Part shown: positions 1 to 64,000 of the stretch, piece by piece
Layout: every line of letters begins with the position of its first letter
How positions within the stretch are numbered: position 1 is the first letter of the stretch
NCBI GenBank assembly: GCA_963815455.1
Contig: CAWFGO010000003.1
Span: 733,782 to 797,781, forward strand
Reading direction: 5' to 3'
Length of the DNA: 64,000 bases
Origin: an uncultured Verrucomicrobiae bacterium
Lineage (GTDB): Bacteria > Verrucomicrobiota > Verrucomicrobiia > Chthoniobacterales > UBA10450
Program-made: the position numbers and the translations under genes
The notes under the pieces: model-generated
The model's database searches: none
Told to the model about the DNA's origin: nothing
What the model saw: the letters and a program-made list of their open reading frames with translations, nothing else

Positions 1-1290
1 GCAGGGCTCGTCTGGCGCGCAAGGTGGCAGCCGAGTGTACTGAAATGTTCGGGTCAGACTTACCCGCGTTGTCTCCTCCCGAGAGTCCCAGTTCCCGGCA
101 ACGCTGGAGATGATGGTATTTCCGTCAAAGGTTTCCTCCCGTTTTATCACTCCATGTGGAACACTCGAGACCACTCCATTATGTGGATTCCTGATCGTTC
201 CGCTCTGATACCCGTACTGGATTCGTCGCATGGCCCCGCCTTGATGCCGCATGTCGTCGGCAGTCTTAAGAAGTGGCCATTCTCTTGGATTTGCTTGGCC
301 GTTGACCCACTCCGCGATGTTGTCTTCCCGATAAGTGTAGATAGCCGACGTGCCATCGCTGTAATGCACTTCGCTTAGCATCATCTTTTCGCGGCATCCG
401 AAAATGCATCCCCCGCCTGGATAGATCGGGCAATACTGATAGGTAACATTGTCGATTCGGTTCCCGCGGCCATCAAAAGCCTCCACTTTGATGAGCAAGC
501 GTGGATTCCAATAATCAGTGCTCCATGGGTTATCGACGTACGTAAATAGCAGAAACCGGCCCCCGGGTTCAGTGACTTTCCAAACTTTGCCATAGTTATC
601 ATAGTCGATTGTTGTGGTTTTTCCGAAAGGATCGGCAATAGCAACTGCACGATGACTGGCCGAATCAAAAATGACTGTCCCACCGTCGGCCATGCGAAAA
701 TGAGTAGCGTCCTCCCACTTTTCTGAAGTCCCTCGATCCCAGCCGCACGTGCCGAGCTCGGCACCGCTGGGCATGAAAACAATACCTGAAAAGTCTGGCC
801 GAGGCGCTTCGCCAAGCCACATGTACTCATGAGTCCAACCTGGACAGATGCGAGGCGACCCGTCCTCGGGCGTGGTTCGGCTGTTCCAGTAGCGAGTCAT
901 TTTAAGAGGATATGCGCCGATGCAGCCCGGCACGACAATGTCGTCGATCACGCGCTTGGCATTCCTGGAAAGAGGGTCGTAATTCCCCCCAGTGGTGATC
1001 TGCCCGTTGAAAATTCCGGCCACACCGGTGGGACTGTTCTGGCCAAAAGCAAGTTGGGGCGACCCTCCATCAGCAGGCGCTTCTTCCATGGGACCCTCCG
1101 GCTCCTCGGGTGCTTCTGTGCAGTTAGTCGCTACGACCTCTTCTTGCGCAAACATCCGCGGCGCAGGCATTGCAACCACGAGCGACCCAACCAGTGCGCT
1201 CAGCCAGAGCACTCGGGCAAGATTTTTCGTGCTGAAGTTAACACTCGCCGCGGCGAGCCCGATGCGGAGGCTTCGCGATATTGGAATCAC
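1..1290 (-). CDS. RHS/YD-repeat protein, N-terminal part (continues past the left edge; start codon uncertain)
   Basis: Not in the ORF track. Manual translation of the minus strand from GTG 1290 is open to base 1: signal-like hydrophobic stretch, then 'SPTGVAGIFNGQITTGGNYDPLSRNAKRVIDDIVVPGCIGAYPLKMTRYWNSR', then YD-like units 'DPFGKTTTIDYDNYGKVWKVTEPGGRFLLFTY' and 'VHYSDGTSAIYTY'. Confidence 0.8.
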   Translation of the reverse strand, partial: MIPISRSLRIGLAAASVNFSTKNLARVLWLSALVGSLVVAMPAPRMFAQEEVVATNCTEAPEEPEGPMEEAPADGGSPQLAFGQNSPTGVAGIFNGQITTGGNYDPLSRNAKRVIDDIVVPGCIGAYPLKMTRYWNSRTTPEDGSPRICPGWTHEYMWLGEAPRPDFSGIVFMPSGAELGTCGWDRGTSEKWEDATHFRMADGGTVIFDSASHRAVAIADPFGKTTTIDYDNYGKVWKVTEPGGRFLLFTYVDNPWSTDYWNPRLLIKVEAFDGRGNRIDNVTYQYCPIYPGGGCIFGCREKMMLSEVHYSDGTSAIYTYREDNIAEWVNGQANPREWPLLKTADDMRHQGGAMRRIQYGYQSGTIRNPHNGVVSSVPHGVIKREETFDGNTIISSVAGNWDSREETTRVSLTRTFQYTRLPPCAPDEPC

Positions 1291-1577
1291 GGAAGTGCAT
1301 CTTAAGGCAACGGATAACAGATATGGCAAGCATTTTCTTGAAACTCCCCTCGGATATTTCTTTAATTCCTGTTGTTTCTCATAACATCTGGAATTTCAAT
1401 TTCCACAAACATGTCCTGCCTACGGCGGCTTTGCATCGCAACAAGCGCCCCCGGTTAGCGGCACCTATCGGCCACGATTTGATTTTGGAGCAAATTCGGC
1501 ACGTTCCCCCGGGCAAAGATAGGCTTTGCCACTTGGAGAATTCTTCATAGAGTCGTGCGCTTCATCCCCACGCGTTT

Positions 1578-3652
1578 ATGACTTTTATTGCTTTGAGTAT
1601 TCTTGATTCCGGTGTGCCGCTATCGATGGTCTGCGCGGTTGTCGGACTCGCCTTTGCCTTTTTTTGATTGCGAGAGTAAGCCGCTTATCAGCCGGCAATG
1701 AGCGGATGCGCCAGATTTCAGGCAGCGGTTCAAGAGGGAGCTAAAGCCTACCTAAACCGCCAGGTGGTTACCATCAGCGTGATCGCGGTCGATTATTTTT
1801 CTCCTGCTCTTTTTCTTCAAAGACCATCCGACCGCGATCGGATTCGTGGTCGGCGCGTTCTGTTCGCTTTCGGCCGGCTTCATCGGGATGCGGATCGCGG
1901 TGATCACGAACGTTCGCACGACGCAGGCGGCCATGAGCAGCCTGACAGCGGCCTTGCGGGTAGCGTTTAATGGCGGCGCGGTGACCGGCTTGCTCGTGGT
2001 CGGCCTCGCCCTGCTGGCGGTGTCGATCTTTTACACTTTCGCCAGCGAAAATGGTGGGGCACGACATGGCGGTTCGCAGCCTGATTGGTCTGGCCCTGGG
2101 GGCGAGCCTGATCAGCGTATTCGCCCGGCTCGGGGGCGGCATTTACACGAAAGCAGCGGACGTGGGCGCCGATCTGGTGGGTAAGATCGAGAGCGGTTTG
2201 GAAGAAGACGACCCGCGGAATCCAGCCACGATCGCCGACAACGTGGGTGATAACGTGGGCGATTGCGCCGGTATGGCCGCGGACGTTTTTGAGACTTACG
2301 CCGTGAGCTTGATCGGGGCGATTTTGGTCGGGGCCCTCACCTTGGCGAACGAGCCCGCTGCGATCGTCTATCCATTCGTGCTTGGCGGTATCTCAGTTCT
2401 GGGCGCAATCCTCGGGGTATTGTTTGTCAACGTTGCGCCTGGCAAACCGGCGACTGTGCTTATGGGCGCGGTGGCGGTTAGCGCCCTTGTCTCAGCGGTT
2501 CTGTTCTGGCCGGCAACGCATCTGCTATTTCCGAGCGGGCTCACCATCAGCGGAATTGTGCGCTCCCCCACCCAACTTTATCTGGCTTCGGTCGTCGGGC
2601 TGGTCATGACCGCAGTAGTCGTTGTGATCACCAATTATTACACGTCGATGCATTATGGGCCGGTGCAAAAAATCGCCCGCGCCTCCGAGACCGGGCATGC
2701 CACGAACATCATCGCCGGGCTCGCCGTCGGGCAACACGCCACTGCGTTACCGGTCGGTTTCATCGGCATTGCCATTCTGCTCAGCTATCATTTTGCCGGT
2801 CTCTACGGAATCGCCATTGCAGTGATGGCGATGCTGTCCCTGGCGGGCATCATCATCTCGCTCGATTCATTCGGCCCGATCACCGACAACGCGGGCGGCA
2901 TCGCGGTGATGAGTAATTTGCCCAAGGAAGTTCGGAACGTCACCGATCAACTCGACGCCGTCGGCAACACGATGAAAGCGGTAACCAAAGGCTACGCCAT
3001 CGCCTCAGCCGGATTGGCGGCCCTCGTTTTGTTTGGATCGTACGTGGAGGAATTGCGCGATCACCTCAAGTTGCCGGCCGAACAGTTCTTCCAATTTTCG
3101 CTGCAAGATCCGAAAGTGATCATCGGCCTTTTTCTCGGTGGATTGCTGCCGTTCGTGTTCACCGCGTTTAGCATGGATGCCGTAGGCAAGGCCGCCGGGG
3201 CGGTCGTCCGCGAGGTCCGAAGGCAATTGGAGGCGAAGCCGGGAATTTTGACTGGCCAAGATACGCCCGATTACGGCACCTGCGTGGACATTGTGACAAA
3301 GGCAGCGCTGCGCGAAATGATCGTCCCCGCGCTGCTGCCTCTTGCTTTTGTTGTTGCCGTGGCGGTAATCAAACCGCTAGGGCCAGTCGTCCTCGGCGGC
3401 CTGCTGGTGGGTACGATCGTGACCGGATTATTCGTTGCTATTTCCATGACATCCGGCGGAGGGGCGTGGGACAACGCGAAGAAATTTATCGAGGAAGGAA
3501 ACCTTGGGGGCAAGGGTTCGTTTGCTCACGCTGCGGCTGTGACGGGCGACACCGTGGGCGATCCCTACAAGGACACCGCCGGCCCGGCGATTAATCCGAT
3601 GATCAAGGTCGTGAACATTGTCGCGATTTTGATTATCCCGATTTTCTTTTAA
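1578..3652 (+). CDS. hppA: Membrane-bound ion-translocating pyrophosphatase, K+-independent type; about four single-base frameshifts in 1660-2050
   Basis: Motifs [29 protein letters not shown] and [10 protein letters not shown]. Lys in GNTMKA marks the K+-independent class. The N-terminal part is split across ORFs 1698-1970, 1846-2184 and 2051-3652. Confidence 0.93.
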
Positions 3653-3752
3653 CGGAGCATTTAGCTCTGGCCGGCAGAGAGGACGGCCTGCAGGGCCGAA
3701 ACTACAGAAAATTTAGCGCGCAAACGTCTGACCGATCTGGTACAAGATCGAC

Positions 3753-4145
3753 ATGCGAGACGCGCACGATTTCCAGATTGTGGCCAACGAGCAACAGGGG
3801 GCAAGGCGCGAGGCTCTGGCGAAGCCGAATGTTGGGGCGACACCTTTCAAGGTCGTGATCGATCCGAAAGTGCGCCTGGAGCTGAGACGCGCGTTGATTG
3901 ACCTGATTGATTTCCATGACGAAGCCCTGGCGGAACATTTCGCCGAAGGCAAACTGGCGCTCGATTCCTACAAGGAATACATCGAGCTGTTCGCCCGGAG
4001 CCTGAAAGAGACAATGGATAGCCGCGAAGGCGTTGAGTATTTGCTGCGCTCGGTTGGTTTCGATGTGCCCGCCGAAGAGATCAATCTGAATCCGGAATTA
4101 CGCTGGAAAAAGGGACCGGCGCCATTCGGCCCAAGCCTGCTGTGA
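3753..4145 (+). CDS. Hypothetical protein
   Basis: 130-aa ORF with plausible helical protein composition, co-oriented between hppA and the MBL gene. Confidence 0.6.
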   Translation: MRDAHDFQIVANEQQGARREALAKPNVGATPFKVVIDPKVRLELRRALIDLIDFHDEALAEHFAEGKLALDSYKEYIELFARSLKETMDSREGVEYLLRSVGFDVPAEEINLNPELRWKKGPAPFGPSLL

Positions 4146-4244
4146 CGGTATGAAAGCACCGCTTCATTACTCAATCGGCCAGGCGCCTGCTTTCAAAAAC
4201 ATTTGGTTTCGCGATAGTTGCGTGCCAAACTCGCCTCGAAATTG

Positions 4245-5174
4245 ATGTCAGCTTCTCCACATTCTACTGTGCGCCTGAAGTTTTGGGGCGTTCGCGGCTC
4301 CATCCCGGTTCCGGGCCGGTCCACACTTCGTTATGGGGGAAACACGACCTGTGCCGAGCTCCGGGCGGACGGCGAGGTCATTGTGCTCGACGCCGGCAGC
4401 GGTATTCGTGAGCTCGGTTGCGCGCTGGAAAAGGAATTTGGATCCGAGCCCATCAAGCTCCATCTGTTGCTCACCCATCTCCATTGGGACCACATCCAGG
4501 GATTTCCGTTCTTTCTCCCCGCTTACAATGACAAGAACGAGATCCAGATCATGGGGTACGACAGCGCGAACGCAGGCCTGCACGAGATTTTAAAAGGACA
4601 AATGGCCGCGCCATTTTTCCCGGTCGCACTGTATGACCTGCCGGGGAAGATCGACATCACGAAGCTGGAAAAGATGGAGTTCAAGATCGGCAAGGTGCGG
4701 GTGCATTCAAAATTCATGAATCACCCGGGAGTCTGCGTGGGCTATCGGTTTGACACGAGCGCGGGCTCAATCGCCTTTCTGCCGGACAGCGAACCGTACG
4801 ACGCCTTCAAGCTGCATTCGTCGAGGTCCGATTTGTTGAGCCCCGAGCAGATTCAAAAACGGGCCACGACGGAGCGGGCCGCGCTGGTGGAATTTCTGAA
4901 GGGATGCGACATCCTGGTTCTCGATGCGCAGTACACCGACGACGAATATCACTCGCACATCGGCTGGGGCCACGGTTCGCTGAGCGGCTGCATCGCCTTT
5001 GCAAACGATGCGCAAGTTAAGAAACTGGTGCTCTTCCACCACGATCCCAATCACGACGATGCGATGCTCGATCAAATGTTAAAACAGGCTCAAGAACTCG
5101 CGGCAAAGACGGGGAAGGGGTTGGAGGTTGTGAGCGCACGTGAAGGCGACGAGTTGGTGCTCGGCAAGGCATAG
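4245..5174 (+). CDS. MBL-fold metallo-hydrolase
   Basis: FWGVRGS, YGGNTTC, THLHWDHIQG (HxHxDH), WGHGS and LFHHDP motifs. Confidence 0.9.
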   Translation: MSASPHSTVRLKFWGVRGSIPVPGRSTLRYGGNTTCAELRADGEVIVLDAGSGIRELGCALEKEFGSEPIKLHLLLTHLHWDHIQGFPFFLPAYNDKNEIQIMGYDSANAGLHEILKGQMAAPFFPVALYDLPGKIDITKLEKMEFKIGKVRVHSKFMNHPGVCVGYRFDTSAGSIAFLPDSEPYDAFKLHSSRSDLLSPEQIQKRATTERAALVEFLKGCDILVLDAQYTDDEYHSHIGWGHGSLSGCIAFANDAQVKKLVLFHHDPNHDDAMLDQMLKQAQELAAKTGKGLEVVSAREGDELVLGKA

Positions 5175-5262
5175 CGCAGTGAGACACGATCGAGCGGCTT
5201 GGGGTCCGCATTATCGAACGAGTTGCGAAAGCGCCAAACTTCGCCCATTAATCTGGTTCCCT

Positions 5263-5336
5263 TGCCTCGTGGTGTAATGGTAGCACAAAAGATTCTGGAT
5301 CTTTTTGTCTAGGTTCGAATCCTAGCGAGGCAGCCA
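5263..5336 (+). tRNA. tRNA-Gln (anticodon CTG)
   Basis: Acceptor stem TGCCTCG/CGAGGCA, D-arm GGTGTAATGGTAGCAC, anticodon arm AAAGA-TTCTGGA-TCTTT, T-loop GGTTCGAATCC, encoded CCA end. Confidence 0.96.
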
Positions 5337-5414
5337 CGTAAAAGGTCGGACGACCTCACGTGGCAAGACTGAATTCCTTGCATCAAGACCGCGTGAGGCG
5401 AAGCCTTTTTACGC

Positions 5415-5438
5415 GGTTCGAATCCTAGCGAGGCAGCC
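5415..5438 (+). repeat. 24-bp direct duplication of the tRNA-Gln 3' end (att-like)
   Basis: GGTTCGAATCCTAGCGAGGCAGCC is identical to 5312-5335. Confidence 0.9.
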
Positions 5439-5454
5439 GACTGTATTTTCGATT

Positions 5455-5940
5455 TCAGATTGTCGATTTTCGATCTCGCTGCAGACGAAAGAAGTCCTGC
5501 AAAATGGCGGCGCATTCGTTTTGCAGCACACCGAGCGTGATGTCGCAACGATGATTCAGGGCAGGCTGCTGGAGCAAATTCACGATTCCACCGGCGCCTC
5601 CACTTCGGGGATCGGTGCATCCAAAAACGACCCGGCGCATCCGGACGTGCACGAGCGCGCCCGCGCACATCACACAGGGTTCCTTGGTCACGTAAAGATC
5701 GCAATCGATCAAACGCCAGTCTCCGACTGCAGCTTCGGCCTGCGTTATCGCCAGCATTTCCGCGTGGGCGGTCGCGTCCTTCAAGAGTTCAACTTGATTA
5801 TAAGCGCGGCCAATAATCTTGCCGGCTCGGACAACAACCGCTCCGACAGGCACCTCCTCCGCTTCCCGAGCCTTCACCGCGAGCCGCAGCGCTTCGCGCA
5901 TGAAGAATTCGTCATTGTGCACGTCCATGCTAATGCTCAT
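5455..5940 (-). CDS. tadA: tRNA-specific adenosine deaminase
   Basis: EVPVGAV, HAE and EPCVMCAGA zinc-deaminase motifs. Confidence 0.93.
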   Translation of the reverse strand: MSISMDVHNDEFFMREALRLAVKAREAEEVPVGAVVVRAGKIIGRAYNQVELLKDATAHAEMLAITQAEAAVGDWRLIDCDLYVTKEPCVMCAGALVHVRMRRVVFGCTDPRSGGAGGIVNLLQQPALNHRCDITLGVLQNECAAILQDFFRLQRDRKSTI

Positions 5941-5984
5941 TATCCATGCAACCGGTTTCGGCGACGCAGTATGAACTTAATTTT

Positions 5985-6626
5985 ATGAACAGGTTAGTCC
6001 TTATTCCCGCCATTTTATCGCTCCAATTGACAGCTGTTAGCGCGACCGAGCAAGAGACAGTGGACCGCTGCGCGGTAATCATCGGCGAATTCCGGCACAT
6101 GCCGGAAAAGGGCATTCCGGGAGACATTCTGCGCAACGCCAAGGGGATTGCAATTATCAGCGTGGTAAAGGCAGGATTCATTTTCAGCGGAAAAATCGGG
6201 CGCGGGGTAGTCCTTGCCCGAACCGAGGAAGGTTGGACAGGTCCATCGTTCATCGCAACCGGAGGCGCCGGCTGGGGCTTCCAAATTGGCGCGCAGGTGA
6301 CAGACTACGTTTTCGTTCTTAATGACACGGCTGCAGTGCGCGCCTTTTCGCGTGGAGGAAACATCACGCTCGGAGGAGATCTCAGCATTGCGGCGGGACC
6401 GATGGGTAGAACGGCCGAAGCCAGTGTGACTCGAGCAGCGGCGATTTATTCCTACAGCCTTAGCAAAGGACTCTTCGCCGGAATTTCCCTGGAAGGTGCC
6501 ATCATCGCAACGCAAAGCGGCGCCAATGCCCGCTACTACGGCGAGCCAATAAAAGCCCGCCAAATTCTGTTTGGCGACGTGCCGGCGCCCCCCGGGGCCA
6601 GGGCTCTGCACAACGCGCTCCGATAA
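5985..6626 (+). CDS. Secreted SYLF/Ysc84 lipid-binding domain protein
   Basis: Signal peptide, then KAGFIFSG..GRG, GWGFQIGAQ and YSYS.SKGLFAGISLEG. Confidence 0.88.
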   Translation: MNRLVLIPAILSLQLTAVSATEQETVDRCAVIIGEFRHMPEKGIPGDILRNAKGIAIISVVKAGFIFSGKIGRGVVLARTEEGWTGPSFIATGGAGWGFQIGAQVTDYVFVLNDTAAVRAFSRGGNITLGGDLSIAAGPMGRTAEASVTRAAAIYSYSLSKGLFAGISLEGAIIATQSGANARYYGEPIKARQILFGDVPAPPGARALHNALR

Positions 6627-6676
6627 GATCGACAATTTCCTTTACAACCGGGCGCCAGTTTCGTCAGCCTGAGGAG

Positions 6677-7186
6677 GTGCGGCTTTTCGCAGCGTTTTCC
6701 GCCCTTCTTTTTTCCCTGTCGCTGGCTTATGGCCAGGACCAGGAGGGAAAGCTGATGGATCGTCTCCTCCGGCCAAACACGGAGCTAAAGAACAGCGCTC
6801 AGAACAAGAAATTTATCGCCGATCGCAGGTCGATCCATAAACAGGCGACTGTCCGTTCATATTACGTCCGGAAAACATCGAACTCGAAAGGATTTACCGG
6901 GACGCGCGATTTTTCATCCTGGGAATTCAATGCGCGCTCATTTCGCGGAGGCAAGCGCAAAGCGAATTCCGCTTCGCGCAACCAGATCGTAAACTCGCAG
7001 AAAAAGTACTCGCCGGAAAAAACGGTGGATGTGCGCTCGGCTTACGATGCAAAACGAACGGCGACCAACCGCACGTTTGCCGGAGAGCGCCCGTTTCTGG
7101 GCAAAGGAAAGAGCCAGAAGGCGCTCAGCCAGCACGACACGCCGTTGACGGTCGACCAAGTGCGCGACTTGCTGAACAAAAATTAG
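6677..7186 (+). CDS. Secreted basic hypothetical protein
   Basis: GAGGAG RBS before the GTG start, and a signal peptide. Confidence 0.7.
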   Translation: MRLFAAFSALLFSLSLAYGQDQEGKLMDRLLRPNTELKNSAQNKKFIADRRSIHKQATVRSYYVRKTSNSKGFTGTRDFSSWEFNARSFRGGKRKANSASRNQIVNSQKKYSPEKTVDVRSAYDAKRTATNRTFAGERPFLGKGKSQKALSQHDTPLTVDQVRDLLNKN

Positions 7187-7224
7187 TAGCGCGCCACCGT
7201 TCGGTGCACTATTCGGTGGGAATC

Positions 7225-8391
7225 ATGCAACCGGATGAAGCTCTCGCCGTCCTTAAGCAGGGCGCCGCGCAAATCATCAGCGAACCCGAGCTGCGCGAAA
7301 AACTTGCGCTAGGTCGCCCGCTGCGGGTCAAGCTCGGGGTCGACCCGACCAGCGCGGACATTCACCTCGGGCACTCGATCGTTCTGCGCAAGCTTCGCCA
7401 GTTTCAAGAACTCGGTCACCAGGCGGTTTTGATCGTGGGCGATTTCACCGGGATGATCGGCGATCCGAGCGGACGCTCCGCCACGCGCCCGCACCTGACA
7501 CGCAACGAAGTCATGGCAAATGCCGAGACGTATCGGGAACAGGCGCTCAAGATTCTCGATCCAGCGCGGACGGAAACGGTGTTCAACGGCGATTGGTTCC
7601 GAAAGATGAACTACGAAGATGTGATTCGGTTGAACAGCCGGGTGACGCTGCAACAGATGATGCAACGAGAAGATTTTCGAACAAGAATCGACCAGCAGCA
7701 GGCGATTCACGCTCACGAAATTCAATATCCCATCATGCAAGGTTGGGATTCGGTGATGGTGAAAGCGGACGTCGAACTTGGGGGCACCGATCAGCTTTTT
7801 AATATTCTGGTCGGCCGTGATTTTCAAAGAGAAGAAGGCATGGCGCAACAGGTCGTTTTCCTGTTGCCGATCCTCGAGGGGCTGGATGGGTCCAAAAAAA
7901 TGAGCAAGAGCCTTGGTAATTTCGTCGGCGTTAGCGAGGCAGCGCCAACAATGTTTGGCAAGCTCATGAGCATCTCAGACGAGCTAATGGCGCGTTATTA
8001 TCCGCTGCTGTTGGGACGGCAGTTGCAGAAAGAGATGCATCCGCTGGAGGCAAAAAAACAGCTCGCCCTCGAGATTGTGCAGACCTATCACTCCGCCGCG
8101 GTGGCCAAGCAGACTCTCGATGATTGGAACACGCGTTTCGGGCAAAGACGGTTGGAAGATGCCGAACTTCCACTTTTCGGTGCGGATACCGAGACTGCGG
8201 TGACACTCGTAGTTACCGCTTTTGCGGAAGCGTTTGGTATCACCAAATCGCGGGGGGAGGCAAACCGGTTAATCAAGCAAGGCAGTGTGCAGGTGGATGG
8301 GGAAAAAATTGTCGATCCTGCGGCGAAGCTTTCGCTCCAGCCCGGGCAAGTCCTCCGCCTGGATAAAACGCACGCAGTCCGGATCAAATAG
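7225..8391 (+). CDS. tyrS: Tyrosine--tRNA ligase
   Basis: HLGH and KMSKS motifs, GGTDQ, C-terminal S4-like domain. Confidence 0.97.
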   Translation: MQPDEALAVLKQGAAQIISEPELREKLALGRPLRVKLGVDPTSADIHLGHSIVLRKLRQFQELGHQAVLIVGDFTGMIGDPSGRSATRPHLTRNEVMANAETYREQALKILDPARTETVFNGDWFRKMNYEDVIRLNSRVTLQQMMQREDFRTRIDQQQAIHAHEIQYPIMQGWDSVMVKADVELGGTDQLFNILVGRDFQREEGMAQQVVFLLPILEGLDGSKKMSKSLGNFVGVSEAAPTMFGKLMSISDELMARYYPLLLGRQLQKEMHPLEAKKQLALEIVQTYHSAAVAKQTLDDWNTRFGQRRLEDAELPLFGADTETAVTLVVTAFAEAFGITKSRGEANRLIKQGSVQVDGEKIVDPAAKLSLQPGQVLRLDKTHAVRIK

Positions 8392-8403
8392 TTCGCGTAC
8401 AAA

Positions 8404-8432
8404 CAAAGAGCACGCCGGAAGCGTGCTCTTTG
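8404..8432. terminator. Probable bidirectional intrinsic terminator
   Basis: CAAAGAGCACGC-CGGAA-GCGTGCTCTTTG hairpin between convergent genes. Confidence 0.7.
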
Positions 8433-8450
8433 GCAAATGAGTGTGTGTTC

Positions 8451-8930
8451 TTACGCAGCGGCCGCTGTTTCAAACATCGACAGAATCGGCACGTGCTCGC
8501 GGTATGGCGTCGCGGCACGCTCGAAGTGCGCCCGGATCCCGCGCAGTTCCGCAGTGACAAATGCGTCCACAAAATGCAGCCGCCGGTCGAGCCAGGCGAA
8601 AAACTTATTCTTGATCTCGTAATGGAGCGCCAATGTGACTTCGGTGCAGTCCGACAGGATTTCACTGAAATCGATCAGCCCCATCAACTCGATATTGCCG
8701 CCCACGGATTCGAAGGCGAACTGATTGGGCGAATCACAATCCACCGCCAGGAGGACGGTGTGGGCCTTGAAACCGAACGGACCCCGGAAACTGAAATCCA
8801 CAGTCTTTGACGAGGTCACGGTGGCCTTGGTCACCATAAAAAACTGCCGCCGGTAGGATTGAATGCTGGAGATGCTCTCCTGGCAGTCTTCCAGCGATTG
8901 GTTCATGTGTAGGATCTTTTGTAACAGCAT
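8451..8930 (-). CDS. Hypothetical protein, possibly SRPBCC/START-like
   Basis: ORF with a beta-rich middle and a C-terminal helix (FVDAFVTAELRGIRAHFE). The fold call is a weak resemblance only. Confidence 0.6.
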   Translation of the reverse strand: MLLQKILHMNQSLEDCQESISSIQSYRRQFFMVTKATVTSSKTVDFSFRGPFGFKAHTVLLAVDCDSPNQFAFESVGGNIELMGLIDFSEILSDCTEVTLALHYEIKNKFFAWLDRRLHFVDAFVTAELRGIRAHFERAATPYREHVPILSMFETAAAA

Positions 8931-9081
8931 AAGCGTAGGGTTTTGACTCGAATACCCAAGCAACGGAGGTGCCAGGCCAAATTTCCCTGGGGAGCGGTCA
9001 AAAACCGGCCCAGTTTTGTGTAAATTTTCTTTACACTGCTGTAAACTCGTGGACACCTTGGACCCCTTCCAAGGCGATGTC

Positions 9082-9816
9082 TTAGGCGACCTGTTTTACC
9101 GAAGCATCCGATGGTTTTGCGCGATTCGCCGCTATCGCTTGCATCATCGATCGGAAAATTTTGGCGCCGTCAGTGCTGCCGAGCCGCGCGTCGGACGCGC
9201 GATCCGGATGCGGCATCAAACCAAAGACGTTGCCCTCGCGATTACAAATACCGGCGATGTTCTCAATCGATCCGTTGGGATTTGCCTCGGCGACGACTTG
9301 GCCATTGCTATCAGCATATCGCAGGATCACCTGCCGGTTTCTATTGAGATCCTCAAGTGTCTTGGCATCGGCAAAAAAGTAGCCTTCGCCGTGCGCTACG
9401 GGGAGTCGCAAAAGCGATCCTTTGGGAGAGCCGTGTGTAAAGGGTGAATCGTCGACTTCCACGCGCGTGGTGACCATATCGCAGACGAATCGCAACGAGC
9501 GATTGCGCACCAGCGCTCCCGGCAACAGACCAGCCTCGCAAAGAACCTGAAAACCGTTGCAAGTAGCAAGCATGAGTTTGCCGTCCCGGGCATCGCTGAT
9601 CACTGCCTGCATGATCGGCGAAAAACGGGCAATCGCGCCGCAGCGCAGATAATCGCCATAGGCAAATCCGCCGGGCAACACGATCGCGTCAAACTCCTGC
9701 AGCGAGGTCTCCTTGTGCCATACGTATTCGGCCTGCAGTCCTTCGATACCGTCAATCGCGGCGACGCAATCCTGATCGCAGTTTGAGCCGGGAAACTGGA
9801 TGACAGCGAACTTCAT
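9082..9816 (-). CDS. purQ: Phosphoribosylformylglycinamidine synthase subunit PurQ
   Basis: [23 protein letters not shown] and MPHP motifs. Confidence 0.96.
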
Positions 9817-9937
9817 CCTTTATCTCTAGCCTGGCTCAGAACAGAACGCCAGGGAGGCGCGTTGTTTGCGTTACTCCGGGCATCCATGCAACCCCGCGGC
9901 CGTCTGCGCCAGTGCGCAGACGGCCGAAGAGGAAGCA

Positions 9938-12527
9938 TTACGGCAAAGCCGTGCCGAGGTTGGACTTGATCAGTGAAACGTCTGTGCCGTTGATGGCGCC
10001 GTTGGCATTCACGTCCGAGCGGAAGTTAGTCCCATCAACCCCCTGCGCCGAGTCGCCCTTTGGTCTGCGAAACGTCCGCCGAGCTCACCGCTCCATTACC
10101 GTTGCTGTCGCCCACGAGAGCTCCCATCGAAATCATAACGCTACCGAGATTGACTCCATCGCTCACGTTGGATAGCGCGATGCCAAGTCTCTGTGCGTTC
10201 GCCACGCCCGTAAGATTGAGGGTGACTACGTTACCAACCACGGAGGAGCTGCCGATACTCCCCGCTGTCACCGAAGCCGATCCCACCGTGACGGGATTAG
10301 CAAAAGTAACCACGACCTGGTGCGCCCCCGCGCTGTTGCGGTCCTCAACTCCCACTGCGCCGGTGAGCGCCACCTGAGGCAAACCGACATCGAACGTGCC
10401 CGCCCCACCGTGAGTCTTTCGCGACACCGCGGAACTTACGGTCGGCGCGCTGCCGCCGCAGACTGGATTTGCGATTGAGATGTCATCGATCATCACGCCC
10501 ACGGCAGCGACGCTGTTGTCGGAGGCCATGCGCCACCGCAATTGCACGTTCATTCCGTTGGCGGCAGGAGGCATGTTGATCACGCTCGTGACGTACCCTC
10601 CGGAGTTGCCGTTCCACGCATTTCGCCCGGCGATCGGGCTACCAAAAGCGGTGGAGATCGGTCCGGTATATCCTCCACTGACGAAGGTTCCACCCGCCGT
10701 GATGATGTCAGCGAAGGCGCCGCCGGCGATGCTAATCTCCAGCACCTCGCCGTCGAATGTCGACTCCGTGTTGTAGCTATGCTTGAACGTCAGCGTCGCT
10801 CCTCCAGCCGGCACGGCAAAGACTGGCGAGTCCAAATACATGTCTCCGATATTGCTCGGATCGGGAGCAAACGCCTCGTTTGGCGCGCTGTTCGGCGTGG
10901 TCGTCGAGGTCACCCATAGAACTCCGGCAATGTTTGAAGGGCCGAGCGATGTCGTCCATCCAGCCGGCAACGCCGGAGCCACCACCCCATCAAAGTTTTC
11001 CGCGAAAGCAGTAGCGGAACTGCCGGTGACGAATGTATAGTTGAGATTACCGTAGTCGGTTGCCCCGTCCATCATATGCACCGTGGCGGTCACGGTGCTG
11101 CCGCAGGGCAGGGCCGGATCGACCGTGAAGGTGAAGCTGCGAAACACTGCCGGGCTACCCGAGCAAACCGCTCCGTAGTTCTGAGGCCCGGACGGCATCG
11201 TTACGCCGCCGGTTGCCTGCAGGGTGCCGGTCAGTGCCGACGTACAGACTACGCCCGGTCCTCCAACGTTCAGCGCACCGAACGAGACAGAGACGCTTTC
11301 ATTTGGATCGAGGACTCCATTGGGGCCCGCCGAGTCAATGGCTTTACCACCATTGCTGATAATATTTGTCGGCGTGTTAAGGCAGAGCAATTTCTGATTG
11401 TCGGTCGTGCCTTGAAAGGCATCGCAAACTCCCACCGACGTGCAGCGTCCACCCACGACGTAGAAACTACTGCCCAACACCGCACCAGTCATACGGGATC
11501 GCGCCGCCAACATATTAGGCAGCATTTGCCAGGTATCGGTCGCCAGGTCATAAGAAATGGCCGTATTGGAAATATTTGCCGTGACACTTCCGTTGACATA
11601 GCCGCCGGCCAGGACGGCGTCTTGATAAAGAGCCGTGGCTGCGCCCCACCGGGTCTGGGGCAGGTCGGCAATGGCCGCGTCGCTCCAGGTATTTGTCGCC
11701 GGATCGTAACGATAAGTCTTCAAGGAGGCGGCTGATCCTACGCTTTGAATACCACCGGCGGAATAAATAAAGCCTCCCTGGGTCCAGCCGCTGGTGAAAC
11801 TAATCAAAATCGGATAGGCCGCGCCGCTAGACCAGGTATTGGACCCGACGTCATAAATTTCCAACGCTTGGGCCGAAGCGGTTGAGGGACCGGTGCCGCA
11901 CCACTTATAGATCTTCCCGCTCAGATAAACCGCCGAATGGTTCCACGTCCCCACGCTAAATGGAGCCAGCGTCGAATAGGTATTTGACGCGACGTTATAT
12001 CGCCACAACGTCGTTTGAGGTGTGCCCGTGCCGGTTAACGCGCCACCCAGAATGTAGCAATCGATTCCGTCGGTCACTGCGGCCGGAAACTCGACGGCCG
12101 CCGGTAACGGAGCGATCGGCGTCCACGTCGTGCCATCAAATTTGAAGGAAGCCGCGGAAATCGCGCCGCCTTGAACGCCACCGAAGAGGTACATATTGCC
12201 GCCTACCGTCACCGTCGGGGCGTCGAGCAACAGAGCCGGCGCCGCTGTTGCGCTGCTCCAGGTGCAATTAAAAAGCGTATCTCCGCCGGCGGATTCCGGG
12301 GCTCCCCCCGCAACTTTGCCAGTCGAAACGGGAGAAACTGGTTGTGCGTTAATGCCTCCTTTTTGAGCTTCGTGTAAGCTGGCAGCGGGCGACACGCTGA
12401 GAGCATTCATCTCCTTGGGTTTCTCGGCGCGCGGTTGCGCCAGCCCAGGCATGGCGTGGAAAAGATAAACGGGCAGAACTATGGAAAGGACAGCCCCCCA
12501 AACAAACAGTGTTTTGTGCTTAGTCAT
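9938..12527 (-). CDS. Secreted Kelch-repeat protein with jelly-roll module, SRKTHG module and C-terminal dockerin; frameshift near 10040
   Basis: RBS AGGAGA and signal peptide; Kelch GG...Y...W repeats. The second dockerin loop (NFRSDVNANGAINGTDVSLIKSNLGTALP*) continues in another frame to TAA at 9938-9940. Confidence 0.85.
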
Positions 12528-12819
12528 ATTGATTCTCCTGTGGTTATTGTCTGAGATTGCCGAATGCGCCGGCCTGCACCCGCTGAGGCGCCTTCTCTCC
12601 CAAAGAGCCCGCAAAAAGAAAATGCGTGCATGCAATCTGTTATTGTCACGAATTGTCACGAGGCTATTTGGACTAACCGCCGCGTGTCAATCCTTTTTGT
12701 GTGACAAACCGATCGCGGGAAGAGGCGAAACGCTATCCAAACTACGGGGCGCTTCTTCGGGCTAAACTGCGATTCTAGATCGCACGTTCCGCCAGCAAAA
12801 GATCGCGTACCCCGCTGCC

Positions 12820-15800
12820 CTAAGGCAATGCCGTCCCGATATTTGCTTTTACCTGCGCGGTATCCGTGGCGTTGATCGTGCCGTTAGCATTGACGTCGGA
12901 ACGGAAATTCGTTCCATCGATCAATTGACCGATCCGGGATTTGACCTGCGAAACGTCGGCTGAATTTACCGAACCGTTTCCGTTGGAGTCGCCGATCAGC
13001 ACGCTCATCGGAATCACCACATTGCCGGAACCGTTCACGCCAAAGAGCGTAACATTGATTGTTTGGGCATTCGTGACACTGGTGAGCGGCACGGTCACGG
13101 TATTTCCGCTGACGGTGACCATTCCGCCATTGCCAACACCTCCGCTTCCAATATTGCCGCTGCCAGAGGTGACCTGGGCCTGCGGACTCCCGGTCACACT
13201 GACCGAACCAGCGAAAGTAGCGACGATCTGATAATCGCCAGTTGCACCGCCGTTACGACACTCAATTCCCGGTGTGCCAGACAAGGGAAGATTGACATCG
13301 AAATCCCCGGCCGCTCCGTGAGTTTTGCGCGACACAACGCCGGTTGGCACTGTCACTTGGATCGGACCGGAAGGCAACGGCCAGGCGAAAGCGCCACGCC
13401 CGCGGGTCCAGAGCGAAAGCGCGGTCGAGCCGCGATCGATTTGCATGTCCCAGATCATCACGTTGGGCACACCGTTGTTGAAGCGATACCACGCGGGTGA
13501 CGCCACCGTGACATCGTCGGTGTAGTAAAGCCCGAAGTCCGTGCCCGCGAAAACCTGCTGCGGAAAGTTCGGATTCACGATGATCGAATCGACGGGAATA
13601 TTCGGCAGGTTGCCGGATTTATCCTGCCAGGTGGACGAAGCGCAGTTGGCGTCGCAGACAACCCGGAAAACGTGGCCCGGGGTCGAAGGCGTGTTCTCGT
13701 TGAAGCCGCCTACTGCCGCATAGCCGATTGGAGTATTCGCAGCCGCCACCGAAGGATCGAGCGCGATGTTGAGGACGGGGCGGTTGGGCAGGATGGCATT
13801 CCCAGCCGTCACGTTTACCCAGTTGGCTTGGCTCGCAACGCCCGTGCCCAGGTTAAACCCGATCCAGGCATTCCCATCGTTGGTGCCGAGCATCGCCACG
13901 CTTTGGTACTTCGGCGAATACTTGATCTGATTGATAAACGAACGGTTCCCAAGCGTCTGCTTGGTCATGTTCTGAGTCGTTGGAGTGTTGGTAACGACCC
14001 ATGTGTTGGTAGCCGTAGCGCCGGTGATCGTTTCCCACACTCTGGTTGTTCCGGCAATGAGGTGGCCACAACCCGTCGTCGCACCGGCAGGGCCGCAATC
14101 ATCGCCGCCTGGAATGCCACCGTGAAAAAGGTCCCACGGCAAAATGAAAGACTGGGTGTCACCGGTCCACGAACCTCTTCTGCTGGTCCAAGAAGCGCCG
14201 GATGCGGTGCAGTTGCTGGTGCATCGGCTCAGACCGCCGCTGTTATTGCCTTCCCAAAAGCGCAGACTCGTTCCTGTTCCCACCGGATCGATCCGGGCAA
14301 AGAATCCATCGCCGCCCAGACCCTCCTGCCACTGCACCGGTCCGGTTGGGCTGCCCGAAAATGAAACTGAGCTGGGGCCGTTATCCTGGGCGCCGCCGAC
14401 GGCTTGCGGATTAGCCGATGTGGCGAAGTTGCCGCTGATGTCTCCGGAATAAAACTCAATCGTGTTTATTCCGTTATCCATGTTGACCCACGTGTTCCTG
14501 GTAACTCCGATAACCGCCGCGTCGGCATTACTGCTTGAAAAAACGCCGCCGTCGCTGCCCTTCAGCAGGATGCTCGACGAGCCGGACACAAACGCGAGCG
14601 CGTGCTGGTCAACGTGGACGACATTGCCACCGCTATAGCCGCAGGTCAGATCGTAGAAGGCAACGCCGGTGCGGCTGGCCAGCCACACGTCGAAAGTATC
14701 GACAAATATTCGATCCGGATTGTTCGGATCGACAGCGATTCCCTGGTCGTACCAATTCTGCGGGTAATCACCTGCCCCGCCTGAGCAATTCAGGAGCGAG
14801 CCCCCGGCCGAGCCGGTCATGAAGCCCCAGGTGGTGCCGCCGTCTGTGGTAGCCCAGACACCAAGCTGGCAACCGTTGGCGCTCCCGCAACCGCTGTCAC
14901 TGTTAGGGGCAATGGAAGCCACCTGCGCGTAGATGTAATTTGGATTGCTCGGCGCCACGGCGATGTCGATCCGGCCAAGTTGGGTGCCAGTGCTGGTGCT
15001 GACATACGGCGCGCCGCTTCCCGCGTTCATGTTTGCCCCCGTTGCGTAGGGGCTGCCGCTGGCCATGAGTCCGAACACAAATCCATTGTCATTGCGGCTA
15101 ATCAAAGTGAAATCGGAGGGACAACCGCTGGCGGGCACGGTGCCTTTGTAAAGACCGTTCGCTCCGTTCTGATCGAGACCGATCTGCACCGTTGTGGCAA
15201 ACCCGCGGACACCGACCGCCGCGACGATGCGTGTCACTCCCCCACCCATGTTGGTCAACTCGAGGCCGGTAATGTCCTGTCGCTGCGTGCTGAAATTATT
15301 TGTCGTGCAGGGCCCGGTCCAGTTATTGCCACCATCGTAGGAAAAATAGAGCCCGGTCTTTGTCCCGGCGACCACTCTGTTGCTGTTGTTCGGATCGACA
15401 CGCACTTTGCCGACCGCCTGATATTGCGGGAAGGTCCCCGGCGGCAACGAGAACGATGGACCGAAAACGGTGGCGCCCTGCACAATCCAGGTTGCGCCGC
15501 CGTCCGTGGATTTTAATATGCCCTGGGAGCCGAACGAAAACGATCCGTAGTTCAAATCGCCCGTGCCAGCGTAGATTGTGTTGTGGTCGTTCGGATCGAT
15601 CACGATGGTATCGACCGACGTGGTGCTGATCAGTGCGTCGTCGGTGAGCACAGTCCAACTGGTATTAACGTTGCAACAGTTCGTCGTTTTCCAAACGCCG
15701 CCGCCGTCCGTAGCAATGTAGGCAACGATTGAGCCATTGGTCGTCGTGGTTGGGTCGACCGCGATAGCGTTCACGCGCCCCTCGGTTTTTCCGTAATCAA

Positions 15801-16218
15801 AACAGCCACTACAGCCGGTCATCCGTTCAGGCTGAGGCCCTAGCGCGGTGAAGGCATTAACATCGAGTTGAAGCGGCGCGTTTTTACCTCGCCTAAGGTT
15901 CGCCGCCCTTACCCCAAGCGGAATTCGCCGCTCAATGCGAGCGTCCTGGGTCGCCGCGCGACGAATCCACTCAGGATTGAAAACGCCGGTCGGATAGGTC
16001 ACGCGGTTGTGCCATTCCGCTTCCATGCGATCCAGGTCGTCCACTCTGCCATCCGGGACTGGCATATAGCGCAGGCGCTGATCAACCGGACCAGTTTGGC
16101 GTAATGACAGTCCGCCAAAACTCAAAATTGCCAGGAGGATGCCGGCCGAACCGACGGCAAGACCGAGCACAAAGCGTAGATTTACGAACGCTGTTCTAGG
16201 GACGGATTTCTTCTTCAT
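12820..16218 (-). CDS. Secreted BNR/Asp-box (VPS10/GH74-like propeller) protein with SRKTHG module and dockerin
   Basis: Repeated S.DGG.TW Asp-boxes and HVDQH; C-terminal GDSNGNGSVNSAD...DVNANGTINATD. Confidence 0.88.
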   Translation of the reverse strand: MKKKSVPRTAFVNLRFVLGLAVGSAGILLAILSFGGLSLRQTGPVDQRLRYMPVPDGRVDDLDRMEAEWHNRVTYPTGVFNPEWIRRAATQDARIERRIPLGVRAANLRRGKNAPLQLDVNAFTALGPQPERMTGCSGCFDYGKTEGRVNAIAVDPTTTTNGSIVAYIATDGGGVWKTTNCCNVNTSWTVLTDDALISTTSVDTIVIDPNDHNTIYAGTGDLNYGSFSFGSQGILKSTDGGATWIVQGATVFGPSFSLPPGTFPQYQAVGKVRVDPNNSNRVVAGTKTGLYFSYDGGNNWTGPCTTNNFSTQRQDITGLELTNMGGGVTRIVAAVGVRGFATTVQIGLDQNGANGLYKGTVPASGCPSDFTLISRNDNGFVFGLMASGSPYATGANMNAGSGAPYVSTSTGTQLGRIDIAVAPSNPNYIYAQVASIAPNSDSGCGSANGCQLGVWATTDGGTTWGFMTGSAGGSLLNCSGGAGDYPQNWYDQGIAVDPNNPDRIFVDTFDVWLASRTGVAFYDLTCGYSGGNVVHVDQHALAFVSGSSSILLKGSDGGVFSSSNADAAVIGVTRNTWVNMDNGINTIEFYSGDISGNFATSANPQAVGGAQDNGPSSVSFSGSPTGPVQWQEGLGGDGFFARIDPVGTGTSLRFWEGNNSGGLSRCTSNCTASGASWTSRRGSWTGDTQSFILPWDLFHGGIPGGDDCGPAGATTGCGHLIAGTTRVWETITGATATNTWVVTNTPTTQNMTKQTLGNRSFINQIKYSPKYQSVAMLGTNDGNAWIGFNLGTGVASQANWVNVTAGNAILPNRPVLNIALDPSVAAANTPIGYAAVGGFNENTPSTPGHVFRVVCDANCASSTWQDKSGNLPNIPVDSIIVNPNFPQQVFAGTDFGLYYTDDVTVASPAWYRFNNGVPNVMIWDMQIDRGSTALSLWTRGRGAFAWPLPSGPIQVTVPTGVVSRKTHGAAGDFDVNLPLSGTPGIECRNGGATGDYQIVATFAGSVSVTGSPQAQVTSGSGNIGSGGVGNGGMVTVSGNTVTVPLTSVTNAQTINVTLFGVNGSGNVVIPMSVLIGDSNGNGSVNSADVSQVKSRIGQLIDGTNFRSDVNANGTINATDTAQVKANIGTALP

Positions 16219-16427
16219 TGTGGTGATTGAGTTGTGGCGGCGAGAGATTTTTGCCGGCGCAAATGCTATGGCAAACGACCAGTGAATGTCACGCATTTAG
16301 TGAACCAAATGCGGTATCAACAAGCCGCGGTCGCGACAGACATCCGGGCATTCGAAAGCCAGATTCGCATTCGTCTGCGTTTCTCGCGCAGACTGGGCAT
16401 TTCTGGTCCCACGAATCCCAACGATCC

Positions 16428-16664
16428 TCAGGATTTGATCAGTTTATAATCCTCGATCACCGGGTTCGACAATAAATCGCGGCAAAGATCGTGCAGCCGT
16501 TTTTCAAGATCGACATCGTCCCCCTCGGCCTCGATTTCCATGTATTTGCCGATCCGGACGCTGCGTACTTCGGGCATTCCCAAATGCCGCATCGCATCGC
16601 GCACCGCATTCCCCTGCGGATCGAGCACTGCAGCTTTCGGCATCACGACCACTTTTGCTTTCAT
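16428..16664 (-). CDS. purS: Phosphoribosylformylglycinamidine synthase subunit PurS
   Basis: VLDPQG, VRIGKYME and LLSNPVIEDY motifs. Confidence 0.95.
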   Translation of the reverse strand: MKAKVVVMPKAAVLDPQGNAVRDAMRHLGMPEVRSVRIGKYMEIEAEGDDVDLEKRLHDLCRDLLSNPVIEDYKLIKS

Positions 16665-16813
16665 TGCTTCACCATATTTGCCGCTTACGGCATGAACAAG
16701 CGCAATTCCAGAACCATAACACCGTTGATTGTTCAGGGTCGCAATGCGCAAAGGGCGGGCAAGGTCTTACCTCGCCCGCCCCGCAGTTTCGCAAGGGAAA
16801 TGTGCGCTGTTTT

Positions 16814-19800
16814 TTAGGGCAACCCAGTGCCTATCGATGCTTTAACGATCGCCACGTCCGTGGCATTGATCGCGCCATTGGCATTCACGTCCGAACGGAA
16901 GTTTGTTTCCGAAACCGGCTGACCGACCCGTGATTTAGTTTCGGCAAGGTCGCTGGAGGTCACCGTTTTCACCGAGCCACTGCCATTGGTGTCGCCCAAG
17001 AGCCGGCTCATGGGAATAATCAAATTGCCGGTGGCTTCCGGACTATCGCTGACTCCATTTAGGCTAACGAGGATGGTCTGGGCATTGGCCACATTCGTAA
17101 GCGGAATCGTCACGGTGTTTCCGCTAACGGTCACCATCCCACCATTTGCAACTCCACCGCTTCCCACCACTCCGGCTCCAGAAGAGACCTGGGCTTGCGG
17201 ACTTCCCGACACCGTAACCGTACTGCCGAAGGTTACGACTATCGTGTAGTCATTGCTCGCGCCGCCAGTGCGGCATTCGATCCCAGGTGTACCACTGAGA
17301 GGGAGCGCAATGTCGAAATTGCCCGCTCCGCCGTGCATCTTTCGCGAGACTACACTCGTCGTCGCCGGGGCCGCGCAATTAGTCGAACAGACTCGTTGCG
17401 CGATCGCCACATTGTCGATCCTCCAGCCAACGTGGGTCACGGAATTATCCGAGCCCATTCTCCAGCGGAACTGCACCGGCATTCCGATGCCTGCAACCGG
17501 CAGATTGACGGCGACGCTAACGAAGCCACCGGTAATGCCGCTCCAGCATGGCCGGCTCGGCAACAGCGGATTTGAAAAGGCGGTGTTTATCCCGGTATGA
17601 TCATAACCACCTGTGACGAAGCTGCCTCCCGCGGTAAGGATGTCTACCCAGCCCCCACCATTAATGTTGATTTCCAGCACACCGGCGTCGTAGGCCGTCG
17701 TCGCGCTCTGCGCCTCAAGATCGTAGTTCTGTCGGAACATCAGCTGCGATCCTCCCGTGTACATCACGACCGGCGTGTAGATCCGATTATCGAGCAGATT
17801 AGCGGGATCCTGCGTGAAAGCCGCATTTGGCAGACTGTCGGCCACTGGTACGGGACTGCCCGAGTTGGAAGTAACCCAAAACGGGAATCCTCCGGCGTTA
17901 ACTCCCTGGTCCGCCGTCCACCCGGCTGGCAACGCCGGCGCAACAACGCCATCGAAATTCTCCGACAACGTGGCGGCTAACGCCCCCAGGGTGAAACTGT
18001 AAGTCTGGGTACCGAGATCCGTCGCGCCATCCTGGAAGTGAACGCTGGCGGTGACAGTGCCACCGCACGCCCCGCTGGCGGTGAAGGTAAAGGTACGACA
18101 AACCGCACTGCCGCCAGCCACAACCACACCATAATTCTGCGGACTGCCCGGATTGGTCACTCCTCCCGACGCTTGGAGCGTACCGACCAGGTTAGCGGTG
18201 TTCCCTCCACCGGTATTCTGCACACAGAGGCTCACCGCGACAGTTTCGCCCGGATCAATCGCGCCATTGGGAGGGGAACATCCCTCAGCCTGAATCGCGC
18301 TCGTCGTCGCCCCTATCGTAGGCGCGCCGACAATACACGGCGAAACATTCGTGATGCCGCCATCCGAGACGCTAAAATTTCCTGTCGCTGTGCTGAACGT
18401 GTCCTTCGTGACACTGTAAGTATGCATTCCGGGGGCAAGAACTGCGTCGTAAGTGCCGTTGGCCAGCGTGCCTCCGTACACTGCTCCGTCGATGGAGACG
18501 ACAGCGCCTCCCAAATTGGCGCCGCCGCAGATTGTCACGTTGAAGTGGGCCGTGCCTTTGGGCGGCGCGGTGCAGCTTGCGAACTTGAACGCACCGGCTC
18601 GCAAGACCCAGCCCCGATCGCTTGTAGTCGGAACCCACTCGTTGACGTGCCAGAAAGTATAATCGTCCGTCGGGTCAACCGTTGTGCTGGTATAATCGCC
18701 CCAACGATTTCCACCACCGGTCTCTGAACCCGTGCCGACGATAATTGATGCCTCCCCTTGCGGCATCGTGCCGAGTGGGTCGCCAACCAATCTTCCGGTA
18801 TAGGAAACGCCGGGGAAAACCGTGGCACTGGAGACACTATAGCCCAGCGCCATATTGCCTTGATTATCCTCAGTGATACTGCCCATCCAACGATGAATTC
18901 CATCTGTTAGTCCGGGCGCATACGTCCCCTCCTGGAAGATCACCGGACTGCTGTTCGGGCTGCGCAGTTCCCACCACCGAATCCCGGACACTTCCCCGCC
19001 TGGCCCCGTGCCAGCGGACACCGATTGGTTCGTGACGATCGATTCGTAGGAGCCAAAATTACGATAGGCAGCGCGGTGTAACGGACGTTGGCGATAACCG
19101 AGATGATCGATCCGGTTCGCAGTACTCGGCTGCGGAATGCAATTCCGAGAGCCGCCGCACAAAGCGAGGATCGAATTGAATGGAGCTACCGGGACCGTAT
19201 TGGTTAAGCCGAAACTCGACAGACCCGGGTTCACAAAATTGATGACGAACTTCCATAACGTCAGCGCGTCCGATGGCGCGCCGTACGGTCCGTTATCATC
19301 CATCGAGCCGACGAAGTAGGCGGGATTGCCCGCTGGCGGAAGGGTCATACCGTCGAAGTCCACTGGCAGCAACCCGTCGCCGACGTTGGCGCCTGCGCCA
19401 ACCGGTGGCGCCAGAAACGAGATGACCTGCGGATTGGGATTGCCGGACAGGACCTGGGCACGATTGATCGCGTATGCCCCGACCCCGGCAAAACTTGAGC
19501 CGCCGGCGAATTCGCGCGTGCTGATCAGATACGCATTCGGCCAAATGCCGTTACTTGGGATAATCCGGAAAGTTGTTTCCCGTGGTAATGGCGTACCGAT
19601 AATACGATCCAGTGGGATCGGGAGTCGTCGAAACGGCAACGCAGTTGTAATAGGTCGGTCCGGCCGAGGTAAACTGCGAGAGCAACCAGCGATCGGCCAA
19701 CTGATCATAGAGAACAACCGGATCACCAGAGTTCTCCGTCTGACAGGGACCGCCAAACCCGCCCCAAAGCGTATTGTTGGACGCCGGACCGAACACCGAA

Positions 19801-20279
19801 GTGCCGGCCTTATTATAGATCTGGAAACTTAGGTTCGACATCATCACCACGTGATTGGGTCCGACATCTCCGTTCGGGTCGGGAGGCGCGACGCCGCTGC
19901 TATTGCTGGGACCGTTAAAGGTGACGATCGGAGTGGGTATCGCGAGACCGCGTCCAACCGCTGACTGAACCACCGGATCCTTTTGAAAAATCGCACGCAA
20001 AACGCGAGGCACGATGTCGCGGTCTTCGTTCTCACGCAGTTTGCCTGGACCAGGCGGTATCAGTTGCATATCGCGCAAGGCCGGGGAGACATCAAAGTGC
20101 GCAATAGGGGACAAACCGCGAAACACGGCCACACTGGGTGCGTCGGGTTTGAGTATTCCCTTGGGTCTCGTCTGGGCCGAAGCGAAAAAGACGAGGCCGG
20201 CTCCCATAGACAGGAAGGCGACCGCGATTAGGACACGGAGATTAAAAAATGCGGATTGATTGGCGGATCTCTTTTTCAT
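16814..20279 (-). CDS. Secreted modular protein (PPD..GPNH..RWGDY domain, Ig-like and jelly-roll modules, SRKMHG module, dockerin); frameshift near 19552
   Basis: ORF 19551-20279 ends at FPDYPK*. Removing one base gives YPKYGIWPNAY and joins it to ORF 16814-19756, matching its paralogs. Confidence 0.85.
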
Positions 20280-20468
20280 AGGAAGTCTTTCGAACGAGGA
20301 GCAAGATCGTCTTGCCTCAGCGCGAGGCTAGATCAAAGGCCTAATCGATGTCACGCCTTTTTTTTGCGAGAGGCGCCAGGATGCGAACGTCGTTCGCGAG
20401 CGACGGCCGAGCACGGGCCAAGGGTATGGCCGTGCCGGCTCCGCTCTTCCCCGAAGAATTGTTAGGCG

Positions 20469-23400
20469 TTAAGGCGCCAGCGCGCTACCGATATTCGCTT
20501 TCACCTGCGACGCATCTGAGGCGTTAATCGTTCCATTGGCATTTACGTCGGAACGGAAGTTTGAGGCGTCAACCGTTTGGCCGATTCGCGATTTGGTCTG
20601 GCTGACATCGGACGCGTTCACTATGCGATTGCCGTTCGTGTCACCGACGAGGAAGCCGATGGGCACCGTGGCCGGACTCACAGAACCGCCGCTGGTGCTC
20701 AGAGTTAACACTTGTGCATTCGACACGCCGGTCAGGTCCACGATCATATCATTCCCGCTGTAGGAAACGCTGTTCACAGTGCCGGTACCAGCTGCCGGGC
20801 TATGGGCAATGACACTTGCAGTCGCCCCTGTTGGATCCGCCGAATGGCTAAGAACAATGGTGTGATTCCCAGCGATACCGCCATTACCCGAGCGGTCCTC
20901 CACGCCGGATGGACCGGTAAGAGGCAGCGGGATCGAGAAGTTGCCCACGCCCCCGTGGGTTTTCCGCGACACTACACTGGGTGCAGGGGCACACGGGCCG
21001 GGACCGGCGCCGGTACCGATAAGGCCCGAGACGGTGAACTGATATCCCGAGCAACCCGCCAGGCCTGCATTTGCTTCCTGCTGAACTACAACAAGGGTCG
21101 CATTTGCGGGAACGTCCACCGAGAACGTGTTACCGACGGCGCCCGGGCTGCCGCCTGGATCGCCAAGGTAATTGGTGCACAAGTTGGTTGGATCGTAGCT
21201 GGTAAGATACGCGGCCGGGATGATATCGTTAGCCGGAGTTGGGCAGCTTTGCGTGGTTGTTATGGTGACGCACGTCGCTGCCGGGCCGTTTGTAAACGTG
21301 TATTGATCGTAGAGGCGTGCACCCGCACCCAACGGGCCGGGACACGCTTTGACCGTGCCGCATGTGCTGGCGACTCCGTTGCGGCCGAGGCGTCCGTTCG
21401 GCTGCTGCAGATCTCCGGCAGTCAGGGCGCCATTGGTCGTGATGGTTGGAACCTGGCAGGTCGGCAGACTGAAGTTCACTACACTGGAACCTCCGCTGAA
21501 GCTTACCGTCAGAGTAAAGTTAATCGTCGTGCCGCACGCGAATACATTGGAAGTGCTGACAAGAAATGGAGACGCATTCACGGCCACGCCATTTTCATTC
21601 GTATCCGGATACGGTGAATTTGGCTGGGTAATCGTCACGCCCGGAGTAGAAGTCGAAAGCACCGCCGAAACGTTCGCCCCCTTCAAGCAGCCGTCATTCA
21701 AGATCGAAATGTTCAACGCGTTGCACTCATTCGGTTCGAGAATGCCGTTTCCGTTTCCGCCGGCGACGGAGACGGTCGAAGATTGGTAGGCAAACGCGGC
21801 CGTGCCGCTAAGGCATCCATTCTGAATCGTGGTGTTGCCGTTGGTGATCGTGACATTGAATGGACCGATCGCGACGCACTTGTGCGCCGGATCGCTAATC
21901 GTCACTGAATAACTGCCCGGCGAAAGGTTCATCGAATAAGTGCCATCCGGCTTCGTCGCGCTGGAGAATCCGGTAGACGGGCCCCCTGTAACCTGCACCA
22001 GCGCGTCCTTGAGCAACGCCCCGGTATCGCAAGCCGTAATGGTTCCGGCCAAAGTCCCTTGCTGGGGAGCGACCGTGCCGGCGTATTTGAATTTGCCGAT
22101 GCGCGTCTGCCAGGCGAAACCGGCAGCCGGGCTGGTCGAGTAATACTCGTTCGTAACCCAGAAGGTTGCATCGTCCGACGGGTCCAACGACGCATTGCTG
22201 TAGTCCCCCCACCGATTACCGGTCCCGATCTGGACTCCTGTTCCGGCAAACATCGTCGCTTCGCCCTGGGCCAATGTCCCGGGTGGATCTCCGAGCAGTC
22301 GCCCGGCGTAGCTGATCGACGGAAAAACGGAAGAGCTCGATATACTGAATCCAACTGCCAGATTACCGGCATTATCCAGCGCCGTGCTTCCCATCCAGCG
22401 CTCGTTGCTGTCGGGCGAATAGGTTCCTTGATCTTGAATCGAGTACGGGTTGCCCGGAGAAGTTTTCTGCAAAATAAAATAGCGCGTCCCGGCCTTATAT
22501 TGCGCGACCGTCGGGAAAATTCCTGGTGCTGGGATCGTGCCTGCATTGACTGTGAAGCAGGTCGTCAACATCTCAGAGCCTCCCCGATTGACGTAAAACA
22601 GGCGAAGCATCAAACGGTCCCCAATGGTGTCCACATAATCGGCAGCGGTCGCCGGGGCCGGCTCCTCGATATCCGCTCGCCCGCTTGGATTACGCGTATC
22701 GAAGGATGCCAAAGGCAATGGACTTTCCGGACGTTCCAAGAACGTGGAGTTCGCGGGCGTCGCGAAATCAACGTGGAAATTGAACAGCCTGACCGCATCC
22801 GAGGGATCGCCCGCAAAAGCATCATCGGTAAAAACCGCGAAAACGTTGGGGGCCCCAGCCGGAGGCGGCGTTAACCCGCTGAAATCCGTCGGGATCATCC
22901 CGGACGAAGCATTGCTGAGATTCGGGCCGGCGTTGAAATAAACATAGGAAGCGGTGGAATCGCCTACGAGCATCTTCGTCCGGTCGAACGCGAGGCACCC
23001 GAAGCCGTTATAAGGACCACCGTTGGTAAACTGGCGGTCGGTATAATAGTACGCGTCCGGCCATGCCCCGAGCTTGGGATAATCGGGAAATTCGTTCCCT
23101 GGCATTACGAAATCGTAAATCCAATACGCGCCAGTCGGGTCGCCGGTTTTCGAAATGGCAATGGCCGTGTGGTACGGCGGCGAGGTTTGGCTCGTGAAAG
23201 CGAACTGGCTGATTAGCCACCGATTGGCCATTCGATCGTAAAGAACAATCTGGTCACCCGCATCGCCGGCAGCAACAACACCGCCCAGCGGCGCGAAGAG
23301 GCTGCTCAGTTTAAAGGCCGGGCCGCGCGGAACTCCATTCTTGTCCCAAATGCGAACCAGGCTGTTCACTGTTTGCACGTAGTCGTTCGGGCCGACAGCC

Positions 23401-23831
23401 CCGGTGGTATCCGGCGGCGCGGAATTTTGAACAGGAATTCCTTCAAACGTAAGCGACGGAGCCGGGATGCGCGGCGTGAAATCCTTCGGAACTGAAGACT
23501 GCAGCGCCCCGTCCTTTTGCGGCGGCGCCTGCGGATTCGGCGTTCCAAAGTCGCCCGCGTTTTGCTCATTGATTTCCTCGCCTTCTCCGGCCAACTCGAA
23601 GTCAACATGCGCCTCTTGCGCGGCGAGCTCTCTCAATGGCTTGGTCTCAGCGAAGCCAACGGCATGCCCTACGATTGGAACCAGGCGGCCCAGTTTCCCG
23701 CTCTGGGGCTGCATCAAGGGGGCGTGTGTTTCGACTTTCGGCTTTTGAGCCTGACCGAGTCGCACGAAAGACGCGAAACCAATTACGGCTAGAATTGCGA
23801 CGATGAATAATACTTTGCTACGACCCGACAT
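20469..23831 (-). CDS. Secreted modular protein (PPD..GPND..RWGDY domain, carboxypeptidase-regulatory-like Ig domain, SRKTHG module, dockerin)
   Basis: RBS AGGAGG and signal peptide; paralog of 16814-20279 and 25382-29035; C-terminal dockerin. Confidence 0.88.
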   Translation of the reverse strand: MSGRSKVLFIVAILAVIGFASFVRLGQAQKPKVETHAPLMQPQSGKLGRLVPIVGHAVGFAETKPLRELAAQEAHVDFELAGEGEEINEQNAGDFGTPNPQAPPQKDGALQSSVPKDFTPRIPAPSLTFEGIPVQNSAPPDTTGAVGPNDYVQTVNSLVRIWDKNGVPRGPAFKLSSLFAPLGGVVAAGDAGDQIVLYDRMANRWLISQFAFTSQTSPPYHTAIAISKTGDPTGAYWIYDFVMPGNEFPDYPKLGAWPDAYYYTDRQFTNGGPYNGFGCLAFDRTKMLVGDSTASYVYFNAGPNLSNASSGMIPTDFSGLTPPPAGAPNVFAVFTDDAFAGDPSDAVRLFNFHVDFATPANSTFLERPESPLPLASFDTRNPSGRADIEEPAPATAADYVDTIGDRLMLRLFYVNRGGSEMLTTCFTVNAGTIPAPGIFPTVAQYKAGTRYFILQKTSPGNPYSIQDQGTYSPDSNERWMGSTALDNAGNLAVGFSISSSSVFPSISYAGRLLGDPPGTLAQGEATMFAGTGVQIGTGNRWGDYSNASLDPSDDATFWVTNEYYSTSPAAGFAWQTRIGKFKYAGTVAPQQGTLAGTITACDTGALLKDALVQVTGGPSTGFSSATKPDGTYSMNLSPGSYSVTISDPAHKCVAIGPFNVTITNGNTTIQNGCLSGTAAFAYQSSTVSVAGGNGNGILEPNECNALNISILNDGCLKGANVSAVLSTSTPGVTITQPNSPYPDTNENGVAVNASPFLVSTSNVFACGTTINFTLTVSFSGGSSVVNFSLPTCQVPTITTNGALTAGDLQQPNGRLGRNGVASTCGTVKACPGPLGAGARLYDQYTFTNGPAATCVTITTTQSCPTPANDIIPAAYLTSYDPTNLCTNYLGDPGGSPGAVGNTFSVDVPANATLVVVQQEANAGLAGCSGYQFTVSGLIGTGAGPGPCAPAPSVVSRKTHGGVGNFSIPLPLTGPSGVEDRSGNGGIAGNHTIVLSHSADPTGATASVIAHSPAAGTGTVNSVSYSGNDMIVDLTGVSNAQVLTLSTSGGSVSPATVPIGFLVGDTNGNRIVNASDVSQTKSRIGQTVDASNFRSDVNANGTINASDASQVKANIGSALAP

Positions 23832-24038
23832 AATGAACCTCCTGTTGTGTAAATTGAGAACCGAGCGTGCTTTTCCCTCACGTGGCTGTCTCGAACTCCG
23901 CGCCTTCATCTAGAAGGGTCTTGCCAAGAGAGTCAATAATATTCTCTGCTGCTTGCATTAAAATTTCGCAATAAGCTGCCGTGAACTGCGAGTGCGCCGC
24001 GCCTACTGCCACTCAATCCCGAGCCAAACGTTACCCTT

Positions 24039-25349
24039 TTGCCCGAATCCAAGGCTTCGGTCACATTGATCACAATGGAAGACTTGCAAACTCGCTGTGT
24101 CGTTGCAGGTGGCGGCCCGGCCGGAATGATGCTCGGTTTTCTGCTGGCCCGCGCCGGCGTCCCGGTCATCGTCCTGGAAAAACACGCCGATTTCCTGCGC
24201 GATTTCCGCGGTGACACCATTCACCCTTCGACTCTCGAGTTGGTGCACGAACTCGGTTTGCTCGATGAGTTTCTCCAACGGCCGCATCAACAAGTGCGCG
24301 AGCTGCGCGGGGTGGTCAACGGTCACATGGTGCCCATCGCCGATTTCTCCCGACTGCCTACCAAGTGCAAATTCATGGCTTTCATGCCCCAATGGGATTT
24401 TCTAAACTTTCTCTCCGGGCAGGCAAAACGGTTCCCGAGCTTCCAGCTGCGCATGGAGCATGAAGTTGTCGATCTTATTATGGAAGGAGACCGCGTCACG
24501 GGCGTCCGAACCAAGACGCCAGCGGGCGAGATCGACCTGCGGGCAGATCTCGTCATCGGTGCGGATGGCCGCAGTTCCATCGTGCGCGATCGCGCCGGGC
24601 TCGGCGTGCGCGAATTGGGGGTGCCGATCGACGTGCTTTGGATGCGCATTTCCAAACGCGAGGGCGATCCGGAACAAACACTCGGTTTCTTCCGGCATGG
24701 CAAACTGCTCGTGCTAATTGAACGCGGCGACTACTGGCAATGCGGCTACGTGATTCCCAAGGGCGATTTCGATGAAATCAAAGCGCGTGGACTGGCAAGG
24801 TTTCACAACGATCTCATCAGCATGGCTGAATTTCTGCGCGATCGCGTGGCCCAGCTCGACGACTGGTCGAAGATCAGGCTCCTGACCGTCCAGATCAATC
24901 GGCTGCGCAAATGGTACCGCGAAGGGTTGCTCTGCATCGGAGACGCCGCCCATGCCATGTCGCCCGCTGGAGGAGTGGGAATCAATCTCGCCATTCAAGA
25001 TGCCGTCGCCGCCGCGAATCTGTTAGCCGAAAAACTGCGGCACGGTCCGGTATCGGTTGTCGATCTTCGTCAGGTCCAGCGACGGCGGCAATGGCCGGCC
25101 GCGTTGATCCAGCGCGTCCAAGCCTTCATTCATCGTCACGTCGTCACCGGCCGGCAGACGTCCGATAAGGCGTCATTGCCACTTGTCTTGCGTCTATTAA
25201 AAGACTTCCCGATTCTGCGCCGGCTTCCGGCTCGGTTTATCGGCCTAGGCCCGCGTCCGGAACACGTCGCCCCGGCTGTTACGCCAAGCGATGGCGAAGA
25301 CTCCCACCGAATTGTCCGCAGGGACGACGACCTCCGTCGTCGTCCCTAA
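24039..25349 (+). CDS. FAD-dependent oxidoreductase (UbiH-like monooxygenase)
   Basis: GGGPAG, GADG and IGDAAH.MSP.GG.G.N.AIQD motifs. Confidence 0.9.
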   Translation: MPESKASVTLITMEDLQTRCVVAGGGPAGMMLGFLLARAGVPVIVLEKHADFLRDFRGDTIHPSTLELVHELGLLDEFLQRPHQQVRELRGVVNGHMVPIADFSRLPTKCKFMAFMPQWDFLNFLSGQAKRFPSFQLRMEHEVVDLIMEGDRVTGVRTKTPAGEIDLRADLVIGADGRSSIVRDRAGLGVRELGVPIDVLWMRISKREGDPEQTLGFFRHGKLLVLIERGDYWQCGYVIPKGDFDEIKARGLARFHNDLISMAEFLRDRVAQLDDWSKIRLLTVQINRLRKWYREGLLCIGDAAHAMSPAGGVGINLAIQDAVAAANLLAEKLRHGPVSVVDLRQVQRRRQWPAALIQRVQAFIHRHVVTGRQTSDKASLPLVLRLLKDFPILRRLPARFIGLGPRPEHVAPAVTPSDGEDSHRIVRRDDDLRRRP

Positions 25350-25381
25350 ATCTCGCGGACGAGCAGGGCTTATCCCTGCGG

Positions 25382-28300
25382 TTACCTTTGAATCTTGACC
25401 GACGCTTTTCTGAATTTCGCCTTGTTGGAAAGCACGTATCCAGGTCCGCTGGTCAGATTCATCGTGGCAGTCACTTTCTTCGCGTGCGGATAATTCGCAT
25501 GCAACGTGACCGTGCCCGTAGATGACCCCGCCGGGATGAGGACCTCCCCAGGCGTACCGCTCAAGGTGTAATCGCTCCCCAGGATCGCATTGCCGCTCAT
25601 ATAATAATAAACCGTGATTGGACAAGTGCTCGGTCCATGGATGGCCGAAACGGTGAAGGTCGCGTTCCCCCCTGTCCTCACCGAGGCCGGCGCAGCCGTC
25701 GGGTGAACCTCCAGGGTTGGGCAACAACTTCTGGTCAATGTAAATGAGCCGCTGGCCCCGCCGAAACCGGTGACTATTACATAATAGGTCGTGCCTGCAG
25801 TAGTCGGGAAAATGACCTGCGATTGCAATCCGCAATAATCATCATTCCCGGTCACGCAACTCAACGCGCCGCAGGAACCGGTAAACACCCCAATCTTGGT
25901 GTCATAACTCGATCCACAAAGGCTTAAGATGCTGTTTGTTCCGTCGCCTGTGAATTTGTACCACACTCCCGGCGCAGTATTTAGACTGATCCCACAGGAA
26001 GGCACACCCGAATCGACTGTCGCTCCAACGGTGGTGCCGTTTATGGTCTGACCGCAGGCAATTGGGATGGCTCCTGGGCACAGATCATTGGCCGGAGTCG
26101 CAGTAGCGGTCGGTGTCGGTGTCGGGGTCGGCGTCGGACTCGCGCCAGTCACGCACACGTCGTCCAAGAACCAGAAAGCTGCGTCGTTCCTGAACGCGAA
26201 ATGCAGATTGCTGCTGGTGCTGGTGGCGACGACATCCATCGTATAATGGGTGTAATCAAAACCACCCGCATTCACCAGCGACACGATGTTCGTACCGGCG
26301 AAGGACGCTGAAAAATCATTCGGCCCGCTGCCCTTGTCTGTATTCGCAACCCAAAAGTCCACCGTGTATGTTTGGCCCACCGCGGTCGGGATGGTCTGGT
26401 CAAGGAAGCCGTCGCTGCCTATCGGACCCATGAACGCAGCGAAGCTTCCCGAGTGCGGATTGCCGTCAACACCGGTAAACCCGGTGTTTCCGCTCTGGGT
26501 CCAACCTGTGAAGTCCCCGGTCTCGAAACCTCCATTGGCAACAAGGCAACCCCCGGTGCAGCCAACGATCTGGAATATTTGGTCGGGTGCCCCTTTATCA
26601 ATAAGACAGTCTGCTCCTCTTCTTCCCCAGGTAGGACAGACTCCGAAGCCGCCGCCGGGATTCTGCCAGGCCGCGTCCGAGTTCGATGTAACTGTCCGGT
26701 CCTCCCAGGCCCACTGGCCACCAGCAGCGAAATCCAGATTCGCCTGGACCGAAACCCAGTACGTGCCCGATGCAAGGATCAAGCTCGATGGCAACGGGAT
26801 GGTGAAACTGCCGTTCGTGTCTGTTCCTATCGGCACGTTGGTATAGGTACCTCCGGCGACAGCCGCTCCCGGCAGCCCGCTCGAGTCGGAGTAGAAAGTT
26901 ACGTTGACAGAGGCTGCCGGCCCACAGCTTGCGCAATTAAAATATTGCCCGTTAACGTTGACCTGACTAACAATCCAGGTCTCGCCCACCGGCACGACGA
27001 AATCATCAGCCGCCTCATCGTCAAACGCGTCACTACCAGCCTCAAAGTTTTGCGAGCCAACTCCACTTCCTGAATCGTTATCCGTCTGGTCATAGAGGAC
27101 TTCTGTGCAAGAAGGCGTGGGCGTGACCGTAGGTGTTGGTGTAGGCGTCGGCGTCGGCCCACCCATGTCGAACCGGAAAGTACCGACTCGCGTGGCCCAG
27201 GAGGCACTGCTGGTAATCGTGTAGTACTCGTTGGTGTGCCAGAAGGTAAGACCGTCGGAGTAATCGACGCTCAAATAAGTATAATCCCCCCAGCGACCGC
27301 TACTGTGAGTCTGGTGGCCGCCCCCGGTGGTCATGACGGCTTCCCCTTGCGCTAGGGTGTTTAGCGGGTCGCCCGCGAGACGCCCGGCGTACCTAATGGA
27401 GGGTTCTACCGAAGAACTCGAGGCGGAATAACCAATGGCCATGTTTCCCATCGCATCCACCGAAATGCTGGGCATCCAACGGAACAATCCGTCGGCGCCA
27501 TTATTAAATGACTGTTGTTGGACCGGAGTCGCGGGAATGGTGCCGCCGGTGACGTCAAATTGATACCAGCGAACCGCCATTGGACCGGTCATACTCGCCA
27601 CCGTGTTGTTGTTGACCGTGTGCGCGGCCCAGAGCGATTCCGTGCCGGCGAGATTCTGATAAACGACCGGGGTCATGATTTTATCACCCAACGTGTCGAG
27701 CATCTGAGCCGTCCCAGGCTGGGGCACGAGATCGGTGCTGGTATTGGTGAATGCGTCAGTGAAAGGCGCGACCGTGATGTTGGCGTTCCAATCATGATTG
27801 GCTCCATTAATGCCTAACGTGGAATTCGCCGGGGTCATAAAATCGACATGGAATCGCCAGACATGGACTGCGGTTCGAAATTGATCGCCGGAAAACGGAC
27901 TGTCGATCGCCAGCAAATATTCGTCTGTACCCGCCGGGGGTGGAAGCCCGGTCCGGAAGGTCGCCGCCACCAGGCTGTAGGATTCGGGGCCCAGGCCGGT
28001 TGTAATCGTAAAGGCGATTACGTTTGCGGAGCCTCCGGCAACCATACTCGCGCGATCCAAGGCAAAGACGCGAACGCCTTGGAAAGCGAGGTTGGGGCCA
28101 TTGAACAAATTGACCGTCAAATAATACGCGTCGGGCCACAAGGCGAACTTGGGATAATCGCCCACGAAGGCTGGATTCGCCGGATCTACTTGCAGAGCGT
28201 ACAAATACCAAGCACCCGTCGGATCGGCCGTCTGCGACACGCCGATGCATTGATAGAAAGGTCCGGGCCCAGGAAGCGACGAGAAGGCAAAATCGCTCAC

Positions 28301-29035
28301 CAGCCAGCGGTCAGCGATATGATCGTACAGAACATAACCGTCGCCGTCGTTTTGACCGAGTCCACACGGATTGGCACCCGCCGCGGAAAAGAACGAATTA
28401 TAAGTGGTCCCGTTGACCCCGTTCAGCGCCATGCCCGATTTGTCAAAGATCTTGATCGATGAATTGACGGACTGAACGTAATGATTCGGACCCACATCGC
28501 CGTCCGTATCGGGCGGCAGGCAAAAGCATCCGCTCTGGGTCGAATTCAAACCATCAAAGGTCAACAACGGAGCCGGCATCCGGGGCGGTTGCATCAAGCG
28601 ACTGATCAACGCCGAACCGGGCGGCTTCACCGGGGCGAATTGTTCCGGCGCTCCCGTTCTTCGCCGCGGAAACCGCATCAATCGCTGTTCCTCAACCTCG
28701 GCGTTCGGTGCGATGTAAGGAAGATCCCGCAGATTTTTGTTTTGAGCGACCGGTGTAAGGGTTCCCACCCACGTAGGCGGGCCGGAAATCGGCTGAGAAC
28801 TCTGCGGCTTGTAACTCTGCTGATTCTGGTCCTGCGGAAGGGTACTTTTTGCCGGGAAGCGGCTCTGTGTCCCGGTGGATACCTGCGAATTGGATTTCTT
28901 CGTCCTGGGTTGGCCGGACCGCGTGCCTGCTGCGCCGAGCGCGATGAACACGCCGGTCAGCAGCATCACGATTGCAATCGTAATGCGAGGATTAATAAAG
29001 GCGGATTGGGGTGCGGATTTGTCTTTCTTTTTCAT
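25382..29035 (-). CDS. Secreted modular protein (PPD..GPNH..RWGDY domain, PT linkers, CBM-like and PPC-like modules, Calx-beta-like C-terminus); no dockerin
   Basis: 1217-aa ORF with a signal peptide, PTPTPT linkers, NGGFETGDFTGW and SGNAILGSDY. Confidence 0.85.
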   Translation of the reverse strand: MKKKDKSAPQSAFINPRITIAIVMLLTGVFIALGAAGTRSGQPRTKKSNSQVSTGTQSRFPAKSTLPQDQNQQSYKPQSSQPISGPPTWVGTLTPVAQNKNLRDLPYIAPNAEVEEQRLMRFPRRRTGAPEQFAPVKPPGSALISRLMQPPRMPAPLLTFDGLNSTQSGCFCLPPDTDGDVGPNHYVQSVNSSIKIFDKSGMALNGVNGTTYNSFFSAAGANPCGLGQNDGDGYVLYDHIADRWLVSDFAFSSLPGPGPFYQCIGVSQTADPTGAWYLYALQVDPANPAFVGDYPKFALWPDAYYLTVNLFNGPNLAFQGVRVFALDRASMVAGGSANVIAFTITTGLGPESYSLVAATFRTGLPPPAGTDEYLLAIDSPFSGDQFRTAVHVWRFHVDFMTPANSTLGINGANHDWNANITVAPFTDAFTNTSTDLVPQPGTAQMLDTLGDKIMTPVVYQNLAGTESLWAAHTVNNNTVASMTGPMAVRWYQFDVTGGTIPATPVQQQSFNNGADGLFRWMPSISVDAMGNMAIGYSASSSSVEPSIRYAGRLAGDPLNTLAQGEAVMTTGGGHQTHSSGRWGDYTYLSVDYSDGLTFWHTNEYYTITSSASWATRVGTFRFDMGGPTPTPTPTPTVTPTPSCTEVLYDQTDNDSGSGVGSQNFEAGSDAFDDEAADDFVVPVGETWIVSQVNVNGQYFNCASCGPAASVNVTFYSDSSGLPGAAVAGGTYTNVPIGTDTNGSFTIPLPSSLILASGTYWVSVQANLDFAAGGQWAWEDRTVTSNSDAAWQNPGGGFGVCPTWGRRGADCLIDKGAPDQIFQIVGCTGGCLVANGGFETGDFTGWTQSGNTGFTGVDGNPHSGSFAAFMGPIGSDGFLDQTIPTAVGQTYTVDFWVANTDKGSGPNDFSASFAGTNIVSLVNAGGFDYTHYTMDVVATSTSSNLHFAFRNDAAFWFLDDVCVTGASPTPTPTPTPTATATPANDLCPGAIPIACGQTINGTTVGATVDSGVPSCGISLNTAPGVWYKFTGDGTNSILSLCGSSYDTKIGVFTGSCGALSCVTGNDDYCGLQSQVIFPTTAGTTYYVIVTGFGGASGSFTLTRSCCPTLEVHPTAAPASVRTGGNATFTVSAIHGPSTCPITVYYYMSGNAILGSDYTLSGTPGEVLIPAGSSTGTVTLHANYPHAKKVTATMNLTSGPGYVLSNKAKFRKASVKIQR

Positions 29036-29178
29036 GGGGTTTCTCCTGATGGGGTGGGTCGCGAATAGTTTTCGTGTCGCAAACAGAAAATGTCACGTTT
29101 TTTCTTGAGAAAATTTCAGCGCTGCTCTTTGTTCTCCGCGCATTGACGCGACCTCGCGATGGCGATAAACCCTTCGCC

Positions 29179-30150
29179 ATGCAAAGCCGAGCCGCAAAGA
29201 ACGTAACCTACGGCCCGTGGCTGGTCGGACTCGGCGCCGCCCTGTGGGGCACCGAAAGCGCCTGGCGCATTCCGCTTAACGAATTGTTCGATGCCAAGGT
29301 GATCGTCTTCTGGGAACACGTCTTCATCCTGATCATGTTCCTGCCCATTCTTCTCCCGCGCCTCGGCGAGCTGCGTAAGATCGACATCCGCACCTGGTGC
29401 TTCCTCATCTTTTCCGGGTTTGCCGGTTCCGCTGTCGGCACCGTCTTTTTTACTCTCGCGCTCAAACACGGCAACCCGACCGTGGTCAATGTTATCTTAA
29501 ACATTCAGCCGGTGATCTCGACCCTCGGCGCGGTCCTCATCTTTGGGGATCGTCTCGGGCCGCGTTTTTTCCTCTATGCCGCAATCGCGATTCTCGCCGG
29601 CGTATTTCTTTCCGTCGAATATCCAATGCTCATTGGTCAATCGTTCGGACAGGCCGGACTCACCATCGGCACCGGCTACGCGCTCATTTGCGCTTTTTTC
29701 TGGGCGGGCTCGACCGTGGCCGGGCGCGGCGTGATGCTCGGCATGTCGCTAAAGCTGGCTTCCAGCATGCGCATCGTCATCGGGCTGATCTGCATGACTG
29801 CAATCCTGCTGGCCTACGGCAAACTCAACAGCGCTTCGCTCTGGCCGGTTGCGGCCCAAGCGCATCCCACAAAAGCAATGGTCTTGCTCATTCTCCTGGC
29901 ATCGATCTCCGGCGGCATTCCACTTCTTATTTATTTCGAGGGACTCAGGCTCACCCGCGCCTCCACCGCCGGTTATTTCGAAATGATGCAAACACTGGCC
30001 GCTGTCTGTATTACCTGGGGATTCTTTCACGCCGCGCTTCGTCCACATCAAATCATCGCCGCCATCGTTCTTGTTGCCGCCGTCACCATGGTGCAGCGCG
30101 TCCAGGCAAAAATGGATGTAGAGGCGGCCGTGCCGGCCGCAAAGTCTTGA
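29179..30150 (+). CDS. DMT/EamA family transporter
   Basis: About 10 TM helices in two EamA-like halves (ALWGT, FFWAGSTV). Confidence 0.85.
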   Translation: MQSRAAKNVTYGPWLVGLGAALWGTESAWRIPLNELFDAKVIVFWEHVFILIMFLPILLPRLGELRKIDIRTWCFLIFSGFAGSAVGTVFFTLALKHGNPTVVNVILNIQPVISTLGAVLIFGDRLGPRFFLYAAIAILAGVFLSVEYPMLIGQSFGQAGLTIGTGYALICAFFWAGSTVAGRGVMLGMSLKLASSMRIVIGLICMTAILLAYGKLNSASLWPVAAQAHPTKAMVLLILLASISGGIPLLIYFEGLRLTRASTAGYFEMMQTLAAVCITWGFFHAALRPHQIIAAIVLVAAVTMVQRVQAKMDVEAAVPAAKS

Positions 30151-30259
30151 CTCCTCGTAGCAAGGGCGGCGCGAGAGTCTAATAGCCAGTCGACAAATTA
30201 CCTGCTTGCTTTCGTTTGGCCAAACTCCGTAGACTTCCAATTGCCGAAAGGCCATCAAA

Positions 30260-32047
30260 TTGCGCACATCATTTTCTCTGTGGATCGGGGTCTCGCTATT
30301 CGCGATTGCTTGCCCGGCGCCGGCGGCCGTTTTCAACATCGTGAATGGCGACGTGGTTGGACTCAAAAGCGCGATTATGACCTCTAATGGTAATGTTGAG
30401 GACGACACCATTGAACTCGCCGTGAACGGAATTTATACCCTCACGGCCAGAGATAATGCGCTCAACGGCCTGCCCCAGATCGGTCCCGATGCCGGCCACC
30501 ATCTTACCATCAATGGCAATGGCGCAACCATTCAGCGAAGCAGCGCCGGCGGCACCCAGACGTTTCGGATCTTTTATATTCAGAGCGGCGCCAACGGGAC
30601 TCTTTCCGGCCTGACCATGACTAACGGAAACTTGGTCGCGCACGGCGGCGCCATCTACATCGACGCTGAAACTGCCGACGCGAGTCTCATGATTACCAAT
30701 TGCAGCATAACGGGAAACACCGGGGACTACGGCGGCGCTATATATAATGATGGCTATAACGACACGCCGGTGGCTACGACCGCGAGTTTGACCATCATCA
30801 ACTCGACGATCTCGGCGAACTTCGGCAGTCAATACGGCGGCGCCATCTGGAGCGACGGCTCCTTCGGTCACGCCTCGCTGACGATATCCAATTCCACTTT
30901 TAGCCAAAACTCCGCCAATCTCGACACCGGCGCGGTCCAGCACGACGCCTTTATGGGAAGCGCTACGGGGAGTGTCACGAATTGCACGTTCGATCGTAAT
31001 TCCGCCGGCCGAAATGGCGGTGGCATTTACGTCGATGGCGAGGATGGGAGCGCCACGCTGAGCGTCACCAATTGCACATTCAGCCAGAACACGGCGGGAA
31101 ACGCCGGCGGCGGCATTTACAACACCACCGGCGGCAGCGGAAACGCCGTGCTCCAAATCGGCAACACAATTTTCAAGACTGGCACAAACGGGGCGAACAT
31201 TGTCAATAACGGGGGCACGGCCACATCGCTCGGCCACAATCTCAGCAACGACAACGGCAGCGGCGTGCTCATCGCAGCCGGCGACCAGATCAATACCGAT
31301 CCCATGCTCAATGCCGCCGGCCTGCAAAATAACGGCGGCCCCACTCAAACGATTGCTTTGCTCGGAGGTAGTTCGGCCATCGATGCCGGTGACGATGCCA
31401 ACGCACCGGCGCGCGACCAACGCTATTATTCCCGGAGCGGAACGAGTGATATCGGCGCATTTGAAGTCGGTGGCATGCTGGCGCCCATCAGTGCCGGATC
31501 GGGCAAACCACACGGAGCCGCAGGCATATTTGCCATCGATCTTCCATTGACTGGCGCTGGCGGAGTGGAATGCCGAAGCGGCGGCGGCGGCGGCAATCAT
31601 CAGATGGTCATACCTTTCGCCACGCCGGTAACGGTAACGAGCGCCAGCGTCACGACCGGTGTGGGCAGTGTGAGCAGTTCCTCTGTGAGCGGCTCGCAAG
31701 TCACCATCAATCTCGCCGGCGTCGCCAATGCGCAGCGAATCGTCGTCACCCTTTCCGGCGTAAATGACGGAACGCACACGAATAACGTAACCGTGCCGAT
31801 GCGCGTGCTTTTGGGTGACACCACTGGCAACGGCATTGTCAACGCCTCCGATGTTGGCCAGACCAAAGCGCAGCTCGGGCGGCCCGTAACGAATTCAAAC
31901 TTCCGCAACGACCCAAACGTCAACGGCACGATCAACGCCTCCGATGCCGCCCTGATTAAAGCGCAGATAGGAACCTCAATTCCCGCAATCGAACCGGAGC
32001 CCGACACCGTTTTCGACGCGGCACGCACGGCAGGCGTCGCGCGTTAA
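30260..32047 (+). CDS. Secreted beta-helix (GGAI repeat, choice-of-anchor-Q-like) protein with SRKTHG-type module and dockerin
   Basis: GGAIY repeats, LQNNGGPTQTIALLGGSSAIDAG, DQR, DIGAFE; SGKPHGAAGIFAIDLPLTG; dockerin loops. Confidence 0.87.
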   Translation: MRTSFSLWIGVSLFAIACPAPAAVFNIVNGDVVGLKSAIMTSNGNVEDDTIELAVNGIYTLTARDNALNGLPQIGPDAGHHLTINGNGATIQRSSAGGTQTFRIFYIQSGANGTLSGLTMTNGNLVAHGGAIYIDAETADASLMITNCSITGNTGDYGGAIYNDGYNDTPVATTASLTIINSTISANFGSQYGGAIWSDGSFGHASLTISNSTFSQNSANLDTGAVQHDAFMGSATGSVTNCTFDRNSAGRNGGGIYVDGEDGSATLSVTNCTFSQNTAGNAGGGIYNTTGGSGNAVLQIGNTIFKTGTNGANIVNNGGTATSLGHNLSNDNGSGVLIAAGDQINTDPMLNAAGLQNNGGPTQTIALLGGSSAIDAGDDANAPARDQRYYSRSGTSDIGAFEVGGMLAPISAGSGKPHGAAGIFAIDLPLTGAGGVECRSGGGGGNHQMVIPFATPVTVTSASVTTGVGSVSSSSVSGSQVTINLAGVANAQRIVVTLSGVNDGTHTNNVTVPMRVLLGDTTGNGIVNASDVGQTKAQLGRPVTNSNFRNDPNVNGTINASDAALIKAQIGTSIPAIEPEPDTVFDAARTAGVAR

Positions 32048-32087
32048 TCTTTCCTTCCCCGGCATTTCTTGTCGATCGCCGATCCGC

Positions 32088-33287
32088 CTACAAACCCGTC
32101 ACGATCGACGCTTTTTTCGTCTTATCATCGACAGCAACGCTGAACGGTTCACCGTGTTCCGTCTCGTCGGTTATCTTGCGATCATACACGAGCGACCAGG
32201 TGCCGGCCGCGCCATTATATTCCGGCTTGGGGCGCTCGTAATTATTGAGGTCGTAGCCCGCCGCTCGCGCCGCCGTATCTGCCGCCCCGATCGCGTCCTC
32301 TTTTGTTAGTCGCGCGCCCGTTTCCGATGTCGATGCTGCTGCATCGGATGACGCCCGCAAAGAAGACGGCGGTTGCATCATCGCCCGAACCGAATCATCG
32401 ACTTCATTCTCTCCGGATTCGTCTGCCATTGCATTTTGAGCGTTGGGCGTCGTGGCGGGGACGTTTTCCTTTTCCGCTTTCCCTATTGGTTCCTTTGCCT
32501 CAGCCGCCTCTTTGTATCCAACGAGGCCTTTCGCCACCGGAGCTTCCCCCGTTGGATGTTGAGCATCGTCTGCTTGCGTCTCCATTGGGGGCGGCGCGTT
32601 TTCCTTTTCTTCCTTGGCCACGATCGGTCCCTCGGCGGGCGTCTCCGCCACCGGTTGTTGGACCCCCGCCACGGAGGCGGCCGGGGTGCTTTCCGTTATC
32701 TGCTTTTCGCGTCCAGTCTCCGAAACCTCCTGCCGCGCCGTAACGTTTGTCGATGCTTCTTCTACTTTTGCGCTTCCTGTTGTTGGGAGTGGCGGATTAG
32801 GCGCCGGAGATTCAGCGTGTTGCACTGTTCCCTCCGTCAACGTCCCTGCCTTTGCCGGTTCGGCATTCACCTTTTCGGTTTTGGCCACTCGCTGTCTCGC
32901 CGCTTCCAATCGCTTTGCCATCGCCTGCGCCGACGGCGCCCGGCCGCTTGTCCACCGGCTGCTCCGTTTGCCGGCAACGAAAATTGCGTGCGCAGTTTTT
33001 CCTTTCGAATGGACATTCACCGGTCCATCCAATTTGCCGCGAACCATGTTGCCGAAATAGCGCCCGTAAACGGCGGACTTGGCCGTGTACCAGGTCAGGG
33101 TTCCGAACCCCGACGCGTATCCATCCTCGTCGCGACCGCCGTCCCAGGCCGCAGACTCGCCCGGCTTAGGCGCGTCGTTCCAAACGATCGTCTTGTCGTC
33201 CTTAGTGCGTTGATAAGTTCCCTCGGCTACCGACGCGCCAACGAAAGCGAACACCGCCAAACAACAACAGAGAAAGCGTAGAATCAC
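32088..33287 (-). CDS. Secreted hypothetical protein (MORN-like N-terminus, low-complexity linker)
   Basis: Signal peptide, then YASGFGTLTWY...YFGNMVRGKLDG. Confidence 0.7.
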   Translation of the reverse strand: MILRFLCCCLAVFAFVGASVAEGTYQRTKDDKTIVWNDAPKPGESAAWDGGRDEDGYASGFGTLTWYTAKSAVYGRYFGNMVRGKLDGPVNVHSKGKTAHAIFVAGKRSSRWTSGRAPSAQAMAKRLEAARQRVAKTEKVNAEPAKAGTLTEGTVQHAESPAPNPPLPTTGSAKVEEASTNVTARQEVSETGREKQITESTPAASVAGVQQPVAETPAEGPIVAKEEKENAPPPMETQADDAQHPTGEAPVAKGLVGYKEAAEAKEPIGKAEKENVPATTPNAQNAMADESGENEVDDSVRAMMQPPSSLRASSDAAASTSETGARLTKEDAIGAADTAARAAGYDLNNYERPKPEYNGAAGTWSLVYDRKITDETEHGEPFSVAVDDKTKKASIVTGL

Positions 33288-33388
33288 AGCAGGAGTTTCT
33301 GAATACCCATTACAACCAAACGTGAAGAGAATGTTAATCCACACTCACCTTCGAGCAAGAGCCACCAGGTATATCGCCGTGCCTTTTC

Positions 33389-34045
33389 CTAAGGACTGGC
33401 CGGCCGCGGCGGCGCGGGTGGCCGGAACCGCGGCCGTCTACGGCGTTGCTGCTGCTGTCGCGGCCGTTGCGGTGGCGAATCCTGGGTCTTTATTTCGAAC
33501 GTTCGGAAGAGCCCGGCGAGATCGATGACCTCGTTCGCCGACGATCGCAATATCTGCCCCAGATTTTGCGTCACCGACGCCACTTCCACCCGGATCCCGT
33601 GTCGCCGCAACTTAATGGCCAGATAAGCGAAATCGGCGTCGCCCGTCACGAGAATCACCACCTCGGGCCGCATCTCCAGGGAAAGCTCGAGCGCGTCGAT
33701 CGCCATCATCACATCCACGTTCGCCTTGTAATGGCCTTCATCGGCGGGCGATCCATCCTTGGTCACGACCATGAATCCGTTGGCCCGAAGCCACTGCACA
33801 AACTTATTCTTTTTGTCTCGCTCCTCCTGCCAGACTGGCATGGCCGGAGGCAGCCCGGCATAAACTACCATCTCGATCAGATCGCGTCCGGTACTTGGGC
33901 CGGCCAAAAAATCACGCAGCTTCAACCAATCCAGGCCGCGTCCCGCGGTTCGCACGGAGCTGCCCACATTCGATTCGTCTACCAGGACCAACAATCTAGG
34001 TTTCGCCGCGCCGTCGTGGGTTTTCTTTCGCATGTCGCGCGTCAT
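33389..34045 (-). CDS. NYN domain (LabA/DUF88) protein
   Basis: LVDESN, KANVDVMMAID and TGDADF motifs. Confidence 0.9.
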   Translation of the reverse strand: MTRDMRKKTHDGAAKPRLLVLVDESNVGSSVRTAGRGLDWLKLRDFLAGPSTGRDLIEMVVYAGLPPAMPVWQEERDKKNKFVQWLRANGFMVVTKDGSPADEGHYKANVDVMMAIDALELSLEMRPEVVILVTGDADFAYLAIKLRRHGIRVEVASVTQNLGQILRSSANEVIDLAGLFRTFEIKTQDSPPQRPRQQQQRRRRPRFRPPAPPRPASP

Positions 34046-34162
34046 GTTCGGGGTCGCGAACGCATTTGTCGATCTTGTTGTGGCCGGGGTCGCGCGGTGC
34101 GGTCCGAATGTTTTCTGGTTTCCTAACTCGTCCCTTATCCGCATACTTCTACTTTCGTTCGC

Positions 34163-35035
34163 ATGCCGAAACCAGTTTCAATCCGGGCCGGACAGATCGA
34201 GTTCGTTAAACTCAACACTCAGCGCTTCGATTGGCGCGATGCTTATCAATGGCTGCTCGGATTGAGCTGGCCGCGTTTCATCGGCTTTGTCGCTCTCGTT
34301 TACATCGCCCTCAATTTCCTCTTCGCTTTGCTTTACATGGTCGGCAAGGACAGCATCGCCGGCATGCCGTCCGGTTCGTTTCTCGATTCGTTCTTCTTCA
34401 GCGTTCAAACGCTGGCCACGGTCGGCTACGGCCATCTCTATCCGCAAACCCTCTACGGTCACATCGTCACAACAGTCGAGATCATGAGCGGGATGTTCCT
34501 GCTCGCTGTCATGACCGGGCTCATATTCGTGCGTTTTTCGCGGCCGTCCGCTCGGATTCTCTTCAGCCGATCGGCCGTGATCGGGCCGTTGAACGGGAAG
34601 CCCACGCTCATGGTGCGCATCGGTAATTTGCGTCAACACAGCATGGTCGAAGCCGAATTTCGCATCACATTTCATCGGGACGAGCCATTGGTGGAAGGCG
34701 GTGATTTCCGTCACTTCTACAATCTCAAACTTCATTTCGACCGGCTGGCCGCGTTTCCCGCCGCGCTCACTTTGCGGCACGTCATCGACGAACACAGCCC
34801 TCTTCATGGCGCGACCCCGGAATCGCTGGAAACGAGTCGCGCCCTACTTGTCGCATCGGTCGTAGGGATTGACCCCGTCATACCCGCAGCCGTGCAAACT
34901 CAAAAGGATTACCTCGCCAGCGATATTTGTTTCGGCGAACGTTTCGTCGAAATCTACACCGACCACGGCGGCGGCAAGCTCACCGTCGATTACGGCCGCT
35001 TGCACGATACCGAGCCAGCGACGCCGACTGGATAG
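34163..35035 (+). CDS. Inward-rectifier potassium channel (KirBac-like)
   Basis: FFFSVQTLATVGYG selectivity filter, RFSRP and HVIDEHSPL. Confidence 0.93.
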   Translation: MPKPVSIRAGQIEFVKLNTQRFDWRDAYQWLLGLSWPRFIGFVALVYIALNFLFALLYMVGKDSIAGMPSGSFLDSFFFSVQTLATVGYGHLYPQTLYGHIVTTVEIMSGMFLLAVMTGLIFVRFSRPSARILFSRSAVIGPLNGKPTLMVRIGNLRQHSMVEAEFRITFHRDEPLVEGGDFRHFYNLKLHFDRLAAFPAALTLRHVIDEHSPLHGATPESLETSRALLVASVVGIDPVIPAAVQTQKDYLASDICFGERFVEIYTDHGGGKLTVDYGRLHDTEPATPTG

Positions 35036-35074
35036 ACATCGACGGGTGCGAGCCCCGAGACTTTGTCGATCTCC

Positions 35075-36455
35075 TCAAGTCGCCGCCGCGCCGCCGGGAA
35101 CGAGATGCTCGAGCCCTTCGAACTTGAGTTTCTTTCGCAGCTCCCGACGGAGCAACAGCAGATTAATGATTGCCTGAAGCACCTGGGACCCGACCGACAG
35201 ATACCAGACATGCCTGATTTCAAATCCGGGTGTACGCGCGATGATTAACGCGGGAACAATGAATAGGGCCAGTCGCGTCAAGGAACTGAAAAGCGGCGGC
35301 CAGGTATTGCCGAGTCCTTGAAAAATGCTGGAGCTGACGAAGACAATTCCCGAGGCTATGAAATTGAACGCGACAATTTTCATGATAATCGACGCCGAAA
35401 TCGATCACGTGCGGGTCCTTGGAGAACAAACCGATCATCGGCGCGGGCGCAAAATGCGCCAGCAAGGCGAGAACAAGCATCATCGCCGTGGCGACTCCAA
35501 GCGCGGAATAGATCGTCTGTCGCACCCGATCGGCGTGGCGCCCGCCGAAGTTTTGTCCGACCACCGGTGAAACGGCAAAAGCCAGCGCCACAACCGGAAG
35601 GAAAAGCGCCTGCATCACGCGAGCCCCCACTCCAAACCCGGCCTGTGCTGCCGGGCCGAACCCACGGATGATTCCGTAAACGATCACGATGTAAAAGAAA
35701 AGCAGCACGAACTCCGCCCCTGCCGGCACCCCGATACGCAGCATTCCGCTCCAAATCTTCGTTTGCGGTCGGAACAGAGCAAAACGAAAACGCAGGTAAT
35801 GAAATTTCTTTTCGAAATAAATCACCATCAGGATATCCGCGATCAGGATGGAAATGAAACTGGCCAGGGCTGCGCCCGTGACCCCGAGTCTCGGAAATCC
35901 GATCCATCCGAAAATTAACAGAGGCGCCAGCACGATATTGAGCAGCACACTGAGCACCTGGAGGCCAACGGTTGGCTTGATGATTCCGGTTGCGCGCAAC
36001 GCCGATCCCAGCGCGACCAGTGGAAACTGAAGTAGCATCGCGGGCAGAAACCAAAGCATGTATTTCTTGGCCAGGCCGGCCGTGATCGCGTCGGCACTTA
36101 GCGAATTGCAGTACACATTCATTAACGAGAACCCGACAATCGCCAGGCCCGCTGCGACCAGCATCGACATCACGAAGGATTGATTGAACACCAGCTCGGC
36201 GCGCTGCTGATCCTTCCGACCCGCGGCATGCGAAATCAATGTGGTCGTTCCCACACCCAGCATTTGGGTCAGGGCCAGCACGATCATCGTCAGGTTCCCG
36301 GCTACACCCACCGCGGCAATCGCTTCCTTGCCGAGATGTCCGACCCAATAAAGATCGGCCAGAAGATAAAGCGTTTGCACCATCATGCTCACCGCCATAA
36401 ACGCCGACATGTGCAGCAAATGCCTGGTTACCGATCCTTGGGTCAGATCTTTCAC
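35075..36455 (-). CDS. MATE family efflux transporter; frameshift near 35384
   Basis: DLTQGSV, ADLYWVGHLG, LGVTGAALA and VGQNFG; the C-terminus lies in ORF 35075-35383. Confidence 0.9.
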
Positions 36456-36610
36456 AGAATGTGCGGAGTCTGTGCTGTCGGTCTCAACTGTTCAACGCCA
36501 AACGGCGACGCGAAATCCCCAATTTCTTGAGGAGCAAGGGGCCGGCAGCCTCCTCGACAAGATCGACAGGCAACCGCAGGCGAGGCCCGCCGGAATTACC
36601 AACTCGGCGC

Positions 36611-37507
36611 TTAGCGCAAACCGAGCGCTTCGAGCGTATCGTCCGTCAAATATCCAGTCGAACGCAGGCCCTTATCGCTTTGATAGCGCAAGATGGCGCG
36701 CCGCGTTTCTGGCCCGAAGACTCCGTCGATTTCTCCGCGGTAATATCCTTCGCTCGCCAGTCGCTCCTGGGCCGCTGCCACCGGGGAGTCCGCGTTCTGA
36801 TCGGAAGAATCGTAAACATTCTTGCCGCCGTAAGTGACGTCACCGCCTTCGTAATCGCCGTAATCGTAGACGTACGGATCCGGCTCATAGTAATCGTATG
36901 CGTAGTAACTGTACGGATAACCGTACCACGGGATGAACCCGAGATCGAAGATGTACCAATAACCGTTCACGAACCGGCAACGGTGACCGTGCCACCAATG
37001 GTCGTGGTGACGATCCCAATGACGATTCCAATTGGCCGAGCGCCGCGCGAAAACATGCTTGTTTGCGCCAGTAATTCCGCGACTTCCTCTCCCAAGTGAA
37101 CCGGTCCGATTGTTGTTGCGGCTGGCTCCGAGGTTTCGACCACGATGGTTCCCAGATCGCACAAAATTATTTCTGTGACTGAGCGTACCCTGCGCAAATC
37201 GGCGCTGACTATACGACCCGGCTTTGCTCGACCGAATGGAGTACGGGCCAAGCGCGCTCTGCATCGAACGGGTCCTATAGGATGAAAAGCGTTGCGACGG
37301 GGCGATCATTCGTCGACCGCTAAAGTGATTGCCTCCCAACCCGGAACGAAACCCCAAATTGCCAGTGCCCCGCCCAACTGCTGGCGCGGGCGCAAATGAG
37401 GATGCCGCTTGTGACCCACCGTTTCCACGATGGCCCTTGGCGTTGGCCGAAATAGACAAAACCGCGCCGACGATCACTGCGAGCAAGACGACTTTGTAAG
37501 TTTTCAT
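36611..37507 (-). CDS. Secreted protein with C-terminal peptidoglycan-binding domain
   Basis: Signal peptide; AQERLASEGYYRGEIDGVFGPETRRAILRYQ (PG_binding_1 pattern). Confidence 0.85.
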   Translation of the reverse strand: MKTYKVVLLAVIVGAVLSISANAKGHRGNGGSQAASSFAPAPAVGRGTGNLGFRSGLGGNHFSGRRMIAPSQRFSSYRTRSMQSALGPYSIRSSKAGSYSQRRFAQGTLSHRNNFVRSGNHRGRNLGASRNNNRTGSLGRGSRGITGANKHVFARRSANWNRHWDRHHDHWWHGHRCRFVNGYWYIFDLGFIPWYGYPYSYYAYDYYEPDPYVYDYGDYEGGDVTYGGKNVYDSSDQNADSPVAAAQERLASEGYYRGEIDGVFGPETRRAILRYQSDKGLRSTGYLTDDTLEALGLR

Positions 37508-37623
37508 AATCTCAACTCCTGTTAAATTAGACAGGTCCACTGATTGAACCATTCAATCAATCTGGTGTTGCGGTGAGTTATTTCCCGCCCCGTCCATCAC
37601 GCGAAGTTGCCCCCCGGCAGGCG

Positions 37624-37731
37624 TCACTTCGTCCCCTTCTTCCCCTTTGCCTTCGCCGCCGCGAGGCGCTCCGTCTTTTTGCGGCGGGACGCGCGTTTCC
37701 TAACATTGTCTCTGCCTTTGCTGTTTCCCAT
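37624..37731 (-). CDS. Small basic protein, 35 aa (MGNSKGRDNVRKRASRRKKTERLAAAKAKGKKGTK)
   Basis: Below the ORF-track cutoff. ATG is preceded by GAGG, and the ORF fills the gap between two co-oriented genes. Confidence 0.6.
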   Translation of the reverse strand: MGNSKGRDNVRKRASRRKKTERLAAAKAKGKKGTK

Positions 37732-37839
37732 AAGACCTCAACACTCACACTTCCCGGGCCGGTTCCAAGCCGTTTCGCCGACTCGCGCGAAAAAAGTCGG
37801 GAATGCTTTCAGAGCCGCAATGGGCAAATCTCTCCGGAT

Positions 37840-38676
37840 TTAGTGCGCCTCACCGGCGGTTTCAGGCTGCTCGGAAGGCTTCCCTGCGGTCGCTACTCCC
37901 GGTTCGTCCACCCGAACAATTCGCAGCGCGCGCCCGGTTTTTTCGTCGATCTCGACCAGGGCGCCGCGCAAACGCACTTCACCGGTCGCGACCGGAAACG
38001 GAATCGGCATGTTCGAAACGAACCGGCTCATGATCGGCTCGATCGCGCGCCCCAGAATCGAATTTACCGGGCCGCACATCCCGGCATCGCACAGAAACGC
38101 GGTGCCGCCTGGGAAAATCTGTTCGTCGGCCGTTTGCACGTGGGTGTGCGTCCCGATGACGGCCGAAACTTTTCCATCGAGAAACCGGCCCAGCGCAATT
38201 TTCTCGCTCGTGGTCTCGCCGTGAACATCGACAACGATCGTCGCCGTTTCCTCGCGCACTTTTGCCACCGCCGCTTCCACCGCATGAAACGGATTTTCCA
38301 GGATCGGTTGCATGAACGTGCGGGCCTGCACATCAATCACGCCCACTTTGCCCTTGGCCGTGTCCAGCACGATCGATCCATTCCCTGGCGCGCCCAGGGG
38401 ATAATTCACCGGCCGGAGAAGGCGCGGCTCGGTATCGATGAAAGTAACAATGTCCTTTTGGTCCCAAATATGGTCGCCGGTGGTGATAACGGAAACGCCC
38501 GCGCGCAAGAGTTCGATGGTGATTTTTCCTGTGATCCCGCGGCCGCCGGCCGCGTTCTCCCCATTCACGATGATGAAATCGACGGAAAATTGCTCTTTCA
38601 ATTCCGGTAACCGCGCCATGACCGCGCTGCGCCCCACTTCACCAACGATATCGCCGAGAAAAAGAATCGTTAGCAT
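37840..38676 (-). CDS. YmdB-like metallophosphoesterase (TIGR00282 family)
   Basis: GDIVG, NGENAAGG, HGETTSEK and GTHTHVQTAD motifs. Confidence 0.93.
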   Translation of the reverse strand: MLTILFLGDIVGEVGRSAVMARLPELKEQFSVDFIIVNGENAAGGRGITGKITIELLRAGVSVITTGDHIWDQKDIVTFIDTEPRLLRPVNYPLGAPGNGSIVLDTAKGKVGVIDVQARTFMQPILENPFHAVEAAVAKVREETATIVVDVHGETTSEKIALGRFLDGKVSAVIGTHTHVQTADEQIFPGGTAFLCDAGMCGPVNSILGRAIEPIMSRFVSNMPIPFPVATGEVRLRGALVEIDEKTGRALRIVRVDEPGVATAGKPSEQPETAGEAH

Positions 38677-38738
38677 TGAACGGGATCGTATTTGAGAGGT
38701 TCCAAACGTCGATGCTAAAAAATGAAAAGGACGAAGGA

Positions 38739-40064
38739 ATGACAAATAACAAAGCCCGACGCCCAACCTTTCGTCATTCGAGCTTCGTCATTCTTTCGTC
38801 ATTCGTCATTTGGGCTTCGTCATTCATCCTGTTGCTCTACCCGCTCAGCCTGCGCGCGGCAGACGACCTCGGTGTTCTCGGCTCGCACCCGCGATGGACC
38901 GTGCTCGAGCATTATCAGGAAACGATCACACACGATGAGTTCGCTCATCTCCTCCACGATGTTTATTGCACCCACGGTTTCGCCGATGATCTATTTAGGA
39001 TCGACAACGATTCGGTGCGGATATTGAAGAACCGCGAAGCCCAGACCTTTTTCACGCTGCGCTTCGCCAAAGATGATGCGTCCCGGGAACCGATCCCTCG
39101 TCTTTGGCATCCGGCAAAGTCGCTGCCGCCGGCTAGCGATGAAAAACCTCTTACGGGACTTCGCATCGCGCTCGATCCCGGGCATCTCGGCGGAAAATGG
39201 GCGAAAATGGAAGAGCGCTGGTTTCAGGTCGGTGACAGCAAACCAGTCACGGAAGGCGATCTCACTTTGCGCGTGGCCAAATTGCTGGCCCCGCGATTGC
39301 GCAAGCTCGGCGCCAAAGTTTCTTTTGTCCGCGATGACGCCGAACCGGTGACGGTGAAACGTCCCTCCGATTTCAAAACGCTGGCCAAAAAAATTCTGAT
39401 CAAAAACGGGGTGCCATCGCCGCGCCCGGAAGTTCTCGACTCGAACGATCCAATGAAAGAACAAACGGTGCGCTGGCAAAGCGAGATGTTGTTTTACCGC
39501 TACAGCGAGATTCGGCGCCGAGCCGTGCTGGTGAACACGAAACTGCACCCTGACCTGGTGCTGTGTTTGCATTTCAACGCCGAAGGCTGGGGCGAGCCAA
39601 CCAATCCGATGTTGATCGACAACAACCATCTTCATCTGCTGGTGAACGGTTCGTATTTGAAAGACGAGCTCGAACTGGATGACGAACGATTTGAGATGAT
39701 CCGGCGCCTGCTCAGCCGCGCTTACAACGAGGAATTGCCGGTTGCCGATTCTGTTGCTGCAGCAATGGCCAAAGAAACCAAACTGCCGGCCTATCAATAT
39801 CCCACCACGCTGACCACGACCAAGGTTGGATCGAGCGGATACGTTTACGCGCGCAATCTGCTGGCCACGCGGATTTATCGTGTACCGGTCGTTTACTGCG
39901 AGCCTTACGTCATGAATAGCAAGGACGGCTTCGCTCGAATCCAGGCCGGCGATTATGAGGGCACGCGCAACGTTGATGGCATCGATCGCAAAAGCATTTT
40001 CCGCGAATACGCCGATGGCGTGGCCGAAGGTCTGGCAAATTATTATCGCATTGCGCGAAAGTAA
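38739..40064 (+). CDS. N-acetylmuramoyl-L-alanine amidase-like protein (start uncertain)
   Basis: IALDPGH.GG, E..L.L.VA, LCLHFNA and VYCEP (Amidase_3 pattern). Confidence 0.8.
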   Translation: MTNNKARRPTFRHSSFVILSSFVIWASSFILLLYPLSLRAADDLGVLGSHPRWTVLEHYQETITHDEFAHLLHDVYCTHGFADDLFRIDNDSVRILKNREAQTFFTLRFAKDDASREPIPRLWHPAKSLPPASDEKPLTGLRIALDPGHLGGKWAKMEERWFQVGDSKPVTEGDLTLRVAKLLAPRLRKLGAKVSFVRDDAEPVTVKRPSDFKTLAKKILIKNGVPSPRPEVLDSNDPMKEQTVRWQSEMLFYRYSEIRRRAVLVNTKLHPDLVLCLHFNAEGWGEPTNPMLIDNNHLHLLVNGSYLKDELELDDERFEMIRRLLSRAYNEELPVADSVAAAMAKETKLPAYQYPTTLTTTKVGSSGYVYARNLLATRIYRVPVVYCEPYVMNSKDGFARIQAGDYEGTRNVDGIDRKSIFREYADGVAEGLANYYRIARK

Positions 40065-40133
40065 TCTCTCTGTAGCGGCGCTCTCTGACCGTCGCATTAT
40101 TTCCAGAGAAACGTTAGCGACGGAGCGCCGTGG

Positions 40134-41207
40134 CTACAACTGCTCAACCGCTTCGCGAATATCGTCGAGCGTTACATCGTTCGACAAACGCGCCGAACCA
40201 ATCTTTGGCGTCACGACGAAACGAACCTTCCCGCTTTCGAACTTCTTATCGAGCGGCACCGCTTCAAAAATCTTCTCGCGCGGAAAATCTGGCGGCAATT
40301 GCGTCGGCAAGTCAAACGCGCGCAGAAGATCGACAATTGCAACTCGCTCGATTTTCGGCAGGCCAGCCTTCTTCATTGATATCGCAGAGGCTGCGACGAT
40401 TCCGAGAGCAATCGCTTCGCCATGTAAAAAAGTTTTGTAATCGCCCGCACTTTCGATCGCGTGCCCGACCGTGTGACCAAAATTCAACAGCGCCCGCTCA
40501 CCGGTGCGATCCAGTTCATCTTTCGCAATAATGCGCGCTTTAATCTCAATGTTGCGCCGGATCAACGGCTGCAGGCCTCGTGGTGTCGCTCCCTTCCAAC
40601 TCTTAAATTCCGCCAGCATCTCTCCATCTGCGATGATTCCGTGCTTAATAATCTCGGCAAAGCCCTGATTGAATTCGCGTCGCGGGAGCGTCTTCAGAAG
40701 ATCGACATCGTCGATCACCAGCACGGGATGATGCACCGCGCCGATCAAGTTTTTCCCGGCCCGGGCGTTTACCCCGGTCTTGCCGCCGATGGAGCTGTCC
40801 ACCATCGCCAGCAACGTGGTCGGGACTTGCACGTGCGGGATCCCCCGCTGGAAAATCGCCGCCACAAATCCCGAAAGATCGCCAACGACTCCCCCACCCA
40901 GCCCGACGACGAACGATTGTCGATCCAATTGTGCCGCGATCATCTCATCGCAAATCGCCCCGGCTTGCTCGAGTGTTTTCGACTGTTCGCCCGCCCGAAT
41001 CGTAATCAGTGTGGGCTCAAACCCGGCCGAGATCAGACTCTGTTTGATTCGTTCGCCGAAAAGTGGAGGAACGCCTGTGTCAGTGACGATGACACATCGC
41101 GGGCCGGAAAGGATTTTGGCGATTGCCGATCCTGCGGTGTCGAGCAACTGCGACCCGACCACCGCTTCGTAGCGATTCTCACCGGCGCGGATTTCGATCC
41201 CGGTCAC
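40134..41207 (-). CDS. aroB: 3-dehydroquinate synthase
   Basis: GGGVVGD, PTTLLAMVDSSIGGKTG and LNFGHT; the GTG start overlaps the upstream TGA. Confidence 0.96.
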   Translation of the reverse strand: MTGIEIRAGENRYEAVVGSQLLDTAGSAIAKILSGPRCVIVTDTGVPPLFGERIKQSLISAGFEPTLITIRAGEQSKTLEQAGAICDEMIAAQLDRQSFVVGLGGGVVGDLSGFVAAIFQRGIPHVQVPTTLLAMVDSSIGGKTGVNARAGKNLIGAVHHPVLVIDDVDLLKTLPRREFNQGFAEIIKHGIIADGEMLAEFKSWKGATPRGLQPLIRRNIEIKARIIAKDELDRTGERALLNFGHTVGHAIESAGDYKTFLHGEAIALGIVAASAISMKKAGLPKIERVAIVDLLRAFDLPTQLPPDFPREKIFEAVPLDKKFESGKVRFVVTPKIGSARLSNDVTLDDIREAVEQL

Positions 41208-41872
41208 GGGCAAGTGGCTGTCGGATTCCAACGCTGATTGGCGCAAGGATCGCCGGGCGGATGGGCCGTTGCATTCTTAAACTTTGCCCAATCCATGTTC
41301 TCCACATGGAGGTCGCCCATGCAGGCGTCAATGCGCCGGCGTTTGTTATGCGTTCCGCCCTGGGCGGTTCCCTGCGAACCGCCACCCTTATCGATCGTAA
41401 CCGACGCCGCCGCCGTCCCGGTAAAACTGACAGAAGCGCCGCTGCCCTGCGCCGGCGCGAAAAGGATGAACATGCTCGGGTTGGTGATCTGATCCGACAA
41501 CAAAGGAGAGGCGCCGTTTCGGGCGTTGAGGTTAAACCCATAACTCACCGGCGCGGTCGTGTCGGCCTCCGATGGGGAACGTTTATCGAAAGGCGACTGG
41601 AGAGCTTTCCAGCTCGGAAGATATTTTGGGTGAATCGATTTCGTCCACGGTTCCGGTCCGCCAATGGGCAGGAAAAACGCGCCGTCGTTATCGTTTAGAT
41701 ACGTCTGAGTCGCCAGGCCGATCTGGCGAAGATTGTTCATGTCCTGCACAACCTTCCCGCGTTCCTGCATTCCGCTTACCGCCGGAAAAATCAGGCCGAT
41801 GAGCGCCGCGATGATCGCCATGACCACGAGCATCTCGATCAAAGTAAAACCGGACAGACGTTTTGGTGCCAT
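41204..41872 (-). CDS. Prepilin-type N-terminal cleavage/methylation protein with H-X9-DG-like C-terminus
   Basis: SG|FTLIEMLVVMAII, NNLRQIG, SYGFN and THNKRRRIDACMGDLHVE. Confidence 0.88.
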   Translation of the reverse strand: MAPKRLSGFTLIEMLVVMAIIAALIGLIFPAVSGMQERGKVVQDMNNLRQIGLATQTYLNDNDGAFFLPIGGPEPWTKSIHPKYLPSWKALQSPFDKRSPSEADTTAPVSYGFNLNARNGASPLLSDQITNPSMFILFAPAQGSGASVSFTGTAAASVTIDKGGGSQGTAQGGTHNKRRRIDACMGDLHVENMDWAKFKNATAHPPGDPCANQRWNPTATCP

Positions 41873-41979
41873 GGGTCGCGATGCACGGTAATGATTTTGC
41901 CCGGGCATGAAAGCGAAAATCGATCCGACCCGGCGAAGTTCGCTTGACAAAACAGCATCGGAATTTGTGTATGTAAGTC

Positions 41980-42411
41980 ATGCCTGAGTCCGACTCGACC
42001 CCGCCACCGCCTCCTCCGCCGCCGCCCAGCCCGAGCAGCGATCCTTCATCGATGGATCTGCCGCCCAACGTGGCTGCGGCGCTGGCCTGCGTTCCGCTGA
42101 TCGGAGGAATTATCTTTTACGTTCTGGAGAAGCGAAACGATTTCGTGCGCTTTTACGCCATGCAATCGATCATCTTTGGCGGAGCCTGGGTCGTATTCGT
42201 AATTGTCTACAACATTGCCAGCGCCATTCTAACGCCGATCCCGGCCATCGGTCTGATCTTTCAGATTCTACTGGGGATAATCTGGGCCCTTATCGGTATC
42301 GCTTTTCTGGTGATCTTTATCATCACCATGGTGAAAGCGTTCACCGGCGTCCGCTGGGAAATTCCGTATATCGGGCCGATGGCCCGCAAGCAGGTGGGCC
42401 AAGCAGTCTGA
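41980..42411 (+). CDS. DUF4870-like membrane protein
   Basis: FVRFYAMQSI and W.IPYIG motifs; three TM segments. Confidence 0.8.
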   Translation: MPESDSTPPPPPPPPPSPSSDPSSMDLPPNVAAALACVPLIGGIIFYVLEKRNDFVRFYAMQSIIFGGAWVVFVIVYNIASAILTPIPAIGLIFQILLGIIWALIGIAFLVIFIITMVKAFTGVRWEIPYIGPMARKQVGQAV

Positions 42412-42415
42412 GGCC

Positions 42416-42522
42416 CCGTCATTTCGAACGGAGGAACAGCCTGCCCGCCGCGGCGCGAGGAATCCCGTTGCGTTGCCTTGTACTTTTGCGACGGGATCCT
42501 GCGACTTCGCTCAGGATGACGG
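42416..42522. repeat. Palindromic 'GTCAT...ATGAC' intergenic element
   Basis: CCGTCATTTCGAACGGAG...GGAATCCCG...CGGGATCC...CTCAGGATGACGG; related copies at 63583-63663 and 50759-50807. Confidence 0.7.
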
Positions 42523-43638
42523 CGGTTGAAACAGCTTCACCACGATCTCGGTCAAAACGAGTTCGTGATCGAGCTGGGTCGTGACGATCTGGAGATTGGC
42601 CTCGAGACAGGCTCGCATCCCATCGATCAACTGGGCGGTTTCGAACCGATGCGCGTTTTGCGCCGCGATGCCGAGCGCATATCCATTGATCGAGCCGTCT
42701 TTTTTCCGGGGCAGATGATCGGTGGCGCCGGCCGGAAGACGATTCAACGCGGAGATGAAATTAAACGGCGCATGCGGCCGCTGGAGTCGATGGCGCTCCA
42801 TCAAATCTTTTGCCAGCAACAAATTCCGGATCGTCGGCACGATGGCCACTAACAAAATGCCAATCGCGCTTTCCCCTTGATCCAGCAATCGCTTGACCAG
42901 TTTGAGCGCGCGATCGAGATCCCGCGCCGCCAGCGCGTTAGCCAGTTCAAAAATAACGCCGGCCCGCGACAGCGGGACCAGCTCGCGCACCTGCTCAATC
43001 GCCACCCGGCGATCTTTCCCGAGAAAGATGTCGATCTTCTCGAGCTCGTTGTCGATCTGGCGGGTGTCGCCGCCGGTGAGCAGCACGAACAAATCGAGCG
43101 CGTCGTCATCGAACTGGACCTTTCTCTTCCCGGCTCGAGTGCGGACGATTTCTGTCGCTTCCTCCTCCCAACCGCCCCGGGTCGAATCGAGCCGTTCGAA
43201 AATCTGGACCTCGGCGCGTTTACCCAGCGTTTTGTAAAACGAGCGACGCTTGTCCACTTCTGTCGCGCTGATCAGGAACGTAACGTCCGCGCCGAGATCG
43301 GCGCTAATCACATCCGCCAATTCCTCCAGCGCGGTTTGAACGCCGGCCGCGCGACCGATCACGGAATCGGCCAGAAAATTCGCGTTCTTGAGCCAGACCA
43401 ATTTCCCGCCGCCGAGAAATGGAATGGTTTGCAGCGCCTCGATTGTCGATCTTATCCGGCCGGCGGCCTGGTCGGCGTTGTCCGCCGCGCCATCGATCAC
43501 TTCCAACCCGAAATCGCCCGCGCCCGGTGGCGTCAATTTCTCGGCCAGCTCCGCGGCGGCGCGTTTCACCTCCGATTCATCGGAGCCGACGATCGCGTGA
43601 ATTCTGGCGTCCGCACTTTTCGCTTTCGCTTTCGGCAT
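42511..43638 (-). CDS. holA: DNA polymerase III subunit delta
   Basis: TIPFLGGGKLVWLK, DKRRSFYK, NELEKI and IFELANAL. Confidence 0.9.
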   Translation of the reverse strand: MPKAKAKSADARIHAIVGSDESEVKRAAAELAEKLTPPGAGDFGLEVIDGAADNADQAAGRIRSTIEALQTIPFLGGGKLVWLKNANFLADSVIGRAAGVQTALEELADVISADLGADVTFLISATEVDKRRSFYKTLGKRAEVQIFERLDSTRGGWEEEATEIVRTRAGKRKVQFDDDALDLFVLLTGGDTRQIDNELEKIDIFLGKDRRVAIEQVRELVPLSRAGVIFELANALAARDLDRALKLVKRLLDQGESAIGILLVAIVPTIRNLLLAKDLMERHRLQRPHAPFNFISALNRLPAGATDHLPRKKDGSINGYALGIAAQNAHRFETAQLIDGMRACLEANLQIVTTQLDHELVLTEIVVKLFQPPSS

Positions 43639-43692
43639 GGCCTGAATTTCATCGCATTGCGCGGTCGCGATTACAAGACTACTGAAACAGTC

Positions 43693-44097
43693 ATGCCCGC
43701 CTCCGATCCAATCAGCGACGAAATCCGCCTGGTTTTGGAAACGATCAACCGCGCATGGCTGAGCGGTAATCCCGATGCGGTCGGGCTCGCCCTCAAGTCA
43801 TGTTTTCATCCGGACATGGTGATCAAGGACTGCAAGTTGAAAACTGCCGCCGAGGGACGCGATGCCTGCGTGCAAAGCTACGTCGAATTTGTTCGGCAGG
43901 CGCGAGTGTCGGCGTTTGAGCAGGGCCAGCCCGATATCCGTGTTTTCGGTGACTCGGTCATCGCCAGCTACAATTGGCGAATTGCCTACTCGCTCGAGGG
44001 CGCCGACTGCGACGAGCGCGGCGCCGATATTTTCGTCTTTGTGCGGGCAGATGGAAAATGGCTGGCGGTCTGGCGAGCAATGCTCACCGGCGATTGA
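43693..44097 (+). CDS. NTF2-like (DUF4440) protein
   Basis: FHPDMV, GRDACV.SY, IRVFGD and DIFVFVR.DGKWLAVWR. Confidence 0.8.
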   Translation: MPASDPISDEIRLVLETINRAWLSGNPDAVGLALKSCFHPDMVIKDCKLKTAAEGRDACVQSYVEFVRQARVSAFEQGQPDIRVFGDSVIASYNWRIAYSLEGADCDERGADIFVFVRADGKWLAVWRAMLTGD

Positions 44098-44149
44098 ATT
44101 CGCGTGCGCTTCCAGCCTATGGACATCGGCAGGATGCCGATGCCACCCA

Positions 44150-45064
44150 TCACTCGTCGTTGACCTGCTGCAGCGACGTTCCGAAATCTTTCGCGGCGTA
44201 TTCGCGGAATTTTTCTTCCAGCATCGCCGGGCTCGAAAAAGATCCGGCATAACTGCGCGCGAGTGCGGTTTCGAACGGCTGATGCCGGGCGAGTGAATCG
44301 AGCAAGCTGAGAAAACTTCGCTTGTCGGTGGTGGCGAGAAAGCGGACCAGCCGCTCCGATTCGTCGTAAAAGGTCTCGACCCGATCGGAAGGAGGCTGGG
44401 TCGCCGCCAGAAGAACCGGGAGCGGAATCAATTGTTCGGCAGCGATGGCCTGCGAATGCGGTTTGGCGATGTAACCACGAGCGCGTTGATAACTGGCGTG
44501 GGCTGCCTTGGAAATATATTGAGCCAGACCCTCGTTCAACCAACACGGAACGCCGTCGGGATAAAGGCGATGAACCACCAGATGAACGATCTCGTGTCCC
44601 AGAATGTTGTTGCTGAATTTGTAGGCCGGATTGCGTTTGATGAAGAGGCTGCCCATGGAGTGGATCCCTCCCGTCCACTTCTCGAGTTTGCCGAAACTCT
44701 GGAATTGCTGCCATTCTTCCGGCCGCTCGAAAATATAGATGTGCGATTTGACGTCGCCGGCGGGTTGCTCGCGCTCCAGTGTTTGGGCCACGACTCGATA
44801 ATGAAACTCCGCCTCCACCGAAATGGGCGTGGCCACGTAACTGTGAACGAAATGATAAATGAAATGCTCGGTCTCGCCGTGTTTCCATTGCTCCGGCTGA
44901 ATGGCGAGGGCTTTTTCACCCAGCGGATTCGGATCGCGCTGGCTCAACTGTGAAAATTCCACTTCGGGCAGCGCGCTCAACCCGCCCGCGATCGATAGAT
45001 CTTCGGCAGCCGCGCGAAGGATCGACATCGTCGCCAAGCAAAGAACGATCGAGATCAAACGCAT
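44150..45064 (-). CDS. Secreted peptidase MA-like (HExxH) protein
   Basis: LGHEIVH and PCWLNEGLAQY. Confidence 0.75.
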   Translation of the reverse strand: MRLISIVLCLATMSILRAAAEDLSIAGGLSALPEVEFSQLSQRDPNPLGEKALAIQPEQWKHGETEHFIYHFVHSYVATPISVEAEFHYRVVAQTLEREQPAGDVKSHIYIFERPEEWQQFQSFGKLEKWTGGIHSMGSLFIKRNPAYKFSNNILGHEIVHLVVHRLYPDGVPCWLNEGLAQYISKAAHASYQRARGYIAKPHSQAIAAEQLIPLPVLLAATQPPSDRVETFYDESERLVRFLATTDKRSFLSLLDSLARHQPFETALARSYAGSFSSPAMLEEKFREYAAKDFGTSLQQVNDE

Positions 45065-45112
45065 TGCTCTCTGCCAGAGCTAATTTCGTGCGAGAGATAA
45101 GGCCTGTACGAT

Positions 45113-46150
45113 CTACTTAACCGCCACCCACTCGTTGCGGGCGCGCGATTCGGCCACGGCTTGCACCACCCGCATGTAACGAACGCCCTCTTCGAAATCC
45201 GGATGCGGCCGGACGCGCCCCTTCGATTTCACCGCGGCGATGAAATCGTCTTCCACATGCCACCCGCCTTCCATGTCGGGCGGAAGATCGATCACGTGCA
45301 AAGCTCTGTCGCCCACCCGGCCGGCTTGAACGATGTCGGTGCCAAAATCATAAACGAGCGCGCCTACCGAGCCGTAAATTTCCAGCCGATCGCCCGTCGC
45401 CAGCGCGTTGATGCCGCTAAACTCGAGCACGCCCTCCGCGCCATTGGCAAAGCTGCACAGAACCGTAAGCAGATCGGGAACCTGCACCTCGTAACCCTGC
45501 CGATCCGAATGCAGCGTCTTTCCTCGGGCGAAAACGCCGGTGATATCGCCGAGCCAGCGTTGCAATACTTCGACATAAATTCCCAGCGTCATCACATTGA
45601 GCCCGCTGATCTCGATCCTCTGCCGCCAATGCGCCGGCGCCTCGGGATCCAAATAATTGCCGGTGAAACTCTGCAGCCGCACGTGATGCGGACGGCCAAT
45701 GTAATCCTCGGCCAAAAGTTTTTTCACCTGCAAATCGGCGCGCAATCCATACGGCGGCGGGCAAAGCATCGTCACCAGATCTGGATAGCGCCTGGAAGCA
45801 GCGAACATTTCCTCCGCCTCCGCCAGATCCATCGCCATTCGGGCCTGACAAAAAACATGTTTGCCGGCTTCGAGCGCGGACACCGTTACCGCCGAATGCA
45901 TGTAGGGCGGCGTGCCGATCCAGACGATATCGAGATCGGGAAGCGCCAGCAGATCGGCCCAATTCCGCATCGGCGTCGCCTGGGGCACGTTTTCCTGGCA
46001 AAACTTCTCCGCGCTCTCGTAGGTCGAATTGGAAACGGCGACAATCTCGACATCCGGGCTCCGTTTCAGCGCCGGTAAATGACGGGTCCGGACAATATTG
46101 CCGGCCCCGACCATGCCAATTCGTAACTTGTGATTATTTTTTTGCGTCAT
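45113..46150 (-). CDS. Gfo/Idh/MocA family oxidoreductase
   Basis: IGMVGAG, DIVWIGTPPYMH and ALEAGKHVFCQ. Confidence 0.92.
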   Translation of the reverse strand: MTQKNNHKLRIGMVGAGNIVRTRHLPALKRSPDVEIVAVSNSTYESAEKFCQENVPQATPMRNWADLLALPDLDIVWIGTPPYMHSAVTVSALEAGKHVFCQARMAMDLAEAEEMFAASRRYPDLVTMLCPPPYGLRADLQVKKLLAEDYIGRPHHVRLQSFTGNYLDPEAPAHWRQRIEISGLNVMTLGIYVEVLQRWLGDITGVFARGKTLHSDRQGYEVQVPDLLTVLCSFANGAEGVLEFSGINALATGDRLEIYGSVGALVYDFGTDIVQAGRVGDRALHVIDLPPDMEGGWHVEDDFIAAVKSKGRVRPHPDFEEGVRYMRVVQAVAESRARNEWVAVK

Positions 46151-46350
46151 GCTTGAGATTCAATTGTCGATCTTGCGAGTTTGGCCGCGCTTTAGGCGAG
46201 ACAAATTTGACAGCCAACCTCATTAGGCGTTCAACGCTGCCAGAATTACAGGCGTGCCGCGGTCGCCGCCCGCGGCTACAACGGGAAGCCAGCGAAGAAT
46301 CGCTTGACCGAAACGCCGGAACGCGGCACTGTCCCCGACTTTTTCGAGTC

Positions 46351-46611
46351 ATGAAAGTTTGCAGCATTACCGGAGCCAGGCCATCCCGCGGAAGCATTAT
46401 TCACCGGCGCGGCATGGCCAAAAAGAAGGGCGGCGTCGGCCGTCACGTCACCAAGAACGTGCCCCGCGTGTTTTCGCCAAATTTGCATACGCATCGGGTC
46501 TGGGTGCCGGAGTTGAAAAAATCTATTAGCGTTCGGGTTACCGCGCGCGGCCTGAAAACGATCAATAAGAACGGCGCCTATCGGGCGTTGAAGAAAGCCG
46601 GCGTAATTTAG
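46351..46611 (+). CDS. rpmB: 50S ribosomal protein L28
   Basis: MKVCSITG, R.F.PNL, VWVPEL and VTARGLKTI.KNG. Confidence 0.93.
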   Translation: MKVCSITGARPSRGSIIHRRGMAKKKGGVGRHVTKNVPRVFSPNLHTHRVWVPELKKSISVRVTARGLKTINKNGAYRALKKAGVI

Positions 46612-46658
46612 CGCGCGGCCGGGCTGCGCTGATCACTTCCCGGTTGGGTAGCGCACAG

Positions 46659-48165
46659 CTATCCGCCGCCGATTTCTGCTTCGGGACTTAACGCCTGTTG
46701 TGCGGGCTCGTCTTGCTGTCCGTCTGGCGCGGGGGTTTTTTCTGCGGCGGACACAGCCGCCCCTACACTTCTTGTTTTTCCTCGCGGCAAATCGAGCGAG
46801 CCGTCGTTGAACTCGATTACGTAGCCCTCACGGATCAGCCAATGCAAATCCGACGCCAGCGCCAGCTTGCGCGATTCAACACCTTCCGCCGCCGCATCGC
46901 CAATTAACTTGTCCGCCAGTTCCTTGCGACCCATCCGAGGCGCTGCGGTCAATGCCGCAAGAATCGCATTTACGGTCGGCGAAACTCCGGCTTGCTCGTG
47001 AACAAACGCCCGGACGCGCACCGGCGAAACGAACAACATGCCGCGTCGATGCCGGAAAATGTTGAGCCCGGACTCGCGGAATTGCCCGGCCAATTCCTGC
47101 ATCATGTTCGACGGCGATCGGATCTCGATTGCCCAGGCATCCTCAATCGCGCGATGCATCCCGCGATCGGGAAGCCGCCGGCTGGGAACGCCGCCGATCG
47201 TGAGCTCGGTCACGCTGCGAACCAGATCGGGCAAATAATTTGCTCGAAAATGCCGTTCCGCTTCCGTGGCCGATGAAAATGTCTGCGGCGTCTCCTCGCG
47301 CAGCGTCGTGTAGGTCGTGATCCTCTGGGTTTCTTCTTTCCAACGTTCGACCAGCGCCGGGTCGTTCACGATCTCAATCTGCCGCTGGTAATCGGCAAAG
47401 CTCATGCGCCGGCTAAAACGCTGTTCGTACAACGTGCGCAACCGCGGTTGGTAAGCGTGATAGTTTGTCGGACCCAGCAGCGTCCCGCTCAATCGATCTC
47501 GCGCGACGCTGGTGAAATTTCCCTTGATCGGGTTCGCCCTGGGTGATATCGATCTTGTAAAAATCTCCCTGGGCCAGACGAAACCCGTCCCGCTCGAGAA
47601 CCTGCCGGTCCGTGCTCACCGCGCCGTTCTCGCCGAGCTGGAAAACAGGCGACTCCGGTTTCACCGTCAAACGGACCTCGTACCGTTCCGGCTTTTCCAG
47701 AAACAACCGGGCCAGATGAAACAGCGAATAGGAAACTAATCCCGACTTGATTTGTGCAACCACGCTATCCAACACCGGTGAACGCGGCAAAAAACGCACC
47801 CCAATATCAAGCGCAACCGGGCGCGGAGCCTCCTGGCGGTGCTCCCGATGTCGATCCTGTTGACCACGCTCGGGCCGGCGCCCCCGGGTCCGAGGCGGAC
47901 CGCCACCATCGCGCCCTCCCTTGCCCGGCGAATCAGCTCTTCTGCCCTTGGATGTTGGACGTTGGGCGCCTGCCATTGGACGGCCCCGAATTCTTTCGGG
48001 GTTGGACGTTGAGCGTTTGCCCCTTCCCCCACCCCTCCGGCCCTCTTCCCGCATTCCCTCGTCGCCCGTGTAATGATCGTAGCTCTTCGCCCCGGTCTCT
48101 TTCACCCAGGCGGGCAGAAGTTTCAGATCGAGCAGATCGGCGGAGAGCGGCGACTCGGGCGGCAT
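46659..48165 (-). CDS. Hypothetical protein; frameshift near 47530
   Basis: ORFs 47413-48174 and 46659-47492 join through GEP-IKGNFTSVARDRLSGTLLGPTNYH. Confidence 0.7.
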
Positions 48166-48504
48166 GGGGAACATCTGTACGCCGGGAACACGATTCGCAC
48201 AATTTGTGGCGCGTCTGCCGCCTCGATTTCAGTAAGAGTAGCCGGACAACCATTTCCAGGTAGGGACATCTTTCCAAGATGTCCGACAAATTTCGCTGTG
48301 CGCTGCGGGCGAGTCCCGGCAAAGTTACGGACGCCCTCGCCACGGCGAGTCTTCGACCGGAGGCGCGTCCCTACCTGAATTGGAAAATCGCAGGAGGAAG
48401 CGCCCGAAATCGATTGACAACCCGGCTAATTCTTTTACTTGCGTTGCTGCGGTCGGACTGCTTTATGTTGGCCGCAGGCAAAGAACTCCAACCAAACACA
48501 TTTT

Positions 48505-48777
48505 ATGGCCGACAAATCAATCGAAGAAAAAGTTAAGGACATCATCGTCGAACAGCTCGGCGTTAATCCCGAGCAGGTAACAGAGAAAGCGTCCTTTATC
48601 GAGGACCTGGGCGCGGATTCGCTCGACATCGTGGAGTTGGTGATGGCTTTTGAGGAAGAATTTGGCGTGGAAGTTCCGGACGAAGATGCAGAGAAACTGC
48701 AAAACGTCGGTGACGTCATCAATTATATTAAAGAACGCGCCAAATCGGGTGGCGGCGAAGCCGGCGGCGGATCGTAA
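48505..48777 (+). CDS. acpP: Acyl carrier protein
   Basis: [20 protein letters not shown]. Confidence 0.97.
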
Positions 48778-49002
48778 TCTGTAGCCGCCGGCGCTGACCG
48801 CGGCCGCCGTTGCTTGGTGTAGGGGCGCCCGTGTCGGGCGCAATAATTCAGATCTGCGGGCGACACGCCCGCCACTACACCGTAGCCGCGGGCGCCATGG
48901 ATTCGGAGGGACGTGCTTCTGCACGTCCGGGATCTGGGGAACCAGGTCCCTCCGTCTAATCGCCGGTTGCGAACCCGCGCAACCCGCCCAGACTAACAGC
49001 CG

Positions 49003-50112
49003 ATGCCGTCGTTTGATTTAAGTCTGCTTCAAAAACCGGTGCTGCGCGCTTTCGGGCACGACATCTCGGTGCTGGGCTTGATCGCGTTCGGCGCCCTCCT
49101 GACCGCCGGGCTTCTTCTTGCCCGCGTCTTCCAAAGCGACGCGGTCCGCCGTTTTCTCAGCCGGTTCAAGATCGAGGACAACTTGATCGCGATCTTCACC
49201 ACCATCCTCAGCCTTGGCTCGCTGGTTTTCTTTACCATGAGCGCGGTAAACGCCGCCGGCATTCCCCTTTCCTGGGACGCGCCCATTGCCGGCATCAAGC
49301 TCAGCCTGGTCCAGATTTTTCTCCTCTGCGGCTTGCTCATTGCGGTGTTCTGGCTCGCCTCGCGCACCAAGCATTTTCTCTTTAACCAACTACTCAAGCG
49401 AAGCGGCCTCGCCCGCCCGCTTCGTTACGCCATTTCTCAAATCGTCAGCAACATCGTGCTGATCGTCGGGATCTTTATCATCCTCGATAACGCCGGCATC
49501 CATCTCGGGACATTGACTGTTTTCGCCGGCGCCGTCGGCGTCGGTGTCGGGTTCGGTTTACAAAATATCGCCAGCAATTTCATCAGCGGCCTGGTCATTC
49601 TGGCCGAACGCCCCATCACCATCGGCGACCGGGTCGATGTCGCGGGCGTCGCCGGTCAGGTAAAAGAAATCCGGGCCCGGAGCACGGTGATTCTTACCAA
49701 CGACAACATCACCATGATCGTGCCCAACACGAAATTCATCGACTCGACCGTGACCAACTGGACCTATGGCGACCCGCGGGTCCGGTTCCGCATTCCAGTC
49801 GGAGTCGCTTACGGAAGCGATTTGGAAAAAGCCTGCGCCGCCTTGATGTCCGCCGCCGCGGAAAATCCAAACACGTTGAAAGATCCGCCGCCCACGGTTT
49901 TCTTCGACAAGTTCGGCGATAACGCCTTGGAATTGGAAATGGTGGTCTGGAGCAGCGAGATGAGTTACCGGCCCCGGAGTTACCGGAGCGACCTCAATTT
50001 CGCCATCGAACGAAAACTGCGCGAAGCCGGCATCGAGATCGCCTTCCCCCAGCGCGACATCCATATCCGCAGCGGCGTCTTAAAAGTCGAAGCCAGCGAT
50101 CTGGAAAAATAA
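49003..50112 (+). CDS. Small-conductance mechanosensitive channel family protein
   Basis: GVGFGLQNIASNFISG, IVPN and GIEIAFPQRD. Confidence 0.92.
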   Translation: MPSFDLSLLQKPVLRAFGHDISVLGLIAFGALLTAGLLLARVFQSDAVRRFLSRFKIEDNLIAIFTTILSLGSLVFFTMSAVNAAGIPLSWDAPIAGIKLSLVQIFLLCGLLIAVFWLASRTKHFLFNQLLKRSGLARPLRYAISQIVSNIVLIVGIFIILDNAGIHLGTLTVFAGAVGVGVGFGLQNIASNFISGLVILAERPITIGDRVDVAGVAGQVKEIRARSTVILTNDNITMIVPNTKFIDSTVTNWTYGDPRVRFRIPVGVAYGSDLEKACAALMSAAAENPNTLKDPPPTVFFDKFGDNALELEMVVWSSEMSYRPRSYRSDLNFAIERKLREAGIEIAFPQRDIHIRSGVLKVEASDLEK

Positions 50113-50193
50113 CTGTTGAGGGTCGTTGGTTGAGCGCTGAGGGACACTTATCGACGATTGAAAGTTCCATGTTCGGCGTTGTAGAACGAGAAC

Positions 50194-50304
50194 ATGTTTA
50201 ACTTTGAAAACTCGATGTCTGGCAGGAAGCGATTGAGTTCGCCGACCTAATTTATCAACTCACCAGCGGCTTCCCTGGCGAAGAGCGCTTTGGCCTAACC
50301 AGTG
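50194..50304 (+). pseudogene. Truncated four-helix-bundle protein (23S rRNA IVS protein/TIGR02436-like)
   Basis: With one A restored it reads [37 protein letters not shown], then is cut off by GTAG repeats. Confidence 0.8.
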
Positions 50305-50310
50305 CTCATC

Positions 50311-50433
50311 TGTAGCGGCGGTCTCCGACCGTCGATCTCTTGATCTGTAGGGGAAGCTGACACCTTCCCGTCGTTTCGCCCCTGTAGCGGCGGTCTGCCT
50401 GTCGCGCTGTAGCGGCGGTCTCCCGACCGTCGA
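50311..50433. repeat. Cluster of GTAG REP-like repeats (TGTAGCGGCGGTCT..GACCGTCG)
   Basis: Copies near 50311, 50383 and 50408; another at 50853-50878; related elements at 40071-40138, 48259-48375, 48780-48880 and 62800-62862. Confidence 0.75.
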
Positions 50434-50479
50434 AACGTCTCCCTCAGCCCTCAACCGTTCCAAAGCGCAGAGCTGGGGC

Positions 50480-50605
50480 GCAAAAAGGCAAGGGTGAATG
50501 GCAAAAAGGCAGAGTTTAACCGGAAAAGTGCAGGCCTGAATGGCAAAAAGGCAGGATTCTGGCGTAAAAAGGCAAGCTTCAAGCGAAAAAAGGCAGGCTT
50601 TTGAG
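50480..50605. repeat. Degenerate 21-bp tandem repeat, six units (core GCAAAAAGGCAG)
   Basis: Units start at 50480, 50501, 50522, 50543, 50564 and 50585. Confidence 0.8.
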
Positions 50606-50928
50606 GTCCAGGTGCAGGCCGGAACCTTCCAGGCCTGGGCCCAAGCCCCTCAAATTCAGAGCCCATCCGTTCAGCACAATGGCTAAGTCGTTCAGCCTCA
50701 ATCCTCTCAACCAAAAACGCTCAACCACTTCCTCTCCCTCAACACTCACTGCTCTCCTGTCATCCCGTCGCAGACTCGCCGTGGCGAGAGCGAAGTCGAA
50801 GGATCTCAGTCTATTTTTTTCCTCGCTCATCACAAACCGCTTCCGGAATCGCTGTAGCGGCGGTCTGCGACCGTCGAATATTTCTCAGTTCCTCGAATCC
50901 TTGCCTTCCGGTAACGGATTTGGCATAA

Positions 50929-51958
50929 ATGGCAATCGTGCCGCCGTCCACTGCCACCGTCGCTTCCTCGCCCAAGTTGCTCGACCGCGTTCGCTGGCAA
51001 CTGCGAGTAAAACACTACAGCATTCGTACGGAACAAGCCTACGTAGATTGGATCCGTCGTTACATTCTCTTTCATGGCAAACGCCATCCCGGTGAAATGG
51101 GAGAAGAACAAATCACTCAATTCCTTACCCATCTCGCGGTCGATAAGCACGTCGCAGCTTCCACCCAGAACCAGGCCTTTAGCGCGTTGCTGTTTCTCTA
51201 TCAGCAGGTGCTCGAACGAAAACTCGATTTTATTGATGATGTTCAGCGGGTTAAGCGACCGGCAAAGCTCCCGGTGGTGTTCACCCGGGCGGAAGCTCGC
51301 GATGTGCTTGGGCAACTCAAAGGGGAATACCGCCTGATGGGTGAACTATTGTACGGCGCCGGGCTGCGCCTGATGGAGTGTGTTCGATTGCGCGTCAAAG
51401 ACATCGACTTTGGTTACGGGCATATTCTTGTCCGCGATGGTAAAGGCTTGCGCGATCGCATTACCGTCCTGCCCGAGCGTCTGCGTCGCCCGCTCCAAGT
51501 GCATCTGGAGCGGATCCAGGAGAAGCACGACCGAGACCTGGCCAAGGGTCGCGGGCGGGTTTACCTCCCCTTTGCCCTGGAACGCAAGGTACCGCAACGC
51601 CAATCGTTCCTGGGTATGGCAATATGTATTTCCGGCCGATAAATTGTCGATCGACCCGCGTTCGGGAGAACTGCGTCGGCATCATGTGTTAGAAAAGAAT
51701 CTGCAAAAAGCGGTCAAGATTGCCATCGAGCGAGCGGCCATCAAGAAGGCGGGCAGCTGCCATACCTTTCGGCATAGTTTTGCTACGCATTTACTGGAAA
51801 ATGGCCAGGATATTCGTACTGTGCAGGCATTGCTCGGGCACAAAGACGTATCCACCACCATGATATATACCCATGTCCTAAATAAACCCGGATTGGGTGT
51901 GAGAAGCCCCTTGGACTACGATGCCCCTCCTATGGAAACCCAACCCCGCTCGAAATAG
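50929..51958 (+). CDS. intI: Integron integrase; one extra base near 51588
   Basis: [32 protein letters not shown], the IntI-specific insert [11 protein letters not shown]...[16 protein letters not shown] and [13 protein letters not shown]. Confidence 0.96.
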
Positions 51959-51990
51959 GTGAACAATTGTTCCTCTACTTCTCGTTAGGT
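51959..51990 (+). other. Putative attI / first crossover site (GTTAGGT at 51984-51990)
   Basis: GTTAGGTCTT is the exact complement of AAGACCTAAC at the end of cassette 1, and no attC left arm lies upstream. Confidence 0.65.
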
Positions 51991-51991
51991 C

Positions 51992-52369
51992 TTGAATCTC
52001 CTCGTTCCAGTTATCATTGGGATCGCCGTTGGGCTGCTATTTGCAGTGAGGCGCGGAGCGAAGGCCCGCGACATAGCGCGTTCGCTTTCGCCGGCAGACC
52101 GCCAGTTCATCGCCGATCAGATCGAGCCAATCACGAAGCTGCCACTCAACACAGCTGCAGACGAGGACGCTTGGTTAGCCGCTACACGAGCGGTGATGCA
52201 GCGTTTCAAGGAACGTTTCCCCGATGTTGCTTCGGTTGTGCCTGAGCAGGTATATCACTATTTCGACGATGCGGACATTCACCGGAAAGAGCCGTCATAT
52301 CGCGTTGCCCGCGAGGCACGCATTCTTGAGTTCATTAGATTACTTCGTGAAGAGCCCGCAAAGACCTAA
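51992..52369 (+). CDS. Cassette 1: membrane-anchored hypothetical protein
   Basis: Fills the cassette; its stop TAA lies in the attC1 inverse core. Confidence 0.8.
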   Translation: MNLLVPVIIGIAVGLLFAVRRGAKARDIARSLSPADRQFIADQIEPITKLPLNTAADEDAWLAATRAVMQRFKERFPDVASVVPEQVYHYFDDADIHRKEPSYRVAREARILEFIRLLREEPAKT

Positions 52370-52487
52370 CCAATCGCTCCAGCCAACCGCTGGCCGTTCT
52401 GATGAGTAGCTTTTCCATGACTTCAACATTAAACTCCGCGGCAAAGCTCGCTATCGCCAGCGGTGGCTGAGCTTTTTCTCGTTAGGT
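52364..52487 (+). other. attC1 (124 bp)
   Basis: ACCTAAC...GTTAGGT with paired arms CAGCCAACCGCTGGC / GCCAGCGGTGGCTG. Confidence 0.93.
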
Positions 52488-52489
52488 CT

Positions 52490-53032
52490 ATGCAAGCAAC
52501 ACTCTTCGTCACCCTCATCATCGCAGCACTGCTCAAGTACGCGTGCGCCCAAACCGTCGTGGGCGATGACAGATTGCCGCCGGACAGCATCGAGTTGAAG
52601 CGAAATGATCCGCCAGCGACATCCACACCTTGGCAGTTACCGAAGCCAGGCGATCCTCATTACGACGCCGCAAAAGAAGCGGAGATAAAGAGAGAAAACG
52701 AACACAAAGATAAAGCTGTTACCCATCATCTCGTGCGCACATACGAGCGTGGCGTATTCAAAGGTTATGACACGCTTCAGTGGGGGGAACCTGCAAAGAA
52801 GATGGATGACCCGTTCACTCCAAATCCCAAGCTGCCCCCGGACGCAGTCGAGATTTCCTCAGCCGCACATCCAGACAAATCAGACTACTTTCCCAGTCGT
52901 CCAGAGAAGCGCCCTTGGAACGTTCCAGATGACTTCATCGCTGTGCGAGTTTTTCACCGCGGCAAACTGATTGGTTGGACTTTCATGCCGAAGGACGCAG
53001 TAGCCATGTTGCACAAACCGAAGAAGACCTAA
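52490..53032 (+). CDS. Cassette 2: secreted hypothetical protein
   Basis: Signal peptide; stop codon lies in the attC2 inverse core. Confidence 0.8.
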   Translation: MQATLFVTLIIAALLKYACAQTVVGDDRLPPDSIELKRNDPPATSTPWQLPKPGDPHYDAAKEAEIKRENEHKDKAVTHHLVRTYERGVFKGYDTLQWGEPAKKMDDPFTPNPKLPPDAVEISSAAHPDKSDYFPSRPEKRPWNVPDDFIAVRVFHRGKLIGWTFMPKDAVAMLHKPKKT

Positions 53033-53150
53033 CCAATCAGTCGAGCTAACCGCCACCCGCTGTGCGATCCCTTTTTGATATGACCAGAACATCTTCACTT
53101 CGAGCACCGCTCGCCCTCGGTGGCGGTAGCTCACTTCTGTCTCGTTAGAC
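53027..53150 (+). other. attC2 (124 bp)
   Basis: ACCTAAC...GTTAGAC with arms GAGCTAACCGCCACC / GGTGGCGGTAGCTC. Confidence 0.93.
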
Positions 53151-53159
53151 GGATTAGCG

Positions 53160-53594
53160 ATGCGCTTCTCTAGCTTCACACTCTTCCTGACGGCCAGTCT
53201 AGCGTTTGGCACTGCATTGCGCGCGGGCGAGCCAGAGTGGCGTTTGACCAATCCAGCATACCTTTACCTTGAGGTTCACTATCAGGGCATCCCGGACAGC
53301 GCGCTTACTTGGCTCCAGCCGGCACGGAAGCGCGAGGGAGAATTTTGCGAAGCAATCGCACCAAATCAAACTGAGCCGGCGAAAGCGTTTAGTTTCTCAT
53401 TCCAGCGAGACACTCGGCAGGGTTACGAAGTAGTCTTCCGACCGATCGATCCCCAGTCACTGCTAGAGCATCACCCGGTCGACGGACCGGTTTCTACCGT
53501 TATTTTCCCGCGCTCGGAACGGAAACGTGTGCAAATAACGCCGAAGCTGTTTGTTGTTGGGTTTTACGGCGATCCGAAACTCGCGGGACATTGA
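53160..53594 (+). CDS. Cassette 3: secreted hypothetical protein
   Basis: Signal peptide (…TALRA|GE); fills the cassette. Confidence 0.8.
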   Translation: MRFSSFTLFLTASLAFGTALRAGEPEWRLTNPAYLYLEVHYQGIPDSALTWLQPARKREGEFCEAIAPNQTEPAKAFSFSFQRDTRQGYEVVFRPIDPQSLLEHHPVDGPVSTVIFPRSERKRVQITPKLFVVGFYGDPKLAGH

Positions 53595-53610
53595 CTGTGG
53601 AAGAAAATCC

Positions 53611-53715
53611 GTCTAACCAGGCGCTGCAGCCAACGGCGACCGCTCGTTTGCCACACTTTAGACCAATGAACATTTGCTCTCGCCCGCGCCGTGGCTGAGC
53701 TTGAGCTCGTTAGAT
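53611..53715 (+). other. attC3 (105 bp)
   Basis: GTCTAAC...GTTAGAT with arms CAGCCAACGGCG / CGCCGTGGCTG. Confidence 0.92.
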
Positions 53716-53725
53716 CTTATCGCTC

Positions 53726-54403
53726 ATGCTGCTTCCGGTGATCCTCGCCTCCGTATCAGCGATGTCGTATCCGCCCGAGGGCTACGCACGCGAAGAGAGC
53801 TTTGACGCGCCGAAGCACACTTTTAAGGTCGAAAGCTGGCGCAAAGGCGATCAGGATCCCGGTGCTGCTTTGTGCGTCTGGATTGTTACGCCCGACAAGA
53901 CCAAAGCAGAACTACTAGTTGCACCCGGTGTGCTTACTCCCCTTTATTCCGTTCAGATTCACATATCGCCCGACGAGCACTGGATACTCTGGGAGGAGAA
54001 GCTTTATCATCCCGCAGACGCCTTTGGACTTTTCGAAAGAGTATCAGGCATCCACTTCCATGAAGTGGGGCCGCCCATTTTTAGCGAGCAGGCGTGGCAG
54101 TTCATGGGCCGTCAGACCCATCACAACTTCAAACTGGAAGATACTGACCACATTATGCGTGTTAGCGAGTGGCCCACTCCCGGAACGCGAGTTCGTCACC
54201 TAGCGCTCTACGGCGATTCGCAGCTTACACCCGTCACTACTCCCAATGATCATTCCTTGGCTATCTCTTTGTACGGCGATGACGGGACGATTCACGTCGA
54301 TCTGTGGTTCTGTTTCTACGATCTCGTGAAGCATCGCTTCTACTTGAACTCAGCACTCGAGAACCATAACAAAGGGAGAATTGGCCGGTCTCGTGAAAGG
54401 TGA
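53726..54403 (+). CDS. Cassette 4: probable secreted hypothetical protein
   Basis: 225-aa ORF that fills the cassette. Confidence 0.8.
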   Translation: MLLPVILASVSAMSYPPEGYAREESFDAPKHTFKVESWRKGDQDPGAALCVWIVTPDKTKAELLVAPGVLTPLYSVQIHISPDEHWILWEEKLYHPADAFGLFERVSGIHFHEVGPPIFSEQAWQFMGRQTHHNFKLEDTDHIMRVSEWPTPGTRVRHLALYGDSQLTPVTTPNDHSLAISLYGDDGTIHVDLWFCFYDLVKHRFYLNSALENHNKGRIGRSRER

Positions 54404-54404
54404 G

Positions 54405-54528
54405 ATCTAACCATGCGATGGAGCGAACGGCGGACCGCGGTACGTCCACATTTTGAGATGACTTCCACCCTTCCACTCCGAGCGACACGCGCCCTCGTCC
54501 GCCGTCGCTCATCTTGTTCTCGTTAGGC
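54405..54528 (+). other. attC4 (124 bp)
   Basis: ATCTAAC...GTTAGGC; nearly identical to attC5 and attC7. Confidence 0.94.
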
Positions 54529-54530
54529 CC

Positions 54531-55057
54531 ATGACCGCGCTTCACGTCTCAAACTGCCGCCGTGGCAGCCGCGGAAGCCATCATGGCTGGCTGTCGTGAC
54601 CGTATGCGCCGGCACTGTCGTCTTTTGGGCGTCGCATCTTATTGTCCCCGCGGTGGTTTTCAGCGTCTTGGCTGGTTTATGTTTCCTCGGGCTTTCTCCT
54701 GAGCCGTGACAGATTCCACGGCGGCAGGCCCTCGCCGCGCAACAGCCGCGACGCGGTGTGCACCTTCGCTCGTTCATTCGAGTTCCGCCAGACCGACACT
54801 TTCATCATGCGCGCTGTGTATGAGGAGCTTCAGCCGGTTGTATCCTTTCCCATTCGAGCATCGCACCGACTCATCGAAGACTTGCAGTCGACGATGAGGA
54901 CCTGCACTTCGACTACCTTCCCTCGATCGCGGCGAGGGTTGGCCGAGCACCCACCCACACCGAACAGAATCCGTACAACGGCCGGGTGGAGACCGTGGCC
55001 GATCTGATCCATTTCATGGCCGCACAACCAACGCATGAGACCACGCAAATGGCCTAA
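54531..55057 (+). CDS. Cassette 5: membrane hypothetical protein with several frameshifts
   Basis: Fragments in different frames: TM segment, CTFARSFE.RQTDT.IMRAVYEELQ and NPYNGRVETVADLIHF; ends at TAA in attC5. Confidence 0.65.
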
Positions 55058-55175
55058 CCATGCGATGGAGCGAACGGCGGACCGCTGTACGCTCCACTTT
55101 TGAGATGACTTCCACCCTTCCACTCCGAGCGACGCACGCCCTCGTCCGCCGTCGCTCATCTTGTTCTCGTTAGGT
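55052..55175 (+). other. attC5 (124 bp)
   Basis: GCCTAAC...GTTAGGT. Confidence 0.94.
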
Positions 55176-55177
55176 CT

Positions 55178-55969
55178 ATGCGTGCGCTCTTGGCGATCCT
55201 TTTGTTTCTTCTGCTCGCGGGTTGCGGACAAAAAGCTAAAGAAGTGCCGCCTTTTCAAATCATCGCCACAGATTCCGGATTCGAAGCGCCGGGCGGACTG
55301 GCGGCCGGTATGCGACATATTATTTTTGAGAATCGCGGCTCAAAAATTCACGAGGCCATGCTCGTCCGGCTGGCCAAGGGAATGACTCCCGACGATTACC
55401 AAGCAGAATTGAAAAAGGGCGAACAGTTTCCGAAAGGTGCACTCGATTATTCCGGACCAGGCTCCACTTCGCCCGGGCGAACCGCCGAGATGTGGTTGAA
55501 GGTTGATCCCGGGAATTACGTGCTGATTTGCTGGAACCACCCCAAGACCGTCAAGCTTCATCCGTTCACCGTAGAAGACGCGGGCGCCATCGACGATCAA
55601 CCACCCCCGGAAGATGTGGTGTTAAAGCTGATTGATTATCGATTCGAGCTGAGCCGGCCTTTAGGCAAAGGAACCCAGGTGATTCGGGTAGAAACGCCGG
55701 GTCCATCGATGCATGAGCTCGATTTCTTTCGCCTCCATGACGGTCAAACCGCGGCAGATGTGCATCGCTGGTCCAAGGGAAAGGACACCGACCAGGCACC
55801 CTTCGAGGCGCTCGGTGGCGCACTCGATAATCACGACATTACGCGCGTGGTCTGGCTGAGAAAGGAATTCACCCCGGGCCGCTACGTGTTGCATTGCGAA
55901 ATGCCGGTTGCCAACACCAAGCTCAGACACGACGACCTGGGGATGATACAGGAGATCGAGGTCAGATGA
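55178..55969 (+). CDS. Cassette 6: lipoprotein with two cupredoxin-like repeats
   Basis: Lipobox LAGC; repeats H.....PGNYVLICWNH and MHE....PGRYVLHCEMP...HDDLGM. Confidence 0.75.
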   Translation: MRALLAILLFLLLAGCGQKAKEVPPFQIIATDSGFEAPGGLAAGMRHIIFENRGSKIHEAMLVRLAKGMTPDDYQAELKKGEQFPKGALDYSGPGSTSPGRTAEMWLKVDPGNYVLICWNHPKTVKLHPFTVEDAGAIDDQPPPEDVVLKLIDYRFELSRPLGKGTQVIRVETPGPSMHELDFFRLHDGQTAADVHRWSKGKDTDQAPFEALGGALDNHDITRVVWLRKEFTPGRYVLHCEMPVANTKLRHDDLGMIQEIEVR

Positions 55970-55979
55970 ACACCAAAAG

Positions 55980-56102
55980 ACCTAACCACGCGCTGGAGCG
56001 AACCGGCAGCTGGCGCGAAGCTTAGTTTCAGATGATTAGAACAGTGATATTACAAGCAAAGCTCGGCGACGCTGCCGGTCGCTCAGCTTTGTCTCGTTAG
56101 GT
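55980..56102 (+). other. attC6 (123 bp)
   Basis: ACCTAAC...GTTAGGT with arms GAGCGAACCGGCAGC / GCTGCCGGTCGCTC. Confidence 0.93.
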
Positions 56103-56108
56103 GTCTCC

Positions 56109-56411
56109 GTGAGCGCCGCACCAAATAACGATGGCTTCACGAGTGCGGCGATCGTTTCTTTCTTCATTCTCATGCTGCTCGTAAATTGCATTTGGCTGCT
56201 ACTGAGACAGGAGCGGCTGGCGAATGGCGGCAGGTGGTTCACATGGGACGAACTTCGTGATTTCAAGCAACTGGTTGCACGACAAACCGATCCTTCGAAG
56301 CGCAAGGCTTATATGATTATGCGTTACCTCCTTCTCGTTTGTATTGCGCTTATGTTTGTTATTCCCATACTACTCCTTGGCATAGGCTATATATGGTTTC
56401 ACCTGCATTGA
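56109..56411 (+). CDS. Cassette 7: small two-TM membrane protein
   Basis: Fills the cassette. Confidence 0.75.
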   Translation: MSAAPNNDGFTSAAIVSFFILMLLVNCIWLLLRQERLANGGRWFTWDELRDFKQLVARQTDPSKRKAYMIMRYLLLVCIALMFVIPILLLGIGYIWFHLH

Positions 56412-56537
56412 GATTGATCGCCGAACATCTAACCATGCGATGGAGCGCCTATGAGGGTTGTCAACCGTGGAACGGGTATTGTTTGTTTTTCTTTAGTTTT
56501 TTCCTTTCCCGGTTTTTCCAATCTTTAGTGGTTTGAT

Positions 56538-56740
56538 CCGCAGGGTGCAGCTTCCCTCTGTCGTGTTGTCTCGCCGGGGCGAGTCAACAGCTCCTATTCG
56601 AGCATCGCTTTTGTTGTGCGAGCCCATGATGTCGTGCCTGACTTTGGGAAGCCGCTTTGGGCGGAACGCGCCCCATCTAAGCGATGATCCCTTCGTTTCA
56701 AAGGACCAGCTCCAGCGCCGAGCAGCGTTCCACCCTGCGG
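56538..56740 (-). ncRNA. Predicted bridge/seek RNA of the IS1111 element
   Basis: 10-bp closing stem CCGCAGGGTG/CACCCTGCGG. An internal loop carries GCGCTGGAGC (attC match); ATAGGAG matches the predicted circle junction. Folded by eye. Confidence 0.7.
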
Positions 56741-56799
56741 CCAAATCAAACTTTGCTTGGAAGTTCCGTTTCGTAAAAGCTGAGGGTTAAATCTGTTTG

Positions 56800-57921
56800 T
56801 TAGGGTTTCACCTGGGATGTAGACAGGCTCCAGCCCAGTTCGGCGGCACTGGCCCGGCCGGTTCGCCAGCGCCAGATGTCTATGGCGAGTTGCCGGGCCA
56901 GGGCCACTGCGATTTTCTTTTTCAGCGAGGCGCCGTGCCTTAATTTCTCCAGATATTTCTGACGAGCATGCCAATTAGGCTGCCAGCGAAGAAGTCGCCA
57001 GACCGCCTCGACCAGGAGCGTGCGCAAATGTTTGTTGCCGTGCCGGTCGATGCTTCCAAAACGCTGGATCCCGGCTGAACTGTATTCGCTAGGACAACAC
57101 CCAGTGTAACTGCCCACGGCTTTGCGATGCTTGAAGCGTTGCCAATCGCACACCTCCCCGTCGATCAGCGATACCGTTAGCGCACCCAATCCCGTCGGGA
57201 TTTTTTCTTCCCTCACCAGCGCTTCAATCTCCTGGGTCAACCGATCCAATTGCGCTTTGGCCGCTCGGATCTGTTCCATGACCGGTTCAAGCTGCCCGCG
57301 CACAAACTCGCTGCACTGCGGCCCGATTCGTTTCCACTTCCGCGGTCCGCCCCACCCAGCCTCCAGCGTCTCATGCTCGTGCTCGATCCGCAGCGCACGC
57401 CCGTGATTCTCCAGCCGCCGCACTTGGCGTTTCCAAAACTCCCGCTGCCGCCCCAGCTCCCGCCGTTGTTGCTCCGCCCGGCTCGGGATTCGGATTGGTC
57501 TTAATTCCTCTCTCTGCCCATCCAGGTAACGGCTCAATCGCACACACAACTCGCGCGCATCCATCCGGTCGTTCTTCCGCCGCCGCTCCAAATTTAATCG
57601 CATCGGGGTCGTCCCGACGCTCTTTGCTCCCGCTTGAGTTAATTGCTCGTGCAACGTGTACCCAAATCCGCAGCATTCCCACACCGCGTAGACCACATCG
57701 CCTACACCCACTTTTTGCTTCACCCACTCGAGCAACTGCTCGCGAGTATACTTCCGCGCCGGCCCAATCGTTCCCCGCCCACACTGGATCGCCACCACCA
57801 TAAAACGCAGGTCCACGTCCAGCCCAAGCTTCCACACCCGCCTCACTGCCCCATTGCCAGGGGCGCTTGAATTGTTAAACTTCTCTCCGCCATGAAGGGT
57901 TGTTGTTGTTTTGTTTTTCAT
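56800..57921 (-). CDS. IS110-family DEDD transposase/recombinase
   Basis: LGLDVD, ECCGFG, KNDRMDA and YTGCCPSEYSSAG...GNKHLRTLLVEA. Confidence 0.95.
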   Translation of the reverse strand: MKNKTTTTLHGGEKFNNSSAPGNGAVRRVWKLGLDVDLRFMVVAIQCGRGTIGPARKYTREQLLEWVKQKVGVGDVVYAVWECCGFGYTLHEQLTQAGAKSVGTTPMRLNLERRRKNDRMDARELCVRLSRYLDGQREELRPIRIPSRAEQQRRELGRQREFWKRQVRRLENHGRALRIEHEHETLEAGWGGPRKWKRIGPQCSEFVRGQLEPVMEQIRAAKAQLDRLTQEIEALVREEKIPTGLGALTVSLIDGEVCDWQRFKHRKAVGSYTGCCPSEYSSAGIQRFGSIDRHGNKHLRTLLVEAVWRLLRWQPNWHARQKYLEKLRHGASLKKKIAVALARQLAIDIWRWRTGRASAAELGWSLSTSQVKP

Positions 57922-58078
57922 ACAACGCGTGTGCCCGTTTTGCCCACGCTTTTCAACCCTTCATGGCATCTAACGGCGGACCGTTGTACGCTCCACTCTT
58001 GATATGACTTCCACACTTCAACTCCGAGCGCCGCGCCCCCTCCTCCGCCGTCGCTCATCTTGTTCTCGTTAGATCTCG

Positions 58079-58390
58079 ATGCGCCTTCCCAGATTTCGAT
58101 ACGTCATTCTGCTGGCGATTATTGTCGGTGCAGTTTTGCCGGTGCTTATCATGGTCGGACTTTGGCTGCACATTTTTAGCTTCGCTGGAGAGCGACTGTT
58201 CTACTTTTGGCCTAGTTCGGTCCTGCTGATGGCCATGGAGCCGGGTCACACGGCTCAGGTTTTCAGCGTGCTTGGCTTGAGCATTGCGATCAATGTTTTG
58301 CTGTATCTCGTTGTCCTTACAGTGTTCTGGAGCTTCTGGTGGATTTTCCATCGATGGCGCGCTTCGTTGCGTGATGGAACAACGATCTAA
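58079..58390 (+). CDS. Cassette 8: small membrane protein
   Basis: Hydrophobic ORF; its stop lies in the attC8 inverse core. Confidence 0.78.
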   Translation: MRLPRFRYVILLAIIVGAVLPVLIMVGLWLHIFSFAGERLFYFWPSSVLLMAMEPGHTAQVFSVLGLSIAINVLLYLVVLTVFWSFWWIFHRWRASLRDGTTI

Positions 58391-58509
58391 CCAATCAGTC
58401 GAGCTAACCGCCACCCGCCGTACGCTCCGCGCGACAACATGACTACTGACCACCGACTACGGACCACGCTCGCTCTCGGCGGCGGTCGCTCAGCTTGTTC
58501 TCGTTAGAT
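58385..58509 (+). other. attC8 (125 bp)
   Basis: ATCTAAC...GTTAGAT; the left arm is nearly identical to attC2. Confidence 0.93.
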
Positions 58510-58510
58510 A

Positions 58511-58885
58511 TTGAACCCCGCGGACTCGGGTAAACGCCCGTTTGTGGGAGGTCAGCCGACGTCCTTACCGTGCCGCTTTGGTTCGGCCCAAATAGAAGGC
58601 GATCGAAGCTGGGATCCCAATGAATACGACAAGAAAACCGATTACGAGCATATGTTCACATTTAGCACCAATCGTGCCTTTGTTACAACTGTGTTACAGT
58701 TGTGTGACGATCATGTAAACAAAAATCGTCGATTAAGTGAAGATTTTTCGGCCGCGTCCGAAAACGGCTGGCCCAGCCATCCGATAACGGATTCAACCCA
58801 ACAACCTAGCCAACAAGGTAAGAGGAAACACGGGGCCAGCTCCGAAAGTGTTCGCTCCGCCACGATGGTATCCCCGCCTGAATAA
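58511..58885 (+). CDS. Possible terminal cassette remnant with no attC
   Basis: TTG start 1 nt after the last core; weak coding character. Confidence 0.3.
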   Translation: MNPADSGKRPFVGGQPTSLPCRFGSAQIEGDRSWDPNEYDKKTDYEHMFTFSTNRAFVTTVLQLCDDHVNKNRRLSEDFSAASENGWPSHPITDSTQQPSQQGKRKHGASSESVRSATMVSPPE

Positions 58886-58972
58886 AGTTCGTCACCGCGA
58901 GGACGCGCTCACCAGACACGCCAAACGCCCGAACCGGCGGGCAGGCGGTGCGCTACCCTGAACTACGGCAGC

Positions 58973-59980
58973 TTAGCGGCTGCCGGTTCGCGCGCCGGGC
59001 GTCGGGCTGGGCCGGGATTTTGTTTTCGTGCTTTTGTGTACGGTGATGGTGGCTTCGCCGGCCGCTTGTTCTTCAGAAGATTTCTTGCTGCCGCGCCAGA
59101 TCAGACGCCACGGCTCCGCTTTTATGGTCTCGCTGAATTCCTTGATGTTCGCGCCGACCGGTTCGAGATCGCGCATCGTAATTTTTAATTTTTCCGACGA
59201 GTCCCGGAAGTTATCGAGCGTCACGGCGAGATTATTGTTGGCCGAGAGGTCGTTGCTGATTTTTTCTATGTTCCTGAGCGAGACCGAAAGCGGGCTGTCC
59301 GGCGCGGAAAGATCGACAAGGTGCTCGCCGAACTTCTTGAACTGAACCAGGGCAAGGTTGAGCTCGGAATTCTGCTCGGTGATACGGCTGAGATTTTGCG
59401 CCGTGGTCTCCAGCTCTTTCATGGTGGAGGTCGCTTCGGCCGCGACCGGCTTGATGATTTCGAGCATCTTGGACGCCGCTTCGCTAAAATCCGGGGTGCG
59501 TTCGCCGGCGAAAATCTCGCCGTCGTGGGCCTGCCCTGACGCCTCGGTGCCCTGGGTGAAGTCGATCGCCATTTCGCCGAGCAAGCCGAGCTGCATCAGG
59601 CGCGCGTAGGCATCGCGATAAACGATCCCGCTCTTGTCCACCTGGACGTCGATGCGTGCTTCATATTTCGGTTTGCCATCGGGCCGCGCCGGCGTCGCGC
59701 CTGCCTCCGGTTTACGATAAACAGCGGCGGCTTCCTGCGCCCGCTGCTCTTCTTCACGCGACACGGGCGAGAACAATTTTGAAACCTGGCCGATCTTTCG
59801 TCCGGCCAGCATGACCGGCGCCCCCAGTTTAATTCCGGCGGCGTTATCGACGTAAATTCGATAGGTCACCAGCGGGCGGAAAAGCCCGGGCGCGCCGAGA
59901 AGGATGAGCACAAACGCGAGCGCGGCCACGGTGCCGACCACGAGCAGTCCGGTCATTATTTCATTTCGTCGTAATTGCAT
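58973..59980 (-). CDS. mlaD: MCE/MlaD family protein
   Basis: N-terminal TM segment, AAGIKLGAPVMLAG.KIGQV and GLLGEMAID. Confidence 0.88.
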   Translation of the reverse strand: MQLRRNEIMTGLLVVGTVAALAFVLILLGAPGLFRPLVTYRIYVDNAAGIKLGAPVMLAGRKIGQVSKLFSPVSREEEQRAQEAAAVYRKPEAGATPARPDGKPKYEARIDVQVDKSGIVYRDAYARLMQLGLLGEMAIDFTQGTEASGQAHDGEIFAGERTPDFSEAASKMLEIIKPVAAEATSTMKELETTAQNLSRITEQNSELNLALVQFKKFGEHLVDLSAPDSPLSVSLRNIEKISNDLSANNNLAVTLDNFRDSSEKLKITMRDLEPVGANIKEFSETIKAEPWRLIWRGSKKSSEEQAAGEATITVHKSTKTKSRPSPTPGARTGSR

Positions 59981-60752
59981 CTTGGCTGCCTTCCAGAATG
60001 GGACCTTCGGTGCTGCCGCTCAAGAACTGAGCGACGACCGGGTTTTGCGATTGTTTGAATTTCTCGGGCTCGGCATCTTCAATGATTTTTCCCTGGTATA
60101 ACATAGCCATTCGCGTGCCGATGCGAAAGGCGCTGCCCATGTCGTGGGTCACTATAATCGAAGTCACTTTCGATTTCTCGGTGAGACTGATTATTAATTC
60201 GTCGATGACCGCGGTGATCACGGGGTCGAGCCCGGCGGATGGTTCGTCGAACAGGATCAGTTCCGGCTCGAGAACGAGAGCGCGGGCCAGGCTCACGCGT
60301 TTCCGCATACCGCCGCTTAACTCCGAGGGCATTTGTTCTCGCGCTTCCAGCATGCCGACGAGCTCGAGTTTGTGATCGACAATTTCATCAATTTCTTTGC
60401 GCGATTTATCGGTCAATTCCTCGAGCGGTAAAGCGACGTTTTCCCGCACGTTGCGCGAGCTCAATAGCGCGGAGTATTGATAAACCATTCCGATGTTCTG
60501 ACGGACCTGTTGCAACTTTCGCCGGCGCAGCCGGGTGACTTCGAATTGTTTAAAGAACACCGAGCCTGCGTCGGGTTGAAGAATTCCCAGAATAAGCCGC
60601 AGAATGGTGCTTTTGCCGCTGCCGCTTTGGCCCATTACGACCAGCCGATCGCATGAGTTCACATCGAGCGACATGTCGTCGAGCACTTTCTTTTCCTCGA
60701 ACTGCTTGGTCACATCGCGCAGCTCAACCACGTGGGAATTGGTCGCGTTCAC
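59961..60752 (-). CDS. mlaF: MlaF-type ABC transporter ATPase
   Basis: GQSGSGKS, LSGGMRKRVSLARA and DEPSAGLDP. Confidence 0.92.
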   Translation of the reverse strand: MNATNSHVVELRDVTKQFEEKKVLDDMSLDVNSCDRLVVMGQSGSGKSTILRLILGILQPDAGSVFFKQFEVTRLRRRKLQQVRQNIGMVYQYSALLSSRNVRENVALPLEELTDKSRKEIDEIVDHKLELVGMLEAREQMPSELSGGMRKRVSLARALVLEPELILFDEPSAGLDPVITAVIDELIISLTEKSKVTSIIVTHDMGSAFRIGTRMAMLYQGKIIEDAEPEKFKQSQNPVVAQFLSGSTEGPILEGSQDAITTK

Positions 60753-61606
60753 AATGGGAAGAAGACGATGTAAACAATGTTATAGAGCGTATCGAAACCG
60801 ATCACCGTGGTGATGGCGGTAACCACGCTCGATGTAGTCGCCGTGCCGACACCGGCGGCACCGCCTTTCACGGTTAGCCCCCGGTAACACGCAATTCCAG
60901 CGATCAAGAAACCGAAAATGAAGCTCTTGAGGATGCCGGTGATGATATCGCGAATGAGCAATGCATCGGTCACCAGATCGATAAAATAAGGGAAAGCCAT
61001 GCTAAAGTAAGCCCGACAAACCAGACTGCTGCCGGCAATCGCGGCCACGTTCGCCACCGTGGAAAGACACGGCATCAGGAGAAACAGCGCCAGCATACGA
61101 GGCGCAACCAAAAATCGCAGCGGACCGATTCCCATTGCTTCGATCGCTTCCACTTCCTCGGATACCTGCATTGTGCCCAGCTCGGCCGTGAAAGCCGCGC
61201 CGATCCGGGCCGCCAGCATGATTCCCGTGATCAATGGGCCGAGCTCGCGGGTAAACGCGATTGAAACCAGGCCAGGAACCAGCCGCTCCGTGCCAAAACG
61301 CTGCAATTGATAGCCGGTGAGCAGGGCCATGGTCAGGCCGAGCAAAAATGAAACCAGGCCCACCAACGGGACCGACTCGACCCCGGCCCGTTCGGTATGC
61401 CGGAAAAAACTGGACGCGCGAAATGGGACGCGGCCGTTGCGAATACGCTCGAACGTTTCGGCAAGCGTCTGAATGACGAACCAAAAGATGCTCCCAACTT
61501 CTATGAAAAAGTTGTCGCCAAACCGGCCAAATTCGCGGACAAAAACAAGCGGATTCGCCGAGAGCGCGTTCTCGGATTCGGATTTGTCATTGTCGATGCC
61601 GGGCAT
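60749..61606 (-). CDS. mlaE: MlaE-type ABC permease
   Basis: RELGP, AELGTMQVSEEVEA and GGAAGVGTATT. Confidence 0.92.
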   Translation of the reverse strand: MPGIDNDKSESENALSANPLVFVREFGRFGDNFFIEVGSIFWFVIQTLAETFERIRNGRVPFRASSFFRHTERAGVESVPLVGLVSFLLGLTMALLTGYQLQRFGTERLVPGLVSIAFTRELGPLITGIMLAARIGAAFTAELGTMQVSEEVEAIEAMGIGPLRFLVAPRMLALFLLMPCLSTVANVAAIAGSSLVCRAYFSMAFPYFIDLVTDALLIRDIITGILKSFIFGFLIAGIACYRGLTVKGGAAGVGTATTSSVVTAITTVIGFDTLYNIVYIVFFPL

Positions 61607-61720
61607 GTTCAGGGGAAGGTGGCCCAGTAATCAGGCTGGAAAAGCAGAAAATTGAATGCTCGACGCTCCTTTCACGAAAGCTTTCGACACGGCCGACCGG
61701 GCAAGGTTAGATTCGCGTCC

Positions 61721-62780
61721 ATGAATTCCGCGATGGCGCTCGTGGCGATGGCAGCACTGGCGCTGGCCTCCCGCGCAGAAAGCGCCGGGGAAAAACCGGA
61801 GGCGCCGGAGAAAAACATGAAATTGGATAAGGCAAAATTCGGCATAGCCGTCCACGGCGGGGCGGGGACGATCGACCGCACCAAAATGACGCCCGAACGC
61901 GAGCGCGAATATCGAGCGGGGCTCGAGCGAGCGCTCACTGCCGGTTACGAAATTCTCAAGCGTGGCGGATCGAGCCTTGACGCAACCGAAGCCGCCGTCC
62001 GCGTTCTCGAAGACGATCCCCATTTCAACGCGCGCGCGGCTCGGTGTTTACGAATGCGGGGACGAATGAAATGGACGCGGCAATCATGGACGGAAGAGAT
62101 TAAAAGCCGGCGCGGTAGCGAATTGCGCCATATCAGAAACCCAATTAGTCTCGCCCGAATGCTCATGGACAAGGCGAAACATGCATCAAAGTCGCCGCAT
62201 GTCGGTCCGGTTATGATGGCTGCAGACGGCGCGGAAGCGTTCGCGAAAAAGAACGGGACGAGCTGGCCGACCAGAAATATTTCTACACTCAAGAACGCTG
62301 GGACGCATTGCAGAAAATAAAGGCCGCCGAAAAGAGCGGGCGGCGACAAGAAAAGAATTACCGACCAAGCTACATGGAACGGTGGGCGCGGTGGCGCTGG
62401 ATAAAGACGGGAATCTCGCGGCAGCCACTTCCACGGGAGGCACCACTAACAAAAGAGCCGGCCGCATCGGCGATTCCCCTGTCATTGGCGCGGGGACTTA
62501 TGCCAATAATGAAACGTGCGCCGTTTCCGCGACGGGTGATGGAGAATATTTTATTCGCGCAACGGTCGCGCGCGACATCGCGGCCTTGATGGAATATCGC
62601 GGAATGAAATTGCAGGATGCGGCCCAGACCGTCCTCGATAAGGTCGCGAAGCTGGGGGGTAAAGGCGGAGTCATTGCCGTCGACAAAGCCGGGAACATCG
62701 CGCTGCCATTCAACACGTCCGGAATGTACCGCGGCCACGTCGATTCGAGCGGCGAGTTTGTTGTGGCGATTTATCGCTGA
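61721..62780 (+). CDS. iaaA: Isoaspartyl peptidase/L-asparaginase; several frameshifts
   Basis: [17 protein letters not shown], (HGT)VGAVALD, ATSTGG and GRIGDSP. Confidence 0.9.
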
Positions 62781-62863
62781 GCTGGCGAGCCTATTGCCGT
62801 TGTAGCGGTGCTGTGTCCGCCGAACTCACATAAGCAGGCGCTTGGCACAAGCGCCTCTACAAC

Positions 62864-63574
62864 ATGATGCTTCCCGCTTTTCGGTTGTTATTCCCTGCTT
62901 CAATGAAGCTGCGCGTATCGGTGAAACTGTACGCGCCACGCTCGATTACCTTCAACAAGCAGTCCCGAAAGCGAACTGATCGTCGTGAACGATGGCTCGA
63001 CCGATTCCACATCGGCGATTGCCAGGGAATGTTTGCGGGTGCAAAAATCGAAACGCATTTGTTGGAAAATTTTCCGAACCGCGGCAAGGGCGCGGCCGTG
63101 AGAAAAGGTTTGCTCGACGCGCGCAAGCCGATCGGCTTGTTTTTCGATGCCGATCTTTCCACGCCGCTTGAGGAAACGCAGAAACTGATCGAACCGATCG
63201 CGCGCGGCGACGTCGATGTCGCTTTTGGGTCGCGCGCCCTCGATCGAAGCTTGATCGGCCATCATCAGCCGTGGCGCCGGGAGCAGGCCGGCCGCATTTT
63301 TAATTTGCTGGTCCGCATCGCAACCGGTCTGCCGTTTTGGGACACGCAATGCGGGTTCAAAGCTTTCCGTCTCGACGTTTGCCGGCCCGTTCTGGAAACA
63401 GCGCGAATCGACGGTTTCGCTTTCGACGTCGAATTACTTTTCCTCGCGCAACGCGCCGGCCTGCGTCTGCGTGAGATCCCGGTCCGCTGGAACCACGCCG
63501 AAGGCAGCAAAGTCCATTTTCTCCGGGACAGCCTTCGCATGCTGAAAGAGATTGTTCGATTGCGGCTGCGCTAA
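62864..63574 (+). CDS. GT2 glycosyltransferase (dolichyl-phosphate glucosyltransferase-like); N-terminal frameshifts
   Basis: VVIPCFNE and VVNDGSTD in alternate frames; NRGKG, DADLS, DTQCGFK and FDVE. Confidence 0.88.
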   Translation: MMLPAFRLLFPASMKLRVSVKLYAPRSITFNKQSRKRTDRRERWLDRFHIGDCQGMFAGAKIETHLLENFPNRGKGAAVRKGLLDARKPIGLFFDADLSTPLEETQKLIEPIARGDVDVAFGSRALDRSLIGHHQPWRREQAGRIFNLLVRIATGLPFWDTQCGFKAFRLDVCRPVLETARIDGFAFDVELLFLAQRAGLRLREIPVRWNHAEGSKVHFLRDSLRMLKEIVRLRLR

Positions 63575-63582
63575 ACCAATCT

Positions 63583-63663
63583 GTCATTCCGAGCGGAGCG
63601 AAGAATCCCGCGATGTTACCCCAAGCTAATGTGACTGCATCCCTTGACTGCGCTCGGGATGAC
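63583..63663. repeat. Palindromic 'GTCAT...ATGAC' intergenic element
   Basis: GTCATTCCGAGCG...CGCTCGGGATGAC between convergent genes. Confidence 0.7.
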
Positions 63664-63673
63664 GGATTCGATC

Positions 63674-64000
63674 TCATCGCTTCCGGGGCGCCGTAATCAA
63701 CCCGACAAAAAATCCGGTGATCAAACCACAAACGTGCGCGGCGGTGCTGATTTGCGGGGTCGTTAGGTCAAACACGGTCTGGATTCCGATAATGAGCAGG
63801 ATATTCAGCAATCGTTCTTTCGCCCGCGGCGCGTGACGATGTCGAAGAAGAAAACCGGCCCAGGCGCCGACTATCCCCATCACGCAGCCCGATGCGCCGA
63901 CCACCTGAGCGGCACGAATGGCGCCGATCACGGTAAGTCCTACGACTCCCACGTTCGAGCCGATTCCGGAAATCAAATATGCAGCGGCGAACCGGAGGGA
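63674..64000 (-). CDS. Rhomboid family intramembrane protease, C-terminal part
   Basis: VGASG and AHVCGLITG; runs off the right edge. Confidence 0.88.
   Translation of the reverse strand, partial: SLRFAAAYLISGIGSNVGVVGLTVIGAIRAAQVVGASGCVMGIVGAWAGFLLRHRHAPRAKERLLNILLIIGIQTVFDLTTPQISTAAHVCGLITGFFVGLITAPRKR

What the first reader, a model, noticed from the sequence alone, without database searches (positions are those of the whole stretch)
52417..58507. Every attC encodes a leader mini-ORF in frame with the TAG of the crossover core: possible built-in translation relay
Seen: all 8 attC sites have ATGA in their variable central region (ATG at 52417, 53080, 53666, 54458, 55105, 56032, 58004, 58439). 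In 7 sites the ATG is exactly 66 nt before the TAG of the GTTAG core. In the 19-bp shorter attC3 it is 45 nt before, still in frame. Six sites give 22-aa ORFs ending at the core TAG (e.g. MTSTLPLRATRALVRRRSSCSR*, MIRTVILQAKLGDAAGRSALSR*, MTTDHRLRTTLALGGGRSACSR*). attC1 and attC3 stop 15 nt earlier at an in-frame TGA. The next gene starts 3-12 nt after the core TAG and has no room for its own RBS. Established: ORF-11 in attI1 aids translation of RBS-less first cassettes, and attC hairpins can hinder downstream translation. Inference: each attC carries a portable leader ORF that unwinds the hairpin and reinitiates on whatever gene follows, and the stop codon is regenerated by recombination. A TACGCT/TACGTC hexamer 11-12 nt before the ATG in attC4, 5, 7 and 8 could also be an internal -10 element. 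Common ancestry of the attCs may explain part of the conservation.
Basis: partly seen in the sequence, partly recalled or inferred. Interest (0 to 1): 0.88.

Follow-up and report, generated by a model that had tools for sequence, protein, structure and literature searches.

The report
Conserved mini-ORF inside integron attC sites
The recombination sites (attC) of this soil verrucomicrobium's integrons all carry a short ATG-started reading frame that evolution keeps open, probably so that ribosomes melt the attC hairpin and pass on to the next gene cassette, a trick known so far only from a few resistance integrons.

Summary
It also holds far beyond the window. I collected 151 distinct attC sites of this family, 73 from the window's genome and 78 from 12 other Chthoniobacterales/Ca. 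Udaeobacter MAG loci. Of these, 125 have an ATG in the frame of the core TAG, open to that TAG or to a TGA 15 nt before it. The other two frames give 1 and 10. Shuffled centres give 13.2±3.2 of 109 against 92 of 109 observed.

In the variable centre, stop triplets number 1 in frame against 60 and 52 out of frame. The bottom strand shows none of this. ATG-to-TAG distances vary from 39 to 81 nt and are all multiples of 3. The peptide itself is not conserved. So the frame is kept translatable.

The proposed purpose is to unwind the attC RNA hairpin and hand ribosomes to a start codon lying 0-6 nt after the TAG in about half of the sites. This is plausible but not shown. The principle is in print: ORF-11 in attI1, and short ORFs in attC (Jacquier 2009, as cited in PMC8876359 and PMC11511950, where it is called anecdotal). 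A family-wide, selected, Shine-Dalgarno-free version in chromosomal integrons is new. The internal -10 idea is not supported.

The parts
50929..51958 (+). intI integron integrase gene, on the same strand as the cassettes. It is interrupted by a frameshift (ORFs 50929-51642 and 51380-51958).
   Evidence: Phage_int_SAM_4 plus Phage_integrase in both pieces; 82-89% identity to IntI of Ca. Udaeobacter MAGs.
51959..51990 (+). attI end. A 9-codon GTG frame starts directly after the intI stop and ends at the TAG of the attI core GTTAGGT (51984-51990).
   Evidence: The arrangement is in frame in only 4 of 12 co-directional junctions, which is the chance level.
52364..52487 (+). attC1. Mini-ORF 52417-52470 (17 aa, stops at TGA 52468).
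53027..53150 (+). attC2. Mini-ORF 53080-53148 (22 aa, stops at core TAG 53146).
53611..53715 (+). attC3, the short form. Mini-ORF 53666-53698 (10 aa, TGA 53696). The ATG lies 45 nt before the core TAG 53711.
54405..54528 (+). attC4. Mini-ORF 54458-54526 (22 aa, core TAG 54524).
55052..55175 (+). attC5. Mini-ORF 55105-55173 (22 aa, core TAG 55171).
55980..56102 (+). attC6. Mini-ORF 56032-56100 (22 aa, core TAG 56098).
56427..56447 (+). attC7, 5' arm (R'' and the start of L''), cut off from the rest by an IS.
56448..57971 (-). IS110-family insertion sequence, 1,524 bp, transposase at 56803-57921 on the minus strand. It is inserted inside attC7.
   Evidence: Transposase_20 at 1.6e-15, DEDD_Tnp_IS110 weak; 5 copies in the genome, 97-100% identical; each copy has the same right-end junction inside an attC.
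57972..58074 (+). attC7, remainder. Mini-ORF 58004-58072 (22 aa, core TAG 58070).
58385..58509 (+). attC8. Mini-ORF 58439-58507 (22 aa, core TAG 58505).
51992..58885 (+). Cassette ORFs that follow each core: 51992-52369, 52490-53032, 53160-53594, 53726-54403, 55178-55969, 56109-56411, 58079-58390, 58511-58885. A fragment lies at 54642-55007 in the broken cassette 5.
   Evidence: No Pfam family for any of them.

Best explanation
Each attC of this family contains, on the transcribed (top) strand, a short translated reading frame. It starts at an AUG in the weakly structured, U-rich apex of the attC RNA hairpin. It runs down the whole 3' arm (L' box) and ends either at the UAG of the GUUAG core or at a UGA 15 nt earlier.

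Selection keeps the start codon, the frame and the absence of stops, but not the peptide. The most likely purpose is as follows. In an organism that initiates almost without Shine-Dalgarno pairing, the start codon of the next cassette sits 0-12 nt from the foot of a -36 to -56 kcal/mol hairpin. A ribosome that starts in the accessible apex melts the 3' arm. It terminates next to the following start codon, which allows re-initiation or at least exposes that codon. It also closes the untranslated gap between cassettes.

Shown: the ORF, its conservation, the frame- and strand-specific selection signature, the predicted hairpin, and the closeness of the next start. Inferred: that the ORF is translated, and that this raises expression of the downstream cassette.
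For: (1) Prevalence: 125 of 151 unique attC sites have the in-frame ATG ORF, against 1 and 10 in the other frames. That is 64 of 73 in the window's genome and 61 of 78 in 12 loci from other MAGs. A further genome of the same family, G048, gives 7 of 10.
(2) Shuffling the centre: 13.2 +/- 3.2 of 109 against 92 of 109 observed.
(3) Stop triplets in the variable centre (d=62..34): 1 in frame against 60 and 52. With one representative per 60%-identity cluster: 1 / 17 / 16, binomial P = 1.9e-5. Out-of-frame stops occur at 8 of 10 possible positions in each other frame, and in-frame at 1.
(4) ATG-to-TAG distances of 39, 45, 48, 57, 60, 63, 66, 69, 72, 75, 78 and 81 nt are all multiples of 3. Where the d=66 ATG is lost by a 1-nt shift, a new in-frame ATG appears at d=48.
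(5) Bottom-strand control, 135 sites: ATG ORFs 21 / 28 / 18 and stops 93 / 74 / 52, so no signal.
(6) Column entropy shows no codon periodicity in the variable part (1.27 / 1.36 / 1.32), so the act of translation is constrained and the peptide is not.
(7) Structure: 23 conserved pairs, 13 with compensatory changes, and the centre unpaired in the consensus. RNA MFE is -36 to -56.5 kcal/mol. Mean unpaired probability is 0.5-0.85 around and after the ATG and 0.0-0.2 in the 3' arm.
(8) The next ORF starts 0-6 nt after the TAG in 74 of 145 sites and 0-12 nt in 93 of 145; TAGATG occurs 20 times.
(9) Precedent: ORF-11 of attI1 ends at the same positions 3-5 of the GTTRRRY core and acts by translational coupling. 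Short ORFs in attC are reported to relieve the stem-loop barrier by termination-reinitiation (PMC8876359 sections 3.1-3.2, passages read; PMC11511950 introduction, passage read). An untranslated stretch before an attC lowered downstream expression 4-fold (PMC11511950, passage read).
Against: There is no expression, ribosome or peptide evidence for this organism; no RNA run is listed.

The ORF has no Shine-Dalgarno sequence. The U and G of the AUG are partly paired in the predicted ensemble (unpaired probability 0.34 and 0.17).

26 of 151 sites lack the ORF. 30 of the 125 ORFs stop 15 nt before the core, so abutting the next start is not strictly required.

The link between ORF presence and a short gap to the next start is weak. 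With the ORF, the gap is 6 nt or less in 65 of 116 sites; without it, in 8 of 21.

My calling of downstream starts takes the most upstream ATG/GTG/TTG of an ORF of at least 50 codons. This biases gaps downwards.

All sequences are from MAGs or draft assemblies.
Confidence: 0.6

Rival explanations
1. The mini-ORF is translated, but its benefit is only at the transcript level. Ribosomes on the otherwise untranslated 120-nt attC protect the polycistronic RNA from Rho-dependent termination and nucleases. There is no hand-over of ribosomes to the next start codon.
For: 30 of the 125 ORFs end 15 nt before the core. More distant families end the ORF 19-30 nt before the end of the element, and an A-rich leader precedes the next ATG. 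In class 1 arrays, the translation rate of an upstream cassette and untranslated stretches alter downstream mRNA levels (PMC11511950, passages read).
Against: In the Udaeobacter-type family, 95 of the 125 ORFs end exactly at the core TAG. Half of the following ORFs start within 6 nt of it, and TAGATG occurs 20 times. This is the geometry of termination-reinitiation. The two effects are not exclusive.
Confidence: 0.2
2. The ORF encodes a functional micropeptide of about 22 aa. It could be a small membrane or regulatory peptide made from every cassette junction.
For: The frame is kept open and starts with ATG. Many versions have a hydrophobic middle (LALGGG, FAMLALASG).
Against: There is no third-position excess of variation in the variable half. 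The peptides differ almost completely between subfamilies. Lengths vary from 10 to 27 codons. The C-terminal half is dictated by the L' stem sequence, which co-varies with L''.
Confidence: 0.05
3. The conserved TTT...ATGA motif is a DNA or structural signal, for example for the integrase or a host factor acting on the folded bottom strand. On this view the ORF-like appearance is a by-product.
For: TTT at d=72-70 and A at +4 (95%) are conserved next to the ATG. Conservation of A at +4 exceeds the genome's own start context, where it is 41%.
Against: A binding motif does not explain several observations. Stops are avoided in one frame over about 45 nt of otherwise near-saturated sequence. Displaced ATGs fall in frame (62 / 13 / 16). 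The bottom strand, the recombinogenic one, shows no frame signal at all.
Confidence: 0.05
4. The pattern is neutral inheritance. All these attC sites are recent copies of one template that happened to contain an open frame.
For: attC sites of one chromosomal integron lineage are known to be homogeneous (general knowledge, recalled). Many sites here are close copies: 151 sites collapse to 67 clusters at 70% identity.
Against: Central columns carry 1.2-1.9 bits of entropy. Stops have arisen at 16 of 20 out-of-frame positions of the variable centre but at only 1 of 10 in-frame positions. The signal survives reduction to 27 clusters at 50% identity: stops 1 / 10 / 11 and ATG ORFs 15 / 1 / 5. It recurs in attC families with a different core in other families of the phylum.
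Confidence: 0.03

Closest known systems
Short ORFs inside attC sites of class 1 integron cassettes (Jacquier et al. 2009, Mol Microbiol 72:1475). The paper is not held; I know it only through PMC8876359 section 3.2 and the PMC11511950 introduction.
   Same: A short ORF lies within the attC. The attC RNA stem-loop acts as a barrier to ribosomes. Relief is proposed to occur by termination-reinitiation onto the next cassette.
   Different: In class 1 integrons the cases are few and are called 'anecdotal' (PMC11511950). Here the ORF is a conserved part of a whole attC family in chromosomal integrons and attC clusters of Verrucomicrobiota, with a comparative signature of selection. It has no Shine-Dalgarno sequence. 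Function is untested here.
ORF-11 of attI1 in class 1 integrons (Hanau-Bercot et al. 2002, as described in PMC8876359 section 3.1 and PMC4670013)
   Same: A small ORF spans a recombination site. Its stop is the TAG at positions 3-5 of the GTTRRRY core supplied by the inserted cassette. Its peptide sequence matters little, and it acts by translational coupling on cassettes without their own initiation region.
   Different: ORF-11 sits in attI and serves only the first cassette. It has its own GGAG 8 bp upstream and is 11 codons long. The ORF here sits in every attC, has 10-27 codons, no SD, and starts in a hairpin apex.
Leader-peptide translation attenuation (cmlA cassette, ermC, cat; PMC8876359 section 3.4)
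   Same: Translation of a short upstream ORF remodels an RNA hairpin that masks the next start.
   Different: Those systems sense a drug through ribosome stalling and need alternative hairpins and a conserved stalling peptide. No alternative pairing or conserved peptide is seen here.

Membership tests
attC recombination site of integrons | Inverted core sites R'' (RYYYAAC) and R' (GTTRRRY) at the two ends | tested here: met
   yCTAAC ... GTTAGry in all 8 window sites. 148 of 151 family sites have TAG in the core. One of the three exceptions, a TGG, is a mis-anchored site.
attC recombination site of integrons | Second pair of inverted repeats (L''/L') forming a stem, unpaired spacer between the R and L boxes, extrahelical bases, variable terminal structure | tested here: met
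   6 R-box pairs, an unpaired spacer and 17 L-stem pairs. 13 of the 23 pairs show compensatory changes. Two single-base bulges sit on the 5' arm. The centre is unpaired and variable.
attC recombination site of integrons | Arrays spaced by single promoterless ORFs next to an intI gene | tested here: met
   there are 8 sites downstream of intI in the window. At least 4 intI copies and 81 attC hits are spread over many loci of the genome.
attC recombination site of integrons | Recombination by IntI on the folded bottom strand | not testable with these tools
   No assay is possible. The intI of this array is frameshifted.
attC-internal short ORF acting by termination-reinitiation (Jacquier 2009 type) | Short ORF lying within the attC on the transcribed strand | tested here: met
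   125 of 151 sites.
attC-internal short ORF acting by termination-reinitiation (Jacquier 2009 type) | Stable attC stem-loop in the mRNA upstream of the next start | tested here: met
   Prediction only. MFE -36 to -56.5 kcal/mol, z-score -1.2 to -5.0. The 3' arm is paired in the ensemble.
attC-internal short ORF acting by termination-reinitiation (Jacquier 2009 type) | Translation of the ORF raises expression of the downstream cassette | not testable with these tools
   No RNA or ribosome data. Reporter assays are needed.
ORF-11-type coupling ORF | Own Shine-Dalgarno sequence (GGAG about 8 bp before the ATG) | tested here: not met
   The upstream consensus is TTTnnn with no GGAG. The genome itself rarely uses SD.
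ORF-11-type coupling ORF | Located in attI, upstream of the first cassette only | tested here: not met
   It is located in attC sites. At the attI junctions the frame relation is at chance level, 4 of 12.
ORF-11-type coupling ORF | Stop codon is the TAG at positions 3-5 of the GTTRRRY core | tested here: met
   95 of the 125 ORFs end there. 30 end at a TGA 15 nt earlier.

The most novel reading that the evidence does not exclude
The attC mini-ORF is an old, selected, Shine-Dalgarno-independent 'ribosome relay' built into the long-centred attC sites of a whole bacterial class. It persists even where the core has changed from GTTAG to GTTCG. Every cassette junction therefore brings its own means of translation, and very long chromosomal arrays can be expressed regardless of gene order. 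If this generalises to other phyla, it would give a function to the 'variable terminal structure' of long attC sites.
Probability: 0.35. Interest if true: 0.75.

Novelty: new variant of a known kind. Interest (0 to 1): 0.6.

Why it matters
Integron biology assumes that cassette expression decays with distance from Pc and that attC hairpins hinder translation. Short ORFs in attC have been treated as rare curiosities. Here a whole attC family shows the comparative signature of a translated frame: start codon, frame and stop avoidance are kept, while the peptide is free to vary. The family comprises 151 sites in this and 12 other soil Verrucomicrobiota genomes, and the signature has echoes in more distant families.

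This suggests that, at least in this clade, the recombination site doubles as a translation device, so any newly captured gene is expressible wherever it lands. It also gives a clean, testable system with natural ATG-loss and frame-shift variants. It would make a simple bioinformatic criterion (frame-specific stop depletion in attC) applicable to all integron collections.

Tried and rejected
- Internal -10/promoter. The promoter scan found 4 sites in 50500-58700 against 4.1 expected, none in an attC. Rejected.
- An ORF-11-like coupling ORF at attI. The distance from the intI stop to the core is in frame in 4 of 12 co-directional junctions, which is chance. Not pursued, though the window (GTG) and L003/L027 (ATG) do have a 9-codon frame there.
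- TAG read-through or recoding that would fuse the mini-ORF to the next gene. TAG ends 516 of 1,872 long open frames, and gaps to the next start are not consistently in frame. Rejected.
- Coupling of the upstream cassette ORF to the ATGA. Upstream ORFs mostly end at or before R'' (peaks at d=115-116). Only 3 of 132 end at d=65 and 6 at d=70. Rejected as the general rule.
- Generality outside Verrucomicrobiota. My own hairpin-based attC finder recovered too few sites in the proteobacterial and desulfobacterial loci, 1-4 per locus, so there is no test. Left open.
- RNA evidence. No RNA holder is listed for the stretch, and no reads were laid.
- Rfam: nothing relevant. Earlier notes of this scan: nothing.
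- Literature. Searches 'Udaeobacter + integron' (1 irrelevant paper), 'attC + Verrucomicrobia + integron' and 'attC + termination-reinitiation' found no description of this family or of conserved attC ORFs in chromosomal integrons. One search was too loose to be useful. Jacquier 2009 is not held, so its details are second-hand.

Full report
**What is there.** The window lies in a 3.6-Mb, 7-contig genome. Its integron integrase is 82-89% identical to those of Candidatus Udaeobacter / Chthoniobacterales MAGs of the phylum Verrucomicrobiota. At 50929-51958 there is an intI gene on the + strand, broken by a frameshift. Downstream on the same strand lie an attI core (GTTAGGT, 51984-51990) and eight cassettes. 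Each cassette ends in an attC of about 120 nt (yCTAAC ... CTCGTTAGry). None of the cassette ORFs matches a Pfam family. attC7 is split by a 1,524-bp IS110-family element (56448-57971).

**The elements are true attC sites.** I aligned 38 members from the window and eight other genomes. They fold into a 6-bp R box, an unpaired spacer and a 17-bp L stem with two single-base bulges on the 5' arm. 13 of the 23 pairs show compensatory changes, and the centre is unpaired and variable.

**Check of the observation.**
- ATGA is present at all eight positions.
- The ATG lies 66 nt before the core TAG in seven sites and 45 nt before it in the short attC3.
- Six ORFs of 22 codons end at the TAG. attC1 (17 aa) and attC3 (10 aa) end at a TGA 15 nt earlier.
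- The next ORF of at least 50 codons starts 3-12 nt after the TAG in seven cases. After attC4 there is none; that cassette looks broken.

**Is it more than chance or shared ancestry?** An HMM built from the window's attC sites finds 81 sites in the window's own genome, spread over many loci. It finds 91 more in 13 of 50 loci fetched around IntI relatives, all of them Verrucomicrobiota MAGs. I kept the hits that reach the 3' end of the model and have a recognisable core, then removed duplicates. This left 151 unique sites: 73 from the window's genome and 78 from 12 other loci.

*In-frame ATG ORFs.* I anchored all sites on the T-R-R codon of the core, with no selection on the ATG.
- 125 of 151 sites have an ATG in the core-stop frame, 36-90 nt upstream, open down to the TAG (95 sites) or to the TGA at -15 (30 sites). 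The other two frames give 1 and 10.
- An earlier version covered the 109 of 144 sites with enough stored flank. It gave 92 of 109, against 13.2 +/- 3.2 (maximum 24) in 200 shuffles of the central region.

*Stop triplets.*
- Starting at d=62..18 they number 2 / 94 / 57 by frame. One of the two in-frame stops is a mis-anchored site.
- In the variable centre only (d=62..34) they number 1 / 60 / 52.
- Out-of-frame stops occur at 8 of 10 possible positions in each other frame of the centre, and in-frame stops at 1.

*Relatedness.* Because the sites are related, I reduced them to one representative per single-linkage cluster of the central region.

| Identity threshold | Clusters | Sites with a stop, by frame | ATG ORFs, by frame |
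|---|---|---|---|
| 60% | 44 | 1 / 17 / 16 (binomial P = 1.9e-5) | 27 / 1 / 6 |
| 50% | 27 | 1 / 10 / 11 | 15 / 1 / 5 |

*Bottom-strand control.* The bottom strand also ends in GTTAG and has the same composition and symmetry. It shows nothing: ATG ORFs 21 / 28 / 18 and stops 93 / 74 / 52 in 135 sites.

**Frame conservation through change.**
- The ATG-to-TAG distance is 66 nt in 81 sites. It is also 39, 45, 48, 57, 60, 63, 69, 72, 75, 78 or 81 nt, always a multiple of 3.
- ATGs other than the one at d=66 fall 62 / 13 / 16 by frame.
- One subfamily has lost the d=66 ATG through a 1-nt shift (TTTGAGTAGCTAG...) and carries a new in-frame ATG at d=48. Another has the ATG one codon downstream (TTTATGAAACAG). 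In a third, the 3' arm is read in another register and a 1-nt insertion before the core restores the frame.

**What is and is not constrained.** Among the 81 sites with the ATG at d=66, flanking central columns carry 1.2-1.9 bits of entropy. The exceptions are TTT at d=72-70 and A at +4 (95%). Entropy by codon position in codons 2-11 is 1.27 / 1.36 / 1.32, with no wobble excess, so the peptide is not under selection. The second half of the ORF is the L' arm, which co-varies with L''.

**Context for translation.**
- The 16S rRNA has a normal CCUCCUUU tail.
- Only 11.6% of 535 unambiguous ATG starts have a 4-mer SD core at -18..-4, against 8.4% in a control window. Initiation here is mostly SD-independent.
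- As RNA, the attC sites fold at -36 to -56.5 kcal/mol (z-score -1.2 to -5.0).
- Mean unpaired probability is 0.5-0.85 in the centre around and after the ATG, although the U and G of the AUG are at 0.34 and 0.17. It is 0.0-0.2 in the 3' arm and 0.1-0.25 at the core.
- The next ORF starts 0-6 nt after the TAG in 74 of 145 sites and 0-12 nt in 93 of 145, with TAGATG 20 times and TAG-ryyy-ATG common. My start calling favours small gaps.
- Sites with the ORF have a somewhat shorter gap than sites without: 65 of 116 against 8 of 21 have a gap of 6 nt or less. This trend is weak.

**Wider distribution.** A covariance model of the family matched 12 of 151 Verrucomicrobiota genomes sampled across the phylum, including the window's own.
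- A genome of the same family (G048) has the ORF in 7 of 10 unique sites.
- More distant genomes (G081, G123, G005, G024, G066) have attC families whose core is GTTCGsC, so there is no TAG. The next ATG follows after an A-rich leader such as CAAAGAAATG.
- Even so, 10 of their 14 elements of at least 132 nt have an ATG at position 51-58 that opens a 17-30-codon frame. In nine of these the frame ends in the 3' arm at a TGA or TAG. In one it ends at a TGA overlapping the next gene's ATG.
- These 10 come from four genomes, five of them near-identical copies, and I ran no frame control on them. They are a lead and not a test.
- They suggest that the deeper conserved property is an ORF from the apex through the L' arm, and that ending at the core TAG is the Udaeobacter-type refinement.
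- Within the window's genome the ORF is present both next to co-directional intI copies and in the array that lies divergent from the intI at C1:1718417.

**How it most likely works.** My best reading, at confidence 0.6, has five steps.
1. The array is transcribed as a polycistron.
2. Each attC folds.
3. A ribosome binds the open, U-rich apex and starts at the AUG.
4. It unwinds the 3' arm.
5. It stops at the UAG that the neighbouring cassette contributes to the crossover site, or 15 nt before it. That spot is next to the following start codon, which is thereby exposed and may be used by the same ribosome.

The shown parts are the ORF, its selection signature, the predicted fold and the geometry. 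Translation and the effect on the next gene are inferred. A variant in which the benefit is only protection of the transcript from Rho and nucleases (0.2) cannot be separated from this in silico. A functional micropeptide, a non-translational DNA motif and neutral inheritance are each unlikely for the reasons given under the rival explanations.

**Comparison with what is known.** The principle is in print.
- ORF-11 in attI1 ends at the same core positions and works by translational coupling (PMC8876359 section 3.1, passages read; PMC4670013, passages read).
- Short ORFs within attC are said to relieve the stem-loop barrier by termination-reinitiation. The source is Jacquier 2009, which is not held. 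I cite it through PMC8876359 section 3.2.

The ORF here is not an ORF-11 member, because it has no SD and does not lie in attI. It fits the attC-internal ORF type in anatomy, while its function is untested. Three things are new.
- It is a conserved component of an entire attC family in chromosomal integrons and attC clusters of a phylum where integrons are barely described. Searches found nothing on this.
- It carries a clear comparative signature of selection for translatability.
- It works, if it works, without Shine-Dalgarno pairing.

**Verdict.** I rate it a new variant of a known kind, with interest 0.6.

Noticed in passing
window 50929-51990; genome C1:1495238-1496248(-), C1:1718417-1719418(+), C2:707901-708404(+): intI lies on the same strand as, and directly upstream of, its cassettes (the 'inverted integrase' layout). 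This holds here and in most related MAG loci: attC hits are on the + strand downstream of intI in L002, L006, L007, L009, L010, L015, L016 and L019. The window's intI is frameshifted. The genome has at least three more intI copies or fragments, one of them divergent from its array.
   Followed up: partly
window 56448-57971; genome C1:1710973-1712495, C1:1489061-1490585, C2:711033-712556, C6:21551-23064: A 1,524-bp IS110-family element is present in 5 copies (97-100% identical). Each is inserted at the same point of an attC, between the L'' GAGCG/T and AAC, with the transposase antisense to the cassettes. The same right-end junction is seen in another genome (L009:13376). This resembles the attC-targeting IS1111-attC group; that name is recalled and was not tested.
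   Followed up: partly
whole genome: The genome has a canonical anti-SD tail on its 16S rRNA, yet SD cores are barely enriched upstream of confident start codons (11.6% against 8.4%). A at +4 occurs in 41% of starts.
   Followed up: partly
L053, L065, L071, L076, L080 (G081); L060, L067, L072 (G123); L055, L066 (G005); L058; L062: Other Verrucomicrobiota lineages have attC-like elements with cores GCGAACA ... CGTTCGsC instead of RYYYAAC / GTTRRRY. They come in a 67-nt form with a tiny loop and a form of about 135 nt. An A-rich leader precedes the next ATG.
   Followed up: partly
window 51956-51995; L003, L027, L001, L004, L016, L019, L050: In co-directional integrons the intI stop codon lies only 10-30 nt before the attI core. 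The integrase ORF therefore ends about 15-35 nt from the first cassette's start. In the window, L003 and L027, a start codon (GTG or ATG) directly follows the intI stop and opens a 9-codon frame ending at the attI-core TAG.
   Followed up: partly
5'-ends of cassettes, e.g. genome C1:1488051, C1:1715748, L009:13376, L010:13433, L015:14194: A subset of cassettes carries a recurrent TAA(A)GCG-like motif 5-9 nt after the core (GTTAGryNN-TAAGCGCG / CTAAAGC). Its meaning is unknown.
   Followed up: no
window 54527-55175: Cassette 5 has an ATG 4 nt after the core (54531) but only a short frame. The longest ORF (54642-55007, TTG start) begins 115 nt in. This is probably a decayed gene.
   Followed up: no
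whole genome: 81 attC hits lie in a 3.6-Mb genome, spread over at least a dozen loci on contigs C1, C2, C3, C5 and C6. Many are far from any intI, so they are clusters of attC sites without an integrase.
   Followed up: no
window 58505-58530; genome C6:21016, C2:712662: The last attC of the array and its 3' flank (TAGATATTGAACCCCGCGG) recur identically at two other places in the genome. This suggests a shared terminal cassette or array end.
   Followed up: no

What the first reader, a model, noticed from the sequence alone, without database searches (positions are those of the whole stretch)
56448..56799. IS1111 non-coding end folds into a bridge/seek RNA whose loop matches this integron's attC
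Seen (minus strand, folded by eye): an outer 10-bp stem (56731-56740 / 56538-56547). One arm, closed by GGAACGC/GCGTTCC, has a symmetric internal loop of about 11 nt per side. Its 5' side GCGCTGGAGC (56709-56718) matches the left arm of attC6 10/10, and matches attC4, 5 and 7 9/10, ending 1 nt from the insertion point. Its 3' side TCGCTTAGATG (56674-56684) resembles the attC right arm TCGCTCAG. A second domain has ATAGGAG (56591-56597), identical to the predicted circle junction ATAGG|AG. Established: IS110/IS1111 recombinases are guided by RNA from their non-coding end, and an IS1111-attC group exists. Inference: if both loop sides copy the top strand of opposite attC arms, the target is the folded bottom-strand hairpin that IntI also uses, not linear duplex DNA. 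The 3' side is ambiguous, since TCGCT also complements AGCGA across the insertion site.
Basis: partly seen in the sequence, partly recalled or inferred. Interest (0 to 1): 0.82.

Follow-up and report, generated by a model that had tools for sequence, protein, structure and literature searches.

The report
Guide RNA of integron-targeting jumping gene

Summary
The 352-base end of a 1,524-bp IS110/IS1111-type element folds into a two-domain RNA (z −4.1; 14 of 29 stem pairs show compensatory changes in 31 relatives). The 5' side of the target loop tracks the attC left arm across relatives (position 5: 36 of 39 clusters, about 15 expected).

The hairpin inference is not supported. The 3' side is complementary to the linear flank across the cut (position 13: 34 of 43 clusters, about 21 expected), then to the element's own end. 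This is IS621's right guide, CT core and handshake bases, read on the opposite strand. All regular junctions sit in the left arm and keep top-strand letters, whereas IntI uses the bottom strand.

seekRNAs of attC-targeting IS (ISKpn4, ISPst6) are published, and this scan noted the kind in other genomes. This lineage is divergent, cuts 8 bases further along attC and tolerates C-N cores.

Open: it prefers attC more than its guide explains (3 of 6 perfect attC sites used, 0 of 20 perfect other sites, most inside genes). Expression was not shown.

The parts
56448..57971 (-). Insertion sequence, 1,524 bp, IS110 family with IS1111-type layout, no target duplication
   Evidence: Ends set by comparison with empty attC4/5 and sister copies; 5 copies in the genome at 96.8-100% identity
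56800..57921 (-). DEDD recombinase/transposase, 373 aa; D35, E82, D118, D121 and S281/S282 assigned by motif (inference)
   Evidence: NCBIfam NF033542 162 bits, cut-off 140; PF02371 57.7 bits; PF01548 19.4 bits, below its cut-off of 29; motif positions
56538..56740 (-). Predicted bridge/seek RNA core, 203 nt, closed by a 10-bp outer stem
   Evidence: true RNA ends unknown
56663..56731 (-). Target-binding domain: closing stem, internal loop, inner hairpin
   Evidence: Both helices have 4 pairs with both-side changes in 31 relatives
56708..56717 (-). [quoted passage not shown]
   Evidence: 497 of 528 matches at positions 1-8 over 66 junctions, permuted mean 436
56674..56683 (-). Right target guide (positions 14-10) + core AG + handshake AU(G); pairs with the top strand beyond the cut and, after exchange, with the element's own left end
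   Evidence: 245 of 305 matches at positions 10-14 over 61 junctions, permuted mean 230; pairs at positions 5-9 rise from 2 to 5 after exchange
56627..56635 (-). Probable left donor guide (6 of 9 identical to the donor; CATC run)
   Evidence: five relatives read CATCT, the exact donor run; weakest of the four guides
56588..56597 (-). Right donor guide ATAGG + core AG + handshake CU
   Evidence: Pairs with donor 8-14 7/7; reads ATAGC in distant elements whose end is CATAGC
56451..56460 (-). Right subterminal inverted repeat, 3 bases from the end
   Evidence: Sequence
57954..57964 (-). Left subterminal inverted repeat, 7 bases from the end; differs from the right one by one inserted A
   Evidence: Sequence
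56459..56464 (-). -35 hexamer TTGACA of a predicted circle-junction promoter; 17 bases on, across the junction, a weak -10 (57960-57965)
   Evidence: TTGACA in 76 of 76 right ends found, but four of its bases were in my search anchor; promoter is inference
56427..56447 (+). Left part of the interrupted attC (R'' box, spacer, L'' box up to position 9)
57972..58074 (+). Right part of the interrupted attC (AAC, stem, L' and R' boxes)
   Evidence: the rejoined site folds like attC5 and attC6
55982..56100 (+). attC6, an empty site with a perfect left-guide match
52366..55173 (+). attC1-5 (52366, 53029, 53613, 54407, 55054) and their cassettes
   Evidence: attC8 lies at 58387-58507
50929..51958 (+). 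Integron integrase, split by a frameshift, same orientation as the cassettes
   Evidence: TIGR02249 on both pieces; ORFs

Best explanation
The downstream non-coding end encodes a four-guide bridge (long seek) RNA for the element's own DEDD recombinase, and the target is the linear duplex of the attC left arm.

Read on the attC top strand (antiparallel to the transposase gene), the RNA fits IS621 numbering. The 5' side of loop 1 pairs with the bottom strand of target 1-9, and the 3' side with the top strand of target 10-14. Loop 2 reads the joined ends of the circular element.

The enzyme cuts the top strands after position 9 and swaps them. The bases next to the core (AU in loop 1, CU in loop 2) then pair with the incoming partner, 2 Watson-Crick pairs before exchange and 4 after, which favours insertion. 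Products keep top-strand letters.

Shown here: sequence, fold, covariation, junction position. Inferred from IS621/ISEc11 work: transcription from a circle-junction promoter, protein binding, the cutting chemistry.
For: Left guide and left target change together in five forms (GCTGGAG, GCTGCAG, GATGAAG, GCCGGAG, GATGGAG): position 5 matches in 36 of 39 clusters (null 14.8), position 2 in 34 of 39 (null 24.2), p<=0.005 in all 200 draws.

Right guide and the linear flank change together: position 13 in 34 of 43 clusters (null 20.8); one lineage changes U to C and its flanks A to G at position 10 (L048-L052).

Distant elements (34-36% identity) keep the four guides with other targets and a changed donor end: G054 (4 copies), G294, G096, G077. 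One relative sits in the 3' end of a tRNA-Asn gene with a perfect left-guide match and no attC (L067). In this genome 3 of 6 attC with a perfect guide match are occupied, against 1 of 58 others (p=0.002). Donor letters CT stand at 61 of 61 donor-target junctions although target position 9 is T in only 6 of 66.

IS621 chemistry: PMC11208158; top-strand-dominant integration: bioRxiv 10.1101/2025.10.25.684509.
Against: No expression or binding data. In the window's own copy the right guide pairs with only 3 of target positions 10-14. At position 12 the RNA mismatches an invariant C in 24 of 61 junctions, and that variant recurs on the tree (about 10 changes). The left donor guide is only 6 of 9.

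Positions 5-9 of the 369/451 score are nearly invariant and lay in my search anchor. The cluster permutation on the 41-locus subset does not separate the two registers (p 0.030 and 0.033); only the one-per-cluster tests do. L008 has a changed left end without a change in the handshake bases. The attC preference exceeds what the guide explains. Relatives are kin and metagenome flanks can be chimeric.
Confidence: 0.85

Rival explanations
1. One reading: both loop sides copy the top strand of opposite attC arms, so the RNA pairs with the folded bottom-strand hairpin that IntI uses.
For: In this copy the 3' side matches the right arm 7-8 of 11 by inspection. The CGCUU variant matches the arm's invariant C where the linear register mismatches (21 of 41). 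Nearly all junctions are in attC (51 of 65 left flanks have the R'' box, most others look like worn attC).
Against: 242/451 against 369/451, with two loop positions 0 of 41. No covariation in this register. In the alternative hairpin register the base after position 10 matches 0 of 41 and position 13 shows no association (16 of 43, p 0.58). Junctions lie in the left arm at 9/10 and keep top-strand letters; the strand paired with the 3' guide is the one cut there in IS621, and a bottom-strand hairpin does not contain it. L067 is not in an attC.
Confidence: 0.04
2. Add-on to the best explanation: the RNA pairs with both strands of the left arm, but the tendency of attC to extrude or melt is needed to open the duplex, so a guide match is necessary but not sufficient.
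For: 0 of 20 perfect non-attC sites are used against 3 of 6 perfect attC (p=0.008). One unused site (G000 C2:627389) matches both guides fully. Position 12 is C in 61 of 61 junctions even where the guide predicts G. IS621 needed mismatched substrates for a stable complex in vitro (PMC11208158).
Against: 18 of the 20 unused sites lie in ORFs of 150 aa or more, so selection against gene disruption can explain it. If the extra C at position 0 is required only 8 sites remain (p about 0.055, by hand from the list). Four insertions are few, and attC sites are the commonest match once AAC is required (17 of 20).
Confidence: 0.2
3. The 3' side (GUUAGAUG) recognises the attC core boxes R'' or R' (CTAAC / GTTAG) some way from the cut.
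For: The motif equals the R-box sequence at this very site (56426-56433).
Against: The bases beside the R boxes vary among targets (GAT, GGT, GGC, GAC) while the RNA's AGAUG and the element's left end are constant. The same AG-AU/AG-AA layout occurs in elements that do not target attC.
Confidence: 0.03
4. The fold and matches are chance; targeting is by the protein alone.
For: A 10-nt match alone arises in 21 of 300 shuffles; no Rfam hit.
Against: Compensatory stem changes and guide-target covariation; the same region is essential in IS1111 elements (PMC11187229).
Confidence: 0.02

Closest known systems
seekRNA of the attC-targeting IS1111 elements ISKpn4, ISPst6, ISPa25 (Siddiquee et al. 2024, PMC11187229; parts 1, 2, 3, 5 of 9 read, supplement passages; figures not seen)
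   Same: RNA from the end downstream of tnp; top-strand complement 5' of the bottom-strand match (element orientation); 7 and 3 base terminal extensions; attC target; same orientation.
   Different: The cut lies 8 bases further along attC when aligned on CTAAC (targets from Table 1 of review PMC13604230). Transposase of 373 aa whose top-ranked plasmid matches are 25-29% identical. A donor loop and handshake bases are readable here; the parts of that paper I read describe target matches only.
IS621 bridge RNA (Durrant et al. 2024, PMC11208160, passages; Hiraizumi et al. 2024, PMC11208158, passages and sections 12-13; PMC13626964, passages)
   Same: Two loops, four guides, cut at 9/10, donor with AT at 6-7 and CT at 8-9, AU handshake in the target loop, short natural right guide, more handshake pairs after exchange than before.
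   Different: The RNA lies downstream of tnp and reads target and donor on the opposite strand. The donor guides sit in a multi-branch domain (as Durrant et al. note for IS1111). Target position 9 is free (T in 6 of 66) whereas IS621's T is almost invariant.
IS1111-attC group (Tetu and Holmes 2008; Post and Hall 2009; seen only as reference-list entries, text not held)
   Same: Site- and orientation-specific insertion into the left arm of attC.
   Different: Other position and, by indirect evidence, another lineage: probably a separate arrival at attC.
Integron integrase recognition of the folded attC bottom strand (established knowledge, recalled)
   Same: Same DNA site; products may likewise be finished by replication of one exchanged strand (inference).
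   Different: The strand whose letters survive here is the top strand, and recognition is by RNA pairing to sequence.

Membership tests
IS110 family (RNA-guided DEDD recombinases) | Family model above cut-off | tested here: met
   NF033542 162.2 bits vs 140; PF02371 57.7 vs 21.3; PF01548 only 19.4 vs 29
IS110 family (RNA-guided DEDD recombinases) | DEDD residues and C-terminal serine motif | tested here: met
   GLDVD, WEC, KNDRMD and CCPSEYSSAG present; assigned by motif, no structure was predicted
IS110 family (RNA-guided DEDD recombinases) | Circular intermediate | not testable with these tools
   0 circle-type junctions in 124 loci and 7 contigs; assemblies would rarely keep them
IS1111 group | Long non-coding region downstream of tnp | tested here: met
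   352 bases downstream, 50 upstream
IS1111 group | Terminal extensions of 7 and 3 bases, no target duplication | tested here: met
IS1111 group | Subterminal inverted repeats of 11-13 bp, near perfect | tested here: inconclusive
   10-11 bases with one inserted base
IS1111 group | Transposase in the IS1111 clade (330-350 aa, related over full length) | tested here: inconclusive
   373 aa; 24% to IS4321/IS5075, 28% to ISEc45 family; no tree with named members was built
IS1111-attC group | Inserts in attC, one orientation | tested here: met
   4 of 4 complete copies in this genome; 51 of 65 left flanks carry the R'' box
IS1111-attC group | Same position in attC as ISKpn4/ISPst6/ISPa25 | tested here: not met
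   After the 19th base from CTAAC here, after the 11th in the published targets
IS1111-attC group | Transposase related to TnpKpn4/TnpPa25 | not tested
   No direct comparison was made; indirectly, all 5000 best plasmid records are under 60% and the 15 top-ranked 25-29%
Bridge RNA (IS621 type) | Target loop pairing with both target strands, covarying | tested here: met
Bridge RNA (IS621 type) | Donor loop pairing with both donor strands | tested here: inconclusive
   Right donor guide 7/7 and covaries in distant elements; left donor guide 6 of 9
Bridge RNA (IS621 type) | Shared CT core in donor and target | tested here: not met
   Donor CT in 61 of 61; target C at 8 in 64 of 66 but T at 9 in 6 of 66. 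Distant relatives G054, G294, G096 do have CT targets
Bridge RNA (IS621 type) | Handshake bases pairing with positions 6-7 of the other DNA | tested here: met
   4 of 4 pairs after exchange, 2 of 4 before; first donor-loop handshake base is C against target G7 here and G against C7 in G054, G294, G096
Bridge RNA (IS621 type) | RNA expressed, bound by the recombinase, required for movement | not testable with these tools
   Needs bench work

The most novel reading that the evidence does not exclude
An RNA-guided recombinase that needs a structural cue as well as a guide match. It pairs with both strands of the attC left arm but only where the palindrome helps the duplex open, exchanges the top strand only (the strand IntI leaves alone), and is finished by replication. 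That would explain the free core position 9, the tolerated mismatch at position 12 and the unused perfect sites outside attC. It would answer why IS110/IS1111 elements so often end up in palindromes (attC, REP).
Probability: 0.2. Interest if true: 0.7.

Novelty: new member of a known kind. Interest (0 to 1): 0.36.

Why it matters
As it stands it is a well-supported new lineage of a mechanism published in 2024, with three useful extras.

(1) About 85 natural loci give guide-target covariation indicating that an IS1111-type RNA uses the IS621 register, handshake bases included, when read on the opposite strand. The 'reversed order' of seekRNA matches then looks like a matter of orientation. I did not find handshake pairing stated for IS1111-type elements in the passages read (searches), though Durrant et al. 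already assign four guides to IS1111 members.

(2) Junctions keep top-strand letters at mismatched core positions in 61 of 62 cases, natural evidence bearing on the dispute between Holliday-junction resolution and top-strand-only integration.

(3) The element disables attC sites in soil Verrucomicrobia integrons, retunes its guide to attC subtypes, and accepts C-N cores, which would widen target choice if the enzyme were used as a tool.

Tried and rejected
Rfam: only a tRNA in the window. Viral contigs: no relative. PDB by sequence: no match at E 0.001. Circle junctions: 0 hits.

My first two extractions by pattern missed 30 of 93 loci and were replaced by an alignment. The strict attC right-arm call gave 40 of 66 but missed plainly attC-like arms, so I do not use that ratio as an off-target rate. 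Most of the 14 left flanks without an R'' box may be worn attC sites; only L067 (tRNA-Asn) is counted as clearly outside attC. The cluster permutation is confounded by cluster size on the 41-locus subset and was replaced by one-per-cluster draws. One search had one helix entered one column off and is superseded.

Rows dropped: L010 (partial); 6 of 93 loci without the anchor (five end within about 120 bases of tnp, L060 does not); L094 (5' loop side deleted) and L002 (odd junctions); one extra C of L005 was trimmed; L061, L068 and L078 were left out of the arm set as doubtful calls. Only 80 of 115 metagenome hits were returned.

Tetu and Holmes 2008 is not held. A search for IS110 + bridge recombinase + cruciform gave 0 papers. 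Figures of PMC11187229 and its supplement file 5, Extended Data Fig. 10c of PMC11208160, and the preprint's supplements were not seen; they may already show the pairing register for ISKpn4 or ISPa11.

Full report
VERDICT. The proposal that it pairs with the folded attC bottom strand is not supported: relatives indicate a four-guide bridge RNA that reads the linear duplex. New member of a known kind, interest 0.36.

1. THE OBSERVATION. The coordinates are exact. The element spans 56448-57971 on the minus strand, 1,524 bp, and interrupts the seventh of eight attC sites of an integron array whose integrase is split by a frameshift. The transposase passes NF033542 (162 bits, cut-off 140). The downstream end folds far better than its shuffles (z -4.06; core z -5.54). 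In 31 relatives chosen at under 90% identity, 14 of 29 stem pairs show both-side changes and 97.8% of cells pair, against 32-51% in slid controls (the structure was taken from the consensus of that alignment). The 10-base match to attC6 is not remarkable alone: 21 of 300 shuffles equal it.

2. RELATIVES. The genome holds 5 copies; the 4 complete ones all lie in attC at the same position. Ten loci came from GTDB genomes, titled Verrucomicrobia or Limisphaerales, and 80 of 115 hits from metagenomes. Of 93 loci examined, 87 held the RNA core; 85 were counted, in 46 clusters at 95%. I number target and donor 1-14 on the attC top strand, as for IS621, with the junction between 9 and 10.

3. LEFT GUIDE. 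It occurs as GCTGGAG, GCTGCAG, GATGAAG, GCCGGAG and GATGGAG, and the left flank follows. Positions 1-8 match in 497 of 528 cells over 66 junctions; permuted mean 436, 0 of 5000 as high. With one junction per cluster, position 5 matches in 36 of 39 (null 14.8) and position 2 in 34 of 39 (null 24.2); these positions change about 10 and 5 times on a rough tree. Within the genome 3 of 6 attC with a perfect match are occupied and 1 of 58 others (p=0.002).

4. THE 3' SIDE DECIDES. Its reverse complement reads CATCT, the element's own left end, followed by five bases that follow the flank across the cut: AACCG, AACGG, AACAG, GACCG. Positions 10-14 match in 245 of 305 cells (null 230). Position 13 matches in 34 of 43 clusters (null 20.8, p<=0.005). 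Positions 5-9 are nearly invariant and were in my anchor, and the cluster permutation does not separate the registers on that subset (p 0.030 and 0.033), so the per-cluster tests carry the weight.

Because attC is a palindrome, position 13 is mirrored in the right arm, so two further points matter. First, the hairpin's partner strand lacks one base of the AA at 10-11 (unpaired in the fold), yet the RNA has a partner for it; without a bulge that register gives 0 of 41. Second, IS621 cuts the strand paired with the right guide at 9/10 (PMC11208158). All regular junctions here are at 9/10 of the left arm with target letters at 6-9, which needs the top strand of the left arm; a bottom-strand hairpin does not contain it. 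One relative lies in the CCA end of a tRNA-Asn gene with a perfect left-guide match (L067; its other flank is not assembled).

5. DONOR LOOP AND HANDSHAKE. ATAGG-AG pairs with donor 8-14 fully; the probable left donor guide matches 6 of 9. The two bases after AG in each loop pair with positions 7 and 6 of the other DNA: 2 of 4 before exchange, 4 of 4 after, like IS621's 1 and 3 (PMC13626964). Distant elements (34-36% identity) support the assignments. In G054, G294 and G096 the end reads CATAGC and the guide ATAGC, the left guide spells a non-attC target 8-9 of 9, and the first handshake base is G against target C7 where here it is C against G7. Against this: L008 has a changed left end with unchanged handshake bases, and the second handshake base often fails in the distant elements.

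6. MECHANISM. Inferred from the family: the element circularises, and a junction promoter (TTGACA, 17 bases, weak -10) drives tnp and the RNA. The enzyme-RNA complex opens the left arm of an attC, cuts the top strands after position 9 and exchanges them. The target core is C-N (T in 6 of 66) while the donor's CT stands at 61 of 61 donor-target junctions. Mismatched overlap is thus resolved in favour of the top strand, as expected from biased repair (PMC11208158) or top-strand-only integration (bioRxiv 10.1101/2025.10.25.684509, abstract and passages). L002 is the exception: one junction crosses over near 5/6 and the other has lost 6-9, where IS621 cuts bottom strands; one case, in an assembled genome. 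The insertion separates R''/L'' from L'/R' and should inactivate the attC (inference).

7. WHAT REMAINS OPEN. The attC bias exceeds the guide. In this genome 20 perfect non-attC sites are unused against 3 of 6 attC (p=0.008), but 18 of the 20 are in long ORFs. Position 12 is C in all 61 junctions, though the RNA predicts G in 24, and this RNA variant recurs. Selection against gene disruption, or help from attC extrusion in opening the duplex, could explain this; I give the second 0.2.

8. COMPARISON. seekRNAs of attC-targeting ISKpn4 and ISPst6 were purified and matched to both target strands in 2024 (PMC11187229, parts 1-3 and 5 of 9). Durrant et al. predict bridge RNAs in the right end of 93% of IS1111 elements, with donor guides in a multi-loop (PMC11208160, passages). 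The published attC targets are cut 8 bases nearer R'' (review PMC13604230, Table 1). This transposase is 25-29% identical to the top-ranked plasmid matches; a direct comparison with TnpKpn4 or TnpPa25 was not made. So it works like an IS621/IS1111 guide system, has IS1111 layout, and is not a member of the IS1111-attC group by insertion position. Read the same way, the published ISKpn4, ISPa25 and ISPa11 targets have CG at 8-9, so a non-CT target core is not unique to this lineage. Searches for a hairpin-target claim or IS1111 handshake pairing returned none in the passages read; figures and most subscription papers were not visible. This scan has notes on attC-targeting guide RNAs in other genomes; none for this sequence. 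IntI's use of the bottom strand and the attC box names are recalled, not from a call.

Noticed in passing
G000 C1:1713600-1715200: A second, 37% identical IS110-type element sits in an attC at the same position; its left guide reads TCTGCAG against target GCTGCAG. Its left end begins GG rather than AG, as if the target's core had been copied in.
   Followed up: partly
G000 C1:1479900-1480500: A truncated third element whose left guide spells the attC R'' box (GTCTAACC) and whose right end abuts that box: a third cut position within attC for this clade.
   Followed up: partly
window 50929-51958: Integron integrase is frameshifted near 51590 and points the same way as the cassettes, directly ahead of an attI-like site near 51960-51990.
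   Followed up: partly
G000 whole genome: About 60 empty attC-like sites in at least eight arrays on C1, C2 and C3, with several L'' subtypes; the commonest unmatched subtypes (GCTCGAGC, GCTCCAGC, AGTCGAGC) carry no copy of this element.
   Followed up: partly
G000 C1:1710970 copy: The host attC is a hybrid: its first 22 bases beyond the cut equal those of the window's copy, then it turns into another attC type. Co-transfer of flank, recombination between copies or misassembly.
   Followed up: no
L092, L100, L101, L105, L106: Near-identical elements share one flank and differ in the other; assembly chimeras, or one-ended transfer as described for CazIS110-1.
   Followed up: no
window 57965-57974: The element's left end plus the target's AAC recreates an R''-like box (ATCTAAC), the same as the true R'' at 56427-56433; it has no L'' partner.
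   Followed up: no
L002 1460-1480 and 2970-2995: Odd junction pair: crossover near 5/6 on one side, loss of positions 6-9 on the other.
   Followed up: partly
L067 1991-2064: A relative inserted in the 3' end of a tRNA-Asn gene, within the CCA triplet.
   Followed up: yes
L007 1445-1531 and 3561-3647: Two left ends of the element within 2.2 kb; the flank of the first has no attC right arm.
   Followed up: no
window 50316-50420 and 50850-50878: A motif beginning TGTAGCGGCGGTCT is repeated four times upstream of the integrase; possibly a REP-like repeat.
   Followed up: no
G000 C6:21548-23064: A fifth copy at a contig end repeats the window's flank with many single-base gaps; probably a duplicate assembly of the same locus.
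   Followed up: partly
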